The notes beneath the pieces are model-generated. The model was given only the letters and a program-made list of their open reading frames with translations, was not told the DNA's origin and did not search any database. A stretch of DNA of 62,788 bases, filler included. It is 6 parts of 6 records of this genome, joined end to end, with 100 filler letters (N's around TTAATTAATTAA, not from the genome) between each part and the next. Parts side by side here need not be neighbours in the genome. Positions count along the whole stretch, not along the records: positions 57,529 to 62,788 come from DRR723986_4346; 5 more parts are not named here. The stretch is one strand, 5' to 3'. The position numbers and the translations under genes were made by a program. Each line of letters begins with the position of its first letter. Position 1 is the stretch's first letter. Positions 1-62,788 of the stretch are shown in pieces.

Positions 1-309
1 AAGGATGTTGCGGATCGTGCCGTTGGGCGAACGGTACATGCGCTTCAGGCCGAATTCCTCAACCCGTGCTTCATCCGGTGTGATCGTGGCGCATTTGACG
101 CCGACGCCATGTTCCTTGATGGCGTTGGCCGCATCGACCGTGATCTGGTCGTCGGTCTCGTCGCGTTTCTGGATCGACAGATCGAAGTAGAGCAGGTCGA
201 TGTCGAGATAGGGGTGGATCAGCTTGTCCTTGATAAAGGCCCAGATGATCCGGGTCATCTCGTCGCCGTCGAGCTCGACGACCGGATTGTCGACTTTGAT
301 CTTTGCCAT
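1..309 (-). CDS. icd: NADP-dependent isocitrate dehydrogenase (dimeric type), 5' part; runs off window
   Basis: Manual translation from ATG at 309: [23 protein letters not shown]...[34 protein letters not shown]. Confidence 0.96.
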
Positions 310-532
310 GGGACGCATTGCCTCGCGGGTCTGGAAAATGGGAAGGTGAAACGGAAATCTGAATGGTGCGAGTTGTACCTGATTTCTATTGTGTGCGCTT
401 GTATACAATGTTGCGCCGCGAGGCAAGGGGGCTGTTCAGTTTGCCCCGGACCATGCCTTGAAGAAGGTTCTTTAATGGATGTCTTCACAGGTGTTCCGAA
501 GATTGCCCAAGGTTTGCGGCTAAAATTCGGAC

Positions 533-973
533 CTAAAGTTTTTCCTGATGCTCCCGGATTTCCTGCGCATGCGGCCGTACCAGATCGGCCACCGTGACCT
601 GCCCAAGCTTCTCCTGAAAGGTTTCGCGTGCCGCTTTCAGCGCGGCTGAAGTTGCCCGGTTGGCGGCCTGTTCCAGAAGGCAGGTGGGGGCGTCGGCGGA
701 TTGACCGACGGCAAAAAGCTGTGGTGAGCCAAGGGCAGCATAGACCTCGGCCAGCGAGATGCTGTCCAGGCTCTTGGCCAGCACCCAACCGCCGCCATGA
801 CCCTTGGTGGCCCCGACGAAACCCGCTTCCCGCAGCCCCGCCATGGTGCGCCGGACCAGGGAAGGGTTGGTGTTGAGCATCTTCCCGATCTGGTCGGACG
901 TCACCGGGTCTTCAGTCTGGTCCAGATGCAGGAGCACGTGAAGCACGCGCGGCAATCGGCTGTCGGTTCGCAT
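533..973 (-). CDS. Rrf2-family transcriptional regulator
   Basis: MRTDSRLPRVLHVLLHL...NPSLVRRTMAGLREAGFV...GHGGGW winged-helix pattern; divergent from MFS gene. Confidence 0.9.
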   Translation of the reverse strand: MRTDSRLPRVLHVLLHLDQTEDPVTSDQIGKMLNTNPSLVRRTMAGLREAGFVGATKGHGGGWVLAKSLDSISLAEVYAALGSPQLFAVGQSADAPTCLLEQAANRATSAALKAARETFQEKLGQVTVADLVRPHAQEIREHQEKL

Positions 974-1104
974 GGAAATCTCCGTTTGGAAAACCTTATG
1001 CCGGATTCGATTACGTGACAATTCAAGGTACATGAGATTGACGTGCGTGAATTTGTAACTTTATAAGTAACAAAATCGAGTTCACGCCTTGCCAGGAGTT
1101 CTGA

Positions 1105-2526
1105 ATGTCCCTTTTGTTTGACGGTGTGACCAGGGAGAGGCGCAATCGCTGGGCGGCGCTCGCCGCGCTCTACCTTGCCATGTTCATGAATATTCTCGAT
1201 GTGTCGGTGGTCAATCTGGCGCTGCCGTCCATCCGCCAAGGACTTGGCGCCACGGACACCCAGTTGGAATGGGTGCTGGTTGTTTATGTGCTGGCCTTTG
1301 CCGCCGGTTTGCTGCCTTTCGGCCGGTTTGGAGATGTGGTCGGCAGGGGGCGGGTCTTCCGCTGGGGTGTCGCCGGGTTTACCGCCAGTTCCCTGGCATG
1401 CGGACTGGCGCCCGATATAGGCACCCTGATTACCGCCCGCGGCCTGCAGGGGCTTTGCGCGGCGATGATGGTGCCGCAGGTACTTGCCATTGTTCACGTG
1501 ATCTTTCCGGCAGAGGAAAAAGGCAAGGCCATCGGCCTGTTCGGCTCCATCAGCGCACTTGGGGCCGTGGCGGGGCCGCTGGTGGGCGGGGCAATCGTGG
1601 CGGCCGATATCTTCGGGCTGGGCTGGCGGCCGATCTTCCTGATCAATCTGCCTGTCGGGTTGATCTCGCTGGCCGGTGCTCTTCGCTTTCTGCCGCACCT
1701 TGAAACCGAAAGCCGGGTGACGCCGGATTGGTCCGGAACGTTTCTTTTTGCCCTCGCAGTGCTGGCGCTGGTGTTTCCGCTTGTGGAGGGCAGGCAATTC
1801 GGCTGGCCGTTCTGGTGTTTTGCCTTGATGGGGCTAAGCGCGGTTCTGGCTGTTCTGTTCTACCGGCTGCAGGTTCAGAAGGCGCGCCTCGGCCAGGCGC
1901 AGCTTCTGCCGGTGCTGCTGACAGGGGACCGCGTGTTTGTTGCGGGTGTCGCGTTTGTCGCGCTGTTCTTTTCCGGTCTTGCAGGCATGTTCTTCATGAT
2001 GGCGCTCTTCCTGCAGGCGGGCCTTGGACTATCGCCCATGACAGCCGGGCTCATCCTGGCGCCACATCCGGTTGGCGTCATCCTTGCGTCCGCGATGACA
2101 GGCCGCTTCGGAGCCCGCTATCAGGCGGCAAGGATCAGCCTTGCCATGCTGGCTGTTTTCTGCGGTCTGGTGGCGGTGCGCCTGCTCGTTTCCGATGGAC
2201 TATCGGCAAGCCTGCTGGTGGTGCCATTCCTGATTGTCGGACTTGGTACCGGAACGGTGATCCCGCCATTGTTCCAGCTCGTGTTGTCGCGGGTTTCCGG
2301 ACCGGATGCCGGAGCGGGGTCCGGAGTTCTCCAGGCCTTCCAGCAGATCGGCATGGCGCTTGGCATCGCGGTGCAGGGCCAGATCTTCTTCCAGGTTCTG
2401 GCGGCTGGTCGTAGTGAGGCTCTGTACCGGGATGCCGCGGCTGCAGCGTTGGTTTATCCGACGAGTTCGTGTTTCGCGCTTGCTGTGCTTGCCGTTGGTC
2501 TTACCTGTAAATTCCGCTCTGGATGA
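1105..2526 (+). CDS. MFS drug:H+ antiporter (DHA2/EmrB-QacA type)
   Basis: LDVSVVNLALPSI, GRFGDVVGR and WRPIFLINLPVG motifs; many hydrophobic segments. Confidence 0.92.
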   Translation: MSLLFDGVTRERRNRWAALAALYLAMFMNILDVSVVNLALPSIRQGLGATDTQLEWVLVVYVLAFAAGLLPFGRFGDVVGRGRVFRWGVAGFTASSLACGLAPDIGTLITARGLQGLCAAMMVPQVLAIVHVIFPAEEKGKAIGLFGSISALGAVAGPLVGGAIVAADIFGLGWRPIFLINLPVGLISLAGALRFLPHLETESRVTPDWSGTFLFALAVLALVFPLVEGRQFGWPFWCFALMGLSAVLAVLFYRLQVQKARLGQAQLLPVLLTGDRVFVAGVAFVALFFSGLAGMFFMMALFLQAGLGLSPMTAGLILAPHPVGVILASAMTGRFGARYQAARISLAMLAVFCGLVAVRLLVSDGLSASLLVVPFLIVGLGTGTVIPPLFQLVLSRVSGPDAGAGSGVLQAFQQIGMALGIAVQGQIFFQVLAAGRSEALYRDAAAAALVYPTSSCFALAVLAVGLTCKFRSG

Positions 2527-3021
2527 ATTGTGAATTCAATGCAGCTGCTGGTGGACAACACTGGCGCGTGCGGGCCGCTTTGGACAACAAACCTGAAAAA
2601 CTGCCTACGAACCAACTATGTCAAGAACAGCATTTTCAGAAGCTGATCAGACGCACGGCGATTTGGGATGTTGGTTGAAAGCTGCACCCAGCGGTACAAA
2701 AATCGGATCAAGTTGAGCGTGTGATCGATTCAAATCTTCCGTAGATGCCGGTCCGTATTGGTAATTCTACGCGGGCAAGGTTTCTCGTGAATTTAGTAGT
2801 GATTAGTAAAAATTGACGAGCGGTTTGGCCGACGCGAAAGAAATAGATGCTCCTGGGTTCAATAGTTCCAGAATAGGCCCGTGTTTCCTCTTTCAGGTTC
2901 AGAATTTGTTGAGGCGGCTGCCGAAACACTGCTGGTATCGGGTCGCACTTCGACCCGGGCAACGCAATGGACCGAAGGGGCTTGTTTCGTGCTCGAAACC
3001 GTTCGATCAAGAGGAAACGCG

Positions 3022-5091
3022 CTGTTCAAGCGCGTCTTTGTGCGGGCAACGCTTTATGGCGTGTTCGGATTGCTGGCTTTTTCGCTGGTTCTGATCGGCA
3101 TCGATTATCTGACCCAGACGGACAAGATCGAGGAACGCCTTGCCCGGACTGCTCACGACAAGGCGCTGTTTGTCACCAATATCGCGGCACGCGAAATCGC
3201 CAACAAGAACTATGGTGAAGTCGAGCGGCTTTTGAATGCGATTGCGGGCGACAAATACATTATTGCAGCCAAGGCCTATAGCCGCTTCGGTCAGGAGTTC
3301 GCCAGCGATTTTACCTCCGCAGAACCCTCGAGCGCCGTGCAGTTCAACGAAGGCGCCCTGAATGTCGCGCAGTCGGGCAAGGCTCAGTATTCGGAAACCG
3401 CCGACATGATCGAATACATCCTGCCGGTTTCCCGCAGCGGCGAAGTGGTGGGGTCCGTGCTGGTGCGCATTTCGAAGCACGAGCTTGCGGGCGTTCTGAG
3501 GGAAAAGATTGTTCAGGTGGTCTTGATCCTGACGGTTCTTCTACTTGCCTTCGTTCCGGTGATTGCTGCCCTGATGTACCGGGCAACGGCAGGTGTCAGC
3601 CGCGTGACGCAGGCAGCAAATGAGGCCGCAGCCGGTTACCTCGACTGCAATCTGGAAACTGATGCACCAGGTGAGGTGGGTGACCTGCAAACCGCGTTCC
3701 GCGGAATGATGGTCAAGCTGCGCGAGAACATTCTGCGGATCGAGGAACTCGCCTACACCGATCGCATTACCGGTTTGCCCAACAGGGCCAAGCTGGACAA
3801 TGTCGCCATGACGCTGATAGACCTGCGACCCAAGGAAACGGGCAGCGTTCTTTACATCGGACTGGACCGCTTCAAACTGATCAACGACATGCACGGACAT
3901 GCCGTAGGCGACAAGCTGTTGCGGCTGGTTGGCAACCGGTTGGCCGTCCTGGTCGACGAGCTTGCCAAGCCTCTGACGTCAAAACCCACCTGCGTTGCCC
4001 GGTTTTCCGGCGACGAATTCGTCGTACTGTTACCCGGCGTTGATGATCTGCAGACGCTTGCCAAGTTGTCCAGAACGATGGTCGAGCGGCTGGGTGGGGC
4101 CTACCGAATTGGTCGGCTTTCCCTTTCGCTGACCGTCAGCGCGGGGATCGCGAGATACCCGGAGCACGGTACAACGGCTGAGGAAGTTCTGCGAAACGCC
4201 AACATGGCCATGTATGAAGCAAAGGGTGCAGGCAGGGCCCAGTCGATCGCCTACAACGATATCATTCGCGAACGGATGACCGAGCGCGAACAGATCCGGC
4301 ACAGGCTGCAAAGCGCGCTGAGAGACCGCACGCTATCCGTTCACTACCAGCCGAAGGTCGACATTTCGTCCGGCAAGATTGTCGGTTCTGAAGCGCTGCT
4401 GCGCTGGAACGATGCCGAACTCGGATCCGTACCGCCCTACAAGTTCATTCCCGTGGCAGAAGAATGCGGTCTGATCGTTCCGATCGGAGAATTCGTGCTG
4501 GCATCCGCGCTCTCCGACATGAAATCCCTGCACCGGCAGAACGTCGATGTATCTGTCGCCGTGAACGTTGCGCCCGCGCAGCTGCAGGCAAAGGGATTTA
4601 CCGGCAGAATGCTCGGGATCATTGGCGAGAGCGGGTTCTCGACGGAGAAGCTGGAACTGGAAGTGACGGAATCGAGTCTTGTCGATTATTCGCAGAACCT
4701 TCTGGATCAGATCCTGCCGATCAAGAAAGAAGGCGTCAAATTTGCAATCGACGACTTCGGCACCGGCTATTCCTCGCTGCACAGTCTCGCGAGCATGCCG
4801 TTCGACACGTTGAAGATCGACCGGTCCTTCATCATGGACATTGCCAATTGCGAGGATCGACGGACCATCGTCGAGCTGATCCTGATGCTGGCAAGACAGC
4901 TCAATCTCAATACCGTGTCGGAAGGGGTCGAGACCCAGTTGCAGATGGATTACATCAATCTGTGGGGCGGGACGCTCGGCCAGGGCTACTTGTGGAGCCC
5001 GGCAGTGCCGTTCGGCGAGTTCTCGCGAATGGTCATGAAGCGGGAAGAAGAGGCGAATGCGGCCGAGCCCTGGAGGCAGGCAGCCTCCTGA
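3022..5091 (+). CDS. Membrane-anchored HAMP-GGDEF-EAL c-di-GMP protein (start uncertain; CTG after GAGGAA RBS, ORF open from 2881)
   Basis: 2 TM segments, HAMP, FSGDEF, SEALLRW, IDDFGTGYSSL, EGVET. Confidence 0.9.
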   Translation: MFKRVFVRATLYGVFGLLAFSLVLIGIDYLTQTDKIEERLARTAHDKALFVTNIAAREIANKNYGEVERLLNAIAGDKYIIAAKAYSRFGQEFASDFTSAEPSSAVQFNEGALNVAQSGKAQYSETADMIEYILPVSRSGEVVGSVLVRISKHELAGVLREKIVQVVLILTVLLLAFVPVIAALMYRATAGVSRVTQAANEAAAGYLDCNLETDAPGEVGDLQTAFRGMMVKLRENILRIEELAYTDRITGLPNRAKLDNVAMTLIDLRPKETGSVLYIGLDRFKLINDMHGHAVGDKLLRLVGNRLAVLVDELAKPLTSKPTCVARFSGDEFVVLLPGVDDLQTLAKLSRTMVERLGGAYRIGRLSLSLTVSAGIARYPEHGTTAEEVLRNANMAMYEAKGAGRAQSIAYNDIIRERMTEREQIRHRLQSALRDRTLSVHYQPKVDISSGKIVGSEALLRWNDAELGSVPPYKFIPVAEECGLIVPIGEFVLASALSDMKSLHRQNVDVSVAVNVAPAQLQAKGFTGRMLGIIGESGFSTEKLELEVTESSLVDYSQNLLDQILPIKKEGVKFAIDDFGTGYSSLHSLASMPFDTLKIDRSFIMDIANCEDRRTIVELILMLARQLNLNTVSEGVETQLQMDYINLWGGTLGQGYLWSPAVPFGEFSRMVMKREEEANAAEPWRQAAS

Positions 5092-5126
5092 ACTCTAATG
5101 AGGGATGTCCTGATGGCCGTATGTGT

Positions 5127-5651
5127 CTAGTCGTGTACGTCGACCAGACCTTCAAACAGAGCGCTCTTTGAACCGTCGGACAGGCATTCCACGGTCAGCG
5201 CCTCCGTGAAGGCCTGCTGGTCAGAGGCTTCGACGGGGCTTTCTGCGAGTAGCGTCAGGATCTCGTTGCCGAGGCGCAACAGCTCCGGACGGACATCCTT
5301 GATCAGGTCGGGTACGTTCTGCGGACGAGCTTCGCCGCTCTCCCAGCGTTCGATCCAGCAGGTTTGAATGTCCTTGGCCGCATCTATCTGCGCCTGGAAA
5401 AACAAGGTGACATTGTCAGCCGACAGGCCGTTTTCGACTGCCTTTTCGCGGGCAGCATCCAGCACCACCTTTTCCCTCGGCAGATCCTCGACAGGTTTGT
5501 CGTTATCCGCTTTCCAGGCTGCAACCGACTGCATGAACGACAGACGTTCGTTGATGGCGCCGAACAGCTTGTCAGGTGCCGCCCAGCCAGGAGTGACGGT
5601 GGCAGCAAGGAGAGATACCGCGAGAGCGGTCAGGGGAATCGATTTCAACAT
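5127..5651 (-). CDS. aroQ: Periplasmic chorismate mutase (AroQ gamma subclass)
   Basis: Signal peptide, then INERLSFMQSVAAWK...PVEDLPRE...FFQAQIDAAKDIQ...VRPELLRLG. Confidence 0.85.
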   Translation of the reverse strand: MLKSIPLTALAVSLLAATVTPGWAAPDKLFGAINERLSFMQSVAAWKADNDKPVEDLPREKVVLDAAREKAVENGLSADNVTLFFQAQIDAAKDIQTCWIERWESGEARPQNVPDLIKDVRPELLRLGNEILTLLAESPVEASDQQAFTEALTVECLSDGSKSALFEGLVDVHD

Positions 5652-5701
5652 GGCCGAAGACTTTCACAGGTCACCGCCTGCGGCAAGTCTTTGGTTGTGG
5701 T

Positions 5702-5935
5702 CTACTTCTTTTCAACCGAGCGGCTGATCTCGGTGATCACGCCGAATGCGACGGCGGCCATGATCTTCAATAGTCCGCTGTCTAGCGCCTGTTCGCGTGT
5801 CAGATTGCCAAGGAAAAAACCCGGTCTTGGTTCAGTGACTGCACCAAGAGTAACGCCGGCCAGAAGTGCCAGCTGAATGCAGCCAAGGAAAAAGACGACA
5901 CCAGCGATAAGCGTTCCCAATTTGGTAAAGGGCAT
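5702..5935 (-). CDS. Small two-TM hypothetical protein
   Basis: 77-aa ORF with two hydrophobic segments, ATG start. Confidence 0.6.
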   Translation of the reverse strand: MPFTKLGTLIAGVVFFLGCIQLALLAGVTLGAVTEPRPGFFLGNLTREQALDSGLLKIMAAVAFGVITEISRSVEKK

Positions 5936-6271
5936 TGCAAACTCTCATGATGTGCTTTGTATGCGAGTGAGGTTATCTTTCGTTAGGGTTTCCGCAAGTA
6001 AAAATCACAATTACCCTAAATACAGAAAAATTTAATAAACAATGGTTTTGATTTTCATCTTTGATTGGATTCTTCAAATGTCATGTTTTTCAGGTGGCTG
6101 ACGCAATTCCCTGAAGAAGTATTTTGAGATCTGAAGCTTGTCGGTGTTGAGAATCTGTCTGATTTCGGCGGGATCTTCAGGCGGCAAAATTTCGGTGCAA
6201 TGTCGCATTCAGACCGAATATGGCGAAAATTCGCTTGCAGAATATCGCCAATCCTTGCAAATCTAGACGAT

Positions 6272-6456
6272 GCGATGGTTTCGCCCGAACAAGCGTAAGG
6301 GCGGATGAAATGGGAACACGGTGAGGCGTACCCAACAGGGACCAATACCGTGGCTGCCCCCGCAACTGTATGCGACGAGCAAAGCCCTTCAAGCCACTGG
6401 AGCGATCCGGGAAGGCGGGCAGCGCAGAGACTCGCGAGCCAGGAAACCTGCCATCC
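6272..6456 (+). ncRNA. Cobalamin (B12) riboswitch
   Basis: ATGGGAA..CGGTG, CTGCCCCCGCAACTGTA, AGCCACTG..GGGAAGGC and B12-box GAGCCAGGAAACCTGCC upstream of cbiM. Confidence 0.95.
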
Positions 6457-6523
6457 AGCGGTCCCATCGGGGCCGGTTCACACCATCTGCTCGCGCACGG
6501 AGGGTGCGCAAAGGAGAAATGAC

Positions 6524-7201
6524 ATGCATATCGAACCGGGCATCGTCGACGGTGCCAAAATCGTACTCAGCTACGGTACCGCGGCTGCTTCCTTCGGCCT
6601 TCTGGGCAAAATGGCTCTCGACACGATCCGCAAAAGCGGCGTGCTCAGCCTTGCCGTCCGCTCCGTCATCACGACGGTTGCCGTATTCTGCTTCTTCGAA
6701 ATCCTGCCGCATTACCCGGTCGGTGTTTCCGAAGTGCACTTTATCCTGGGCTCCACCCTGTTCCTGATGTTCGGCGCTGGTCCGGCAGCAATCGGCCTTG
6801 CTGCAGGCCTGCTGCTCCAGGGGACGCTGGTTGCTCCTTTCGACCTGCCGCAGTACGGCATCAACGTCACCACGCTGCTTGTGCCGCTGTGGGCTGTCAG
6901 CATGCTGGCAAACCGCATCATTCCGGAAAAGACCGCCTATGTTGACGTTTCCTACGTTCAGGCACTGGCTCTTTCCACCACGTTCCAGGCCGGTATCGTT
7001 GGCTGGGTTGCTTTCTGGGCATTCTACGGCCAGGGCTTCGGTGCCGAGAACATGGCTTCCGTCGGTTCCTTCGGCTTTGCCTACATGCTGGTGATCCTGG
7101 GCGAGCCGCTGGCTGATCTGGCTGTTCTGGCCGCTGCCAAGACACTGGCACCGCTGACCCGGAACCTTGCTTTTGAAAATCGGCTGCACAACGCGGCTTA
7201 A
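6524..7201 (+). CDS. cbiM: CbiM-like ECF cobalt transporter S component
   Basis: N-terminal MHIEPG metal-binding motif, AGGAGA RBS, GVSEVHFILG; follows B12 riboswitch. Confidence 0.9.
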   Translation: MHIEPGIVDGAKIVLSYGTAAASFGLLGKMALDTIRKSGVLSLAVRSVITTVAVFCFFEILPHYPVGVSEVHFILGSTLFLMFGAGPAAIGLAAGLLLQGTLVAPFDLPQYGINVTTLLVPLWAVSMLANRIIPEKTAYVDVSYVQALALSTTFQAGIVGWVAFWAFYGQGFGAENMASVGSFGFAYMLVILGEPLADLAVLAAAKTLAPLTRNLAFENRLHNAA

Positions 7202-7232
7202 GTCTTCGGGCTTTTGCCGAAATCAAGTCACG

Positions 7233-7259
7233 AAGGGCGGCCCTGGGGCCGCCCTTTTT
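7233..7259. terminator. Intrinsic terminator
   Basis: AAGGGCGGCC-CTGG-GGCCGCCCTTTTT hairpin between convergent genes. Confidence 0.8.
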
Positions 7260-7291
7260 GTTTGTCGTTCCGACGCCTTGACAACGAACAA

Positions 7292-7777
7292 TCAGAGCTT
7301 CGTTGCCTCGGTGGAGCGGATCTTCTTCCAGTTGGCTTCCGCCTTGGCGATTGTTCCGGACTGGTCTTTCTGGAACTCGCGGAAGATGGCTTCGTTCAGG
7401 AACAGATAAAGCTTGCCGTCCACAACAGCTGCGAACTGCGGATCGCCGTCGAACTTCTTGCCGACTGAAACACCGAAGGTGCAGAAGCCGCCGTTTTGCG
7501 GCAGGTACTGATCCGGATGCGCGGTGAAGGCATCCATTGCTTCCTGGGATGCGAAGTAATAGGCAACACCGTCGTGGACGGCCGTATATTGCGCGGTTCC
7601 GTCAATGCGGTTGCCCAGGCTGACAAAGGCCACGGGATCGACACCATGAAGACCGAGCGGGCTGCCGGCGGCCGTCAGGCCACTGGAGGTGTTGTATTCG
7701 TCCGCGGCCATTGCCGGGGCAGAGAGAGCGGCAAGAGACAGCAGCGTTGCGGCAATGGCGGATTTCATCAAGGACAT
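7292..7777 (-). CDS. Exported YHS-domain protein
   Basis: Signal peptide; GVDPVAF, YYFASQE, PQNGGFCTFGV, VDGKLYL. Confidence 0.9.
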   Translation of the reverse strand: MSLMKSAIAATLLSLAALSAPAMAADEYNTSSGLTAAGSPLGLHGVDPVAFVSLGNRIDGTAQYTAVHDGVAYYFASQEAMDAFTAHPDQYLPQNGGFCTFGVSVGKKFDGDPQFAAVVDGKLYLFLNEAIFREFQKDQSGTIAKAEANWKKIRSTEATKL

Positions 7778-7959
7778 GTTCTACTCCTGAAAGGGTGTGA
7801 AGGTTGAAGGCCGGATTTGCTCCGGTGCCTCTACCTTGCGTCCGAAGCTCAGGCGTCTCCATGTTCGCAAGTTCCCGAGGATTTGCAGATCGTCCGGATT
7901 GCAGCTCAAAAAAAGACACCGGCGTGAGGGCCGGTGTCATTGAGCGTTGACGGGGGCTG

Positions 7960-8331
7960 TCAAGCGGCCTGAGCAACCGTTTCCTGCGGTTTGGCAAGGC
8001 TGACCACTGTCAGAACGGCAATGGCGTTGGCCAGGTAATAGGCGAAGTCGAGGCCGGTGAAGCCAAGTGCGAAGGGAGCTGCCAGGAACACGACGCCGAC
8101 GGCAAAATCGCCCGCCAGATGAATCGAATAGGGCAGAATGCGGATGATGCCGGTCTGGTGATCCGTCAGGATCGTCAGGGCCAGGGCCGCAAAGCCTGTC
8201 AGGAAGGATAGCCAGAAGGCGATCGGGTTGGATTGGCCGAGATCAAGGAATACGGGCAGGGCAATAAGGCCGATCGCGACGGGATAATCGAGATAGGCAT
8301 GCATGGTCTTGGTGACGAAGCGAACAGACAT
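7960..8331 (-). CDS. SPW-repeat-like small membrane protein
   Basis: HAYLDYPVAIGLIALP...LTILTDHQTG...IHLAGD pattern; 4 TM. Confidence 0.7.
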   Translation of the reverse strand: MSVRFVTKTMHAYLDYPVAIGLIALPVFLDLGQSNPIAFWLSFLTGFAALALTILTDHQTGIIRILPYSIHLAGDFAVGVVFLAAPFALGFTGLDFAYYLANAIAVLTVVSLAKPQETVAQAA

Positions 8332-8514
8332 CTTTCAAGTGCTCCAGGTTGGTTTCCTGCGGGCGGATTGCCCACGAGCCCAAAGATGTTGGTCGACTTC
8401 GGTTCCATCCATGCACGAAAGTCCCTGAAAATTGACTGATCGTCCGGGAGCCTTGCGCTTTGCGGTGTTGAGGCAAAAATGCGGGAATGAGACTTCAACC
8501 GGAACCGGCCTTTC

Positions 8515-9462
8515 ATGAAACATGACGCCCTGACCCAGATCCTGGATGCCTTGAAGCTACGGGGATCCGTCTATTTCCATACCTGTTTTTCGCCGCCCTG
8601 GGCTGTGCGGGTGCCGGCATTCGGCAATGTCGCGAGGTTTCACATGGCCATGCGTGGTGGCTGCTGGCTCGCGGTGGACGGTGTTGACAAGCCGGTCCGC
8701 CTTGCGACCGGTGACCTGGCCGTCATTCCGCATGGGGCCGCTCATATCCTGAGTGATGAACCGGGCCGTCCCGCCGCCGAAGTGGACGAGGTCGTGCGGC
8801 AATCCGGTTATACGGGGGAAGGTGCGCTCTATTACGGTGGTCCGGACGAGGAACTGGCCTGTAAACTGTTCTGTGGCCATTTCGAATTCGAGGAAGGCTC
8901 GGTCCATCCGCTGCTCGATGCCTTGCCATCGGTCATTCATCTGCCCAACACACAGACGATGAACGCCTTCTGGCTGGAAGCAGTGATGCGTTTTGTTGCC
9001 AGCGAGGTGCGCGCCGGGCAGCCGGGGTCCGAGGCGATCATCCACCGGTTGACGGAGATCATCTTCATCCAGGTGGTGCGAACGTTCGTCGACAGGGAGG
9101 GGGACAGGGCCGGATGCCTGGCGGCGGTGCTCAACCCGAAGCTCGGGCGCAGCATGTCCAAGATCCATCTGGCGCCGGAAAAGCCCTGGACGGTGGAGAG
9201 CCTTGCCCGGGAAGCCGGCATGTCCCGGACGGTTTTTGCGGACAGGTTTACGAACCTCGTCGGCATGACGCCGCTGGCCTATGTCACCCACTGGCGCATG
9301 GAACGGGCACGGCGCGACATTCGGGAGACGGATCTGCCCCTGATCGATATTGCCGAAAACATCGGCTACAGCTCGGAAGCCGCGTTTAACCGGGCCTTCA
9401 AGCGTCAATTCAACCAGACGCCCGGACAGGTGCGACGGCAAGGCGCGGCGGTGCCGGCCTGA
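8515..9462 (+). CDS. AraC-family regulator with cupin_6 N-domain
   Basis: FSPPWAV/FHMAMRG cupin; WTVESLAREAGMSR and GYSSEAAFNRAFKR HTH. Confidence 0.93.
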   Translation: MKHDALTQILDALKLRGSVYFHTCFSPPWAVRVPAFGNVARFHMAMRGGCWLAVDGVDKPVRLATGDLAVIPHGAAHILSDEPGRPAAEVDEVVRQSGYTGEGALYYGGPDEELACKLFCGHFEFEEGSVHPLLDALPSVIHLPNTQTMNAFWLEAVMRFVASEVRAGQPGSEAIIHRLTEIIFIQVVRTFVDREGDRAGCLAAVLNPKLGRSMSKIHLAPEKPWTVESLAREAGMSRTVFADRFTNLVGMTPLAYVTHWRMERARRDIRETDLPLIDIAENIGYSSEAAFNRAFKRQFNQTPGQVRRQGAAVPA

Positions 9463-9468
9463 TGTGAA

Positions 9469-10185
9469 TCAGTTGGCGGCCAGATAGGCCGGCAGATCGG
9501 CAACGCTCTCCAGAACGGCATCCGCCAGGGTTTCCAGGTCGTGGCGCGCGCTTGTGCCCGTCAGGACACCGATACAAAGTCCGGCGCCCGCCGAACGGGC
9601 CATTTCCAGATCATGCGTGTTGTCACCGACAACGGCGATCCGGTCCAGTGCAAGACCTGTTGCCTCGGCAAAGCCGCGAACCATGCCCGGTTCCGGCTTC
9701 GGGCCAAAACCCGTGTCGTAACCCGTGACGAAGGCAAAACGGGGCGCAAGCCCGGTGCCGGCGAGAAAGGCCCTTATGGCCGCTTCGCTGTCGCTGCTGG
9801 CAACACCCAAAGTGAACCCGGTTCCGCTCAAGGTCTCCACAGCTTCCGGAATGCCAGCAAGGGGCGCAGCATCATGCATGCAGCCGATGAACACCCGGTC
9901 GAGGTCTGCGGTCAGCGGGCCTTCCTGAAAATCGGCACCGCAGGCAATCCAGGCAGCCGCAATTTCCGCAGAGTTGCCGGCTGCAAGCAGAGACCCGGCC
10001 GCGGACTTTCCGGTCACCAGATCCATGCCGGTCTGTTCCAGGAGCCTGTCGGCCAGGGCGCGGTCGCCTCTGGCTGCATGGAGCGAGGTTTCGCGATAGG
10101 CCGGTGCCCATGTCGCGTCGAAATCAAGCAGGGTGCCGTCCTTGTCAAACAGGATGGCGGTGATGTTGCCTGTAGGGTTGTTCAA
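9469..10185 (-). CDS. HAD-family hydrolase (phosphoglycolate phosphatase-like)
   Basis: LFDKDGTL motif I, KPEP, VGDNTHD; TTG start overlapping the stop of the MarR gene. Confidence 0.88.
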   Translation of the reverse strand: MNNPTGNITAILFDKDGTLLDFDATWAPAYRETSLHAARGDRALADRLLEQTGMDLVTGKSAAGSLLAAGNSAEIAAAWIACGADFQEGPLTADLDRVFIGCMHDAAPLAGIPEAVETLSGTGFTLGVASSDSEAAIRAFLAGTGLAPRFAFVTGYDTGFGPKPEPGMVRGFAEATGLALDRIAVVGDNTHDLEMARSAGAGLCIGVLTGTSARHDLETLADAVLESVADLPAYLAAN

Positions 10186-10682
10186 GTCCGGTCTCCCGTG
10201 AATTTCAGGTTGGACCGCAATGTGTCGAGGGCGGATTTCAAATCCTCGAAAGCCTTTTCCGAAAGACCGGAGGCCTCGGCAACACAATGCGGCACGGCAG
10301 CCGCCTTTTCCCGAAGCGCGTTGCCCTTGGCTGTCAGGCAGACATTGACGACGCGCTGGTCTTCCAGATCGCGGACGCGTGAGACAAGCTCCATTGCTTC
10401 CAGGCGCTTAATCATCGGTGTCAGCGTGTTGTATTCCAGGCTGAGCGCGTCGCCGATATCCTTGACCGTTCTCTCGTTTCTGCGCCAAAGCAGGGTCATC
10501 ACCAGATACTGCGGATAGGTGAGGCCGAGCTCTTCCAGCAAAGACCGGTAAAGGTGATTGAAGGCCAGATTGGCCTCATAGACGGCAAAACAGAGAAAAT
10601 CGTCGAGATCTCCGCCCAAGGCGTCCGGACCGGTGTTCTTCAAGGGCTTCGAGGCGCCTTTGTTTTCAGTGCGTTCTGACAT
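10182..10682 (-). CDS. MarR/OhrR-like regulator
   Basis: LDDFLCFAVY (OhrR-type Cys), LGLTYPQYLVM, TLTPMIKRLE. Confidence 0.9.
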   Translation of the reverse strand: MSERTENKGASKPLKNTGPDALGGDLDDFLCFAVYEANLAFNHLYRSLLEELGLTYPQYLVMTLLWRRNERTVKDIGDALSLEYNTLTPMIKRLEAMELVSRVRDLEDQRVVNVCLTAKGNALREKAAAVPHCVAEASGLSEKAFEDLKSALDTLRSNLKFTGDRT

Positions 10683-10752
10683 GAAACGTTCCTAAGCAGC
10701 ATTTTTTTTCTTGGCAAGCGTTGACAGAGCGAACTTGCCGATACATATACAT

Positions 10753-10775
10753 CGCACACGATTAAATCGTGCGCG
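10753..10775. promoter_or_regulatory. Palindromic operator, likely OhrR-type box
   Basis: CGCACACGATTAAATCGTGCGCG near-perfect inverted repeat between the divergent regulator and hydrolase. Confidence 0.7.
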
Positions 10776-10795
10776 AGTTAAATGGAGATCATCCG

Positions 10796-11752
10796 ATGGG
10801 AAACAAGATCGTTGGGCCGCAGGTCAACCGTCGCCAGGCGCTGATTGGCGGCGGTGTCCTTGGGCTTGGTCTGGTGATGGCACCGAAGTTCGGTGCCGCA
10901 AAACAACTGCTTGAACAGGAGAATCTGAAAATGACGACTTTCACGACATCCGATGGTGCTGAGCTTTTCTACAAGGACTGGGGGCAGGGGCAGCCGATTG
11001 TCTTCTCCCACGGCTGGCCGCTGTCGGCTGATGCCTGGGACGCGCAAATGCTGTTTTTCGGCCAGAACGGTTTTCGGGTGATTGCCCATGACCGCCGCGG
11101 CCACGGCCGCTCCAGCCAGCCATGGGACGGCAACAACATGGACCGCTACGCGGACGATCTTGCCGAACTGATCGAGCATCTGGATTTGAAGAACGTGATC
11201 CTGATCGGTCATTCCACCGGTGGTGGCGAGGTTGCCCATTATGTTGGTCGGCATGGCAATGACCGGGTCGCCAAAGTCGTTCTCGTCGGTGCTGTGCCGC
11301 CGCTGATGCTGAAAACGGCAGACAATCCGGACGGCACGCCGATGGAAGTGTTCGACGGTATCCGCCAGGGGACCGCCTACAACCGGTCGCAGTTCTTCAG
11401 GGACCTGACGGTACCTTTCTATGGTTTCAACCGCGATGGGGTCGACACCAATCAGGGTCTGCAGGAAAGCTTCTGGCTGCAGGGCATGGCCGGTGGCATC
11501 AAGGGTCAGTACGACTGTATTCGCGAGTTCTCGGAAGTCGACTACACTGGTGACCTGAAGGCCATCAAGGTGCCGACGCTGATCGTGCATGGCGACGACG
11601 ACCAGATCGTGCCCATCAAGGCTTCTGCCCACCGGGCGGCGGAAATCGTCGATGACGCCACCTTGAAGATCTATGCTGGCGGCGGCCACGGTCTTGCACA
11701 ATTGCAGGCCGAGGAGTTCAACAACGACGTTCTGGCATTCATCCGCGGATAA
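10796..11752 (+). CDS. Non-heme chloroperoxidase/perhydrolase (alpha/beta hydrolase) with Tat-like leader
   Basis: [33 protein letters not shown] nucleophile elbow, HGDDDQIVP. Confidence 0.92.
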
Positions 11753-11764
11753 GCGGCGTCGGCA

Positions 11765-11796
11765 AAAACGGGCGGCTCGGTGAGCCGCCCTTTTTC
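11765..11796 (+). terminator. Intrinsic terminator
   Basis: GGGCGGCTC-GGT-GAGCCGCCC-TTTTT. Confidence 0.85.
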
Positions 11797-11938
11797 GTTG
11801 CCTGTCTCAAATTGTCTCCCCACACGGAGCGCAACAAATAACCGGACCCGGATCTGCAGCTTGGGAACGTCAACTAAGGCAACCGATCGTCATGAGTCCC
11901 GGGGATCTCCTGCACCCAGGCAATAACGCTTTTCGGGG

Positions 11939-12625
11939 CTAGTGTCTGACTGTTGCCCCACGCTCGTTGAGAAGCAGATCGAAGAGAAACGGCACATTCA
12001 TGGAGCCGAAACGGCTTGCGCGTGCGACACCTTCGTCGGAGATCTCCACAATGCCGAACATCTTGTAGAGGCGGAAAAGATAGTTCGAAGACTGGTCCAG
12101 ATCGAAATCGTAGCGTGGATCGGAAAAGAACATCCGGAACGTGTGCAGCGCCTCAAGCGGGAAACCCGTGTGATGCTCCCGCAGATTGTCGAATTTCGTG
12201 CAGAAGTCTTCCAGCGTTTCCCTGTTGCCATCCAGCTCTTCCATCTGGATGCGCTGGGCGATTACAAAGTCGGCGATATGTTCCTTGCCGTAGTCGGTCA
12301 GCCCGCGCTCGATCAGGTGCCCCTGCATCTCTTCGGGCAGGGGCTTTTCCGTGGTCCTCATGTAGCCGAGGTGTTCCAGGCGGGCATAAAGTTCGTTCGT
12401 GACGCTGCCGGGCCCGGTCAGAAAGACTGGTTCGTGCTCATCGTCCATGAGCTGTATGGCACCGCGCAGGGTCGAAAAATCGCCATCGCTGAGCGCATGC
12501 ACCAGAAAGCTCGTGTCCGGCCACCATTTGGCTGATTGAGGGTCGTTTGTCGCCGAGAAGAGCGTGAACTCTTCCCCGTCTCCATTCCGGACAACCGGCT
12601 GATGGTTCTCGTTTTGAAGGACCAT
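11939..12625 (-). CDS. Hypothetical protein
   Basis: 228-aa ORF with AGGGAG RBS; no recognised family. Confidence 0.7.
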   Translation of the reverse strand: MVLQNENHQPVVRNGDGEEFTLFSATNDPQSAKWWPDTSFLVHALSDGDFSTLRGAIQLMDDEHEPVFLTGPGSVTNELYARLEHLGYMRTTEKPLPEEMQGHLIERGLTDYGKEHIADFVIAQRIQMEELDGNRETLEDFCTKFDNLREHHTGFPLEALHTFRMFFSDPRYDFDLDQSSNYLFRLYKMFGIVEISDEGVARASRFGSMNVPFLFDLLLNERGATVRH

Positions 12626-12646
12626 TTGAAATAAGCTCCCTGGCGC

Positions 12647-12673
12647 AAAAAAGAGGGCGGCCGGAGCCGCCCT
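12647..12673 (-). terminator. Intrinsic terminator after monomeric idh
   Basis: On minus strand AGGGCGGC-TCCG-GCCGCCCT followed by CTTTTTT. Confidence 0.75.
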
Positions 12674-12700
12674 ACTTCTACCCAAGGGTGTATTCGCAAA

Positions 12701-13289
<589 letters not shown>

Positions 13290-13389
13290 NNNNNNNNNNN
13301 NNNNNNNNNNNNNNNNNNNNNNNNNNNNNNNNNTTAATTAATTAANNNNNNNNNNNNNNNNNNNNNNNNNNNNNNNNNNNNNNNNNNNN
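13290..13389. other. Assembly/concatenation spacer (N run with TTAATTAATTAA linker); same spacer at 18609-18708, 32189-32288, 50109-50208, 57429-57528
   Basis: Identical N-flanked linker that puts stops in all frames; flanking genes are truncated. Confidence 0.99.
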
Positions 13390-14968
13390 CGCGGCGATGT
13401 TCATCGTCATGGGCGCGCTTGTGCGCACGGGTGCTTTGGCCGGTTTCACCCATCTGGCAGAGGCCAAGGCCAAGACCCAGCCCAAGACGGCGCTTGCGGC
13501 ACTGCTTGGCTTTGTCGTCATTGCCTCGGCCTTTGTGTCGAACACGCCCGTGGTGGTCGTCATGATCCCGGTTTTCGTGCAGATCGCCCGGTCGCTCGGC
13601 AGGCCCGCGTCGAAACTGCTGATCCCGCTGTCCTATGGCGCGATCATGGGGGGGACGCTGACGCTGATCGGGACATCCACGAATCTGCTGGTTGACGGTG
13701 TGGCCCGCGCGCAAGGTCTTGCGCCGTTCACGATTTTCGAGGTCACGCCCGTGGGCATTGTCGTGGTGCTCTATGGCATGGCTTATATGGCGTTGGTTGG
13801 CCCGCGCCTGCTGCCGGATCGCAGCTCGATGGCCGATATGCTGACGGGCCGCAAGAAGATGAAGTTCTTCACCGAGGTCGCCCTTCCCGAAGACAGCGCC
13901 CTGATTGGCCAGAACGTGAACGAGGTGGACCTGTTCAAACGCGAAGGCGTGCGACTGATCGACGTGCTGCGCGGCGACGCCTCGCTTCGCCGCAATATGG
14001 CGGGCGTGGTGCTGAAGGCTGGGGACCGCGTGGTTCTGCGCACCGATATGGCCGAGGTTCTGGGCCTTCAGCAAAGCAAGGATCTGCGCACGGTGGACAA
14101 GCTGTCGTCCGTTCAGACCACCACGGTTGAGGTGCTGATCTCCCCCGGCTGCCGCATGGTGGGCCGCTCGCTCGGCTCGCTGCGTTTGCGGCGGCGCTAT
14201 GGTGTCTACCCGCTGGCGGTGCATCGGCGGAACCAGAATATCGGGCGGCAGCTGGATGAGCTGATCGTGCAGGTGGGCGATACCCTGCTGTTGGAGGGCG
14301 ACCCCGCCGACATCCAGCGCCTTGCCGCCGATATGGATCTTGTCGACATCACCGCCCCCACCGAACGCGCCTATCGACGCCGCCACGCGCCGATTGCCTT
14401 TGCCGCGATGGTGGGGATTGTGCTGTTGGCGGGCTTGGGAATGGCTCCGATTTTCCTGCTCTCCGTTCTGGCCGTGGCTGTGGTTCTGATCACCCGCTGC
14501 ATCGACGCGGAAGAGGCGTTTTCCTTCGTTGATGGCCGCCTGCTGGCGCTGATCTTCGCCATGCTCGCCATCGGGGCCGCGTTGGAACACACCGGCGCGG
14601 TAGAGCTGATCGTGACCACTCTGGCCCCCTGGCTGGGGGATCTGCCGCCCTTTGTGCTGGTCTGGGTGATTTACCTGATCACCTCGATCCTGACCGAGCT
14701 TGTGTCGAACAATGCCGTCGCCGTGGTGATCACCCCCGTCGCCATAGGGCTTGGCACCGCCATCGGCGTCGATCCGCGCCCGCTGGTCATCGCGGTCATG
14801 ATCGCGGCGTCGGCCAGTTTCGCGACGCCCATTGGCTACCAGACCAACATGCTGGTGTACGGTCCCGGCGGGTATCGCTTTACCGATTTCATGAAGATCG
14901 GCATCCCCCTGAACCTGAGCCTCGGGATCGTTGTCAGCCTCGTTATTCCGATGATCTGGACGTTATGA
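13390..14968 (+). CDS. SLC13/CitMHS permease with TrkA-C domains (5' truncated)
   Basis: SAFVSNTPVV, GGTLTLIGTSTNL, TELVSNNA, FATPIGYQTN. Confidence 0.92.
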
Positions 14969-14978
14969 GGAAGCAGGC

Positions 14979-15839
14979 GTGAGCGACTATGCCAAGGGCC
15001 TCTGGCTCACGCTGACCGGTGTTCTGATCCTGTCGCCTGATGTGCTGCTGATCCGGCTTGCCGGGTTGCCGGAATGGACGCTGATGTTCTGGCGCGGGGC
15101 GGGCATGGGCGGCATGATCGCGCTGTGGCTGGTGGTCACGCAAGGGCGCGGTGTCTTGCGCGCCTTCAGGGGGGTGGGGTTGGCGGGGCTGGCCATCGGG
15201 CTGAGCTATACCATCGGTAATGTTAGCTTTCTGTATTCCGTCGGGCACACGCTGGCGGCCAATACGCTGTTCATCCTCGCCACGATGCCGGTGTTTTCGG
15301 CGCTCATCGCCCGGTTCGTTTTGGGCCAGCCGGTGCCGGGCCGGACATGGGCCACCATCGCGGCGGTACTGGCCGGGATCGGGCTGATTGCCATTGGCAG
15401 TGCCGGGGGCGGGCAGGGGGATCTGTTGGGCGATCTTGCCGCCGTGGTGACGGCGCTGTCATGGGCGGTGATCTTCGCCATCGCGGGGCAGAAGAAAACG
15501 CTTTCCATGGTGCCAGCCATGGCCATCGCCGGGTTCTTCGCCATGTTCGTCTCGCTGTTTCTTGCGCCCGGCCTGTCGGTTCCCGCCGCTTCGGTGCCTT
15601 TCGTGGCCCTGATTGCGCTGATCGTCACGCCGGGGGCCACGGCGTTGCTCAGCCTCGGGCCGCGCTATCTGCCACCGGCTGACGTCTCGCTGATCATGCT
15701 GCTGGAGGCGGTCTTTGGTCCGCTGCTGGTCTGGCTGGTGCTGGCGGAATTTCCCGGTGCCTGGACGTTGGCAGGTGGGGCCGTGGTTCTGGGGGCGCTG
15801 ACGCTCAACAATCTCGCGGCGTTGCGCGAGGGGCGTTAA
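14979..15839 (+). CDS. DMT/EamA-family transporter
   Basis: About 10 TM segments; LSPDVLLIR, GDLAA, GPRYLPPADVSLIMLLE. Confidence 0.88.
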   Translation: MSDYAKGLWLTLTGVLILSPDVLLIRLAGLPEWTLMFWRGAGMGGMIALWLVVTQGRGVLRAFRGVGLAGLAIGLSYTIGNVSFLYSVGHTLAANTLFILATMPVFSALIARFVLGQPVPGRTWATIAAVLAGIGLIAIGSAGGGQGDLLGDLAAVVTALSWAVIFAIAGQKKTLSMVPAMAIAGFFAMFVSLFLAPGLSVPAASVPFVALIALIVTPGATALLSLGPRYLPPADVSLIMLLEAVFGPLLVWLVLAEFPGAWTLAGGAVVLGALTLNNLAALREGR

Positions 15840-17611
15840 AGCGGCCAGACCAGCAGGATTGTCGGGATCGAGACGCCGATCACGATGATCTCCAACGGCA
15901 GGCCCATGCGCCAGTAATCGCCAAAGCCGTAGCCGCCGGGGCCAAGCACCAGCGTGTTGTTCTTGTGGCCAATGGGGGTCAGGAACGCCGCCGAGGCCGC
16001 CACCGCGACCGCCATCAGGAACGGGTCGGGATTGACGCCAAGCGTTTCGGCCATGCGGATGCCGACAGGGGCTGCGACAATGGCCGTGGCGGTGTTGTTC
16101 AGAACATCGCTCAGCGTCATGGTGACGACCATCAATAGTGTCAGCGTGCCCCAAGCGGGCCAGCCCGCGCTGATCGAGACCAGACCCTGCGCCAGCAATT
16201 CGGTGCCGCCGGAGGATTCCAACGCCGCACCAAGCGGGATCATGGAGCCAAGCAAAACCACCACCGGCCATTCGATGTGGTCATAGATCTCTGCCAGCGG
16301 CAGGATCTTGAACAGCACGTAGGCCACAACGACCAGACCAAGCGCAATCGGCAGATAGACCAGCCCAAGCGACGCCGCGATCACCGCCCCCGCGAAAAAT
16401 CCGATGGCGGCCCATGTCTTGCTGTCTCGGGTCACGGCAAGCCCCCGGTCGGCCAGCGTCAACCCGCCGAGCCAGTCGACCACGTCCTCGCCCGTGTCCG
16501 ACGGCGTCAGCAGCAGGAGAATATCGCCGGGCCGGATAATCGTCTGGCGCAGGCGCTGCGTCATCCGCTGGCCCTTTCGCGAGATGCCCATCAGAACCGT
16601 GCGCTTGCGCCAGCCTAGCCCGATGGCCTGCGCGGTGCGGCCTGCGATGCGGCTGCTGTCGGTCACCACCATCTCGATCAGGCTGACACCTTCGCCAACG
16701 GCATCCTCGATCGGGTGGCCCTCGGGCGCAAAATCGAGCTTCAAGGCGGTGCGGAATTCGTCGAGCGCTTCGGGAACCGCCTCCAGCACGAGAATGTCGC
16801 TGGCTTTCAGCACAAGGTTCCGCCCGGTGCCGAACCGCCGTTTGCCGTCGCGGACAAGGCCGAGAATCGCGACATCGGCTTTCTCAGCAGGCTCCAGCAG
16901 GTCGCGCAGGCGGGTGCCGACGATCTTGTTGTCCTCGGGGATCGTCAGTTCCGAGATGTAGGGGGCCAATTCCCCAAGCGTGTCACCACCGACGCCGGAA
17001 TCGCGGATCGGAATGAAGCGCCAGCCGATGAAGGCGACGAAGGCGAGGCCCGCAATGGCGGCCGCCCCGCCCACGGGGGCGAAGTCGAACATGCCGAAGG
17101 ACTCGCCAAGCGATTCCTCTCGGATCGCGGCGATGATGATATTGGGTGGGGTGCCAATGAGCGTGACCATGCCGCCAAGGATTGTCGCGAAGGACAGCGG
17201 CATCAGCGACAGGCCGGGGCTGCGGCCCGCCTTGCGGGCGGTGGCGATGTCGACGGGCATGAGCAGCGCCAGCGCCGCGACGTTGTTCATGAAGGCCGAC
17301 AGCACGCCACCGACCCCGCCCATGATGGCGATATGGGCGCCAAGCGACCGGCTGGCATCGACAAGCGTGCGGGTGATCAGGAAAACAGCGCCAGAGCGGA
17401 CCAGCCCGGCGGAAACCACCAGTACCAGCGCCACGACCAGCGTCGCGGGGTGGCCGAAGCCTGCAAACGCGTCGCTTGCGGGAACCAGCCCCAGCAAGAC
17501 CGCCACCATCAGCGCCCCGAAGGCCACCAGATCATAGCGGAAGCGGCCCCACAAAAGCAGGCCGAAGACGATACCGAAAAGCGAAAACAGGAGGATCTGG
17601 TCAGTGGTCAT
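15836..17611 (-). CDS. SLC13 permease with TrkA-C domains
   Basis: SAFMNNVAA, TLIGTPPNII, SDVLNNTAT, FLTPIGHKNN. Confidence 0.92.
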   Translation of the reverse strand: MTTDQILLFSLFGIVFGLLLWGRFRYDLVAFGALMVAVLLGLVPASDAFAGFGHPATLVVALVLVVSAGLVRSGAVFLITRTLVDASRSLGAHIAIMGGVGGVLSAFMNNVAALALLMPVDIATARKAGRSPGLSLMPLSFATILGGMVTLIGTPPNIIIAAIREESLGESFGMFDFAPVGGAAAIAGLAFVAFIGWRFIPIRDSGVGGDTLGELAPYISELTIPEDNKIVGTRLRDLLEPAEKADVAILGLVRDGKRRFGTGRNLVLKASDILVLEAVPEALDEFRTALKLDFAPEGHPIEDAVGEGVSLIEMVVTDSSRIAGRTAQAIGLGWRKRTVLMGISRKGQRMTQRLRQTIIRPGDILLLLTPSDTGEDVVDWLGGLTLADRGLAVTRDSKTWAAIGFFAGAVIAASLGLVYLPIALGLVVVAYVLFKILPLAEIYDHIEWPVVVLLGSMIPLGAALESSGGTELLAQGLVSISAGWPAWGTLTLLMVVTMTLSDVLNNTATAIVAAPVGIRMAETLGVNPDPFLMAVAVAASAAFLTPIGHKNNTLVLGPGGYGFGDYWRMGLPLEIIVIGVSIPTILLVWPL

Positions 17612-17650
17612 GGCGCAGTCTTAGCGCGCCATGACCGGGGCGTCACGGGG

Positions 17651-18394
17651 TCAGATGAACTCTGCCGTCGGGCCGGGGCGGGCATTGGCGACAGCCAGCG
17701 CATCGCTAAGCGCGATGGTCTTGTCGAAAAGCGCCCGGCCGATGATCGCGCCAGAGATATGCTGCACGTATTTCAGCCGCGCGATATCGTCGAGGCTGCG
17801 CGACAGGCCGCGCGCAATAACCGGGGCGCGGGCACCGTCGGCGAGATGAGAGATCACCCCGAGCGAGCCGTCGCTATCCTCGATATCCGCGTCAATGTCG
17901 GTGACGATGAAGGCAGCCAGCGGGTCTTCGTCGAAAGCGGCCATGAAATCTGCGGGCGTGATCGCGGCGGTGTCGCGCCAGCCATTGGTCATCAACTGCC
18001 CCTGAAACACATCCACGGCCACGACGATCTGGTCGGGGAAGCGCTTGGCCGCCTGTTTGACGATATCGGGGTTCTGCGCGGCCAGCGAGCTGACGACGAT
18101 GCGGCCTGCACCCTTGTCGATCCAGTTGGCAATGGCATCGAGGCTGCGGAACCCGCCGCCAAGCTGCACGGGAATACCGCAATGCAGGATGATATCTTCG
18201 ATGATCGCGGCATTGCCGTCACCGCCGACGACCCAATCCAGATCGGTGACATGCAGCCATTCGGCCCCATCGGCGGCAAAGCCCTTGGCCTTGGCGATCG
18301 GGTCAACATGCCAGATCTGGGGTTCTTCGATGCGGCCGCGATGCAAGCTGACGCAGCGGCCGTTCTGGAGTTCGATTGTGGGGTAGATCATCAT
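17651..18394 (-). CDS. HisA/HisF-family TIM-barrel protein (HisA paralog)
   Basis: GAEWLHVTDLD, VQLGGGFRS, VAVDV, VTDIDAD, GAIIGRALF. Confidence 0.85.
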   Translation of the reverse strand: MMIYPTIELQNGRCVSLHRGRIEEPQIWHVDPIAKAKGFAADGAEWLHVTDLDWVVGGDGNAAIIEDIILHCGIPVQLGGGFRSLDAIANWIDKGAGRIVVSSLAAQNPDIVKQAAKRFPDQIVVAVDVFQGQLMTNGWRDTAAITPADFMAAFDEDPLAAFIVTDIDADIEDSDGSLGVISHLADGARAPVIARGLSRSLDDIARLKYVQHISGAIIGRALFDKTIALSDALAVANARPGPTAEFI

Positions 18395-18572
18395 GGGTCA
18401 GGTCCTCCCGGGGTTTCTGGCGAAGACATACCTGAGTCGGGCTTTGGCCATGACGCTCGAAAACGGCATTCGCGCGATCCATGGCGTCGCGGCGGGGCTG
18501 CGAAACCCCGCTTGCACGACCCCTTGGGGTTGAAGTAGAACCGCGCCGATCAAGTATTTCAGGAGAAGCGTG

Positions 18573-18608
18573 ATGGCAGGCCATTCAAAATGGGCGAACA
18601 TCCAGCAC
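18573..18608 (+). CDS. yebC: YebC/PmpR family protein, 5' end
   Basis: MAGHSKWANIQH after AGGAG RBS. Confidence 0.9.
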
Positions 18609-18708
18609 NNNNNNNNNNNNNNNNNNNNNNNNNNNNNNNNNNNNNNNNNNNNTTAATTAATTAANNNNNNNNNNNNNNNNNNNNNNNNNNNNNNNNNNNN
18701 NNNNNNNN

Positions 18709-18744
18709 GCAGGGGAGCGCCTTCGACCACTCGGCCACCTCTCC
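18709..18744 (-). tRNA. tRNA-Ser (probably GCT), 5' half
   Basis: Reverse complement GGAGAGGTGGCCGAGTGGTCGAAGGCGCTCCCCTGC, cut by the gap. Confidence 0.88.
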
Positions 18745-19082
18745 GGTAACGCCCGTGTACGAATAAAAGCCTCACAGTTCAAGGCGTTTTTTACGCCTTG
18801 TCACTTTTTCCACCGCGCTTGGCCTCGCAACTTCTGGAAGGTGAAGACAGGCATCGAACGTTGAAATCCGGCCTGGTCGTCACAAATCGCGGAACCTGAC
18901 GCTTCGTTCGTTTGAAAATGAACCGCCTCTTTCCACCCGTCGCAAGTCGGGTTGGCAATTCGCTCGCCAGGTTTCGCTTTTTTTCCTCACCACCCGGCCA
19001 CCGTCACATCTTAGAGTTGACTTTTGGCGCGCCACCGGCAAAACGACCCTCTTTCATCAATGAATTTGGCTTTGGGTGATAC

Positions 19083-19877
19083 TTGAAAAACGTTTTTGTT
19101 TCGCTGGGTGGCGGGTGTGACGCTGCGACAAACCTCAAGAAGCTGGGCCTGAGGCATGAGCAATACCCCTTCGACTGGCTCTGGAACCTTGATGCGGGCC
19201 TGGACTACGTCTCGAAAATCATCGCGACAGACTTCAAGGGCCTTACCAGCAAGCACGACTATACTTACGCCTCGCATCAAATAAATCCGGTTGAGAAGTT
19301 CCTCATTTTCAAGAACTACCCGAAAATCGCGCATCTGCACTCCAATCCACACGACAACAGTGACGTATTGGCGGACTACAGGGTTCGGATTGACAGGTTC
19401 AGGAAACTCATCAAAGACACCGGCGAAAAAACGACCTTCATTTACTATCGCAACGCGGCAGTGGCGGAAGAAAATTCGATAAACGACTTTCATGCAGAAG
19501 TTTCGCATCTGAAAAGCGAAACAACCCTTTTTGAAGAGATGATGGCGCGTCTGCATCCAGACAAAACATTTTCTCTGGTCAGTCTCCTTGCAATACCCGC
19601 GACCTGTTTTGACAATCACGCCCTCAGGGAAAATTTGCGGCGCACCTGCTCGTGCAACCGGTCTGCAAGAACGACATTCGAAATTGTCCCGATGCGTGAC
19701 GATCGCTACCCGGAACAGTTCAATGCATGGACAGACGAGTGGACTGCGGCGCTCAGACGAGCCAGGGCTGTTTCGCCACTGGACATAATGCGTGGAAAGA
19801 TGTCGAAACGGAAAATTCGCACCCGGAAGAAACTGACCAGGCTTCTGCCTCGGGCTTCTGCCAGGCTGTTGGGTTAG
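19083..19877 (+). CDS. DUF1796-like putative papain-like cysteine peptidase
   Basis: VSLGGGC...LKKLGLRHEQYPFDWL...HLH...YRVRIDRF. Confidence 0.75.
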   Translation: MKNVFVSLGGGCDAATNLKKLGLRHEQYPFDWLWNLDAGLDYVSKIIATDFKGLTSKHDYTYASHQINPVEKFLIFKNYPKIAHLHSNPHDNSDVLADYRVRIDRFRKLIKDTGEKTTFIYYRNAAVAEENSINDFHAEVSHLKSETTLFEEMMARLHPDKTFSLVSLLAIPATCFDNHALRENLRRTCSCNRSARTTFEIVPMRDDRYPEQFNAWTDEWTAALRRARAVSPLDIMRGKMSKRKIRTRKKLTRLLPRASARLLG

Positions 19878-20018
19878 GGAGCGTTTTTCCAGAGGTGGTT
19901 CATCGCGCTACCAGAAAGTCTCAAACCCTTCTCGCATGATGATTGACTGGCCTGCCACCGCCCGCGGGAACAGACCCAGTTCCCACCTTCCCCTTCATAA
20001 TTCAGCCGCAGTCCTCTG

Positions 20019-20819
20019 GTGCGATGGACATTCTTCAACTTGGCCGGGTATCGGAGAAGTGCCATAGCCGAGCTCGCCCCTCCGACGCATCTGACACGGT
20101 TTGTCGCGGAAAGGTTTCCGTGGATCTGTGCGCTCTGGCTGCACCTTGCGCTCTATGCGTTGTTGAGCGATGCGGCGCTGTGGCGGACGATCCTGCCAGA
20201 ACCGCCCGAGCCTGTCTCCGTCGAGATCATTCCCGAATACCTGCCGCCAAGTCTGCCGGAAACCGCGCTGGAAGAAACCGACGAGAGCCAGTCGCAAACT
20301 GCGGCAATCTCCCCGCAATCCAGTGCTGATCCGTTGTCAGGTTCGAACGCGCCTTCGGAACAGGTGCCTTCTTCGAATGCCTCCTCGCCCGCGCCGACGG
20401 ACCCATCTTCTTCGAGGACCAGGCCCGAGCAGGAATGGGTTACTGCAAATGCCTATTTTGCCAATGATGTCCTGAACGACCCACGCTCCGCACAGGCACG
20501 CGAGTTTCTGCCAACCTTGACCAGTGAAGACGGACGCGAACAGATTTGCGCGCTGGAGGCAATGGAGCAGGTTCGTCATGCACGGCCGGGGTTCAAGCCG
20601 ACACGGCTTGCGCCACATGCTTTCCGCAATTCATTTCAGAAGGAAGATATGATTGTCGTGCCCGCCGGAGCCCTCAGAAGCAACCGGGTCTGGTACGAGA
20701 TCGCCTATCGATGCCGGCTGGACGCCAGCGGCAAGATCGTCAGCGGGTTCCAATATGCCCTTGGTGCACCAATCGACCGCTCGATCTGGGATGAGTACGG
20801 TCTGGCGCCGATCCATTGA
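20019..20819 (+). CDS. DUF930 domain protein (start uncertain)
   Basis: TM segment, Pro/Ser-rich linker, REQICALEAMEQV...GALRSNRVWYEIAYRC. Confidence 0.8.
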   Translation: MRWTFFNLAGYRRSAIAELAPPTHLTRFVAERFPWICALWLHLALYALLSDAALWRTILPEPPEPVSVEIIPEYLPPSLPETALEETDESQSQTAAISPQSSADPLSGSNAPSEQVPSSNASSPAPTDPSSSRTRPEQEWVTANAYFANDVLNDPRSAQAREFLPTLTSEDGREQICALEAMEQVRHARPGFKPTRLAPHAFRNSFQKEDMIVVPAGALRSNRVWYEIAYRCRLDASGKIVSGFQYALGAPIDRSIWDEYGLAPIH

Positions 20820-20931
20820 CTGGAGCGGTCCCGGCAAGGGGCCGGAAACTGGACGCGGCAGAAAACTGTGCTGCCGCGTCAGGTTGTGGATACCGGTTCA
20901 GGTGCCGTTCGGCCGGCAGCCTTGATCCGGT

Positions 20932-21201
20932 TCAATGCATCGACAGCCATTCACGAGCCGACCGCTGAGCTTCGGCGATTTCGGAAGTGGACATTTCACC
21001 GGAAATTTCCTTGCGGTAGCGAGCTGCGTCCTTGTTGCCTTTGAGGGCGGCAATGTTGAACCACTTGTGCGCTGTGATGAGATCGGTCATGCCGTGACGG
21101 CCGCAAGCGCTATCCAGACCCATCTGGAACAGGATGTCCGCGGTAACCGGCTTTTCGCCCATGATGGCCATATCGGCCGAGTGCATTTCAAAACGAGCCA
21201 T
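20932..21201 (-). CDS. Small Sel1-repeat protein
   Basis: MARFEM...DLITAHKWFNIAALKGN...EMSTSEIAEAQRSAREWL; AGGGGAG RBS. Confidence 0.88.
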   Translation of the reverse strand: MARFEMHSADMAIMGEKPVTADILFQMGLDSACGRHGMTDLITAHKWFNIAALKGNKDAARYRKEISGEMSTSEIAEAQRSAREWLSMH

Positions 21202-21739
21202 AACGCTCCCCTTTCTTCTGTCTAACTTCTGCGGAACAGCTCCGATCCTTCTGGATCCACCGTTCCGGTTCCCTACTGCCAACCGGTCACTTTACTGAAC
21301 ACAATGGCTTGGCAAGGACCGATCTAAGAAACACAAGCTTTCGTGAAGCTTTCCCCGTTGTTTCTTGAGGTCTACTTCATCAGCAGCAGTTAAAAGGGGC
21401 GTTAAAAGACAGGTTTAACGTAATGCGAACAAAATTTTAAATAAGTCTGAAATTCATATTGCGGTAAGTATATGGTTGCGATTTTCCCTTTTTAATCAGT
21501 CATATTCTCCGAAAATTTGACAAGGCCCATCAACCTTCCGTTCACCATGGATTCGTTTCCACAATTCTTTGTCCGGCTCTATTTCGTTCCCTTCCCTTCA
21601 GAAAACCAGACTTTGTCTCCCTTCGGCGTTCAGGAGGATTTTCGGACGACCTGACGTTGGGTGACGGCTTTTCAGCACGTTTCCAGGGCTATACATTCCC
21701 TTTCCGTAAACGGAAGGCATTCCGCTTTGGGAGGAACTT

Positions 21740-22162
21740 ATGCTGAAAACCATTCTGTCGTCCGCACTTCTTGCGGGCGCCATCATCACCACATCCGCAA
21801 CAATGTCTTTCGCAGGCGATGCCAAGGGAGACTGGGTCCGTCCGAACGGGGCATCCAAGATTCGGATAAGCTCCTGCGGCAGCTCCTTGTGCGGCAAGCT
21901 GATATGGCTGCGGGAGCCGCGAAACGACACCAGGAACCCGGACGCGGCCAAGCGAGACCGCCCGCTGCTGGGAGTACAGATCGTTCAGGCCATGAAACCC
22001 ACCGATAAGGAAAACCAGTGGAAGGGCAAGGTCTATAACGCCGAGGACGGCAAGACCTATACCGGCTTCATCGAGATGACGTCCGCCAACGCGTTGAAAC
22101 TGGAGGGCTGCGTGATGGGTGGCCTCATCTGCAAGGGCGAAACCTGGAAACGGGAACAATAA
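21740..22162 (+). CDS. Exported DUF2147 protein
   Basis: Signal peptide; LCGKLIWL, DTRNPD, RPLLG, WKGKVYNAEDGKTY, LEGC. Confidence 0.9.
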   Translation: MLKTILSSALLAGAIITTSATMSFAGDAKGDWVRPNGASKIRISSCGSSLCGKLIWLREPRNDTRNPDAAKRDRPLLGVQIVQAMKPTDKENQWKGKVYNAEDGKTYTGFIEMTSANALKLEGCVMGGLICKGETWKREQ

Positions 22163-22277
22163 ACGGCTGAACAAAGTCCGAAATCGCCAGATCCTGTCGA
22201 TTTGGCCTTTCCTCCGTCGCAATTGCCGGTCAGAGATTGTGGCGCAGTCGTCACCAGCATTGCGACGGGGGATAATC

Positions 22278-22751
22278 GTGGTTCCTGTTTCTTTCTTTGT
22301 TTCTGCGTTTCCGACTTCCAGACTGTTATCGAAAGCCGGTCTGTTCGCTCTCATGCTTGCAGGCGCAGGGGGCCAAGCCATTGCTGCCCCGGACATCAAC
22401 GGCAAATGGCTGACACCGGCAGGTGCCGTCATCCAGATTCAAAAATGCGGCAAGGTGCCCTGTGGCAAGATTGTCCGGTTTCCGGCCCCCAAAGGCTATT
22501 CAATGGAAAACACGCCGGATCTCAAAAACAAGGACGAAAGCAAGCGCAAACGGAAGGTGCTCGGCCTGACCGTGCTCTGGCGCATGGCACCACAGAAAGA
22601 TGGCTGGAAAGGCCGGGTCTATGATCCGCGTCGCGGCTTCAGCGCGGATGCCACCTTGCGCCCGAAGAACGCCTCCGCCCTGGAAGTACAGGGCTGCGTC
22701 CGCGTCGTTTTCAATGTCTGCGAAAAGGAAACCTGGCGACGGGTCGACTGA
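22278..22751 (+). CDS. Second exported DUF2147 protein (start uncertain)
   Basis: INGKWLT, PCGKIV, WKGRVYDPRRG, LEVQGC. Confidence 0.85.
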   Translation: MVPVSFFVSAFPTSRLLSKAGLFALMLAGAGGQAIAAPDINGKWLTPAGAVIQIQKCGKVPCGKIVRFPAPKGYSMENTPDLKNKDESKRKRKVLGLTVLWRMAPQKDGWKGRVYDPRRGFSADATLRPKNASALEVQGCVRVVFNVCEKETWRRVD

Positions 22752-22782
22752 CACCGCCGGTTCACCAGCTCAGCCCGGATCC

Positions 22783-23181
22783 ATGTCTGACACGTGCCTC
22801 ACGCCCGACGATATCGAAACGCTCACCAGACTGGAGGAAAGCCTGTGGCGAGCGGAAACGCGGTACGATCCGGTCCTGATGGACCGGATCTTTGCGGATG
22901 ACTTTTTTGAGTTCGGCCGATCCGGCCGTATCTATCCGCGTGAAGACCTGATCCTGCCCGCGCGTGCCGCACGGCCTATCGACGTACGCCTGCCCCTGCC
23001 CTGCCTCAAGTTCACCGTGATCGACACGAATTCGGTTCTCGTGACCTATGTCAGTGAGGTCAGGCGTGCGCTTGGTGACGTTGAAAGGGCAAACCGCAGT
23101 TCGATCTGGAGCAGACGAGACGGAGCCTGGCTGTTGCGGTTCCATCAAGGCACAGCGCGCCAGACACCGACTGATCAATGA
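22783..23181 (+). CDS. DUF4440 / NTF2-like protein
   Basis: LEESLW, FADDFFEFGRSG, RSSIW, FHQGT. Confidence 0.85.
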   Translation: MSDTCLTPDDIETLTRLEESLWRAETRYDPVLMDRIFADDFFEFGRSGRIYPREDLILPARAARPIDVRLPLPCLKFTVIDTNSVLVTYVSEVRRALGDVERANRSSIWSRRDGAWLLRFHQGTARQTPTDQ

Positions 23182-23185
23182 TGGC

Positions 23186-23662
23186 TCAGACGAACATCTT
23201 CTTGTAGCCGTGATGGCTCTGGTCGTAGCCAAGCCGCTTGTAAAAGTGATGTGAGCCTTCGCGTTCCTTGTTCGACGTCAGCTGCACCATGCAGGCGTTG
23301 CGCTGCCGTGCCAGGTCTTCAGCCCTTGCCATCATCAGCCGCCCGACACCGGTGCCGCGCTGGTCTGCCCGCACGTGAACGCTTTCCAGTTCAACCCTCG
23401 GGCGCCCCTGGAAGGCGAGCCCCTTCATGAAATGGATCTGGAAGGTACCGACCACTTCTCCGCTTTCGGCAAGCGCGACGTAGATATCGCACTCGGGTGC
23501 GGCGGCAAGCGCGTCAAATGCCGGTCGGTAGTCCTGCCAATCGGCAAATTCCCTGTCCTTGCGAACACTGGTCGCCCCCGCATTGATGATGGCGACGATC
23601 TCGCGAAGGTGCTCCGGGCGGGCTTTTTCGATGGAAACGGTCGAGGCAATTGTGTCAGGCAT
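23186..23662 (-). CDS. GNAT acetyltransferase
   Basis: VHVRADQRGTGVG, VQLTSNKER, FYKRLGY. Confidence 0.9.
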   Translation of the reverse strand: MPDTIASTVSIEKARPEHLREIVAIINAGATSVRKDREFADWQDYRPAFDALAAAPECDIYVALAESGEVVGTFQIHFMKGLAFQGRPRVELESVHVRADQRGTGVGRLMMARAEDLARQRNACMVQLTSNKEREGSHHFYKRLGYDQSHHGYKKMFV

Positions 23663-23697
23663 CTTCGGTTCGCGCCATTGGTCAGGAAAGATTACGG

Positions 23698-25242
23698 TCA
23701 GCGGCAGATTGGGCTCTCGGGCGGGAGCTTGGCTACGCCCCACCAGCTTGTCCGCCAGCCAGGCGGCTTCCACAAATGCGGCCAAGCGCCGGTGAGGTAG
23801 GTTGCCTCAAGCGCCTCGCCGGCATCCCAGAAGGCGACCTGACTGAAGCGCTCCATTGCAGACGTGTCCGGCTCCTTGTCCCCCTCTTCCCAGATGAAGA
23901 AGCAGCTGTGTCGCGGTGGCGTTCTGGCCGGAATGGCCTTGGTAACCAGCCGGGCATCGGGAAACAAGACCCTCAGATTGCCGCCGGTATAGCCATCATC
24001 AGCAATCAGTGTGGCGTCTGCTGCTCCCAGGTCAGCCAGCGGTGCCTTCAAGTCCGCGTAAGGCTTCATGTGCCGGCACTTGCCGCCGCACCATGTCTTG
24101 TCCGGCGCAACCAACCCGGGCACCCGGGCGAGAAAGGCAACCGCGACAACTGCCAGAACAACGGCCGTCAGCCAGCGCCATTGCTTTTCAAATCCAAAGC
24201 GTTCCAGGTCCGCAAACAGCCACACCGGCAGCAGCAGAAGCAGCGGGTGCATGTGCCGTTCCTTGACGTAGGTCGCACCGGTGATCGCAATCATCAGCGC
24301 CGTCAGCAGGATCATCAGGAGAACCGTGTGCCCGCACAGGCGCGCTGCGTCACTCACGGCAGGTATTGCGGGCTTTTTGCGGCCAAGATAGCGCGGCCAG
24401 AACAGCAGGAGCAGCAGCGGGACCAGCGGAACCGAGAAACCGACAAGTCCGAAGGCAAGTTTCCCGAGCCCCTCGCCTGCGCGCATCAGATGCGATGTTT
24501 CAGCACTGACGCCCATGGTGTCGGAAACCGATGCCAGCAGCTTCAGCCCTTCGCTGAAGATCCAAAAGGCATAGGGGCTGTAGATCAGTGCCGCCGCGAA
24601 AGGCACCAGCAACAGGCCGGAAGCGCGCAGCCGGGTGCGCCATGCCGGGTCGCTGGCCGCTGCCAGGATCAGGGCAAGTACAAAAATCGGGTAGGAATGC
24701 TTGCCCAGCAGTCCGGCCCCGGCCGCCATGCCAAACAACACGTAGTAGCCGAGCCGCTGTGTCTCCAGCGCCTTCAGGAAGAAGAAGGCGCTCATGGCGC
24801 AGGCTGCAGTCAACACCACCGTGTGGGTGACGCCTTCATGAAGGTTCCAGCCAAACTGGTAGAAAAGCGAATAAGAAAAGACACACAGTGCTGCAAGGCG
24901 CGTGTCGTGGATGGCCTTGCGTGCGATCAGAAACAGAAACAGCGCGGCAATCGAGATCAGGGTGTATTTGACGAAAAGCGCTGCCCAGATTGTAGGGCCG
25001 AACAACTGCTGCGCAGACCAGAGCAGCCACTCGTAAAGCGGCGGCTGACGCAGCATGTAACCGGGCTCCAGTGTCTGCACCAGAACGTTCTCGAACATAT
25101 CGTCCGTACCAAGGACGGGCGTGTTCAACGCCCTCAGCAGGATATGCGCGAGCCCCCAAAGGGCGACGACGCCCCAGACTCCGAGGGGCGTGGCATAAAA
25201 CGGAGCCGGCCCTGTACCGGCGGTCGAACTGCGAAACATCAT
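23698..25242 (-). CDS. ArnT/PMT-like (GT83/GT39) membrane glycosyltransferase
   Basis: DD motif, QPPLYEWL, GLLGKHSY, many TM segments. Confidence 0.8.
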   Translation of the reverse strand: MMFRSSTAGTGPAPFYATPLGVWGVVALWGLAHILLRALNTPVLGTDDMFENVLVQTLEPGYMLRQPPLYEWLLWSAQQLFGPTIWAALFVKYTLISIAALFLFLIARKAIHDTRLAALCVFSYSLFYQFGWNLHEGVTHTVVLTAACAMSAFFFLKALETQRLGYYVLFGMAAGAGLLGKHSYPIFVLALILAAASDPAWRTRLRASGLLLVPFAAALIYSPYAFWIFSEGLKLLASVSDTMGVSAETSHLMRAGEGLGKLAFGLVGFSVPLVPLLLLLFWPRYLGRKKPAIPAVSDAARLCGHTVLLMILLTALMIAITGATYVKERHMHPLLLLLPVWLFADLERFGFEKQWRWLTAVVLAVVAVAFLARVPGLVAPDKTWCGGKCRHMKPYADLKAPLADLGAADATLIADDGYTGGNLRVLFPDARLVTKAIPARTPPRHSCFFIWEEGDKEPDTSAMERFSQVAFWDAGEALEATYLTGAWPHLWKPPGWRTSWWGVAKLPPESPICR

Positions 25243-25350
25243 GGCAGGGGGATACTAGATTTTCGGAAGCCTGTAACCTCGCATTTTCCCTTGCGAAAAC
25301 AAAAACGCGCGGCTCGACGCCGCGCGCTTCAAGCGTTCAGCCGGCAGGCC

Positions 25351-26139
25351 TTAAAGTGCAGGCAAAGGCGGCAGCGGCGTCTTCAGCCACTTCTCTGACA
25401 GCTCGCCCAGCTTGCCGTTCAGCTTCTTGTGCAGAACGAAAACGTTGACCCATTGCAGAAGGTCGATGTTGCCCGTCTTCACACCGATGAAAGACGGCGA
25501 ATTGGCGATGATGAACTTGTTTTCCAGATTGAAGTCCGGGTTGTCATTGGAAATGCCCAAAGCCACCATGTTGCCGGTCACGATAACGTCGGCCTGGCCG
25601 GAAACATAAGCTGCAATGGTGGCGGCGTTGTCGCCAAACCTGATGATCTCCGCATCTTCCGGTGCATCCGCCGTGATTGCCAGATCTTCAAGCGTGCCGC
25701 TGGTCACCGCTATTTTCTTGCCGGAAAAATCCGCGATGGTGGAAACGGCCACGTCAGGCTTGGCAAAGGCTCCGGAAAAGAACGGAGCATAGGCGTGAGA
25801 GAACCAGATCGACTTTGCGCGTTCCGGATTGGCACCGAGTGTTGCAATCACGAGATCGGCCTTGTCGGTTTCCAGAAACGGAATGCGCTGCTTGGACGTG
25901 ACGGGCACCAGCTCCAGTTCGACGCCCAGGTCTTCCGCGATCATCTTTGCGACGTCGATATCGTAGCCTTCATATTCGCCTTCACTGCCCAGCGAGCCAA
26001 AAGGCGGAAAATTCTCCGGTGTAGCGATCTTGATCTTGCCGGCTTCCAGAATGTCCTTAAGCTCTGCAGATGCAGGACTAGCAATCATCAATGCGGCAGA
26101 CACTGCCAAGCCTGTCAGCCCAAAAATTTTTTTCAACAT
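25351..26139 (-). CDS. Polar amino acid ABC transporter substrate-binding protein
   Basis: Signal peptide; FPPFG, GYDIDVA, RIPFLETDKAD. Confidence 0.92.
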   Translation of the reverse strand: MLKKIFGLTGLAVSAALMIASPASAELKDILEAGKIKIATPENFPPFGSLGSEGEYEGYDIDVAKMIAEDLGVELELVPVTSKQRIPFLETDKADLVIATLGANPERAKSIWFSHAYAPFFSGAFAKPDVAVSTIADFSGKKIAVTSGTLEDLAITADAPEDAEIIRFGDNAATIAAYVSGQADVIVTGNMVALGISNDNPDFNLENKFIIANSPSFIGVKTGNIDLLQWVNVFVLHKKLNGKLGELSEKWLKTPLPPLPAL

Positions 26140-26178
26140 TACGCGACCCTCCTTCGGTTGTTCTTGAAGCGCGATTTG

Positions 26179-26889
26179 TCAGGCGGCGGCAGCAGCCCCG
26201 CCCTTGGACGATGTGGACCCGAGGCGCTTTTCAAGGCGCCGCGACCACACAGACAACGGAAAACAAAGAGAAAAATAGATCATCGCCATCAGCGGATAGA
26301 TGACAAAGGGTTGGGTGCCCGGCACGGGCGCGTTCGCCCAGCGCTTGCCGACCGTCATCAGGTCATGAAAGCCGATGATATAGGCAAGCGACGTGCCCTT
26401 GATGATCTGCACCATGAAGCCGACCGTGGGCGCAATGGCCAGGCGAAACGCCTGTGGCAGAATGATCAGGAACATGATCTGGGCGAAGGTCATGCCCAGC
26501 GCCTTGCCGCCTTCATGCTGGCCTGCCGGTATGGCCGTCAGTGCCCCGCGCCAGACTTCGGCCAGGTAGGCGCTTGTATAAAGCGTCAGGGCAATGCCGG
26601 CCGCTCGCCACGGGTCAATCTGGATTTCGAAAAGATGCGGAATACCCAGCCCGAGCAGAAACAGCAGCATCAGCAAGGGCACTGACTGGAACAGCCAGGT
26701 GTAGGCGGTGAAGATCTTCCGCAATATCTTGACCGGTGAAACCCGCGAAGCGGTTACGCATGCGCCGATCAAGCCCCCACCGATGAAAGCGATCAGAGAC
26801 AGATAGATCGTGTATTGGGTGGCTTCCAGAAGCTGGAACAGGACGATGCCGAATGGTTTGCCGAGGATGGCGACGAAGGCGTCTTTCAT
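26179..26889 (-). CDS. Polar amino acid ABC permease
   Basis: SVPLLM, SAYLAEVWRG, GQHEGGKALG, ILPQA, IKGTSL. Confidence 0.92.
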   Translation of the reverse strand: MKDAFVAILGKPFGIVLFQLLEATQYTIYLSLIAFIGGGLIGACVTASRVSPVKILRKIFTAYTWLFQSVPLLMLLFLLGLGIPHLFEIQIDPWRAAGIALTLYTSAYLAEVWRGALTAIPAGQHEGGKALGMTFAQIMFLIILPQAFRLAIAPTVGFMVQIIKGTSLAYIIGFHDLMTVGKRWANAPVPGTQPFVIYPLMAMIYFSLCFPLSVWSRRLEKRLGSTSSKGGAAAAA

Positions 26890-27566
26890 CGAACCACCTT
26901 CCATTTGAACAACCGGTCATGCAGCAGCGCCAGAAGGGTTTTGAAACCCAGTGACATCAACAGGTAGATCACCGTCAGGGTGAAGAAGATCTCGAACGAG
27001 CGAAAATTCCGGCTGTCGATGAAGAGACCTGCCCATGTCAGGTCCGTCACGCCGATTTCCGAAATGATGCCGGTTGTCAGGAACAGGAAGATGAACTGGC
27101 TGTTGAGCGAAGGATACATGGCGGCAACTGCCTGCGGCAGGCACACTTTCACGAAGCTGAGCCAGCGCGGCAGACCGAGCGCATCGGCGGCTTCCGTTTG
27201 CCCCGCGCCGAGGGACGCCAGGCCCGCGCGCAGGATCTCCGCAAAATAGGCGGAAAAATTGATGGAGAGTGCCAGCAGCGCATGGGCCCAGAAGGGCCAT
27301 TGGTACCCAAGAAGCAGCGGTAAACCGAAGGCGACGAAAAACATCTGCACGATCAATGGCGTGTTGCGGATGAATTCGACATAGGCCGCCGCCAGTTGGG
27401 CAAGAACCGGCACCCTGTAGTGGCGGACTGCCGCCAGCAGCACGGCGAGAAGAAACCCCAGGATGCCGCCGCCGATTGTCAGCGCAGCGCTGATCAATGC
27501 GCCCTTGGCGAGCAGCCACAAATATTCCGGATTCCGGTAGATCTCGAAAAATCTAAGGTTGGACAT
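26886..27566 (-). CDS. Polar amino acid ABC permease
   Basis: YVEFIRNTPLIVQ, SAYFAEILRAG, GQTEAADALG. Confidence 0.92.
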   Translation of the reverse strand: MSNLRFFEIYRNPEYLWLLAKGALISAALTIGGGILGFLLAVLLAAVRHYRVPVLAQLAAAYVEFIRNTPLIVQMFFVAFGLPLLLGYQWPFWAHALLALSINFSAYFAEILRAGLASLGAGQTEAADALGLPRWLSFVKVCLPQAVAAMYPSLNSQFIFLFLTTGIISEIGVTDLTWAGLFIDSRNFRSFEIFFTLTVIYLLMSLGFKTLLALLHDRLFKWKVVR

Positions 27567-27953
27567 TGATACCAACCAGAGAAACAAGGCCGTGCTTCAT
27601 CAAAAACTTCCAATGGTTCAAACCAGAGTTGGAAGAGCAAGCCTTGTGCCAAAGGAAAGAATTGCAGGCGTTCGCCGTGAACCTGCAGCTGAACTTCAAT
27701 GATGCGCGAACAACGGAGGCACTTGCCTCGATATTGGGCAAAATTACAAGGCAGTCCGACCTGACAACCAGGCATGACTGGTGGTCACGCAGATACCGAG
27801 CTGCCTGGAACAACTGATCAAGCACCGGGTTGAGGCTGTGCATCGTGCAGCTATCACGACTTCAAGGCCGCGGGAGATGCCTGGACGATTAATCTGGACC
27901 GCTTGCCCTATGGACACTGCCTCGATGGATGCGACAGGCTTGCTAAACCGCTG

Positions 27954-28565
27954 TTATCGGGGCCGGTTTGCCATTGCCCTGAAGGCCTCGACACATTGGT
28001 CGGCTGCAGCAAGCAAGGCTTCCTCACACACGCCATCACGGGCCAGAACCGACATTCCAGTTTGCATCGAGAAGAGCATCGTTGCCGCGGCTGCGGTATC
28101 GAAGTCACCGGGAAGTTCACCTTCCTCCTTTGCCTGCTCGATGCGTGCCTGCAGTTGGAGAAGATTGTTCTTCCGCATCTTACTCAAACCCGCCGGAACG
28201 GACTGGTCCTCGGTGCAACTGTGTTGAGCTCCCAGTACGACCATGCAGCCAGGTGGTTGTCCGGTCATGCAATAGGCTTCGGCAGAGCGTGTCAGGAAGG
28301 TCCGGACCGCATCGAAAATTGAGGGGGCCTCGTCCAAACCGGTCCAGATACCGTTGTGATAGTTCTCGACGTAGTGAGCCAGGGCTTCGCAGAAAAGCTC
28401 CTGCTTGCTGCCGAAGGCAGCGTAAAGGCTGGGCGTGTTTATTCCCATGGCTGATGTCAGATCGCTCAGCGATGTTCCCTCGTAGGTATTCGACCAGAAA
28501 ACTCGCATCGCCCGCTCAAGAGCCTCTTCCCGGTCAAATTTTCTAGGACGACCTCTCGTTGCCAT
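27954..28565 (-). CDS. TetR-family regulator
   Basis: GRPRKFD, FWSNTYEGTSLSDL, MGINTPSLYAAFGSK, PPGCMVV. Confidence 0.93.
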   Translation of the reverse strand: MATRGRPRKFDREEALERAMRVFWSNTYEGTSLSDLTSAMGINTPSLYAAFGSKQELFCEALAHYVENYHNGIWTGLDEAPSIFDAVRTFLTRSAEAYCMTGQPPGCMVVLGAQHSCTEDQSVPAGLSKMRKNNLLQLQARIEQAKEEGELPGDFDTAAAATMLFSMQTGMSVLARDGVCEEALLAAADQCVEAFRAMANRPR

Positions 28566-28574
28566 TCAAACCCT

Positions 28575-28653
28575 TTCTGTATCGATCGATAAATAAATCA
28601 CTTGACCCTTCAACACAAGCAGTCCATCTAATTTTGTATCAATCACTACAAAA
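28575..28653. promoter_or_regulatory. Two palindromic TetR-type operator sites
   Basis: TGTATCGATCGATAAA and TTTTGTATCAATCACTACAAAA in the divergent tetR/SDR spacer. Confidence 0.6.
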
Positions 28654-28665
28654 TAGGAATCGACG

Positions 28666-29403
28666 ATGACATTGATTGGAAAAACTGCCTTCGTGACAGG
28701 GGGAAGCCGGGGCATCGGCGCAGCAATCGCCCGCAAGCTCGCCGAGGATGGAGCTGATGTAGCGATCAGTTATGCGTCAAACGAGGACGCGGCCGCAGGG
28801 ACGGTTGCGGCGATCGAAAAGACGGGCCGCAAGGCACTGGCCATTCGCGCCGACAACAGCAAGGCCAATGAGTTGCAGGACGCGATCAACAAGGCTGCAT
28901 CCACCTTCGGAAAGATCGATATTCTGGTGAACAACGCCGGCGTCTTTCTCGTTGGCCCGGTCGACCAACTGTCCCTGGAGGACTTCGACACATCCCTGGC
29001 GGTCAATCTTCGTGCAGTGTTCGTTGCATCAAAAGCCGCGGTCACGCACATGCCGGACGGAGGCAGGATCATCTCGATCGGCAGTAATCTTGCAGCTCAG
29101 GCGCCCATGGCCGGACTGGTGGCCTATAGCGCAACCAAGGCAGGCGTCACCGGATTGACCCATGCGCTTGCGCGTGATCTCGGCTCCCGGCGGATAACGG
29201 TAAATGCCGTGCATCCGGGCTCCACAGATACGGACATGAACCCAGCCGACGGTCCGTTTGCCGACGGGCAACGGGCGCTCATGGCACGGCAAGCCTATGC
29301 ACAGCCTGAAGAAATTGCCAATGTTGTCGCTTTTCTCGCCTCGGACGCTGCACAGTCTGTTACAGGAGCAGACTGGTTGATCGACAATGGTGCAAACGCT
29401 TGA
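28666..29403 (+). CDS. SDR oxidoreductase
   Basis: TGGSRGIG, NNAG, YSATK, VNAVHPG. Confidence 0.93.
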   Translation: MTLIGKTAFVTGGSRGIGAAIARKLAEDGADVAISYASNEDAAAGTVAAIEKTGRKALAIRADNSKANELQDAINKAASTFGKIDILVNNAGVFLVGPVDQLSLEDFDTSLAVNLRAVFVASKAAVTHMPDGGRIISIGSNLAAQAPMAGLVAYSATKAGVTGLTHALARDLGSRRITVNAVHPGSTDTDMNPADGPFADGQRALMARQAYAQPEEIANVVAFLASDAAQSVTGADWLIDNGANA

Positions 29404-30569
29404 TGACAAGAGGTTCTTCCAAAGCCACAGCCCTGACAATCGGGCTGTCGGCACTGGTGCTGGTGGCGACGGAATTCATCGTCATCGGCCTTGCGCCTGC
29501 AATGTCGGCGCAGCTGGACATGACACCCTCGCAATCCGGCTGGCTGGTGACGTGGTTTGCCATTGGCTCCGCCCTCGCCGCGCCGTTCCTTTCCGCGTAT
29601 CTGTCTGATACGTCTCCGGCGAAGGTGCTCGGCTGGATGATGCTGCCCAACTCCGCCAACCTGATATTGATCGTATTGCCGAATTTCGAGCTTGCCGCCG
29701 CTCTCCGGGTCGCTCAGGGAGCGGCATTGCCGGTCTACATCAGTTTCGCAAGCTCTCATCTCTCCCAAGTGTATGGCGCCGGCAAAGGCGTCGCGAAAGT
29801 TTATATCGGCGTTACGCTCGGTGTCGTCCTGGCGCCGTCTTGCGGAACATTCTTTGCAGAACGGTTTGGCTGGCAAACCCCTGTCGCAGGCCTTGGTTTG
29901 TTGTCAGTGGTCCTGCTGTTCGCCAATCTGAGGCTTCACTTGCCACCTTTCCAGGCAAAGACAGCCAGCGCACTTTCCCTGCTTCGCCGTCCATCGTTTC
30001 TCTGTCAGCTTTTTCTGTCTGTCTGCGTTTTCTCGGCAATGTTCGCTGGCTATTCGTATCTCACCAGTCTGTTGGCCAACGCCGGGCTTGAAGGAGATCA
30101 GATGTCCATCGCGCTGCTGGTTTTCGGTGCAGCCGGCCTCGCCGGGAACTGGGTCGGAGGAAGGACAGCGGATCATGCGTTGGCCGGCGCCATTGTCGTT
30201 CCATTGCTTGTTTCAGGCGGAGCCATGGCCTTCGGCCTTCTGGCGACTGCTCCCGCCCTGCTTCTGACAGTCGTCCTGATTGCCTGGGGCATGGCCCACG
30301 CTGCCGGCTTCGTGCTGTCGCAGGTGCGCGTGATGACGGCAGGGCCTGATCACAAGAGTTTCGCGGCATCCATGAACATTGCAGCCGCCAATGTCGGCAT
30401 TGCACTCGGTACCTTCGTGGGCGGATGGATGCTTGAAACGGGTGGCGTAGCCTCAATGAGCGCAACCGCAGCACTGTTTGCATTACCATGTGTCGCGACG
30501 GTCATAACGCTCGCAGCACTGCCCAGAAGGTTTCGCTCACCTGCCCCGGAGGCCGCAGACCGGATCTGA
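29400..30569 (+). CDS. MFS transporter (DHA1-like)
   Basis: TEFIVIGL, FGWQ, NIAAANVGIALG; about 12 TM. Confidence 0.88.
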   Translation: MMTRGSSKATALTIGLSALVLVATEFIVIGLAPAMSAQLDMTPSQSGWLVTWFAIGSALAAPFLSAYLSDTSPAKVLGWMMLPNSANLILIVLPNFELAAALRVAQGAALPVYISFASSHLSQVYGAGKGVAKVYIGVTLGVVLAPSCGTFFAERFGWQTPVAGLGLLSVVLLFANLRLHLPPFQAKTASALSLLRRPSFLCQLFLSVCVFSAMFAGYSYLTSLLANAGLEGDQMSIALLVFGAAGLAGNWVGGRTADHALAGAIVVPLLVSGGAMAFGLLATAPALLLTVVLIAWGMAHAAGFVLSQVRVMTAGPDHKSFAASMNIAAANVGIALGTFVGGWMLETGGVASMSATAALFALPCVATVITLAALPRRFRSPAPEAADRI

Positions 30570-30621
30570 ACCAAGCGCACCAACAGAACGTCACCGAGAA
30601 CCTGTTGGCAACTGAACAGTT

Positions 30622-30646
30622 ATGTCCACTGAGCTTCAGTGGACAT
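30622..30646. repeat. Perfect 11-bp inverted repeat between convergent genes
   Basis: ATGTCCACTGA-GCT-TCAGTGGACAT. Confidence 0.75.
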
Positions 30647-30692
30647 TGTCCTGAAAGCTTGAAACAGGCAGCCGGCAGCGAGGTTTTTCCGC

Positions 30693-31313
30693 TCAAGGCC
30701 GGAATGTAGCCAGTTTGTAGGCTGCGAAGGAGAAGAAGACGCCCAGCGTTGCGCTTATCCAGCGCTGACTACGCCGATAGAAGCGGATGACGGGTGCGGT
30801 TGAAAACGTCACTGCATAGGCGACGTGCCCGATGATGGAAATTGCCGTACTCAGGCCAATCAGCAGCAGACCGACCCATAGCGGCGTGTCGGCACCCAGG
30901 CCTATCCCGACAATCGCGATCCAATGCAGTGCTGCCTTCGGGTTGGTCATCTGTATAGCGAGCCCCTGCAGGAACAGATTGCGTCCCCTTGCACCGGTCA
31001 CATGCTTTGCGTTGGCCGGCCTTGAAGCCGCACGGAATGCCTTGAATGCCAACCACAACAGGTAGGCCGCCCCGAAAATCTTCAGAACGGTAACGGCCTG
31101 GGCATAAGCGGCAATCAGGGCAGTCAGTCCGGCAACCGTGAAGGTTGCCCATAGACCGGAGCCTGCGCCTACACCCAACGCGAGCTGGGTGCCGGACTTG
31201 CGACCGCGTTCCATCGACGTCCCGATGATGGCGAGGATGTTTGGTCCAATGCTGATGAAACCAAGAGAGAAGATGCCGAGAGCCAGAAAAAGGCTCGCAA
31301 GATGCTCGTTCAT
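30693..31313 (-). CDS. LysE/RhtB family exporter
   Basis: SIGPNILAI, LKIFGAAYLLWL, TNPKA. Confidence 0.9.
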   Translation of the reverse strand: MNEHLASLFLALGIFSLGFISIGPNILAIIGTSMERGRKSGTQLALGVGAGSGLWATFTVAGLTALIAAYAQAVTVLKIFGAAYLLWLAFKAFRAASRPANAKHVTGARGRNLFLQGLAIQMTNPKAALHWIAIVGIGLGADTPLWVGLLLIGLSTAISIIGHVAYAVTFSTAPVIRFYRRSQRWISATLGVFFSFAAYKLATFRP

Positions 31314-31385
31314 TGCCCCTCCCAGGTGTGGATGGCATTACGTGCGCAACAGCGCTTCGGCCCGATCAGAGCACGCAATGTTCCC

Positions 31386-31781
31386 TCAGTCCAGAAAGGT
31401 CCAGGTATCCGCGCCATCGAAGTGACGCAGCCCGATGGCTTCGATGGTTCCAGGAGGCGCTAGCCGGAGGTTGACTGCCAACCGATCGGGAAACTCAGCC
31501 GACAAGCTTTGCCAGTGGGTGGTGCAGCCGCAAGTGTTGCAGCTGTGGAAAGCCAGTCCCTTGTCGCCCCAGACGTAGCTGAGCGTTGCTCCGGGTGCCG
31601 CCTTGATCTCGATATCGCCAGCTTCGCCATGCCCCCAGATGGTGCCCAGCCGGCGGCAGATGGAGCAGTTGCATTCAACGGCGTGTCGAGGCGGTGTCTT
31701 CATTTCGTAAGACACCGCCCCGCAATGGCAGGAACCGGTGATGGGCAGCTCAACTTTCGGCGCTGTCCCCTCACCGCTCAT
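31386..31781 (-). CDS. GFA (CENP-V) family Zn protein
   Basis: GSCHCGAV, CNCSICRR, CNTCGC. Confidence 0.9.
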   Translation of the reverse strand: MSGEGTAPKVELPITGSCHCGAVSYEMKTPPRHAVECNCSICRRLGTIWGHGEAGDIEIKAAPGATLSYVWGDKGLAFHSCNTCGCTTHWQSLSAEFPDRLAVNLRLAPPGTIEAIGLRHFDGADTWTFLD

Positions 31782-31785
31782 GGTC

Positions 31786-32188
31786 TTACTCCAGACCGAT
31801 CTTCTGCTTCAGCATGTCGCTGACGGCCTGCGGGTTGGCCTTGCCCTGGGACTGTTTCATCACCTGGCCGACGAACCAGCCGAGAAGACCCGGCTTGGCG
31901 ATTGCCTGCTGAACCTTGTCCGGGTTAGCGGCAATGATTTCGTCGACGATGGCTTCAATCGCACCAAGGTCGGTCACCTGCTTCATGCCACGTTCTTCGA
32001 CGATCTTCGCCGGGTCGCCACCTTCGGTCCATACGATCTCGAACAGGTCCTTGGCGATCTTGCCGGAGATGACACCGTCCTTGATCAGATCGACGATACC
32101 GCCGAGCTGCGCCGCGGAAACCGGGCTGGTCGAAAGGTCCTTGCCTTCCTTGTTCAGGCGGCCGAAGAGCTCGTTGATCACCCAGTTG
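31786..32188 (-). CDS. gatB: Asp/Glu-tRNA amidotransferase subunit B, 3' part
   Basis: [35 protein letters not shown]...GKANP. Confidence 0.96.
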
Positions 32189-32616
32189 NNNNNNNNNNNN
32201 NNNNNNNNNNNNNNNNNNNNNNNNNNNNNNNNTTAATTAATTAANNNNNNNNNNNNNNNNNNNNNNNNNNNNNNNNNNNNNNNNNNNNAAATCCACGGGT
32301 CTTAGACCTTGAGAGGTGTGAGAAATGCGCTGTGAGGCCCCCAGCGCAAACAATTGAGCTGCGAGCCGAAAATCCACGGGGCTCGAAGCCAAAATCCACA
32401 GACCAACAACTCATGCTCTTGATGTCGTGCGCTTGAGCAAGAATTGCAGACTTTAAGTCAAGAATCACAAGTGTTAACATTTTGGACTGCGAGGCTCAAA
32501 GTAGCGAGACCCACCAACAATCCAAAATGCTCGACCCTGCACTCCCAAAAACTAACAAAAAAATCAAAAGGCAAGCCGCCCGGAGGAGCCGGAGGCGCTG
32601 CAATCTTAAAACCACG

Positions 32617-33675
32617 CTAGAGCCGGTGCGACTTAAACAGTGGTGCCAGCTTAAATGGCTGAATCGGAAGTGTCATGTGCGCATGAGGGGTGTTAAGTTC
32701 CAGGGGGACGAGAGTGCGCGTGATCCATGCCGGCGCGTCGTTGTCGTGATGAATCTGGATGGGAGGTTGATGGAAACATTGATCGATTGGCGTTGAAGCC
32801 CATGCGTCAGTCCAATGTTCTTGTGAGTTTTGCGGAGCTGTGATTTCGTGAGTCTGTTTAAGTTGCGGAATCTGAGAGATTTGACGTGAACCGTTTTGCT
32901 CGCGCTGCAAGACCGTGTCCAGTTGGGCGGCAAGTATTAACATTAAATCTTTAAGTGCCGCCACGCGCGAAAGTGTAAGGTCCGAGTCAATTGCCGAGCC
33001 AAAAACGTAATTGGGCCAGACGTCATTAGAGTATGCACCGGCATAACTAATCGCATGACCAGAGTCCAGTTGTGCCGATAGTAAACGAAAAGCGTAACCC
33101 TTGTTTAATAAATAGTGGGCGGAAGGTGTTGAATGCTGTAACTCATCCAGTGGGCAAGGTTTAAATCGCTGACAAAGCTGCTCGTCAAAGGGTAAAAGTG
33201 TCAGGATGCTGTGTTTAATACAGTTGTTGCGACCACGTGTTAAAACATCCGAGAGTGAATCGGCAGATGCGACTCCACACCTGTTTGAAACCTCAGCGAC
33301 ATTGGTAAGTGGCAAGTAAGCAAAACGTGTCTGTAGGTCCTGTGCCTGCGATTGTGTAGAACCCCTAAATAAAAGCTGGGAGTCGCTTGTTAATGAGGGG
33401 AGGAGACCTGAACTTAAACAAAAACTTTCGAGTGCATTGTTGCGTGCGCAACGGAGTGCCTGAGAGCGATCACTGTGCTGCCCAAATCCGCGGGCATGCA
33501 AACCATGACCAAATATTTCACAACGATACATGTGGAACAAACCAAGCCGATCGACCCAGTCTTGCGGAACAATATTACGCGAAATCAAGAAAACACGTCC
33601 AAATCCACGAATTTCAGCGCTTGTAATATTGCGGCGATCGAACTGGCGTTCGCGGCATTGAGTTAAATCTAACAT
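32617..33675 (-). CDS. YcaO-fold-like protein with degenerate catalytic motifs
   Basis: Motifs in YcaO order: RGFGQHSDRSQALRCARNNALES, SNRCGVASADSLSDVLTRGRNNCIKH, FGSAIDSDLTLSRVAALKDL, ITRTLVP, IQPF; AGGA RBS. Confidence 0.65.
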   Translation of the reverse strand: MLDLTQCRERQFDRRNITSAEIRGFGRVFLISRNIVPQDWVDRLGLFHMYRCEIFGHGLHARGFGQHSDRSQALRCARNNALESFCLSSGLLPSLTSDSQLLFRGSTQSQAQDLQTRFAYLPLTNVAEVSNRCGVASADSLSDVLTRGRNNCIKHSILTLLPFDEQLCQRFKPCPLDELQHSTPSAHYLLNKGYAFRLLSAQLDSGHAISYAGAYSNDVWPNYVFGSAIDSDLTLSRVAALKDLMLILAAQLDTVLQREQNGSRQISQIPQLKQTHEITAPQNSQEHWTDAWASTPIDQCFHQPPIQIHHDNDAPAWITRTLVPLELNTPHAHMTLPIQPFKLAPLFKSHRL

Positions 33676-34093
33676 CTATTTTAGTCCTATGATTTAGCCA
33701 AAGTGATTGTGAGTGATCGTTGAGTAATGGTTTGGGCAGATTACATCAACAATATGTATGAACAATGAGCATTAAGAGTAAGCTGCGTCACGGTTAATGC
33801 CGCTTGGGGGGAGTTGACCTGCTCAAAACCTGACCATTACCAGAGCTGATTAACAGAACCTTAAACAAGATCAGGTGGGGCAGTGGCGCAACCGTAAAGT
33901 GAAGCTGTGGTCAAAGGTCAATCTTACCAAGCAAAAGTTTGAGATGCCGGGGGACAGGCGATGTACTTTGATACCATGCAAGTGTATACATTTAGAGAGG
34001 GTGGAGCAAGGTAAAAAAACGTACCCTGGTTAATTATACTAGCGGCGACGGTTGTATCTGCCCCGAGATTGTTGCGCCGACCTCCAAACAAGA

Positions 34094-34119
34094 ACAGCCC
34101 CACCAATTGGCAGGGCTGT
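34094..34119 (-). terminator. Hairpin/terminator downstream of the SnoaL-like gene
   Basis: ACAGCCC...GGGCTGT stem followed on minus strand by TCTTGTTT. Confidence 0.55.
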
Positions 34120-34185
34120 GTGTTTTAGACATCAGCGTAAAAATGACGCTTCAGATTTTCCCATCTTAGTGGGAGACTGCGGAAA

Positions 34186-34788
34186 TCAGGCTTCGGCAGG
34201 AGCTTCAGCTTCTGTGGCTTCAGCTGGTTCTGCTGTCAGATCTTTCGTAGATTCATCAGGCTCGGTTGATCCAGGAACTACCTGACCGATGACGTCATCG
34301 CCGTCGATTTTGGCCTGCAAATCTTTTGGCATTGCACTGAGCTGCGTAGCCAAACCAAAGATGTCCCAGGTATCCAATTCCTGACCAATCTGATTGTTGA
34401 AGAACATGATGTGGCTATTGGAGGTCAACGAAACAGGCTTGTTCGTTGCAGCCTGGCCAAACAATTCACCGGAGTGAATACCCATCAAGTGCCACGTCAT
34501 AGAAACCTGACCGCCCTGTGTAAGCGTCCGTTCAAACGACACACGGATCTCCGACAGTCCCGAGCGGAACATTTCAACATAAGTATTGTAGCCTTCAATG
34601 CCGTGGTAGTTGCCGACATTTCCATCAACCACGGTGTTGGGAAACACTAGGTGGGGAATATATTCCATATTACCCATCTGCCAGACTTCTACCCAGAAGC
34701 GCTGCAGTTCTGCAACAATCGCAGACTCCTGTGCTGTTCGCACGTCGGATTCTGGGGTGAATTGGGCGATACCATCAGCGGTAATCAT
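34186..34788 (-). CDS. SnoaL-like ester cyclase/NTF2-fold protein with acidic Ala/Glu/Pro tail
   Basis: GAGGAG RBS; RFWVEVW, HGIEGY..MFRSGLSE, WHLMGIHSGELFGQAATNKPV, WDIFGLATQL. Confidence 0.82.
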   Translation of the reverse strand: MITADGIAQFTPESDVRTAQESAIVAELQRFWVEVWQMGNMEYIPHLVFPNTVVDGNVGNYHGIEGYNTYVEMFRSGLSEIRVSFERTLTQGGQVSMTWHLMGIHSGELFGQAATNKPVSLTSNSHIMFFNNQIGQELDTWDIFGLATQLSAMPKDLQAKIDGDDVIGQVVPGSTEPDESTKDLTAEPAEATEAEAPAEA

Positions 34789-35069
34789 AGCTTCTCCTCG
34801 TGTACAATGTAATAGTAGTAAACGCAGATGGAGATTTTGGTTCCATCGATCGCAAACGGCGTGGTATGATGATGACTGTGGTGCGGAGGAATAGCTGCTC
34901 AAACTGTGCAATCGATTTTCAGTACGCTATTCATTCAACTTGGTATCGAGGATGAGGTGTCCCTCCACGAGAGCCAATTTCATACATATACGCCGCACTG
35001 CAAGATATTAATTTCTTGCGGTCTGCGAAACAAATAGTGCTCAGATTAAGCGGAAAGGCGTGGTTTTTG

Positions 35070-35429
35070 CTATAAGCCGAATGCGCGGAAAGCAGCTTCT
35101 CCGCCGGAGGCAATCGCGATGACGATCAGTAGTGCGGCACTAATGACAAATTTACGGCCGCGAGTTTTGAAGCCGTGCATGGTGGCCAAAACAATATTTG
35201 CGCCTACGTGAAGCGCAAGAAAGATGATCCAGCGTTTTATGGCCACATTAAACTCGGAATCTCCCAAAAAGAGGGAACCCAAAGAATAGAGGACAAAAAC
35301 GGTAAGGTTGATACTGATTACGACTGTAGCCGATTGGGCTTTGCCTGCCAGCAAACGACGCTTGGCCGCTTTGCGGGTGACTCGGTTTGATTCCGAATCA
35401 AGAGGCATTATCTCGCACTTTGTGGACAT
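35070..35429 (-). CDS. Small membrane protein
   Basis: 119-aa ORF with three hydrophobic segments. Confidence 0.55.
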   Translation of the reverse strand: MSTKCEIMPLDSESNRVTRKAAKRRLLAGKAQSATVVISINLTVFVLYSLGSLFLGDSEFNVAIKRWIIFLALHVGANIVLATMHGFKTRGRKFVISAALLIVIAIASGGEAAFRAFGL

Positions 35430-35609
35430 CGCGGAGGTCGATGTAATTCGCAGGATATGAAGTCATGGTAGCAACATCATTTTAGACGTACAGCACGAGG
35501 TTACCACCGTTTATTCGATACGCAATATACTGTAAACATTTTGGATACATGCCAATAAAATCACCAGCAATTTATGGCTCCAGCACCAGCCACCATCCAT
35601 GCAAAAAAT

Positions 35610-36905
35610 TTACTGTTCGACCTTGATTGAAAGGCGATAGGTTTGTTTGGTTGCACTCTGGAATGCGAGCGAAAGATCTTGTTCACTTAGGCCTTCGGTC
35701 TCGACGCCGGAGCCCATTAAGTCGGTGCGTTCCTGCAGCAGAACTCCGTAAATCTCGAAGGCGGTTCGCAGGCGTCCGGCAATTGTGTTGATCAAGTCCT
35801 GTAAGACCTGAAGCTGTTCTTCGCGACCAGGGGAGATGATGCCAAGGATGCTGGCGGAGAGCCAGGACGCGTCGGCTTCATTGCAATTAATCATGATGCG
35901 GAAGATGGCTTTGTCTTCTGAACTTTGCAGTACTGTAGCGGCGTAGAGGAAGGTTTGTTTGTCCAGAACCTGGTCGTCGGCTACGATACTGACTTCGAGT
36001 CCGGCCAGGATGCCAAAAGCCTGGTGCGCGGCATTAAAGACTTCACTTGGCATGTACTCTGTGACCATTTCCTCATAGCTGAGCGGCTTGTGTTTGCCAT
36101 CGACAGCAATTTGGGTGAAGTTCTTGAGGAAGGCGTCGGGGACAAAAGACTTCTGCAGAACACTATCGAATTCCGGTGGGGTTTTTTCAACATCGGCGCG
36201 GTTATCGCAGAGCATGACCAGTTTGTAGTTCTCACTTGCGATGGCACGAATTTTCTTAGCCAGGAGCTTTTCATTCAGCAGCGGAAGGTTCTCGCCAATC
36301 AGCGTGATCTTGGGGCGATGTTTGGCAAATTCCGTTAGGCCGGCGGCACCGCTGACGGCCTCGATGACTGTAAATCGGCGTCCAAGGACGTCGTTGACAA
36401 AACGGGTGAAGTTGACGTCCTGATCAATTACGAGCAGTTTGTTATCAGACTGCACGGTAGAGGGGAGGATATTACCTTTGGAGCCCGTTTTATTCATTGA
36501 ATTGCGCAGCTCGGACAGCACGATTTGCAGGCGGTTGACGGCAAACTCGTAGTCAACCGGTTTGAGGATGTAGTCGGAAATTCCGAGCGTAATCAACTCG
36601 CGGAATGTCGTTTTGTCTTTGACTGCCGTGAGTATTATCACGGGCAGGTGCATGAAATTCTTATCGGAGCGTATGGCTGAGAGTGTTTCTTTGCCATTAA
36701 GAATTGGCATCATCAGGTCAAGCACGATGAAGTCTGGAGCTGATGATTCAATCATTTCCAGCCCCTGAACGCCGTTTTCGGCTTCAAAAACTTCGACCTG
36801 GAATTTCTTTTTGAGTATGCCGTGCAGATATTTACGTACTGCAGGTTCATCGTCGATGATCAATGCGCGCAGAACGCGGGTGGGCTTAATTGAAATATCA
36901 CTCAC
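35610..36905 (-). CDS. Response regulator: REC + degenerate REC + CheX/CheC-like C-domain
   Basis: LIIDDE, VLDLMMP, ILKP; second REC LLVIDQD...LIGENLP; C-terminal QDLINTIAG. Confidence 0.85.
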   Translation of the reverse strand: MSDISIKPTRVLRALIIDDEPAVRKYLHGILKKKFQVEVFEAENGVQGLEMIESSAPDFIVLDLMMPILNGKETLSAIRSDKNFMHLPVIILTAVKDKTTFRELITLGISDYILKPVDYEFAVNRLQIVLSELRNSMNKTGSKGNILPSTVQSDNKLLVIDQDVNFTRFVNDVLGRRFTVIEAVSGAAGLTEFAKHRPKITLIGENLPLLNEKLLAKKIRAIASENYKLVMLCDNRADVEKTPPEFDSVLQKSFVPDAFLKNFTQIAVDGKHKPLSYEEMVTEYMPSEVFNAAHQAFGILAGLEVSIVADDQVLDKQTFLYAATVLQSSEDKAIFRIMINCNEADASWLSASILGIISPGREEQLQVLQDLINTIAGRLRTAFEIYGVLLQERTDLMGSGVETEGLSEQDLSLAFQSATKQTYRLSIKVEQ

Positions 36906-37274
36906 AAATTCACCTGATATTGCTCTTCAATCCAACAAAGACAAAACACATGTGCGCAGGGAAATGCGCTGAATCGATTGGCTCTGAGCATGCACGGAGT
37001 CATACTTCGCGTTTGCGGTAGAGCACTTTTGGTGAGTTCCGACCCAAAATTTCCCCGGTTGGTTCACCTTGGCTGCAGCAGTACATTTTCTACGTTGTGC
37101 TTGCACAGCAACGTTATTGAAGCAGATCTGCCGAAATATACAAATAGAGGCAAAGCTATGAAACCCACGGGCATCCGGCTGTTGGGAACAGCGGCGGGTT
37201 TGGGGCAAGTTGCTTTGCCAGGATTTGGATGTAACATTGAATACAGTTTAGAACTGCAGTCAATTGAACAAGAA

Positions 37275-40200
37275 CTAACTCGGCACCTTCATGCAGAGTT
37301 TCAGTTTTTCGTCAAGCACCTGCTGTCGTACAGGTTTGGTCATGACGTCGTCCATGCCAACTTGTTGGCACTGCCTGCGATCTTCGGGGGACGCGTCGGC
37401 TGTTAAGGCAATGATCACAGGTTGTTTGAATACCGCGCTTGAGCTGCGGATAGACCGTGTTGCCTCAATGCCGTCCATTAGCGGCATGTGCAGGTCCATA
37501 AAAACAACATCAACAGCGTGATTTTTGACGTATTCAAATGCTTCAAGGCCATCTGATGCCAGGACGCAATTATAGCCCAATTTGAACAACATGCGCTGCA
37601 TCAATCTCCGATTTACAGCATTGTCATCCACCACCAGGACTACGTGATTCTGCTGCTCACTGCTGTCCTGGCTGCTATTCAAAGAATTGGGGGCCGTATC
37701 GGCTTGATTATTTGAGGCTGCCGGTTTGCTGTCTTGAGCATTGGAAGCGGATCCAGCCTGAGTATGTGCTTCAGATTTTGCGCCGGCCTGATTCTCTGCC
37801 ACTTTCGTCTGGTCTTGCGCCGACGCGGATTCTGGCGATTCGGCAGCAACGCGGGAGTAGGGCGCTTTTTTCAGAACTTCACTGAGTGCCGGGGGCCTGA
37901 CAGGTTTACTTACGTAATCGTTCATTCCGGCTTCGAGGCAATTTTTGCGGTCTTCTTCCATTGCATTGGCGGTCATGGCAATGACATATGGTTGCCGCTT
38001 CAATTCTTTATCTGCACGCATCGTTCGCACGGCTGTCAGGCCGTCCATTACGGGCATTTGCACATCCATGAATACGACGTCATACCAGTTTTTGCGAACT
38101 TCTTCACATGCTTCAAGGCCGTTTGAACGGATTTCGACTTTGTAGCCGAATCGCGCCAGTAGTTTGACTGCCAGTTTTTGATTGACTGGATTATCTTCTA
38201 CCAGCAGGATTTTGCGCGGAAAACGGCGGGCGATTGTAGCGTCAAAAACGGATTTTTTGCCGCTGGGAGGTCCGGGGGACTCTGGCGCGCTACCCGTCAA
38301 TGCCGTTATGAGTGCTTTAGCCAGGTTGATTGGTTTGATTGGTTTTGCAATTGAAATGACGGCTTTGCCTGAATTGCCGCCGCGGCGCACTCCTGGCGGC
38401 CAGAGAACAATTGTAGGAATTGAACTTTGTGAGGCTGCTGATGCCGGGTTTGCGCTTGCAGGTTGTGCATCTGGTAACATTGCCTCGATTATGAGGTCTG
38501 GATGCGTTTTTTTGGATTTTGTGTCTGCGGTCTGTTCGATGTCTTTGTCATCTGCTGGAGCAAGCGCAGTACTCGTTTGATGCCCGTCTTTGTTTTTGGC
38601 TAAAGACTGTTTCTCAAAAATTTGGAGGCCCCATTCTTCAAGGATTTCAGCCAGGATTCCACGAATCACCGGGTCTGGTTCCAATAGCATTACACTTTTG
38701 TGCGCTACAGTCGCCGTCAACTGAGGCGGAAGGTTGATGGGGAGGCTGGACTGGACTTTGGCTTTGATGGTAAATTTGAACTCTGAACCCTGGCCAAATT
38801 CACTCTCGACCCACATTTTGCCGCCCATCAATTCGGCAAGGCGGCGGCTGATAGCAAGACCTAAACCAGTACCACCGTATTTGCGGGTTGTGGATGTGTC
38901 AACCTGCGAAAATGAGCGGAACAGCCGGTTCAGGCGGTCTGCCGGAATTCCGATGCCACTGTCGCGCACAGTAAATTGCAGTAACACCTGGGACGCATCG
39001 GCCGTAGCGGAGTCGGGCGGGTTTTCCTGAACTGCAACTTCACAGATAATCTGGCCCTTCTCGGTGAATTTGATGGCATTACCGAGGAGGTTAACGAGGA
39101 CCTGTCCCAGGCGCGTTTCATCACCGAGAATGCTCTCGGGAACGTTGGAAGGCATGCGGTAAGCAATGTTAAGATTTTTTGAGCCGGCGCGCACCGCGAG
39201 CAAATCAAGGGCATTTTCAATACAGCGCCGCAGGTTAAACGTGCGTTGTTCCAGTTCGAGCCGGCCGGCTTCAATTTTAGAGAAGTCGAGGATATCGTTG
39301 ATCAAATTGAGGAGGGTTTCTCCGCTGCTTCTGACGATCTCGACTAATTCGCGTTGATCGTCTTCGAGTCGACTTTCGAGCAGGAGGTCGGTCATCCCAA
39401 TCACAGCATTCATTGGCGTGCGAATCTCGTGACTCATGTTGGCAAGGAAAGCACTCTTGGCGAGATTGGCCCGCTCGGCAGCCTCGCTGGCTGTACGCGC
39501 TTCGTCGGTCATCAGCGCCAGCTGCGAAGTGCGCTGTTCAACTTTTTCTTCCAGCGTGCGGCTGTATTCTTCCAGCTTCAGGTAGAGTTCAGCATTCTGA
39601 ATCGAGATGGCCGCCTGTGAAGCCAAAGTCTCAAGAACAATCATCCTGTCAGGTGTGAAGGCACCGGTCGTCAAGTTGTTTTCGGCGTAGACAATTGCAG
39701 TGATACGGCCCTGATTCTGCAGTGGAGCGCTCAGAACTGAGCGCGGCTGTTTGACGATGACAAAGGGATCGCGCGCAAACTGGTCATGCGTCGTAGCATC
39801 GTGAATTACAACGCGCTCACCGGTACGCGCCACAAAATTGATCAGTGACTTGGGGAGCCGATCGTTGGTACTCTGTGGACGCTCAAAGATTTCTACCTGA
39901 TTGCTGTCACGGGAGCGCCCTTCAGCAAGCATGCGCCATTCGCCTGAGCGTTCAGCGAGGAGCACGACGCGCTCAGCTCCGGCGTTTTCCATGAGGGCGC
40001 CAATCAGTGAGCTGAAAAGTGCGTCGATTCGAATCTCGCCAGATATCGCCTGGCTGGCTTTAAGGATGGTTGAGACATCCAGATTGTTTGCCGCCGCCGC
40101 CGGCGTTGAATCTTTGGATTGGCGCGCTGCGCCGGCCTGCGGTCCCACACTTTTACTCGAAAACGTGGAGGATGTCAAAGCGTTGATAAGTCTTTCAATA

Positions 40201-43200
40201 TCAAGCGCTTTTTGCTCCGCGTGCCAGGCCACATAGGCATAGTAGGACTCGCGCAGGTAGGACTCTGCAAAGCTGGTGCGGGAAGCGTCCAAATAAAATT
40301 GAGCGGCATGTTCATTGATGAGCGCCACTTCGTTAACCATGGAGGTCCTGGATGCGCTTTCCAGTGCCTGATCAAAAAGGCCGGCGGCATCCCAGTGGCG
40401 CCCTTCAATTCGTGCCAGTTCAGCTGCCACTAGTTCGGCTTTGTGTTTGAAGATTTCAGGACTGAAGCGCGCACAGCTCTGCAGATCGTGGAGGCGCATG
40501 CGCAGCAGTTGTGTTAGAACCCGGCGCGAATAGAGATCGGTGCTGCTGCGATGCCTTCCGGCGATTGCAAGGGCCTCATGGAACAGCAAAATGTAGTATG
40601 CGTACCCCAGGGCACAGTGCTGCGCGGCCCAGTGAGCCTGTTCTGCAAATTCCAGCGCCAATTCATACTGCCGATAGTAAACAGCAATCATAGTCTTAAG
40701 TGATGCCGCGCGAAAGACCAGGGGAAACTGGCGCTCCTCGATGTGGCGATTTGCCCACTCATCGTCGTCGTACGCTTCTCCAACCAGGTTTACATCTCCG
40801 TCCGGCCCCGTTGACAGCTTGATAGCTGCCTGTTTTATCATGGCCGTTAACTGCGCTTCAAAGGTCAACCCCGAATGTTCGAGTAGCTTGAGCGTGCTGT
40901 TCAATTCACGCGATAACTCGACCAGCTCTGCGCCAGAGGCGAGTTTCAGGAACGCTTTGGCATAACATGCATCTGCGATTGAGTTGATTTCATCTTTGTG
41001 GTCGTGCTCAATCTGTTCGAGGTTTGCAATAGCTGATTCCCACTTGCCGCTCCACGGACTGACATTTGCATGGTACTGCACCTGGCAAATTTTTAGGATG
41101 GTGCGATTGCTCTTTTTCCGGCTTAACTCATCTGCAATCAGAGATAAATGTTTGGCCTGCTCCACCAGGGAAGGCCGGCCCGCCAGAAGAGTTGCAATCT
41201 GGCTCAATAATAATGGTGTCTCTGCCGACATTCCAAACTTGAACGTAACCTGCAGGCTACAAAGGAGAATCCGCGAGAGTAGACTGGAATCACTCTGAGC
41301 GGCCGCAAATCCAGCCAAATACAATAGCTGCGAGACCACGATGTAATCAGGGTTGGAGCACATCGGAATGCGCAGCCAGTCACTGTTGCGCAAACGACAA
41401 ACTGACAATTGAATCTTGAGTTCGACCGTGCGTGATTCTTTTTCCGTCGCAATTGCGGTAGGGTCGATCCCAAACAATTTGATAGCCTGCAAAGCCTCAT
41501 GCAGGGCTTCCATCTGCCGGCTCTGCATGATTAGCGCTGTGACATTTAAGGCATGCGCGTAGGCCTGGCTCTCATTGCTTAGATTTTGTTGCAGGATCCG
41601 GTCAACCACGTGATGTGCAACGTCAAACTGGGAACACAAGAGAGCAATCCGTCCAGTGAGACGCAACAACTCGGCCGTCTGCATGGCATTGGTGGCCGCC
41701 CAGGCATTTTCATCGATCAGGTCTACGGCACCAAGCAGAAAACGCAAAGCGACAGAATAGTCACTTCTGGCGGCGGCGCGCATGGCCGCGTTGGTGTTGA
41801 GTTCCCTGAGTCTTTGATGATACTCTGGCGGTGGTGTAGCTTGTTCAAATTGGCGTACAACAGCAAACAGTTCAGCGTCGCGCGGATTATCAGAGAGACT
41901 GTCCAGCAGAACACGACCAATTGCCAGGTGCATGCGTTCAGCGCGGCTGCCTGCCAACATTGATCTGGCTGCGGATCTGATGCGATCGTGCGCAAACTCA
42001 AAGACGGTATCGCCTTCGTCTTCAGCTATGCGGTTTGCACCAGCGGCGGTGAGCACCAGGCCACTTTCGATGGTTGGTGCAATCGACTGGAATATCGATT
42101 CCGGCGTCCGGTTGCAGCTAAGTGCAAGCACTTTGAGTGAAAAGCGCAGCCCAATGCAGGCTGCTATCTGCAGAACCTCCTGCGTTTCCGGAACAAATTC
42201 GCCGATCTGGCGCAACATGACGTCGATGACGTTATGGGAAGCGCTGCGATCCTTGATTGCGGACAGATTCCAGCGCCAGGTGCGTTCGGTGTTGTTGACC
42301 GATACAAGCGACTCACCGTGCAGTTCCTTAAGGAATTCAAGCAGGAAATATGGATTGCCGCGCGTTTTTGAAAGCAAGACGTCACCAAGCTCCTGCAACT
42401 CATCAACAGGACGCTGGAACATATCTGCCAGCAGAGAAAGGCAGGCGTCACGCGTTAAAGGTTCCAGCAAAAGTGCGTTTACTTCTACCTCGGCTTCAAA
42501 ACAGGATTCCAGGAGCATGGAGATCGGGTGATCCGGCTCGATATCTGTGTCGCGATAGGCCGTCAGCACCAGCAGGTGTTCGTTCTCTTTGTCGAGTGCG
42601 ACGGATTCTACAAGTTGAAGCGACTGTTCGCCGGCCGATTCAATTTCATCCAGAAAAAGGATTAGTGGCGATTCCTTGGATGCCAGGACCCGCAGCAGGA
42701 CGATCAGCAAACGATCATTGGCGTTACGAGACCTGCTGCCCGCTTCAGATGCCGTCTGTTTGCCGACGATCAATTCCAGTTCTGGAATCAGTGAGATGAG
42801 ATGCGGAATCTCCGCGCTCAGCTGCTCAAGAAATCGACTGCGCCACCTTTGGATACTCTCCTGGCTCTCGGTCAAAATTAGCCTGATAACGGGGCGAATT
42901 GCAGCGATGAACTGTGAAAAGGGTAGGCGGTCTTCGGCCTGATTAAAGGAGATGGTAGCGAAATTGAGGCGGCGCTCAAATAGGCGCTGCTGCAAAAAGC
43001 TTACCAGTGCCGTTTTACCGATACCGGCTTCACCTGCCAGGAGAACCACTTCATGGCTGCCGTTGCAAACGCGCTCTACCGTCTGATCGAGTGCGTTAAT
43101 TTCGCTGTCGCGGCCATATAATGTTTGCGGCAGCTGTAGAACATTCTGGATGTCCTGCTCACCGGCTATAAAATTGTTGAGTTTGAGGCCTTTTTCAATT

Positions 43201-44012
43201 GCATTGATGCATATCTGCAGGTCTGCCAGCAGTCCGGAAATAGTCTGGTAGCGTTCCGCCGCCGATTTGGCCAGCAGACGCGCCACAATTGAGGCTACGG
43301 ACTCTGGTATGTCCGGACGAACTTCGGCCAGTGACCGCGGAGTCTTGGCCAGGTGCGCATGCACCAGCTCTATAGGTTCTTCCAGGTCAAAGGGCAGGCC
43401 GCCTGAAAGGAGTTCGTAAAACGTCACTCCCAGGGAATAGAAGTCTGTGCGGTAGTCAAATGGCTGATTTAATCGTCCAGTCAGTTCGGGGGAGATATAC
43501 CGTAAATCGCCATCCAGCCTTTCCACTGCGCGAAATGCCTGGCGTCGAGAATTGATGCGCACTGCTGAGCGGTAGTCTATCAGGCGTACGTCTGTAGCAT
43601 CTCCGGAAAGGATAATATTGCGTGAGTTCAAGTCACCATGGATTAGGCCGCGATCGTGCAAGGTGTCCAGGCGTTGGGCGATCAGTTTTGCGATTTCGAG
43701 GGCTTCGCGAATTGGTGGAGCGCCGCCCTGGATATAGGCCAGAAGGTTGATCATCGAGCGATCTTCAAAGACGATCGCCGTAGCGGCTCCAACTGACTCT
43801 AGCGAGACGAGTGGGGCGCCGACGTCTCCGGCTTTGCAGCCCATATCGTATTCACGGCGCAATTGCATCAATTCTGATTGCGTCGGAAGTTCGCTATTGG
43901 GCAGTTTGATAATTACCGCTTTACCATCGCTGATACGTTTGGCACGCACCACGCTGGTTCTGCTGCTTTCGTGCAGAGTGTTGGTAATCTTAAAACCAGG
44001 AACAGTGCGCAT
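37275..44012 (-). CDS. Giant hybrid sensor: kinase-like - AAA ATPase - GAF - HisKA/HATPase - REC domains
   Basis: [30 protein letters not shown] (YAENNL), [21 protein letters not shown], two FMD-containing RECs plus one degenerate REC. Confidence 0.95.
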
Positions 44013-44385
44013 TCAGTATCAACCGGAAAAACTAGGATACGCATTCAATTCTCGCTCATGCTGGCGCTACGATGAGCAAATATAGTAGAAATCCGCTGTA
44101 TTTGCGGACTCATCCCAACTTTTACACCGGAATAATTGTAATTGAGGTCTTTACAAACGTAAACGTTGTTACGGATTGGGAACTGCATGCGCCAAACGAG
44201 CGCAATTGAGTGCTCTTGAGGCTGCGCCATAGCGGAAAACTGACCGAAACAACACACCTGTCTAAAAGCAAAACAAAAAAATCATGCCTCAGGTGGCCAA
44301 ATTCGTGACCAAGTGTCAAGTGAGAGATTACTCAGCATATTCCACTGAACGTGGATGTCCCCAAAAACTAGCTGGAAGTAGAGCA

Positions 44386-44619
44386 ATGCTCAAATCTATA
44401 ATCAAACTATTGCGTGATGCGGCTGAAGACCTTAGCAGTCCTGAACGTAAAAATGAGTCGGACGATCCTCTTGAGCCGGCCTATGCAGGTGCAAATCCTG
44501 ACATGCTGAGCGATGTGGCACTGCGCCACACAAAACGCGCTCACTGCCGCTCAGGCATGATGCATCAGCGCTGCGAAGACGTCGTTGATTTACGCTTTCG
44601 TGAGATCCATTCTCGCTGA
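44386..44619 (+). CDS. Small hypothetical protein
   Basis: 77-aa ORF MLKSIIKLLRD..., divergent from the giant kinase; its stop lies within a tandem repeat. Confidence 0.45.
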   Translation: MLKSIIKLLRDAAEDLSSPERKNESDDPLEPAYAGANPDMLSDVALRHTKRAHCRSGMMHQRCEDVVDLRFREIHSR

Positions 44620-44646
44620 TGATTCTCGCTGATGATTCTCGCTGAT
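44609..44646 (+). repeat. 13-bp tandem repeat x3 (ATTCTCGCTGATG)
   Basis: Read directly from sequence. Confidence 0.95.
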
Positions 44647-44770
44647 AATTGCAAGTCGTGCTATTCTGACAATTGAAATTTGGTATCGTTCGAATATTTC
44701 TAATGTAGCGGCCACCCATTCCACCCACACGTATGGACCGCTCGGCTGAGTTCTGGTTTTCTGTTTATGC

Positions 44771-45358
44771 CTACGTTTTAAGCTGATTGAAGATGCTCCG
44801 AATCTTTGGCTGCGTGATCCAGACGCCAATCGGAAAGAAAAATAGTAAGACAAAATTCTGTATGACTTCTGCAAACACCGGTTTGCGCTGGACTTCTATG
44901 ATAGTCAGGCGTTGTGCCACGTAGTACACTGTATAATAGATGCTAAAACCCGCATAGAGCTGCGCCGGAATCAACAAGCCCAGTACCAACGTGTATTCTT
45001 CACCAAAAGAACCATTTCTGAATAAGTCAGCCAGCAGGAAGGCAAACGCCAGCAGGTACATCAGACAGTAGATGATGCTGAAACTAAAAAATGCAAAGTG
45101 CGGTGCCAGTGTAGATTGAGTGATGCGCCCGAGCGAAGAGCCAACTGAATGCAACCACAACAACCACGGAAAAGCGGCGAATGTCACTGCCAGCACGATG
45201 ATAATGGGTGTATACGCACCCTGTGGCAGCAAGACAAATACCAGAATTGCCGGAATCGTGCATATCGCGAACAGCTGCCAGGCTTTTGCCGTCAGAAAAA
45301 ATTCGAGGGGTGATTTGTTTGAAGTCTTTTTGGGCTGCAATTCGAATCCTGAATGCAA
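44771..45358 (-). CDS. Hypothetical membrane protein
   Basis: FLTAKAWQLF...WLHSVG...FFPIGVWITQPKI; about 5 TM. Confidence 0.75.
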   Translation of the reverse strand: MHSGFELQPKKTSNKSPLEFFLTAKAWQLFAICTIPAILVFVLLPQGAYTPIIIVLAVTFAAFPWLLWLHSVGSSLGRITQSTLAPHFAFFSFSIIYCLMYLLAFAFLLADLFRNGSFGEEYTLVLGLLIPAQLYAGFSIYYTVYYVAQRLTIIEVQRKPVFAEVIQNFVLLFFFPIGVWITQPKIRSIFNQLKT

Positions 45359-45485
45359 TCGTCAGCCGGAGTCGGCATTCGGCGTTGGGAGAGTAAGGCC
45401 GGCCGCCAATTGCGTGATGGATCTGAACCTTAAACAGGGCCATTTTGTCTAGGCAGCAAGCTACAAAAATTTTGTGCCGTCCTGT

Positions 45486-45572
45486 GTAATCATTCTGTAA
45501 AACCACGCCGTAAAACCACGCCGTAGATCACGTTGTAAAACCACGCCGTTAATCGCGCTGTAAAACAATTCT
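45486..45572 (+). repeat. Degenerate 11-13-bp tandem array (GTAAAACCACGCC core, about 7 units)
   Basis: Three exact GTAAAACCACGCC units plus GTAATCATTCT, GTAGATCACGTT, GTTAATCGCGCT, GTAAAACAATTCT. Confidence 0.85.
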
Positions 45573-45796
45573 GAAATACAAACTTGTAGAACAGCCCGCG
45601 CTTGCCTCCAGGTTAATGCGGTTTCACGCAATGCCATACGCTTTCCGCGTATTCAGGGCCTTTGGGTTCAACAATTATTCGCATGCTGCGGCGTGTGTGG
45701 GCCTGAATCATAGTCCAGAATTTTTTTGTTTTTATGCCTACGTGAGGCCTTGTGTTAATGAACACGCAAAATCAAAAATTGCGGCGCAAGTCTTCG

Positions 45797-46387
45797 ATGC
45801 AGTTGCGCACTTTGCATGCCGATGCAATTGCGGCCTGGGTGCCGGAGCTCTCGCGACTGCGCATCAAGGTCTTTCGCGAATATCCCTATCTGTATGAGGG
45901 ATCGGAGACCGAAGAGAGTGAATACCTGCAATCGTTTGTTGAAGCACGTGACAGCGTTCTGATTCTGGCCCTGGATGGGGAGGCGGTCGTCGGTGCTTCT
46001 ACGGGTATGCCGCTGGATCAGTCCGAAGCACTTTTTCAAACGCCCTGGATTCAAGCCGGCTACGAGCCACAAAATTTTTTCTACTTCGCTGAGTCGGTGC
46101 TTTTGCCCGCGTATCGCGGATGTGGAATCGGGCGCGACTTCATGCAAAAGCGTGAGGATTTTGCGGTGCAGCTTGGGCGTTTTACACATGCCACACTTTG
46201 TGGCGTGGTGCGGCCTGGCAGTGCTGCTCCGCAGTCGTACCGCTCACCGGAACATCTCTGGAAACGCTGTGGTTTTGAATCTCGGCCCGATCTTGAGGCT
46301 CTTCTCTCCTGGACCGAGATAGGGCAATCTGTGGAAACCGAAAAGAGAATGCGTTTCTGGTGGAAAGCCCTGCGTACAACTACATGA
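45797..46387 (+). CDS. GNAT acetyltransferase
   Basis: LRIKVFREYPYLYEG, VVGASTGMPL, ESVLLPAYRGCGIG. Confidence 0.88.
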   Translation: MQLRTLHADAIAAWVPELSRLRIKVFREYPYLYEGSETEESEYLQSFVEARDSVLILALDGEAVVGASTGMPLDQSEALFQTPWIQAGYEPQNFFYFAESVLLPAYRGCGIGRDFMQKREDFAVQLGRFTHATLCGVVRPGSAAPQSYRSPEHLWKRCGFESRPDLEALLSWTEIGQSVETEKRMRFWWKALRTTT

Positions 46388-48900
46388 AAAAGATATTAAC
46401 TATCGGCCATTGCTGCCGCATTGGAATTCTGCGTTTGAGACTGTTACACCTGTGGCTTGCGCCTCTTGTCCTCTTAGTCACCATGTTGGCTGCCTTAACG
46501 CCGGCGCATGCGCAATCTTCCAGCGAGGATCGTTCAGCAATGGGCACGGTGCTGGGAGTTGTGAATGATTCACTGCTCAAAGAACCTGTCGCTTTTGCGA
46601 GTGTGCGTATCGACGGACAGAACCGCGGCGCGATTACACGCGAAAACGGACAGTTCCTGCTGCGTTTGGCCGCAGGTGCGTATACCTTACAATTCTCACA
46701 CGTCAGTTACGGAAGCAAAAGCCGCAAAATTGACGTGACGGCGGGCGATACTCTGCGCGTGGAGATTAAACTCTCTCCGGCAGGTGTTGTCATCCCCGAA
46801 GTTGTAGTGGCACTCGAAGATCCGGGCGTTGGAATGATGCGCCGCGCGATTGCGCGCCAACAAATGCAGCGCGACTCAATTGAAAATTACAGTTACAACC
46901 TGTACACCAAGTTTGTGGCGCTGGCAGATACGAATACGGCCGGGCGCATCAGTATTCCCGACCGCGACACGGTTGTAGTTGCCATTTTTGAGTCCTACTC
47001 GAATGGTTATTTTCAGCAGCCGGACGACTACTTTAATGAGATTTACCAGCGGCGCCAGAGCGCCAATATTCCACCGCAGGCCAACTTTGTGGCTTTTGGA
47101 ACGAACCTGAACGCCTACGATGATTACGTGACGATTCTGGGCGAAGAGATATCAACGCCATTTCATCCGAATGCACTCGACTACTACGATTTTGTCTTTG
47201 AGCGCCGCCTGCGCGACGATGGCCTGGGACGTTCGGTTAATCGCATTCGCGCTACGCCCAAGTCCAATGGGCGGCGTTTGTTTGAAGGAGTTGTGTTTCT
47301 GGATGCCGATGAGTTTTATCCCACCAAAGTTGATTTGGTGCCGAACAGAGCCGTGCAGCTGCCGTTTGACGCGCAGATGACCTACAAGCAGCTCTTTGAG
47401 GAATCGGCTGGATTTGTCATGCCCAGCGGCATGCGTATTAAAACACATGTGAGTGCGGAATTCCTGTGGATTTTTGACCCGCGCCTGGATATCGATATTG
47501 AAACAGTGGCTTCAGACTACAAGTTTAACTACGATATTGATGAGGGCGTGTTCGGCCGCCGCCGCGTAGAACTAGCAGAAAACGCAGATGTTTTTGACTC
47601 GACGTATTGGTTTGACAATGCGACCGTTGTGCTCTCGGATGACGAAGAGCGCGCTTACGCGGAAATATTAACATCTATTGAAAACCCCGATTCGATTGAG
47701 GCGCGCGGCTATTTTGACCGCTATCTGGGTGATGTGCGCGACGTGATGCGGACGCTGAATCGCCGACCTTATACCGGCCTGCAGGATGTGATCCAGTACA
47801 ACAGCATCAATGGATTGCGGCTGGGATTGGGCATGTCCGACTTTGTGACTGAGAATCTGGAGATGACGGGCAAACTGGCCTATGGAACAAATGACGGCCG
47901 CGTAATGGGCGAGCTGGGAACAAATTTTTTCCTGGATGACTTGCACCGTTTTAGCATTCGCGGCAGTACGCACAGGTCGCTGTTGCGACGCGATAGCCCA
48001 TTTTTTGTGACGCAGCTGGCAATCACGCCCACGTCATTTTTGTTCGGCCCCGATTACGGTGACTATTATTATAGCGAAGGTTATCAGGCGGGAATTGGCA
48101 TCGGGCTGGGACAGGAGCGCTTTATTCGCCGTGAATTGTTTGTCAAGCCCTACTCGCTGGACTTGTTCGTCCGTCAGGAACGCCAGCAAAATGCACCTAC
48201 CGGCAGCGCCTTTGTGTTGTTTGGTGGTTCCGATCGCAAACGCGAAAACCCCGCGATATTCGGTGGAATGATGCGCACGCTGCATGCTGAGTTAAATCTT
48301 AACTACAGTCCGCTGCGGCGCATTTCTGATTTGGGAATGCGTTTAACAGCTGAAATCTCCGACCCATCGATTTTGGCCAGTGACTTCGCGTTTGAACGCT
48401 ACGAAGGCACATTGTTTTGGCGCACCGAGACGCTGCCGCTCTGGCGCCTGGACTTGCGGCTCAGTGGTGGGCTGACGCGCGGAAATACGCCGCCGCAGCG
48501 CTTCTTTAGTCCCGAGACTTCTATCTCTGGCGCGGCGGTTGACGGTTCGTTCCGTACCATGCGTGTTAAGGAGTTCTACGGCGACCGTTACCTGGCCATC
48601 AATGCAGAGCACAATTTTGGTGAAGTTATTCCCGGGATTCTTCGCATTCCGAATGTCGCTTCCTTTGGCATTGAGTTTATTGGCCTGGCCAACTTCGGCT
48701 GGTCCGATTTTGACGATCAGACGCGGCAGTTTACAGCGACTGAGCTGCCGACAATTGAGGGCACACGTCGCGGTTTATTCTACGAATTGGGAATTGGAAT
48801 TAACCGCGTTCTGATTTTCTTCCGCATTGACGTGACGGCGCGCATGACACAAAACGACGCGCCGGCGTTTAACCTGACATTTTCACGCGCTTCCTTCTAA
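46384..48900 (+). CDS. Outer-membrane protein, carboxypeptidase-regulatory-like domain + DUF5686-like barrel
   Basis: GVVNDSLLKEPVAFASV...GAITRENGQF...FSHVSY, YNSINGLRLG, EHNFG, YELGIG, C-terminal Phe. Confidence 0.82.
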   Translation: MKKILTIGHCCRIGILRLRLLHLWLAPLVLLVTMLAALTPAHAQSSSEDRSAMGTVLGVVNDSLLKEPVAFASVRIDGQNRGAITRENGQFLLRLAAGAYTLQFSHVSYGSKSRKIDVTAGDTLRVEIKLSPAGVVIPEVVVALEDPGVGMMRRAIARQQMQRDSIENYSYNLYTKFVALADTNTAGRISIPDRDTVVVAIFESYSNGYFQQPDDYFNEIYQRRQSANIPPQANFVAFGTNLNAYDDYVTILGEEISTPFHPNALDYYDFVFERRLRDDGLGRSVNRIRATPKSNGRRLFEGVVFLDADEFYPTKVDLVPNRAVQLPFDAQMTYKQLFEESAGFVMPSGMRIKTHVSAEFLWIFDPRLDIDIETVASDYKFNYDIDEGVFGRRRVELAENADVFDSTYWFDNATVVLSDDEERAYAEILTSIENPDSIEARGYFDRYLGDVRDVMRTLNRRPYTGLQDVIQYNSINGLRLGLGMSDFVTENLEMTGKLAYGTNDGRVMGELGTNFFLDDLHRFSIRGSTHRSLLRRDSPFFVTQLAITPTSFLFGPDYGDYYYSEGYQAGIGIGLGQERFIRRELFVKPYSLDLFVRQERQQNAPTGSAFVLFGGSDRKRENPAIFGGMMRTLHAELNLNYSPLRRISDLGMRLTAEISDPSILASDFAFERYEGTLFWRTETLPLWRLDLRLSGGLTRGNTPPQRFFSPETSISGAAVDGSFRTMRVKEFYGDRYLAINAEHNFGEVIPGILRIPNVASFGIEFIGLANFGWSDFDDQTRQFTATELPTIEGTRRGLFYELGIGINRVLIFFRIDVTARMTQNDAPAFNLTFSRASF

Positions 48901-48954
48901 GCGCGACTTAACATTAAGCGATTGCACTGCGAATAACAGGATGTTTGCCGAACA

Positions 48955-50034
48955 ATGGACGCTCTCAAAAATTGGTTCAACGAGGACTTCTTCCGCAAGT
49001 TGTGCGCCATGCTGCACGAAGTGGATTCCGGTATTAATCAGGCGGCGGTTTTAAAAGAGTTAATGCATGAGCTGGAGGCGCTCGAACTTAAACAGCGCAT
49101 CGAACGTGTCCAGGTTGTGTTACGCGAGCATTTGCCGCCGGATTTTGAAGAGGCCGTTAATATCCTCAAACAAATTGCACCACAGATCGACAATGGCTTT
49201 TTTGGCGTCTTTATTCCCGACTTCATTGGTCGCTACGGCGAAAAACACTTTGACTTCTCACTTGAGAGCCTGCGCGAAGTGACGCAATATTCAACCTCTG
49301 AGTTTGCCATCCGCGAGTTTCTTCGCCGCGATTTTGAGCGTACACACAAGTCGATGTTGGCCTGGTCTCAGGATGCAAACGAGCATGTGCGGCGCCTCTC
49401 CAGCGAAGGCCTGCGGCCGCGTTTGCCTTGGTCGTTTAAGTTGTTTGAGGTCATTCACAAGCCGCAGCTCTCAGCTGAAATATTGACGCGCTTATCTGCC
49501 GATACAAGTGAGTACGTGCGCAAAAGTGTTGCCAATCACGTTAACGATATCTCCAAGGACAATCCGGACTACGCACTTGATCTACTTGAGAGTTGGGACG
49601 CTCAAAACGCACACACGCGCTGGATTATTAAACATGCGGCACGCACTTTGATTAAGGCCGGCAACCCGCGCGCACTGGCACTTTTTGGATTTGAGCGCGA
49701 GCCAAAAGTTAACATAAAGATGACCAATAAAAACATGCAGGTCAAACGCGGCGATTCTTTTCAGGCTTCCTGGAACTTGCGCTCTTCGAGTGACAATGTT
49801 CAAAAACTTCTGGTTGATTACGCGATAATTTACGTCCGCCAAAACGGCAAAAACCAGCGCAAGGTGTTTAAGCTCAAGGAGTTTGAGCTGGCTCCCAAAG
49901 AGTCAATTAATTTAAGCTGCAAAACCAGTTTTCGCGATATGTCGACGCGCAAACACTACGCCGGCACTCACACCGTGGAGCTGCAGGTTAATGGTCTTGT
50001 TCTGCACGCTGAAGACTTTGAGTTTTTGGGCTGA
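48955..50034 (+). CDS. DNA alkylation repair protein (AlkC/AlkD-like HEAT) with Ig-like C-domain
   Basis: TSEFAIREF, NEHVRRLSSEGLRPRLPW, YVRKSVANHVNDISKD, KVFKLK, TRKHYAG. Confidence 0.9.
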   Translation: MDALKNWFNEDFFRKLCAMLHEVDSGINQAAVLKELMHELEALELKQRIERVQVVLREHLPPDFEEAVNILKQIAPQIDNGFFGVFIPDFIGRYGEKHFDFSLESLREVTQYSTSEFAIREFLRRDFERTHKSMLAWSQDANEHVRRLSSEGLRPRLPWSFKLFEVIHKPQLSAEILTRLSADTSEYVRKSVANHVNDISKDNPDYALDLLESWDAQNAHTRWIIKHAARTLIKAGNPRALALFGFEREPKVNIKMTNKNMQVKRGDSFQASWNLRSSSDNVQKLLVDYAIIYVRQNGKNQRKVFKLKEFELAPKESINLSCKTSFRDMSTRKHYAGTHTVELQVNGLVLHAEDFEFLG

Positions 50035-50208
50035 TGTCTGGTGGTTTATGCTTGTGTTTAAGATCGCTTTGAGCCCGTCTCTCCACTTGCAGTGTCGTTT
50101 GGTCTCAGNNNNNNNNNNNNNNNNNNNNNNNNNNNNNNNNNNNNNNNNNNNNTTAATTAATTAANNNNNNNNNNNNNNNNNNNNNNNNNNNNNNNNNNNN
50201 NNNNNNNN

Positions 50209-50622
50209 CATCGTGCCGCAATCCAGCGTGCAGATCTCAGGCAGGCATTCCGCGATATGGGCGACCCGCTCGGACGCGCCGATCATATCGGTGCCGGCTT
50301 CGTTGACCGGGAATGGCGATTCAACATTACCAAATACGATATCGCCCCCCATGCCTGCGGTCAGGTTCAGAACCACGTCGATGTCAGCATCCCGAATGCG
50401 GTCCGTCACCTCACGGTAATAGTCCAAATCCCGCGACGGCGCGCCGCTCTCGGGGTCCCGCACATGGCAGTGAACAACCGCCGCGCCCGCCTTGCCCGCG
50501 GCAATCGCGCTGTCGGCAATTTGCTGCGGTGAACGGGGCACATGAGGGCTGCGATCCTGCGTTCCACCCGACCCTGTCACGGCACAGGTAATGAAGACTT
50601 CTCGGTTCATTTCCAACGGCAT
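50209..50622 (-). CDS. 3-keto-5-aminohexanoate cleavage (BKACE/DUF849) protein, 5' part
   Basis: [33 protein letters not shown]. Confidence 0.92.
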
Positions 50623-50754
50623 TGCGTTTTCCCCTACATTTACCGTGTTTTGCCCCGGCTTATCCCCAGGCTTGTCCACGGATTCCAATTTGCGTTCATG
50701 CTCGAGTCTGGCGCAGCTTTGTCATGATAACTTTACATGATGCGAATCGACTTG

Positions 50755-51741
50755 ATGAAATCCGCAAAAAACATCCTTCAGCCTGAACATCAGGCCCTGA
50801 AAACCGCCGTGCTTGTGCTCGACGAATGCAACACGCTCAGCTTTGCTGCGGCCGTGGATCCGATGCGGGCCGCCAACCGACTTGCCGGTCGACCGGCCTT
50901 TGATTGGGACTATGTCACCGCGACGGGTGAACCGGCGCATCTGACCAGTGGGCTGGCCGTTCCCGGGCAATCCCTGACCCGGCTTGATGGCTGTGATCTG
51001 TTGATCGTCATCGCCGGTTTCCAACTTGCGCGCCATGCCACCCCCAGCCTGCTTGCCAGCCTGCGTCGGATCGCGGCCAGCGGTACAACCATTGCCGGGA
51101 TCGACGGTGGACCCTGGTTGCTGGCCGAGGCCGGATTGCTGGACGGTCATGCCGCCACCACCCATTGGGAGGATCTGGATAGCTTCGCAAGTCGGTTCCC
51201 TGATGTCTCGACCGTGCGTGATCGGTTTACCGTTTCGGAAAACCGTCTGACCAGCGGTGGGGCAATGCCCGCGATCGAAATGATGCTTCACATCATCTCA
51301 GCCCGTCATGGCGCAGGGTTCGCGGCACGGGTGTCTGGTCTGTTCCTGTACGATGGTGCCCCTGCCCCAACAAAACCCCAGTCACGCACCGGTGCCCCCC
51401 ATCGCCACAATGGCGTCACCGCCAAAGCCAACGCATTGATGGAGGCCACACTGGACGAGCCCCTGCCCGTTGCAGAAATTGCCGAGACCCTTGGCACCAG
51501 CCCACGCACCCTGCAGCAACAGTTCCGCTTGCGCCTAAACACAACGCCGCAAGACCACTACTTGCAACTGCGATTGGCTGAGGCGCGGCGTCTGGTGACG
51601 GACACCGATATGCCATTGATGGATGTTGCCGTGGCAACTGGCTTTACGTCCCAGTCCAGCTTTGCACGGTCTTTTCGCACCGCCCATCACCTGACAGCGC
51701 GCGAGTTGCGTCAGGAAAACAGCCCCCCCATGTCGCACTGA
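50755..51741 (+). CDS. GlxA-family (DJ-1 + AraC) regulator
   Basis: AVDPMRAANR, LAEAGLLDG..ATTHWED, LRLAEARRL, GFTSQSSFARSFR. Confidence 0.92.
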   Translation: MKSAKNILQPEHQALKTAVLVLDECNTLSFAAAVDPMRAANRLAGRPAFDWDYVTATGEPAHLTSGLAVPGQSLTRLDGCDLLIVIAGFQLARHATPSLLASLRRIAASGTTIAGIDGGPWLLAEAGLLDGHAATTHWEDLDSFASRFPDVSTVRDRFTVSENRLTSGGAMPAIEMMLHIISARHGAGFAARVSGLFLYDGAPAPTKPQSRTGAPHRHNGVTAKANALMEATLDEPLPVAEIAETLGTSPRTLQQQFRLRLNTTPQDHYLQLRLAEARRLVTDTDMPLMDVAVATGFTSQSSFARSFRTAHHLTARELRQENSPPMSH

Positions 51742-52011
51742 CTATTTCAGCTGACTGTCCTTGCTGCCGCGGCGGTTGATCCCGCCGCGCTGCTGACGCT
51801 GACCATCCCGGTCCTGCATGCATTCAATGCACAGCTTTACGCCCGGTATAGCTGTGCGCCTTGCTTCGGGGATAGGTTCCTCGCATTCCGCGCAATGCGT
51901 CAGGCTTTCGCCTTGCTGACCCCGACGCGCCTGCATCCGGGCCAGTTCATCGTTCACAGATGCTTCGATCTGTTCGCTCACTGCGCCGTCGCGCGCCCAT
52001 CCACCCGCCAT
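51742..52011 (-). CDS. DksA/TraR C4-zinc finger protein (YbiI-like)
   Basis: MAGGWARDGAV...CAECEEPIPEARR..PGVKLCIEC...NRRGSKDSQLK. Confidence 0.93.
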   Translation of the reverse strand: MAGGWARDGAVSEQIEASVNDELARMQARRGQQGESLTHCAECEEPIPEARRTAIPGVKLCIECMQDRDGQRQQRGGINRRGSKDSQLK

Positions 52012-52151
52012 AGCCGATCCTCTCACATTCACCCGCTTAACTGTAGATCGTCTGACGGGATGTGGCCAGACACGCAAACGACGTACAGTTACACCTTGTT
52101 CGCCACCTCCCTCTCTCTATCGTGCACTTAATCAGCTTGAGGGAGAGTAAA

Positions 52152-53333
52152 ATGCGTGGTTTTGGAAAATGGGTTGGGCGATTACTTCTGCTCATAGTGG
52201 TTGTCGGGGGGATCGGTTTCTTTGGCTTTCTTCCGCCGTATGTCGAGAAAACCCGCAACAAGGTCTTTGAACACGCCCCCTACGCTGTCACAGATACCGC
52301 CAGCGCCTTGCATGCCGATATGGTCGTCGGGGATTGGCACGCAGATAGCCTGCTTTGGTCGCGCGATCTCACGGAACGTGGAAATCGCGGGCAGGTTGAT
52401 ATTCCGCGCCTACAAGAAGGGAATGTCGCGCTCCAAGTATTTACCGCCGTCACCAAAAGCCCCGCCGGGCAAAACTACGACGAAAACTCAGACGACGCGT
52501 TTGACAACATAACCCTTTTGGCCGTCGGGCAACTTTGGCCGATGAACACATGGGACAGCTTGCTGCACCGCGCACTGTATCAAGCGGAAAAACTGCATGA
52601 GTTTGAAGAAGACGCCCCTGATCAGCTCAAGATCATTCGCACCCGCTCTGATCTGGAAGAGGTTCTAGAGGCCCGCGCAAACGGTTCCAAAATCATCGGC
52701 GGATTGCTGGGCATCGAAGGCGCGCACCCGTTAGAGGGTAAGCTCGAGAATATGGATGCCTTGGAACAGGCCGGGCATCGTGTCATCGGGTTACAGCATT
52801 TCTTTGACAATGCACTTGGCGGATCGCTGCATGGGCAATCGAACACTGGCCTGACCGACTTTGGTCGCGCTGTCGTGGCAGAAGTTAGCCAGCGTGGCAT
52901 GGTGCTGGATCTTGCGCATTCCAGTCCACAGGTGGCGTGGGACACGCTCGAAATCACGGATATGCCGCTGATCGTCAGCCACACCGGCCTGCACAGCAAT
53001 TGTCCCGTCAAACGGAACTTTAAGGATGACTTGATGAAAGCCATCGCCTCAACCGGTGGTGTCATTGGGATCGGCTACTGGGCCGAGGTGTCGTGCAATG
53101 ATTTCGCCCCAGACGGAATTGCCAAAATGATCAAAGCCTCGATTGATGTACTGGGCGAGGATCACGTGTCTTTGGGCTCTGACTATGATGGATCCGTGCA
53201 AACGAAATTTGACACCTCTGAACTGGCCGCACTGACCTCTACTTTGCTCGACGCCGGCGTGACAGAGCCCCAAATCCGCAAAGTCATGGGTGAAAACATG
53301 GTGCGTGTCCTGCGCGCGCGCCTGTCGGATTGA
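52152..53333 (+). CDS. Membrane dipeptidase (M19 family)
   Basis: DWHADSL, GQVDIPRL, GIEGAH, DLAHSS, VSHTG, LGSDYDG. Confidence 0.92.
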   Translation: MRGFGKWVGRLLLLIVVVGGIGFFGFLPPYVEKTRNKVFEHAPYAVTDTASALHADMVVGDWHADSLLWSRDLTERGNRGQVDIPRLQEGNVALQVFTAVTKSPAGQNYDENSDDAFDNITLLAVGQLWPMNTWDSLLHRALYQAEKLHEFEEDAPDQLKIIRTRSDLEEVLEARANGSKIIGGLLGIEGAHPLEGKLENMDALEQAGHRVIGLQHFFDNALGGSLHGQSNTGLTDFGRAVVAEVSQRGMVLDLAHSSPQVAWDTLEITDMPLIVSHTGLHSNCPVKRNFKDDLMKAIASTGGVIGIGYWAEVSCNDFAPDGIAKMIKASIDVLGEDHVSLGSDYDGSVQTKFDTSELAALTSTLLDAGVTEPQIRKVMGENMVRVLRARLSD

Positions 53334-53360
53334 CACTGGAACTGGGCATATCCCACCTTT

Positions 53361-53386
53361 AACGGCCCCATATCGGGGCCGTTTTC
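53361..53386 (+). terminator. Intrinsic terminator
   Basis: AACGGCCCC-ATATC-GGGGCCGTTTTC. Confidence 0.75.
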
Positions 53387-53442
53387 TGTTTGCTCTAACA
53401 AAAGTGGTCGATGTGTCGACAATTTGTCGCTAGAGGGACAGG

Positions 53443-54558
53443 ATGAACATGCATCGCAAATTTGAAATCTTCCTTGTTGTCTCGCCGGGCCTTGAACTGG
53501 CACTCCGGGACGAAGCGCTAGACCTTGGTTTTCGCAAGGCAAAAGCCACCGAAGGCGGCGTACGCTTTCGTGGCAACTGGGCAGATGTTTGGAAGGCAAA
53601 TCTGATGCTGCGCGGCGCTGCGCGCGTGCTGGCGCGCATCGGATCGTTCAAAGTCACGCATTTGGCACAGCTGGATACGTTATCCCGCGAATTCGCATGG
53701 CACGAGATCCTGCGCCCGGATATCCCGGTCCGCGTCGATGTCACCTGCAAAAAGTCCCGCATTTATCACGCTGGCGCCGCCGCTGAACGCATCGAACGCG
53801 CCATTACACAAGAGCTGGGCGCGCCAATCTCTTCCGAGGCTCAGGTCTGCATCAAGGTCCGTATCGAAGACGATCTCTGCACGTTAAGCGTCGATACATC
53901 AGGCGAGTTGCTGCACAAACGCGGTCATAAAGAAGCGGTTGGCAAAGCCCCCATGCGCGAAAACATGGCAGCCCTGTTTCTGCGTCAGTGTGGGTATGAC
54001 GGGACCGAACCTGTACTGGACCCGATGTGTGGCTCGGGCACGTTTGTTATCGAGGCGGCCGAAATCGCTGCCGGACTCATCCCTGGCCGATCCCGCCATT
54101 TTGCATTTGAAGACTTGGCGACCTTTGACGCCGAAACATGGGCAAACCTGCAGGAACAGTCAGAACCCAACGCGGTTTCGGTTCAGCTTTACGGGTCTGA
54201 TCGCGATGCAGGGGCCATCCGCAACAGCCGCGCCAATGCAGAGCGGGCTGGCATCACCGCGTTGACCCAGTTCAACGAACACAGCGCCGGTGAAATATCC
54301 CCCCCCAAAGGCCCCAAGGGGCTGGTCATCGTGAACCCTCCGTATGGAGGCCGGATCGGTGACAAAAAACACCTCTTTGCCCTGCATGGGTCTTTGGGCA
54401 AGGCGCTCTTGTCTCGCTTTTCAGGATGGCGCGTGGGCATCATCACAAACGAACCATCTTTGGCCAAAGCCACAGGGCTGCCCTTCAAACCCCTTGCGGC
54501 GCCGGTCGCACATGGGGGTTTGAAAGTCCGGCTGTACCAAACGGACCCGCTGCCCTGA
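53443..54558 (+). CDS. THUMP-domain RNA methyltransferase (RlmL N-half-like)
   Basis: SVDTSGELLHKRG, APMRENMAA, DPMCGSGT, NPPYG. Confidence 0.92.
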   Translation: MNMHRKFEIFLVVSPGLELALRDEALDLGFRKAKATEGGVRFRGNWADVWKANLMLRGAARVLARIGSFKVTHLAQLDTLSREFAWHEILRPDIPVRVDVTCKKSRIYHAGAAAERIERAITQELGAPISSEAQVCIKVRIEDDLCTLSVDTSGELLHKRGHKEAVGKAPMRENMAALFLRQCGYDGTEPVLDPMCGSGTFVIEAAEIAAGLIPGRSRHFAFEDLATFDAETWANLQEQSEPNAVSVQLYGSDRDAGAIRNSRANAERAGITALTQFNEHSAGEISPPKGPKGLVIVNPPYGGRIGDKKHLFALHGSLGKALLSRFSGWRVGIITNEPSLAKATGLPFKPLAAPVAHGGLKVRLYQTDPLP

Positions 54559-54594
54559 TGTCAGGCTAAATCACGCTGTTGGGTCTACGACCAA

Positions 54595-56622
54595 TCAAAA
54601 GGCATGGCACACACGCAGCGCATCAAAAATGGCGGCATGCATATTCCGACTTGCAACCGCATCGCCGACGCGGGCCAAATAGAACGGATTGTTCTGCTCA
54701 TGGTCTTCGAATGGGAATGCCCCTGTGATCATCGCCGCCTGATCAACCTGCCCAAGGTTTCGCGCGTTCGGTTTTAGATCGTGATACAATGCGTCCATCG
54801 GCGTTAACCCATGTTCAACCACCACATGATCAACCAGACGCTCACTCATTGCGCCGGTCAGGACATGACGCAATCGCGCAACGATTTGGTTTCCTTGCCG
54901 AGACAGCTCGGCAAGTTCTTCCAGACAAGTGAACGTGACCCCTTTCGCCGCCAGATCGCGCAGGGCAACCGCACTCGTCGTCGGACCCAGATCATGTAGC
55001 AGCGCACGATCAGGGCTTACCAGCTCGACGCAATGGCCTGCTGATGACATCACATTTCCAGTCACCGCAGCAGGATGATCCCCGATTTCATCAAACAGCA
55101 GGACGCTGCCCGAAACGCGGGCTTCGCCTGACAGAACATCCCAACTGGACATCGCAAGGTCCGCCCCCGGAATTGCCAACGGTTCGGGCCACCCGCCAGT
55201 GGCGATGATCACAAGATCCGGCCCCTCGGCCAGCACATCACCTGCTTCGACATAGCTGTTCAATCGGATCGTCACATTCAGCGCTTCGATCTCTGAAATC
55301 AACCAATCCGCAACGCCCCAGATTTGACGGCGTGTTGCCCCCTTGGCCGCAAGACCAAGCTGCCCCCCCAAACGGTCTGAGGCCTCGAACAGCACGACCT
55401 CGTGCCCTCGCAGGGCGCTCACCCGAGCGGCTTCCAACCCACCCGGCCCGCCGCCAACGATGACCACCTTTTTCGGCGCATTGCTTGGCATAATGTCGTG
55501 CGGCAAGATCTCTTCCCGCCCGGTGGCAGCGTTATGGCCACACACCGCTGGTTTGCCCTGATTGACCCGATCCACACAATACCCCAGCCCGACACAAGGG
55601 CGAATGCGCTCTTCCTCGTCGCGTTCAAGCTTGGCGACCAAATAAGGATCCGCCATCTGCGCCCGTGTCATACCAACCAGATCCACATGCCCCCCCGATA
55701 CAGCGTGTCGCGCTGTCGCAATGTCGGCAATGCCTCCCGCATGCAGCACCGGAATATCAACCGCTGCTCTGATCCGCCCCGCTACAGTGATGTGTGGTGC
55801 GGCCGGTATCCCCATCGGGCGGACCCATTCTGCCAGTCCCAGATCGTCATAAGGCGCGCCCGCAAGAATATTGAGCAAATCGACCTGCTGGGACTGTTCC
55901 AACAGTTTTGCCACCTCAACGCAGTCATCTGCACTCAGCCCACCTTGGGTCAATTCATCCCCTGTTATGCGCATCGAAAGGATAAACTCAGGTCCCACCT
56001 CTGCGCGCACAGCCTCTAGCACCTGCAGCGTCATCTTCAGACGGTTCGCAAGGGACCCGCCATAGGCATCGTCACGTTGATTGGTGAGCGGGGACAGGAA
56101 CTGACCCAACAGATGCGAATGCGACAGCAACTCGATACCGTCAAAACCGCCCTGCTGACACCGCCGCGCGGCGGCAGCGAAATCTGAAATCACACGATCT
56201 ATGTCGTGTTGTTCCATCACTTTGGGGAACGCTCTGTGCGCCCGTTCCCGCACAGCCGATGGTGCAAGAACGGGCAGCCAATGCCCATCATCCCAAGCGG
56301 TCCGCCGTCCCATATGGGTGATCTGACACATGACAGCTGCACCATGAGAATGGACGCCCTCCGTCAGCTTTTGAAACCAAGGGATGATACTGTCGTCCCC
56401 CGCATACAGCTGCCCAAAAACCGAGGGACTGTCAGGGGCGATATTGGTTGATCCCCCAATCATCGTCAGTGCAACGCCACCTTTGGCTTTTTCTTCGTGA
56501 TACAGCCGATACCGATCCCGGGGGTGACCGTCTTTCACATAGTTGGGCGCATGTGACGTGCTGACGATGCGATTGCGTAAGGTCAGATGTTTCAACTGAA
56601 AGGGATCAAGCAGATTAGGCAT
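54595..56622 (-). CDS. NADH:flavin oxidoreductase (N-methylproline demethylase-like, OYE + FAD domain)
   Basis: LRNRIVSTSH, EKAKGG, QITHMGRR, RPCVGLGYC, VGGGPGGLEAA. Confidence 0.88.
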   Translation of the reverse strand: MPNLLDPFQLKHLTLRNRIVSTSHAPNYVKDGHPRDRYRLYHEEKAKGGVALTMIGGSTNIAPDSPSVFGQLYAGDDSIIPWFQKLTEGVHSHGAAVMCQITHMGRRTAWDDGHWLPVLAPSAVRERAHRAFPKVMEQHDIDRVISDFAAAARRCQQGGFDGIELLSHSHLLGQFLSPLTNQRDDAYGGSLANRLKMTLQVLEAVRAEVGPEFILSMRITGDELTQGGLSADDCVEVAKLLEQSQQVDLLNILAGAPYDDLGLAEWVRPMGIPAAPHITVAGRIRAAVDIPVLHAGGIADIATARHAVSGGHVDLVGMTRAQMADPYLVAKLERDEEERIRPCVGLGYCVDRVNQGKPAVCGHNAATGREEILPHDIMPSNAPKKVVIVGGGPGGLEAARVSALRGHEVVLFEASDRLGGQLGLAAKGATRRQIWGVADWLISEIEALNVTIRLNSYVEAGDVLAEGPDLVIIATGGWPEPLAIPGADLAMSSWDVLSGEARVSGSVLLFDEIGDHPAAVTGNVMSSAGHCVELVSPDRALLHDLGPTTSAVALRDLAAKGVTFTCLEELAELSRQGNQIVARLRHVLTGAMSERLVDHVVVEHGLTPMDALYHDLKPNARNLGQVDQAAMITGAFPFEDHEQNNPFYLARVGDAVASRNMHAAIFDALRVCHAF

Positions 56623-56836
56623 TTCGGCAGTCCTTTGATCCGGGCACAGTCTAATTGAGGGGCATATCTCCAAGAACGCTATCGGCATTTCGCTGAGTTC
56701 AAATAACTCGCGCCGACATTTTCGTACAAAATGACGACCAAATCCCCCAAAACAGATGTCGCACAGATTGCGCCCAGCGCAGCAAAAAGCCCACCGAGCG
56801 GTTGCACGATGGGCTTTCTCTTAATGTATCAAGGGA

Positions 56837-57428
56837 TCAGACTTTGTTCAGCATCCCGCGTTCACGCGCCAATTCGCGCATTTTCTTTTGCAGCTTTTCA
56901 AAGGCACGCACTTCGATCTGACGAATACGTTCACGGCTGACGTTGTATTGACCGCTAAGGTCTTCCAGCGTCACCGCCTGCTCCGACAGGCGCCGTTGGG
57001 TCAGAATGTCCTTTTCACGATCATTCAGAACCTCAAGCGAAAGGGCTAGCAACTCGCGGCGCGATTCCAGTTCGTCGCGGGCCTCGTAATCGCCCGCCTG
57101 ATCCGCATCCTCGTCTTCCAGCCAATCCTGCCACTGCATCGTGCCTTCGCCTTCGGATCCGACGGTCGCGTTCAACGACGCATCCCCGCCCGACATCCGT
57201 CGGTTCATGCTGATCACTTCGGCCTCGGTCACACCCAGATCAGTCGCAATCCGTTTGACGTTTTCAGGGCGCAGGTCGCCCTCTTCCAAGGCGCCAATAC
57301 GAGATTTGGCTTTGCGCAGGTTGAAAAACAGCTTCTTCTGCGCGCTGGTCGTACCAAGTTTCACCAAAGACCAAGACCGCAGGATGTATTCCTGGATCGA
57401 GGCGCGGATCCACCACATCGCATAGGTC
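56837..57428 (-). CDS. rpoH: RNA polymerase sigma-32, 3' part
   Basis: WWIRASIQEYILRSWSLVK; RpoH box QKKLFFNLRK; VSRERIRQIE. Confidence 0.96.
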
Positions 57429-57528
57429 NNNNNNNNNNNNNNNNNNNNNNNNNNNNNNNNNNNNNNNNNNNNTTAATTAATTAANNNNNNNNNNNNNNNN
57501 NNNNNNNNNNNNNNNNNNNNNNNNNNNN

Positions 57529-57568
57529 CAAGGAAGGCGGCGAGTTCAACTTCAAGGCGATGGACTGA
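57529..57568 (+). CDS. mmsA: C-terminus of probable methylmalonate-semialdehyde dehydrogenase
   Basis: KEGGEFNFKAMD* resembles roseobacter MmsA termini (from memory); an acyl-CoA dehydrogenase sits at the other end of the fragment. Confidence 0.6.
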
Positions 57569-57595
57569 TCCCCAAAGCCCCTTGGATCAGGTGGA

Positions 57596-57623
57596 AGGCC
57601 CGGCATATCGCCGGGCCTTTTTT
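57596..57623. terminator. Intrinsic terminator
   Basis: AAGGCCCGGC-ATATC-GCCGGGCCTTTTTT. Confidence 0.85.
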
Positions 57624-57627
57624 CGTG

Positions 57628-58146
57628 TCAGCCGGTGACCTCCAGCAGGAACCCGGTCGTGGTGTCGCCAATGGTGATCTGAGCCTGCCCGCCGCGCCCG
57701 AGACCTTCTGCGCCGAACACGGCCCCCGCGCTGGCAACGATCATCAGAAAGCCCGTGGCCGGACCGCGTTCGCTCACCTCAATGCTGAGCGCGCCGGAAT
57801 TGGTTTCGCCCCAGCTCCAGCGCGATGACATCAGATCCTGGATCTCGAAATTCCCAAGGCTGCTGCCAACCCGCGCCGTGATGCGCTGACCGCGCAGGCG
57901 CTGGATTTCGAAATTGCCCAGTTGGGCGGTCGGGGGCATGCCGATATTGAACCGGGCCGTGGGCGGCATTCCGATGTTGAAGCCGCTGACCTCCAGCAGG
58001 AAGCCTTCGCCCTCAGCCGGGCTGATGCTGGCCCGCCCGCGCGGGGCGGCGGCGACCTGGATGATCGGACTGGTTGCCGCAAGGGCCGGGACGGTGTGAA
58101 GAACGGGAAGGCTGGCAAGACCGGCCAGCAGGGTTCTGCGTTGCAT
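57628..58146 (-). CDS. Tat-exported hypothetical protein built from repeated short peptide blocks
   Basis: GGAGA RBS; MQRRTLLAG...ALA signal; GFLLEV[S/T]G x2, FNIGMPPTA x2, LGNFEIQ x2, WSWGETNSG. Confidence 0.85.
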   Translation of the reverse strand: MQRRTLLAGLASLPVLHTVPALAATSPIIQVAAAPRGRASISPAEGEGFLLEVSGFNIGMPPTARFNIGMPPTAQLGNFEIQRLRGQRITARVGSSLGNFEIQDLMSSRWSWGETNSGALSIEVSERGPATGFLMIVASAGAVFGAEGLGRGGQAQITIGDTTTGFLLEVTG

Positions 58147-58319
58147 GGTGAAATCTCCGGTTCTGAAATGCGTTTGGAAATGGGGATGATCCCAAGGGCA
58201 TCATACCGCATTTCGCACGACCCCGATACGTGCCGCGTTCCAAGGTGAGATTGCGGCTGGAAATCGAGGGGATGACCGGGATATGATCATCCAACCCCTT
58301 GGTTTGAAAGAGGCAACGG

Positions 58320-58739
58320 ATGCCAGTCAGTTTCAGGATCTTGCCCGAACGGGGGCTCGTCTTTGTGCGCTATACCGGGTTTGCAGTCCTGGACGAAAGC
58401 TCTCGGGTGTTCGGCCAATACGCAGCCCACCCCGATTTCCAGCCCGGCCAGAAACAGCTGGTGGACCTGTCGGGCGTGACCGGGATGGAGAGGGACTACG
58501 TCAAGCTCTTTGCGCTTCAGGCCCGAAAGGCAGACGCGTTCCTGGGCACCGGGGCGCAGACCCTGCTTGTCTATTTCGCGCCGACCCCGATTGCGATGGA
58601 CCTGGCCGAAGCGATCATCCGGTCGTGGGAGCCATCCGGTGCAGTGATTCCGTTGATCCAGGAAGACGAGAGCGACGCGCTGAAACTGTTGGGGCAGCCT
58701 GAACGCAGCTTTGAGGAACTGCTTCAGGGCGCGCGCTGA
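58320..58739 (+). CDS. Conserved-looking hypothetical protein (SpoIIAA/STAS-like fold suspected)
   Basis: GAGG RBS; LVFVRYTG, HPDFQPGQKQLVDLSGV, ESDALKLLG. Confidence 0.75.
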   Translation: MPVSFRILPERGLVFVRYTGFAVLDESSRVFGQYAAHPDFQPGQKQLVDLSGVTGMERDYVKLFALQARKADAFLGTGAQTLLVYFAPTPIAMDLAEAIIRSWEPSGAVIPLIQEDESDALKLLGQPERSFEELLQGAR

Positions 58740-58814
58740 CGCTTTGGGATATGTCCGTCTTGGATCCGGGAGGCTGAATAACAACAGCCCCCCGGTCCCT
58801 CTTGGGATATCCAC

Positions 58815-59483
58815 TTAGCAGGGTAGCGGTGGCAGCCCCTCGCAGGATTCATCGGCAATGAAGTTGTCGGTGTCGTCGTCCATTGGGTTGCCCACCTGAA
58901 TCTCGCTCTCGCAGCCCGGCTCGAAACCTGTATCGCAGCGGAAGCGGAGTTTCAGAGACGCGCCTTCGTGGATCGCGTAGGCGGCAAGGGCAAAGGCCAT
59001 GGCGAAGACCGCCAGCAGGAAGCCCAAGGGACTCAGACCCTGGGTGGTGCCGCCGCCGCCGTCATCGTCGCCACCGGCCGTCTGACCAGATCCACGCACA
59101 TTTCCGATGCGGTAGTCGAACGAGATGTTGGGGGCCTGACCGGACATGGTGAAATCGAGATCGACACCGTCTTCGTTCACGTCCACGACGCGCAACGGCA
59201 TCGCACCTTCCTGAAGGAACCGGCGTGAAAGGCGCATGATTCCCTGCGGCAGGGTCATGCGGCGAAACTCATCTCCCTGAGCGGTTCGCAGCATGATCAC
59301 GACCTCTCGTCGCCGGTTGCCGGGATAGACACGTGTCACGATCCGACCGCGCGGGCTATCCGCAACCGCGATACCGATTGGCAAGATCCCTTCGGTCGCT
59401 TGCGCGAAGACCCGCGCCGAAAGCGGGACGCCAAGCGCGCCCATGGACGTCAATGCAAGAGAGATGAAGTTTCTTCTTTTCAT
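58815..59483 (-). CDS. Tat-exported hypothetical protein with Gly/Asp linker, hydrophobic helix and Cys-containing acidic tail
   Basis: AGGAG RBS; MKRRNFISL; GGDDDGGGGTT; four C-terminal Cys. Confidence 0.8.
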   Translation of the reverse strand: MKRRNFISLALTSMGALGVPLSARVFAQATEGILPIGIAVADSPRGRIVTRVYPGNRRREVVIMLRTAQGDEFRRMTLPQGIMRLSRRFLQEGAMPLRVVDVNEDGVDLDFTMSGQAPNISFDYRIGNVRGSGQTAGGDDDGGGGTTQGLSPLGFLLAVFAMAFALAAYAIHEGASLKLRFRCDTGFEPGCESEIQVGNPMDDDTDNFIADESCEGLPPLPC

Positions 59484-59562
59484 GGCAATGCTCCTAATTG
59501 CAGCGTTTAATGAGGCCGTTTGAATACGGCTTAGAATTGCCTCTCGGATTTGATGCTGTCAA

Positions 59563-59593
59563 TAAAAAGACCCGCCTGAAACCAGACGGGCCT
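59563..59593 (-). terminator. Intrinsic terminator after small peptide gene
   Basis: Minus strand AGGCCCGTCTG-GTTT-CAGGCGGGTCTTTTT. Confidence 0.7.
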
Positions 59594-59619
59594 ACGGTGC
59601 TGAAATGAGGTGGTGGGGC

Positions 59620-59808
59620 TTAACGAGTGGTGCCAGTCCCGCCTTCGGTGGTGCCCCCGCCCCGGCGGGTGGTGCCAAGACCGCCATCGGAGGCGAATCC
59701 GTCGATCTGTGCGATCAGGCTGTTGGATTCGCGGGTGGTCTGGTCTGCCTGGGCGCCGGTGGCGACAAGGGCTGCAAGGCTGAGGGCGATGGCGAAGGTG
59801 CGGAACAT
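59620..59808 (-). CDS. Small secreted peptide with GTT repeats
   Basis: Sec signal MFRTFAIALSLAALVATGAQA; tail GGLGTTRR-GGGTTE-GGTGTTR; has its own terminator. Confidence 0.7.
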   Translation of the reverse strand: MFRTFAIALSLAALVATGAQADQTTRESNSLIAQIDGFASDGGLGTTRRGGGTTEGGTGTTR

Positions 59809-59928
59809 GGCGGTGGTCTCTCATGCTGTAATGTCGTGTATTGTCTGTATGTCGGGCGGCCCACTGCTTGGGTTCAAAAAATTTTTCACGGCGGCAAGCG
59901 GCGGGTTTGCACCCGCCACCGCACATGT

Positions 59929-60396
59929 TCACCAGCTCAGGGTGCGCACATCATCGGCAAAGAGCCAGCTTTCCACCACCGGCCAGGTGCCCATTGTGAC
60001 ACCATCGATATATTCCTCTTCCGTCAGACCGGCGGCACCGGAACAGGCCGAACACATAATCACCGTCCCGCCATCGGCCATGAAGGCCGTCAGCATGTCC
60101 TGGATCGAGGTTCCAGCCTCGGCCATCGGGCCAGGGATATGGCTGGGGCGGTCGATTTCAGCCAGATAAACCGCACGCACATTCAGCCAGATCGCGGTGT
60201 CGTAGCCGTTGGCCAAGGCCCGGCGATGCGCGAACAAGATCGCCTTGGCCGCCGACCAGGTGTCATCGGTGGTCAGGTTGATGAACAGGCGCGGGCGCGC
60301 GGCCTCTTCATCCTGCGCGATCGCGTGGCTCGGGGCGAGGACCGCTGCCATGGTCAGAATCAGGGCGGCGGCGAGGGTCAATCGTTTCAGGGTCAT
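59929..60396 (-). CDS. Exported DsrE/DsrF-like protein
   Basis: Signal peptide; LFINLTTDD, IWLNVRAV, GGTVIMCSACS, TLSW. Confidence 0.82.
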   Translation of the reverse strand: MTLKRLTLAAALILTMAAVLAPSHAIAQDEEAARPRLFINLTTDDTWSAAKAILFAHRRALANGYDTAIWLNVRAVYLAEIDRPSHIPGPMAEAGTSIQDMLTAFMADGGTVIMCSACSGAAGLTEEEYIDGVTMGTWPVVESWLFADDVRTLSW

Positions 60397-60608
60397 CTTC
60401 TCTGTCTCCCGTTGGTTGATCGCGCCCAACCTGCCCGCAGGGATCGCACCCGAATTTGACTTCGATCAAACCTTCCAGCGCTGGAAGGTTATTTGTTTCG
60501 TGGCGCTACGGCGCGTTTTCAATCTTTGCGAAACCTCGACAACCAACAGTTGCACCCGGACACTTTGGCAGTCAGAGTGAAGGGGTTTCATCTACAAAGG
60601 ATTTCCTC

Positions 60609-60938
60609 ATGTCCCGACTCGATCGCCGCAGCATCCTTACCGCTCTGCTGGCCACCCCCCTTGCAATGGTTGCCAGCCGGTCCCATGCCGCCACCCATGC
60701 CGTCACCATCGAAGGGTTCGCCTTTTCCCCGGCGGATCTGAACGTGGCTGTCGGCGATACCATCACCTTCACCAACAATGACGGCGCGCCGCACACCGCC
60801 ACGGCGCTGGATGGCAGCTTTGACACCGGTCGCCTGAACCGGGGTGAAAGCGCCGAGATCACCATCACCTCTGCCGGCAGCCATGCCTACAAGTGCAATT
60901 TCCACCCGTCGATGACCGGCACCATCACCGCTGCCTGA
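60609..60938 (+). CDS. Tat-exported cupredoxin (amicyanin/plastocyanin-like)
   Basis: DRRSIL signal; FSPADL, WTN-like [17 protein letters not shown] type-1 Cu ligands. Confidence 0.92.
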
Positions 60939-60963
60939 TCCTTCCCACGCAGCATAGAGACCG

Positions 60964-60994
60964 AAAGCCCCAGCCACGCGCCGGGGCTTTTTTC
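60964..60994 (+). terminator. Intrinsic terminator
   Basis: AAAGCCCC...GGGGCTTTTTT. Confidence 0.7.
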
Positions 60995-61045
60995 TTGGCA
61001 AACGGCCGCGCACGGGGTTTCCTGACGAAAAAGGCGGAGGACACC

Positions 61046-62179
61046 ATGGCACCCAAAGAGCCCCCCTTCTCTCTCGGGATCGAGGAAGAATACCTGCTGG
61101 TCGATCAGACCACCTGTGATCTGGTGGAGGCCCCGGCAGATCTGATGCAGGCCTGTGTCAGCGAGCTGGAAGGCCAGGTCAGCCCGGAATTCCTGCAATG
61201 CCAGATCGAGATCGGCACCCGCGTCTGCGCCGATATCTCTGAGGCGCGCGAGGATCTGAAACGCCTGCGCTCGACCGTGTCCCGCGTTGCGAATGACTAT
61301 GGTCTGGCGCCAATTGCGGTGTCCTGCCACCCCTTTGCCGACTGGAAGAACCAGCACCACACCGACAAGGACCGCTACAACGCGCTGGCCCGCGATCTGG
61401 GCGGCGTGGTCAACCGGATGCTGATTTGCGGGATGCATGTGCATGTGGGGCTTGGCACCGACGATCTGCGCAATGACCTGATGGGGCAGCTTTCGTATTT
61501 CCTGCCGCATCTGCTGGCGCTGTCGGCCTCCTCGCCCTTCTGGCAAGGGCGCGATACGAAACTGGCGTCTTACCGGCTGACCGTTTTCGACAACCTGCCG
61601 CGCACCGGGTTGCCGCCGTCTTTCCCGTCCTTCGCCGATTACGAACGCACCGTCGATGTGCTGGTCGATCTGGGCATCATCGAGGACAGTTCCAAGATCT
61701 GGTGGGATCTGCGCCCCTCATCCCGCTTCCCGACGCTGGAAACCCGCATCTGCGACGTGAATCCGCGGCTGGAGGACACGCTGACATTGGCGGCGATGAT
61801 CCAGAGCCTGTCCCGCATGCTCTTCCGCCTGCGCGGCCTCAACCAACGCTGGCGGCTTTATGATGCGTTCCTGATCGAGGAAAACCGCTGGCGGGCGCAG
61901 CGCTATGGCACGTCCGAAGGGCTGATCGACTTCGGCAAGCGCGAGATCCTGCCGATGGCCGACCTGATCGAGGACATCATTGAATTGACCGCCGAGGACG
62001 CCGCCTATCTGGGCTGCACCGCCGAACTGGATCGCGCCCGCGAGATGGTGGCACGGGGCACCTCCTCTGACCGCCAGCGCGCGGTTCTTGCCGCATCAGT
62101 GGCTGCCGGAAAACCCCATGACGAGGCCATGCGCGACGTTGTGCGCCACCTGATCGAGGAATTTCACGCGGATTTGTGA
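61046..62179 (+). CDS. Carboxylate-amine ligase (YbdK/GCS2 family)
   Basis: [51 protein letters not shown]. Confidence 0.93.
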
Positions 62180-62257
62180 CGCCGCGCTTGGCCTTGCAAA
62201 ACTCTTGCAAGATTTGGTAATTAAACAAGTGTTCAATTCTGGGAGGATTGCCACAGC

Positions 62258-62503
62258 TTGCCCTTAGGTCTCTTCGTTGTCATCTCCACCTTCGTGGTCG
62301 GTATAGGCACCGCCTATATCGTCGTGTGGCGAAACCCCGGCTACCGGGATGCTCTCGAAGACTGGAAAGCGCTGAGAGATCCGTTCGGCCTGAAAGCGTG
62401 GCGAAAATACTTCTGGTTGCGACTGTTGCCGATCGGGGCAGCGCTGGCCTGGATGATCCTCTGGGTCCTGATTATCGAAGTCCTGAGGTGGATAAACGCA
62501 TGA
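62258..62503 (+). CDS. Small two-TM protein
   Basis: GGAGGA RBS, TTG start; ATGA overlap with next gene. Confidence 0.65.
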   Translation: MPLGLFVVISTFVVGIGTAYIVVWRNPGYRDALEDWKALRDPFGLKAWRKYFWLRLLPIGAALAWMILWVLIIEVLRWINA

Positions 62504-62788
62504 ATTTCGAACTGACCGACGAACAGGTGATGATCTTCGACTTGGCGAAAGCCTTTGGAGAGGAACATATCGCCCCCTTCGCGATGGACTGGGAAACGGC
62601 GGGCACGATCCCGAAAGAGCTCTGGCCCAAGATCGCGGAACTTGGCTTTGGCGGGCTTTATGTGTCCGAGGACTATGGCGGATCGGGTCTGTCGCGACTG
62701 GATGCGACGCTGGTATTTGAGGCGCTGGCCATGTCCTGCCCTGCGGTCGGCAGCTTCCTGTCGATCCACAACATGTGCGGCGGCATGA
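62500..62788 (+). CDS. Acyl-CoA dehydrogenase (isobutyryl-CoA DH-like), 5' part
   Basis: Manual translation: MNFELTDEQ...AELGFGGLYVSEDYGGSGLSRLDATLVFEALAMSCP...SIHNM. Confidence 0.92.
   Translation, partial: MNFELTDEQVMIFDLAKAFGEEHIAPFAMDWETAGTIPKELWPKIAELGFGGLYVSEDYGGSGLSRLDATLVFEALAMSCPAVGSFLSIHNMCGGM

Follow-up and report, generated by a model that had tools for sequence, protein, structure and literature searches.

The window analysed here is a 62.8-kb stretch of DNA (62,788 nt) in which contigs are strung together via runs of N around the linker TTAATTAATTAA, which occurs at five places, and the gene under study lies on the last of these contigs (position 57529 to the end). On the minus strand at 57628-58146, a single open reading frame encodes a hypothetical protein of 172 residues (P0001), and all of the peptide repeats that an earlier, sequence-only reading of this DNA had described are found within it. 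A convergent aldehyde-dehydrogenase gene has its 3' end 60 bases from the P0001 gene, which lies downstream of it, and an unknown protein of 139 residues is the other neighbour in the window. The coding sequence, its N-terminal signal and its repeats, in order along the protein, are as follows.

57628..58146, minus strand: coding sequence of P0001, a 172-residue exported hypothetical protein holding all of the repeats (ORF list, translation, homologues, synteny and dN/dS)
58075..58146, minus strand: probable twin-arginine-type signal peptide MQRRTLLAGLASLPVLHTVPALAA, residues 1-24, judged from invariant residues
57988..58005, minus strand: GFLLEV copy 1, residues 48-53, a predicted beta-strand
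57955..57981, minus strand: FNIGMPPTA copy 1, residues 56-64, first unit of a 30-nt tandem duplication
57925..57951, minus strand: FNIGMPPTA copy 2, residues 66-74
57901..57921, minus strand: LGNFEIQ copy 1, residues 76-82, widespread in the family, predicted by AlphaFold2 as helix
57838..57858, minus strand: LGNFEIQ copy 2, residues 97-103, present only in P0001-P0010, predicted by AlphaFold2 as strand
57736..57753, minus strand: GFLMIV, residues 132-137, a degenerate GFLLEV-like word in a predicted long helix (residues 129-149)
57637..57654, minus strand: GFLLEV copy 2, residues 165-170, in the C-terminal strand

The P0001 gene is real, conserved and narrow in distribution. Among 5.8 billion proteins, a word-indexed search returned 13 homologues at E<=0.01, between 34 and 95% identical, with Nioella sediminis and Pararhodobacter sp. 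CCB-MM2 as the named sources, and among 1.84 billion representatives a profile search returned 15 proteins at E<=0.001. Built on 10 closer family sequences, a locus search recovered five orthologous loci, of which four are intact: those of a Nioella MAG (L001), N. sediminis (L002), N. ostreopsis (L004) and Pararhodobacter (L005). In the fifth, from Nioella sp. MMSF_3534 (L003), the gene is N-terminally deleted and is without its first 85 codons, so that at least one strain can dispense with it. All five loci (L001-L005) share the 139-residue protein, a cupredoxin and an acyl-CoA dehydrogenase as neighbours, and a 222-residue protein and a GCS2-type ligase join them only at the four loci of Nioella. 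For two window proteins, identity to Nioella genomes is 72-73% and 95-96%, against 47% and 55% to G001, the centre of a family-level search, and the source of the P0001 gene is a Nioella-like marine Rhodobacterales bacterium. None of 132 genomes around G001 carries the family, a zero that is uninformative since G001 is not true kin. None of the runs listed for the gene is firmly of RNA; two metagenomic ones are RNA by guess, and contigs of one of these (X5) span most of the coding sequence. A promoter and terminator scan gave no terminator and a promoter-like site on the plus strand only.

Three kinds of short peptide unit recur within the protein. FNIGMPPTA stands twice in tandem at residues 56-75, followed first by R and then by Q, and at 57924-57981 Tandem Repeats Finder detects 1.9 copies of a 30-nt period, with 82% matches. 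A spacer of 14 residues separates the two copies of LGNFEIQ, while the GFLLEV pair belongs to a 25-nt direct repeat (57630-57654 and 57981-58005) that is 92% identical, its second copy being followed by the residues TG and the stop codon. The differences reported earlier between the copies, namely five synonymous and no non-synonymous in 27 nt for FNIGMPPTA, and three synonymous and no non-synonymous for LGNFEIQ, were recounted and are exact, as is the run of 16 identical nucleotides shared by the GFLLEV copies (57636-57651 and 57987-58002). Across orthologues and environmental alleles the conserved cores are FNIGMPP and GNFEIQ, with the trailing TA and the leading L free to vary. DNA of high G+C content yields many spurious open reading frames, and the likeness between these units might accordingly be put down to chance or to a non-coding or wrong-frame artefact, an explanation that we regard as scarcely credible. 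The longest exact peptide repeat in P0001 spans nine residues, a length reached in none of 20,000 shuffles (the maximum of eight was seen once), so the repeats lie beyond chance; the orthologues are conserved with dN/dS well below 1; and the only Rfam matches in the scanned region were two below threshold (E<=1), which lie outside the coding sequence bar one base of overlap.

Export through the twin-arginine (Tat) pathway is probable, judging from the invariant arginines at positions 3 and 4. In 14 of 14 aligned family members M1, R3, R4, L7 and A23 do not vary, the twin arginine of P0001 is followed by LLAGLASLPVL...ALA-A, and the nearest Atlas cluster carries the label TAT_signal with a weak score of 0.79; no Tat-signal model in Pfam or NCBIfam matched P0001. 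NCBIfam matched no family at all, and the best Pfam match, RTC_insert (PF05189), scored 13.1 bits (E 0.13), below its gathering threshold of 23 bits. With the family alignment, AlphaFold2 gave a moderately confident model (pLDDT 79.7, pTM 0.75) in which the mature protein is a folded domain of 148 residues, with ten predicted beta-strands, short helices at residues 73-79 and 81-84 and a helix of 21 residues at 129-149. Foldseek found no match to this model in the PDB at E<=0.001, and the best VIA-align matches (Z 6.1) were to generic beta-barrels and porins, with FapF at Z 4.0.

The orthologues give the repeats a history. L001, L002 and L004 share with P0001 the codon positions of the two FNIGMPP-type units and of the two LGNFEIQ units, and the synonymous codons that differ between the copies change from species to species: the copies are positionally conserved, and their synonymous sites have drifted independently in each lineage. 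Between the copies within P0001, pS is 0.79 for FNIGMPPTA and 0.72 for LGNFEIQ, which equals or exceeds the divergence between orthologues. Comparison of dN/dS across orthologues, a check that had been proposed together with the repeats, gave whole-gene values of 0.18, 0.21 and 0.28 for the window against L001, L002 and L004. Among the four Nioella-type genes (six comparisons), pS in the motif columns was 0.29-0.72, against 0.45-0.57 outside them; pN in four comparisons was only 0.03-0.11 in the motif columns, against 0.16-0.35 outside, so that amino-acid changes were 3-6 times fewer there. The gap was smaller between the window and L002 (0.085 against 0.164), and L001 against L002 showed no extra constraint in the motif columns (0.069 against 0.073). 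Constraint on the motifs is thus not absolute, since the two FNIGMPP units of N. sediminis have diverged to FNAGMAP and YSIRMPP and the gene of L003 has lost its N-terminal part.

Variation within populations, a second check proposed earlier, agrees with this pattern. Two alleles, one of them that of the window, are found on contigs from four environmental runs, and of the 26 variants scored in the coding sequence 19 are synonymous and seven non-synonymous. None of the six that fall within the cores FNIGMPP, GNFEIQ and GFLLEV changes an amino acid, and the non-synonymous ones are located at L76M, A74, L84, R88, A32 and V15. The GFLLEV copies differ at only one of about 5.3 synonymous sites, for which codon bias could account, and occasional conversion between these two copies may also have taken place.

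Near-saturated synonymous sites combined with depleted non-synonymous change point to old duplicates under purifying selection, and we hold, with a probability of roughly 85%, that the repeats of P0001 are old intragenic duplications preserved by purifying selection in an uncharacterised exported protein. We infer the following order and mechanism. A tandem duplication of 30 nt (10 codons) would have produced FNIGMPPxx twice (B-B); a second copy of about 10 codons, encoding LGNFEIQD(L/F)M, would have replaced an existing strand 21 residues downstream and left the length unchanged (C..C); and the pair near both ends of the mature protein would be hairpin strands that resemble each other and end in GFLLEV(S/T)G (A..A). 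Purifying selection would then have kept the core residues identical as synonymous sites drifted to near saturation, and the peptides would match where the DNA does not because of selection on amino acids and synonymous drift since duplication.

The distribution of the units across the family bears on these steps. Six members (P0013, P0014, P0016, P0017, P0018 and P0020) have one FNIGMPP, and thirteen (P0001-P0012 and P0015) have two in tandem, both units of P0006 being off consensus. The first LGNFEIQD(L)M is widespread, and the second is found in P0001-P0010 only; other members have unrelated residues there, such as AVTTTLRA in Pararhodobacter, and the alignment needs no gap, which suggests that this copy took the place of an existing strand. 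The C-terminal strand of P0014 and P0018 carries MLGNFEIQD instead of the GFLLEV of the others. When a family tree was built with the columns of the second LGNFEIQ removed, 4 of its 16 inner branches were well supported; the best tree implies three changes in the presence of this copy, but the well-supported branches force only one, which would allow for a single origin. Convergent point substitutions, rather than the copying of a tract of about 30 nt from the first unit, might have produced the second LGNFEIQD(L/F)M, given that the replacement left the length unchanged, that no DNA tract identity survives to prove copying and that the word recurs in unrelated proteins and is thus selectable in many backgrounds. 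At least eight simultaneous replacements in an unrelated strand would be required, however, no intermediate forms turned up among 19 full-length family members, and the identity extends over the ten residues LGNFEIQDLM (in P0007 and in the first copies of P0009, P0010 and P0013), so that we consider convergence improbable.

The sequence-only reading had weighed two origins for repeats identical in peptide and different in codons, an old one under strong amino-acid selection and independent acquisition from different donor templates, and had preferred the second. The first is the one that finds support, in positional orthology, near-saturated pS and, in most comparisons, low pN in the motif columns. 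Separate acquisition of each copy from different donors, by insertion or patchwork at the DNA level, would fit the codon differences between the copies, their interspersed order and the existence of the same words in other organisms, yet age alone predicts the synonymous divergence seen between the copies, and in the intact Nioella orthologues L001, L002 and L004 both copies sit at the same positions. Nor were donors found: degenerate coding patterns for GNFEIQ and FNIGMPP matched only inside the P0001 gene in five related genomes (G133-G137), where a reversed control pattern had no matches; in the 62.8-kb window each 27-nt FNIGMPPTA variant matched only itself with up to three mismatches, and a degenerate LGNFEIQ pattern matched only the two known copies. 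With no other copy in these genomes or in the window, the outcome there is the one that the earlier reading had itself set down as fatal to donor templates. GNFEIQD gave 11 loci in a viral collection, all single and chance-like, and the codons of the words match host usage in every phylum. The order A-B-B-C-C-D-A, which had been taken as a sign of donors, is more simply explained by two intragenic duplications plus similar terminal strands. Taken together, we judge separate donors to be very improbable. The patterns' restriction to this one gene in the five genomes and the window also led us to reject a repeated mobile or selfish in-frame DNA element.

Old duplication under selection explains how the copies arose and why their codons differ; the tight hold on such short peptides is not explained by the predicted fold alone. 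A broader view comes from the recurrence of FNIGMPP and (D/E)(K/R)LGNFEIQD, often two to four times per protein, in at least 13 further groups without other BLAST similarity. Drawn from five phyla (Pseudomonadota, Bacteroidota, Acidobacteriota, Actinomycetota and Chloroflexota), these groups include peptides with double-glycine leaders, proteins with signal peptides and helical proteins. The first leads to these proteins were weak matches of the profile search and a genome scan, and after masking of the motifs 63 motif-bearing proteins fell into 14 groups unlinked by BLAST. Three FNIGMPP copies follow a signal peptide in P0021 and a conserved helical leader in P0022-P0024 (a homologue search with P0022 gave only two candidates); P0059 has two exact copies, and single copies follow a similar leader at L031, L059/L073 and L067.

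LGNFEIQD is found in still more varied settings. P0026 holds four copies; P0030, from Novosphingobium (L008), consists of a double-glycine leader followed directly by three copies, the third of which is the C-terminus; and P0032 has the same layout with LGNFDIQD as its third copy. Some 20 small signal-peptide proteins, one of them from Blastocatellia, combine two or three copies with a repeated SPRDxASGQATG, and a protein from Thermoleophilia has three copies of LGNFEIQ, one of them followed by D. In a helical group, most of whose members begin with a signal-peptide-like N-terminus, one or two copies open a conserved helical segment, LGNFEIQDLMSxYNQAExL, and the model of the group is a single long helix, its pLDDT over the motif being 88-93. 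Three proteins from Bacteroidia MAGs bear both FNIGMPP and a C-terminal LGNFEIQ(D/R), and profile-profile comparison aligned only 16 columns of these with the Nioella family, around FNIGMPP. Outside the family, 27 of 32 GNFEIQ proteins carry two to four copies joined by unconserved linkers, and the extended consensus is [QE]-D-[KR]-L-GNFEIQ-D-[LVI]-[KM]-[SA]-P; copy numbers and flanking consensus are both biased, as this set was retrieved with a motif-rich query.

It is possible, though we hold it at somewhat less than even odds, that FNIGMPP and LGNFEIQD are autonomous short linear motifs, each copy being kept for its function and not for the fold. They might serve as ligands of a common partner, as self-pairing strands or helix starts, or as units of processing. 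Such a role would add to the account of old duplications and does not replace it. Besides the 14 unlinked groups, the multi-copy proteins with their unconserved linkers, the three motif copies that directly follow the double-glycine leaders of P0030 and P0032, and the Bacteroidia proteins that share both words and little else with the Nioella family, the idea draws on structure and on codons: the identical word is predicted as helix at residues 76-82 and as strand at residues 97-103 of P0001, and as helix in the helical group, and since each host spells the words in codons typical of its own composition, conservation is at the level of the peptide. Portable peptide units, as the sequence-only reading had imagined them, therefore survive in so far as the same words occur in unrelated proteins, but not as DNA-level donation, because the codons of the words follow each host's usage.

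Against autonomous motifs speak the bias of the retrieved set, the rarity of motif proteins and the company that they keep. No common neighbour gene and no maturase was found around 10 motif loci, and beside the peptides with double-glycine leaders no maturase, C39-peptidase transporter or immunity gene lay within flanks of 3-6 kb. In 400 other Pseudomonadota genomes the GNFEIQ pattern gave seven matches and the control one; none of the seven is LGNFEIQD, and by eye all are chance-like, with none in a motif context. FNIGMPP on its own is frequent in metagenomes, whether by chance or because other families contain it: its coding pattern matched at least 120 loci, once each, and among the matches listed most belong by eye to other contexts (permease N-termini with DPFNIGMPPS, cupredoxin-like sequences with REFNIGMPPT...KCDVHPWM and short out-of-frame reading frames), and few are family members (L044, L046) or leader-type peptides (L031, L059/L073, L067). 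The evidence is thus carried by multiple copies and by the co-occurrence of the two words. No Pfam or NCBIfam model names any motif protein. Matches below threshold included the type III secretion needle family (PF09392) for P0057 of the helical group, at 16.2 bits (E 0.012) against a threshold of 29.4 bits, which does not place the group in that family, and DUF5407 for P0029, at 16.4 bits against 25.3.

We infer further that the motifs would be constrained as autonomous units of recognition or assembly, over and above their place in the fold as strands; recurrence in unrelated exported proteins suggests such units, tentatively and at odds no better than those given above. The widest form of the proposal, that the words are portable modules of 7-12 residues recruited singly or multivalently into exported proteins and leader peptides across five phyla, is more doubtful still. 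In that setting the Nioella protein may be a folded carrier of two copies of each word, with the second LGNFEIQD recruited for its function.

Several known systems come close. Ordinary internal repeats under purifying selection share its identical or near-identical peptides, saturated synonymous sites and conserved positions; P0001 differs in that its units, which fall into three kinds, are very short at 7-10 residues, and in that one copy replaced a strand without adding length. Short linear motifs resemble the words in forming conserved islands of 8-12 residues within unalignable sequence and in being often multivalent with charged linkers, whereas the words described here are spread over several phyla of bacteria and belong to exported proteins. 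The subunits of functional amyloids, such as curli CsgA and Pseudomonas FapC, have conserved repeats joined by variable linkers. The proteins described here would be like them in having a signal peptide, several conserved units and variable linkers, but their units are far shorter, no amyloid-system operon lies nearby and the only structural link is the generic beta-barrel match, which includes the secretion protein FapF.

Precursors of ribosomal peptides with multiple cores, and double-glycine bacteriocins, are matched in layout by P0030 and P0032 (a double-glycine leader plus three copies) and by P0022-P0024, L031 and L067 (a conserved helical leader plus one to three FNIGMPP units). P0001, however, is predicted to be a folded domain with a Tat-type signal and not a leader-core peptide; it is a signal-peptide protein of 172 residues whose neighbours are not a maturase, transporter or protease, and it does not belong among RiPP or bacteriocin precursors. 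Rickettsia palindromic elements are in-frame and selfish, with many copies of similar DNA per genome. They too place a short peptide-coding unit in unrelated proteins; here, one gene per genome carries the words, and the DNA is similar only as far as the peptide dictates.

Taken alone, the repeats of P0001 are a clean example of textbook purifying selection on old intragenic repeats. The recurrence of the words across phyla is new as far as the searched family models and literature reach, and no paper mentioning FNIGMPP, LGNFEIQD or their parts was found in the full-text literature. Were the motifs autonomous, they would offer a direct handle on a partner or an assembly principle in bacterial envelopes, and portable words, if true, would point to an undescribed but widely understood code of recognition or assembly in bacterial envelopes and secretions. 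Because NFEI and GMP are most commonly spelt by palindromic codons, a conserved RNA or palindromic DNA element behind the words was considered; it was rejected, as their codons vary freely with the G+C content of the host.

The 139-aa gene lies next to the repeat gene in all five syntenic loci, and in Pfam no family was found for its product or for that of the second conserved neighbour, a 222-aa protein. The surrounding features are as follows.

Window 57568-57623, + strand: G+C-rich hairpin with T-run, 3' of the aldehyde-dehydrogenase gene
Window 58320-58739, + strand: 139-aa protein, its gene transcribed divergently from the repeat gene
Window 58815-59483, - strand: 222-aa protein; signal-like N-terminus containing RR, hydrophobic segment at the C-terminal end
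Window 59929-60429, - strand: DsrE-like gene (PF02635; 23.3 bits, cut-off 22.7)
L003:5998-6264: truncated repeat-gene orthologue in Nioella sp. MMSF_3534

The orthologue in Nioella sp. MMSF_3534 has lost the first 85 codons together with the upstream region, and what remains of it (residues 86-172) directly adjoins the 139-aa gene. Judged from this arrangement it is probably a deletion pseudogene, so that the repeat gene would be dispensable in that strain. The DsrE-like gene, placed between a small secreted ORF and a cupredoxin gene, has no counterpart in any of the five syntenic loci and was therefore either inserted in the window or lost from those loci. In Rfam the hairpin matched the Rhodobacter sRNA SorX below threshold, scoring 22.7 bits (E 0.006) where the gathering score is 46.6, and it was not among the results of a simple terminator scan.

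The contig bearing the repeat gene begins at window position 57529, beyond the last of five linkers joining the contigs.

Window 13334, 18653, 32233, 50153 and 57473: linker cores (N-runs around TTAATTAATTAA)

The comparison genome nearest to the window by shared words, G001 (20% in common), is no close kin of the window organism: proteins from two different contigs are far nearer to Nioella genomes (72-73% and 95-96% identity) than to G001 (47% and 55%).

Words of the repeat protein also occur elsewhere. In five viral contigs (L147-L150 and L153), an ORF of about 146-160 aa carries MGNFEIQDPP close to its start; these ORFs are probably unrelated to the motif proteins. Several small signal-peptide proteins (P0028, P0043, P0045, P0048 in locus L010, P0050, P0052, P0053 and P0058) combine LGNFEIQD with other recurring words, as does a group of about 122 aa (P0036-P0044), likewise with signal peptides. 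These further words are SPRD[AV]ASGQATG(K/R), WHPEIDKVK, GQNSGGTITNQR, GFMDYTDD and DDSLLWVKKP; no family assignment was obtained for the proteins, and no paper was found on ASGQATG, WHPEIDK or GGTITNQR, three of the recurring words.

FNIGMPP occurs in small leader-type peptides, with P0022-P0024 being of the same kind as those listed here.

L031:749-1372, - strand: leader-type small peptide
L067:3806-4090, + strand: leader-type small peptide
L073:3539-4093, + strand: leader-type small peptide

In this layout the N-terminus is conserved and helical (..EKLN.L.L..EE....G.LL..); EVEGF comes next, and after it one to three (V/I)xGFNIGMPP units. No maturase was found nearby. The L031 peptide ends in AYDLNPND, a word common to the LGNFEIQD proteins P0029 and P0047.
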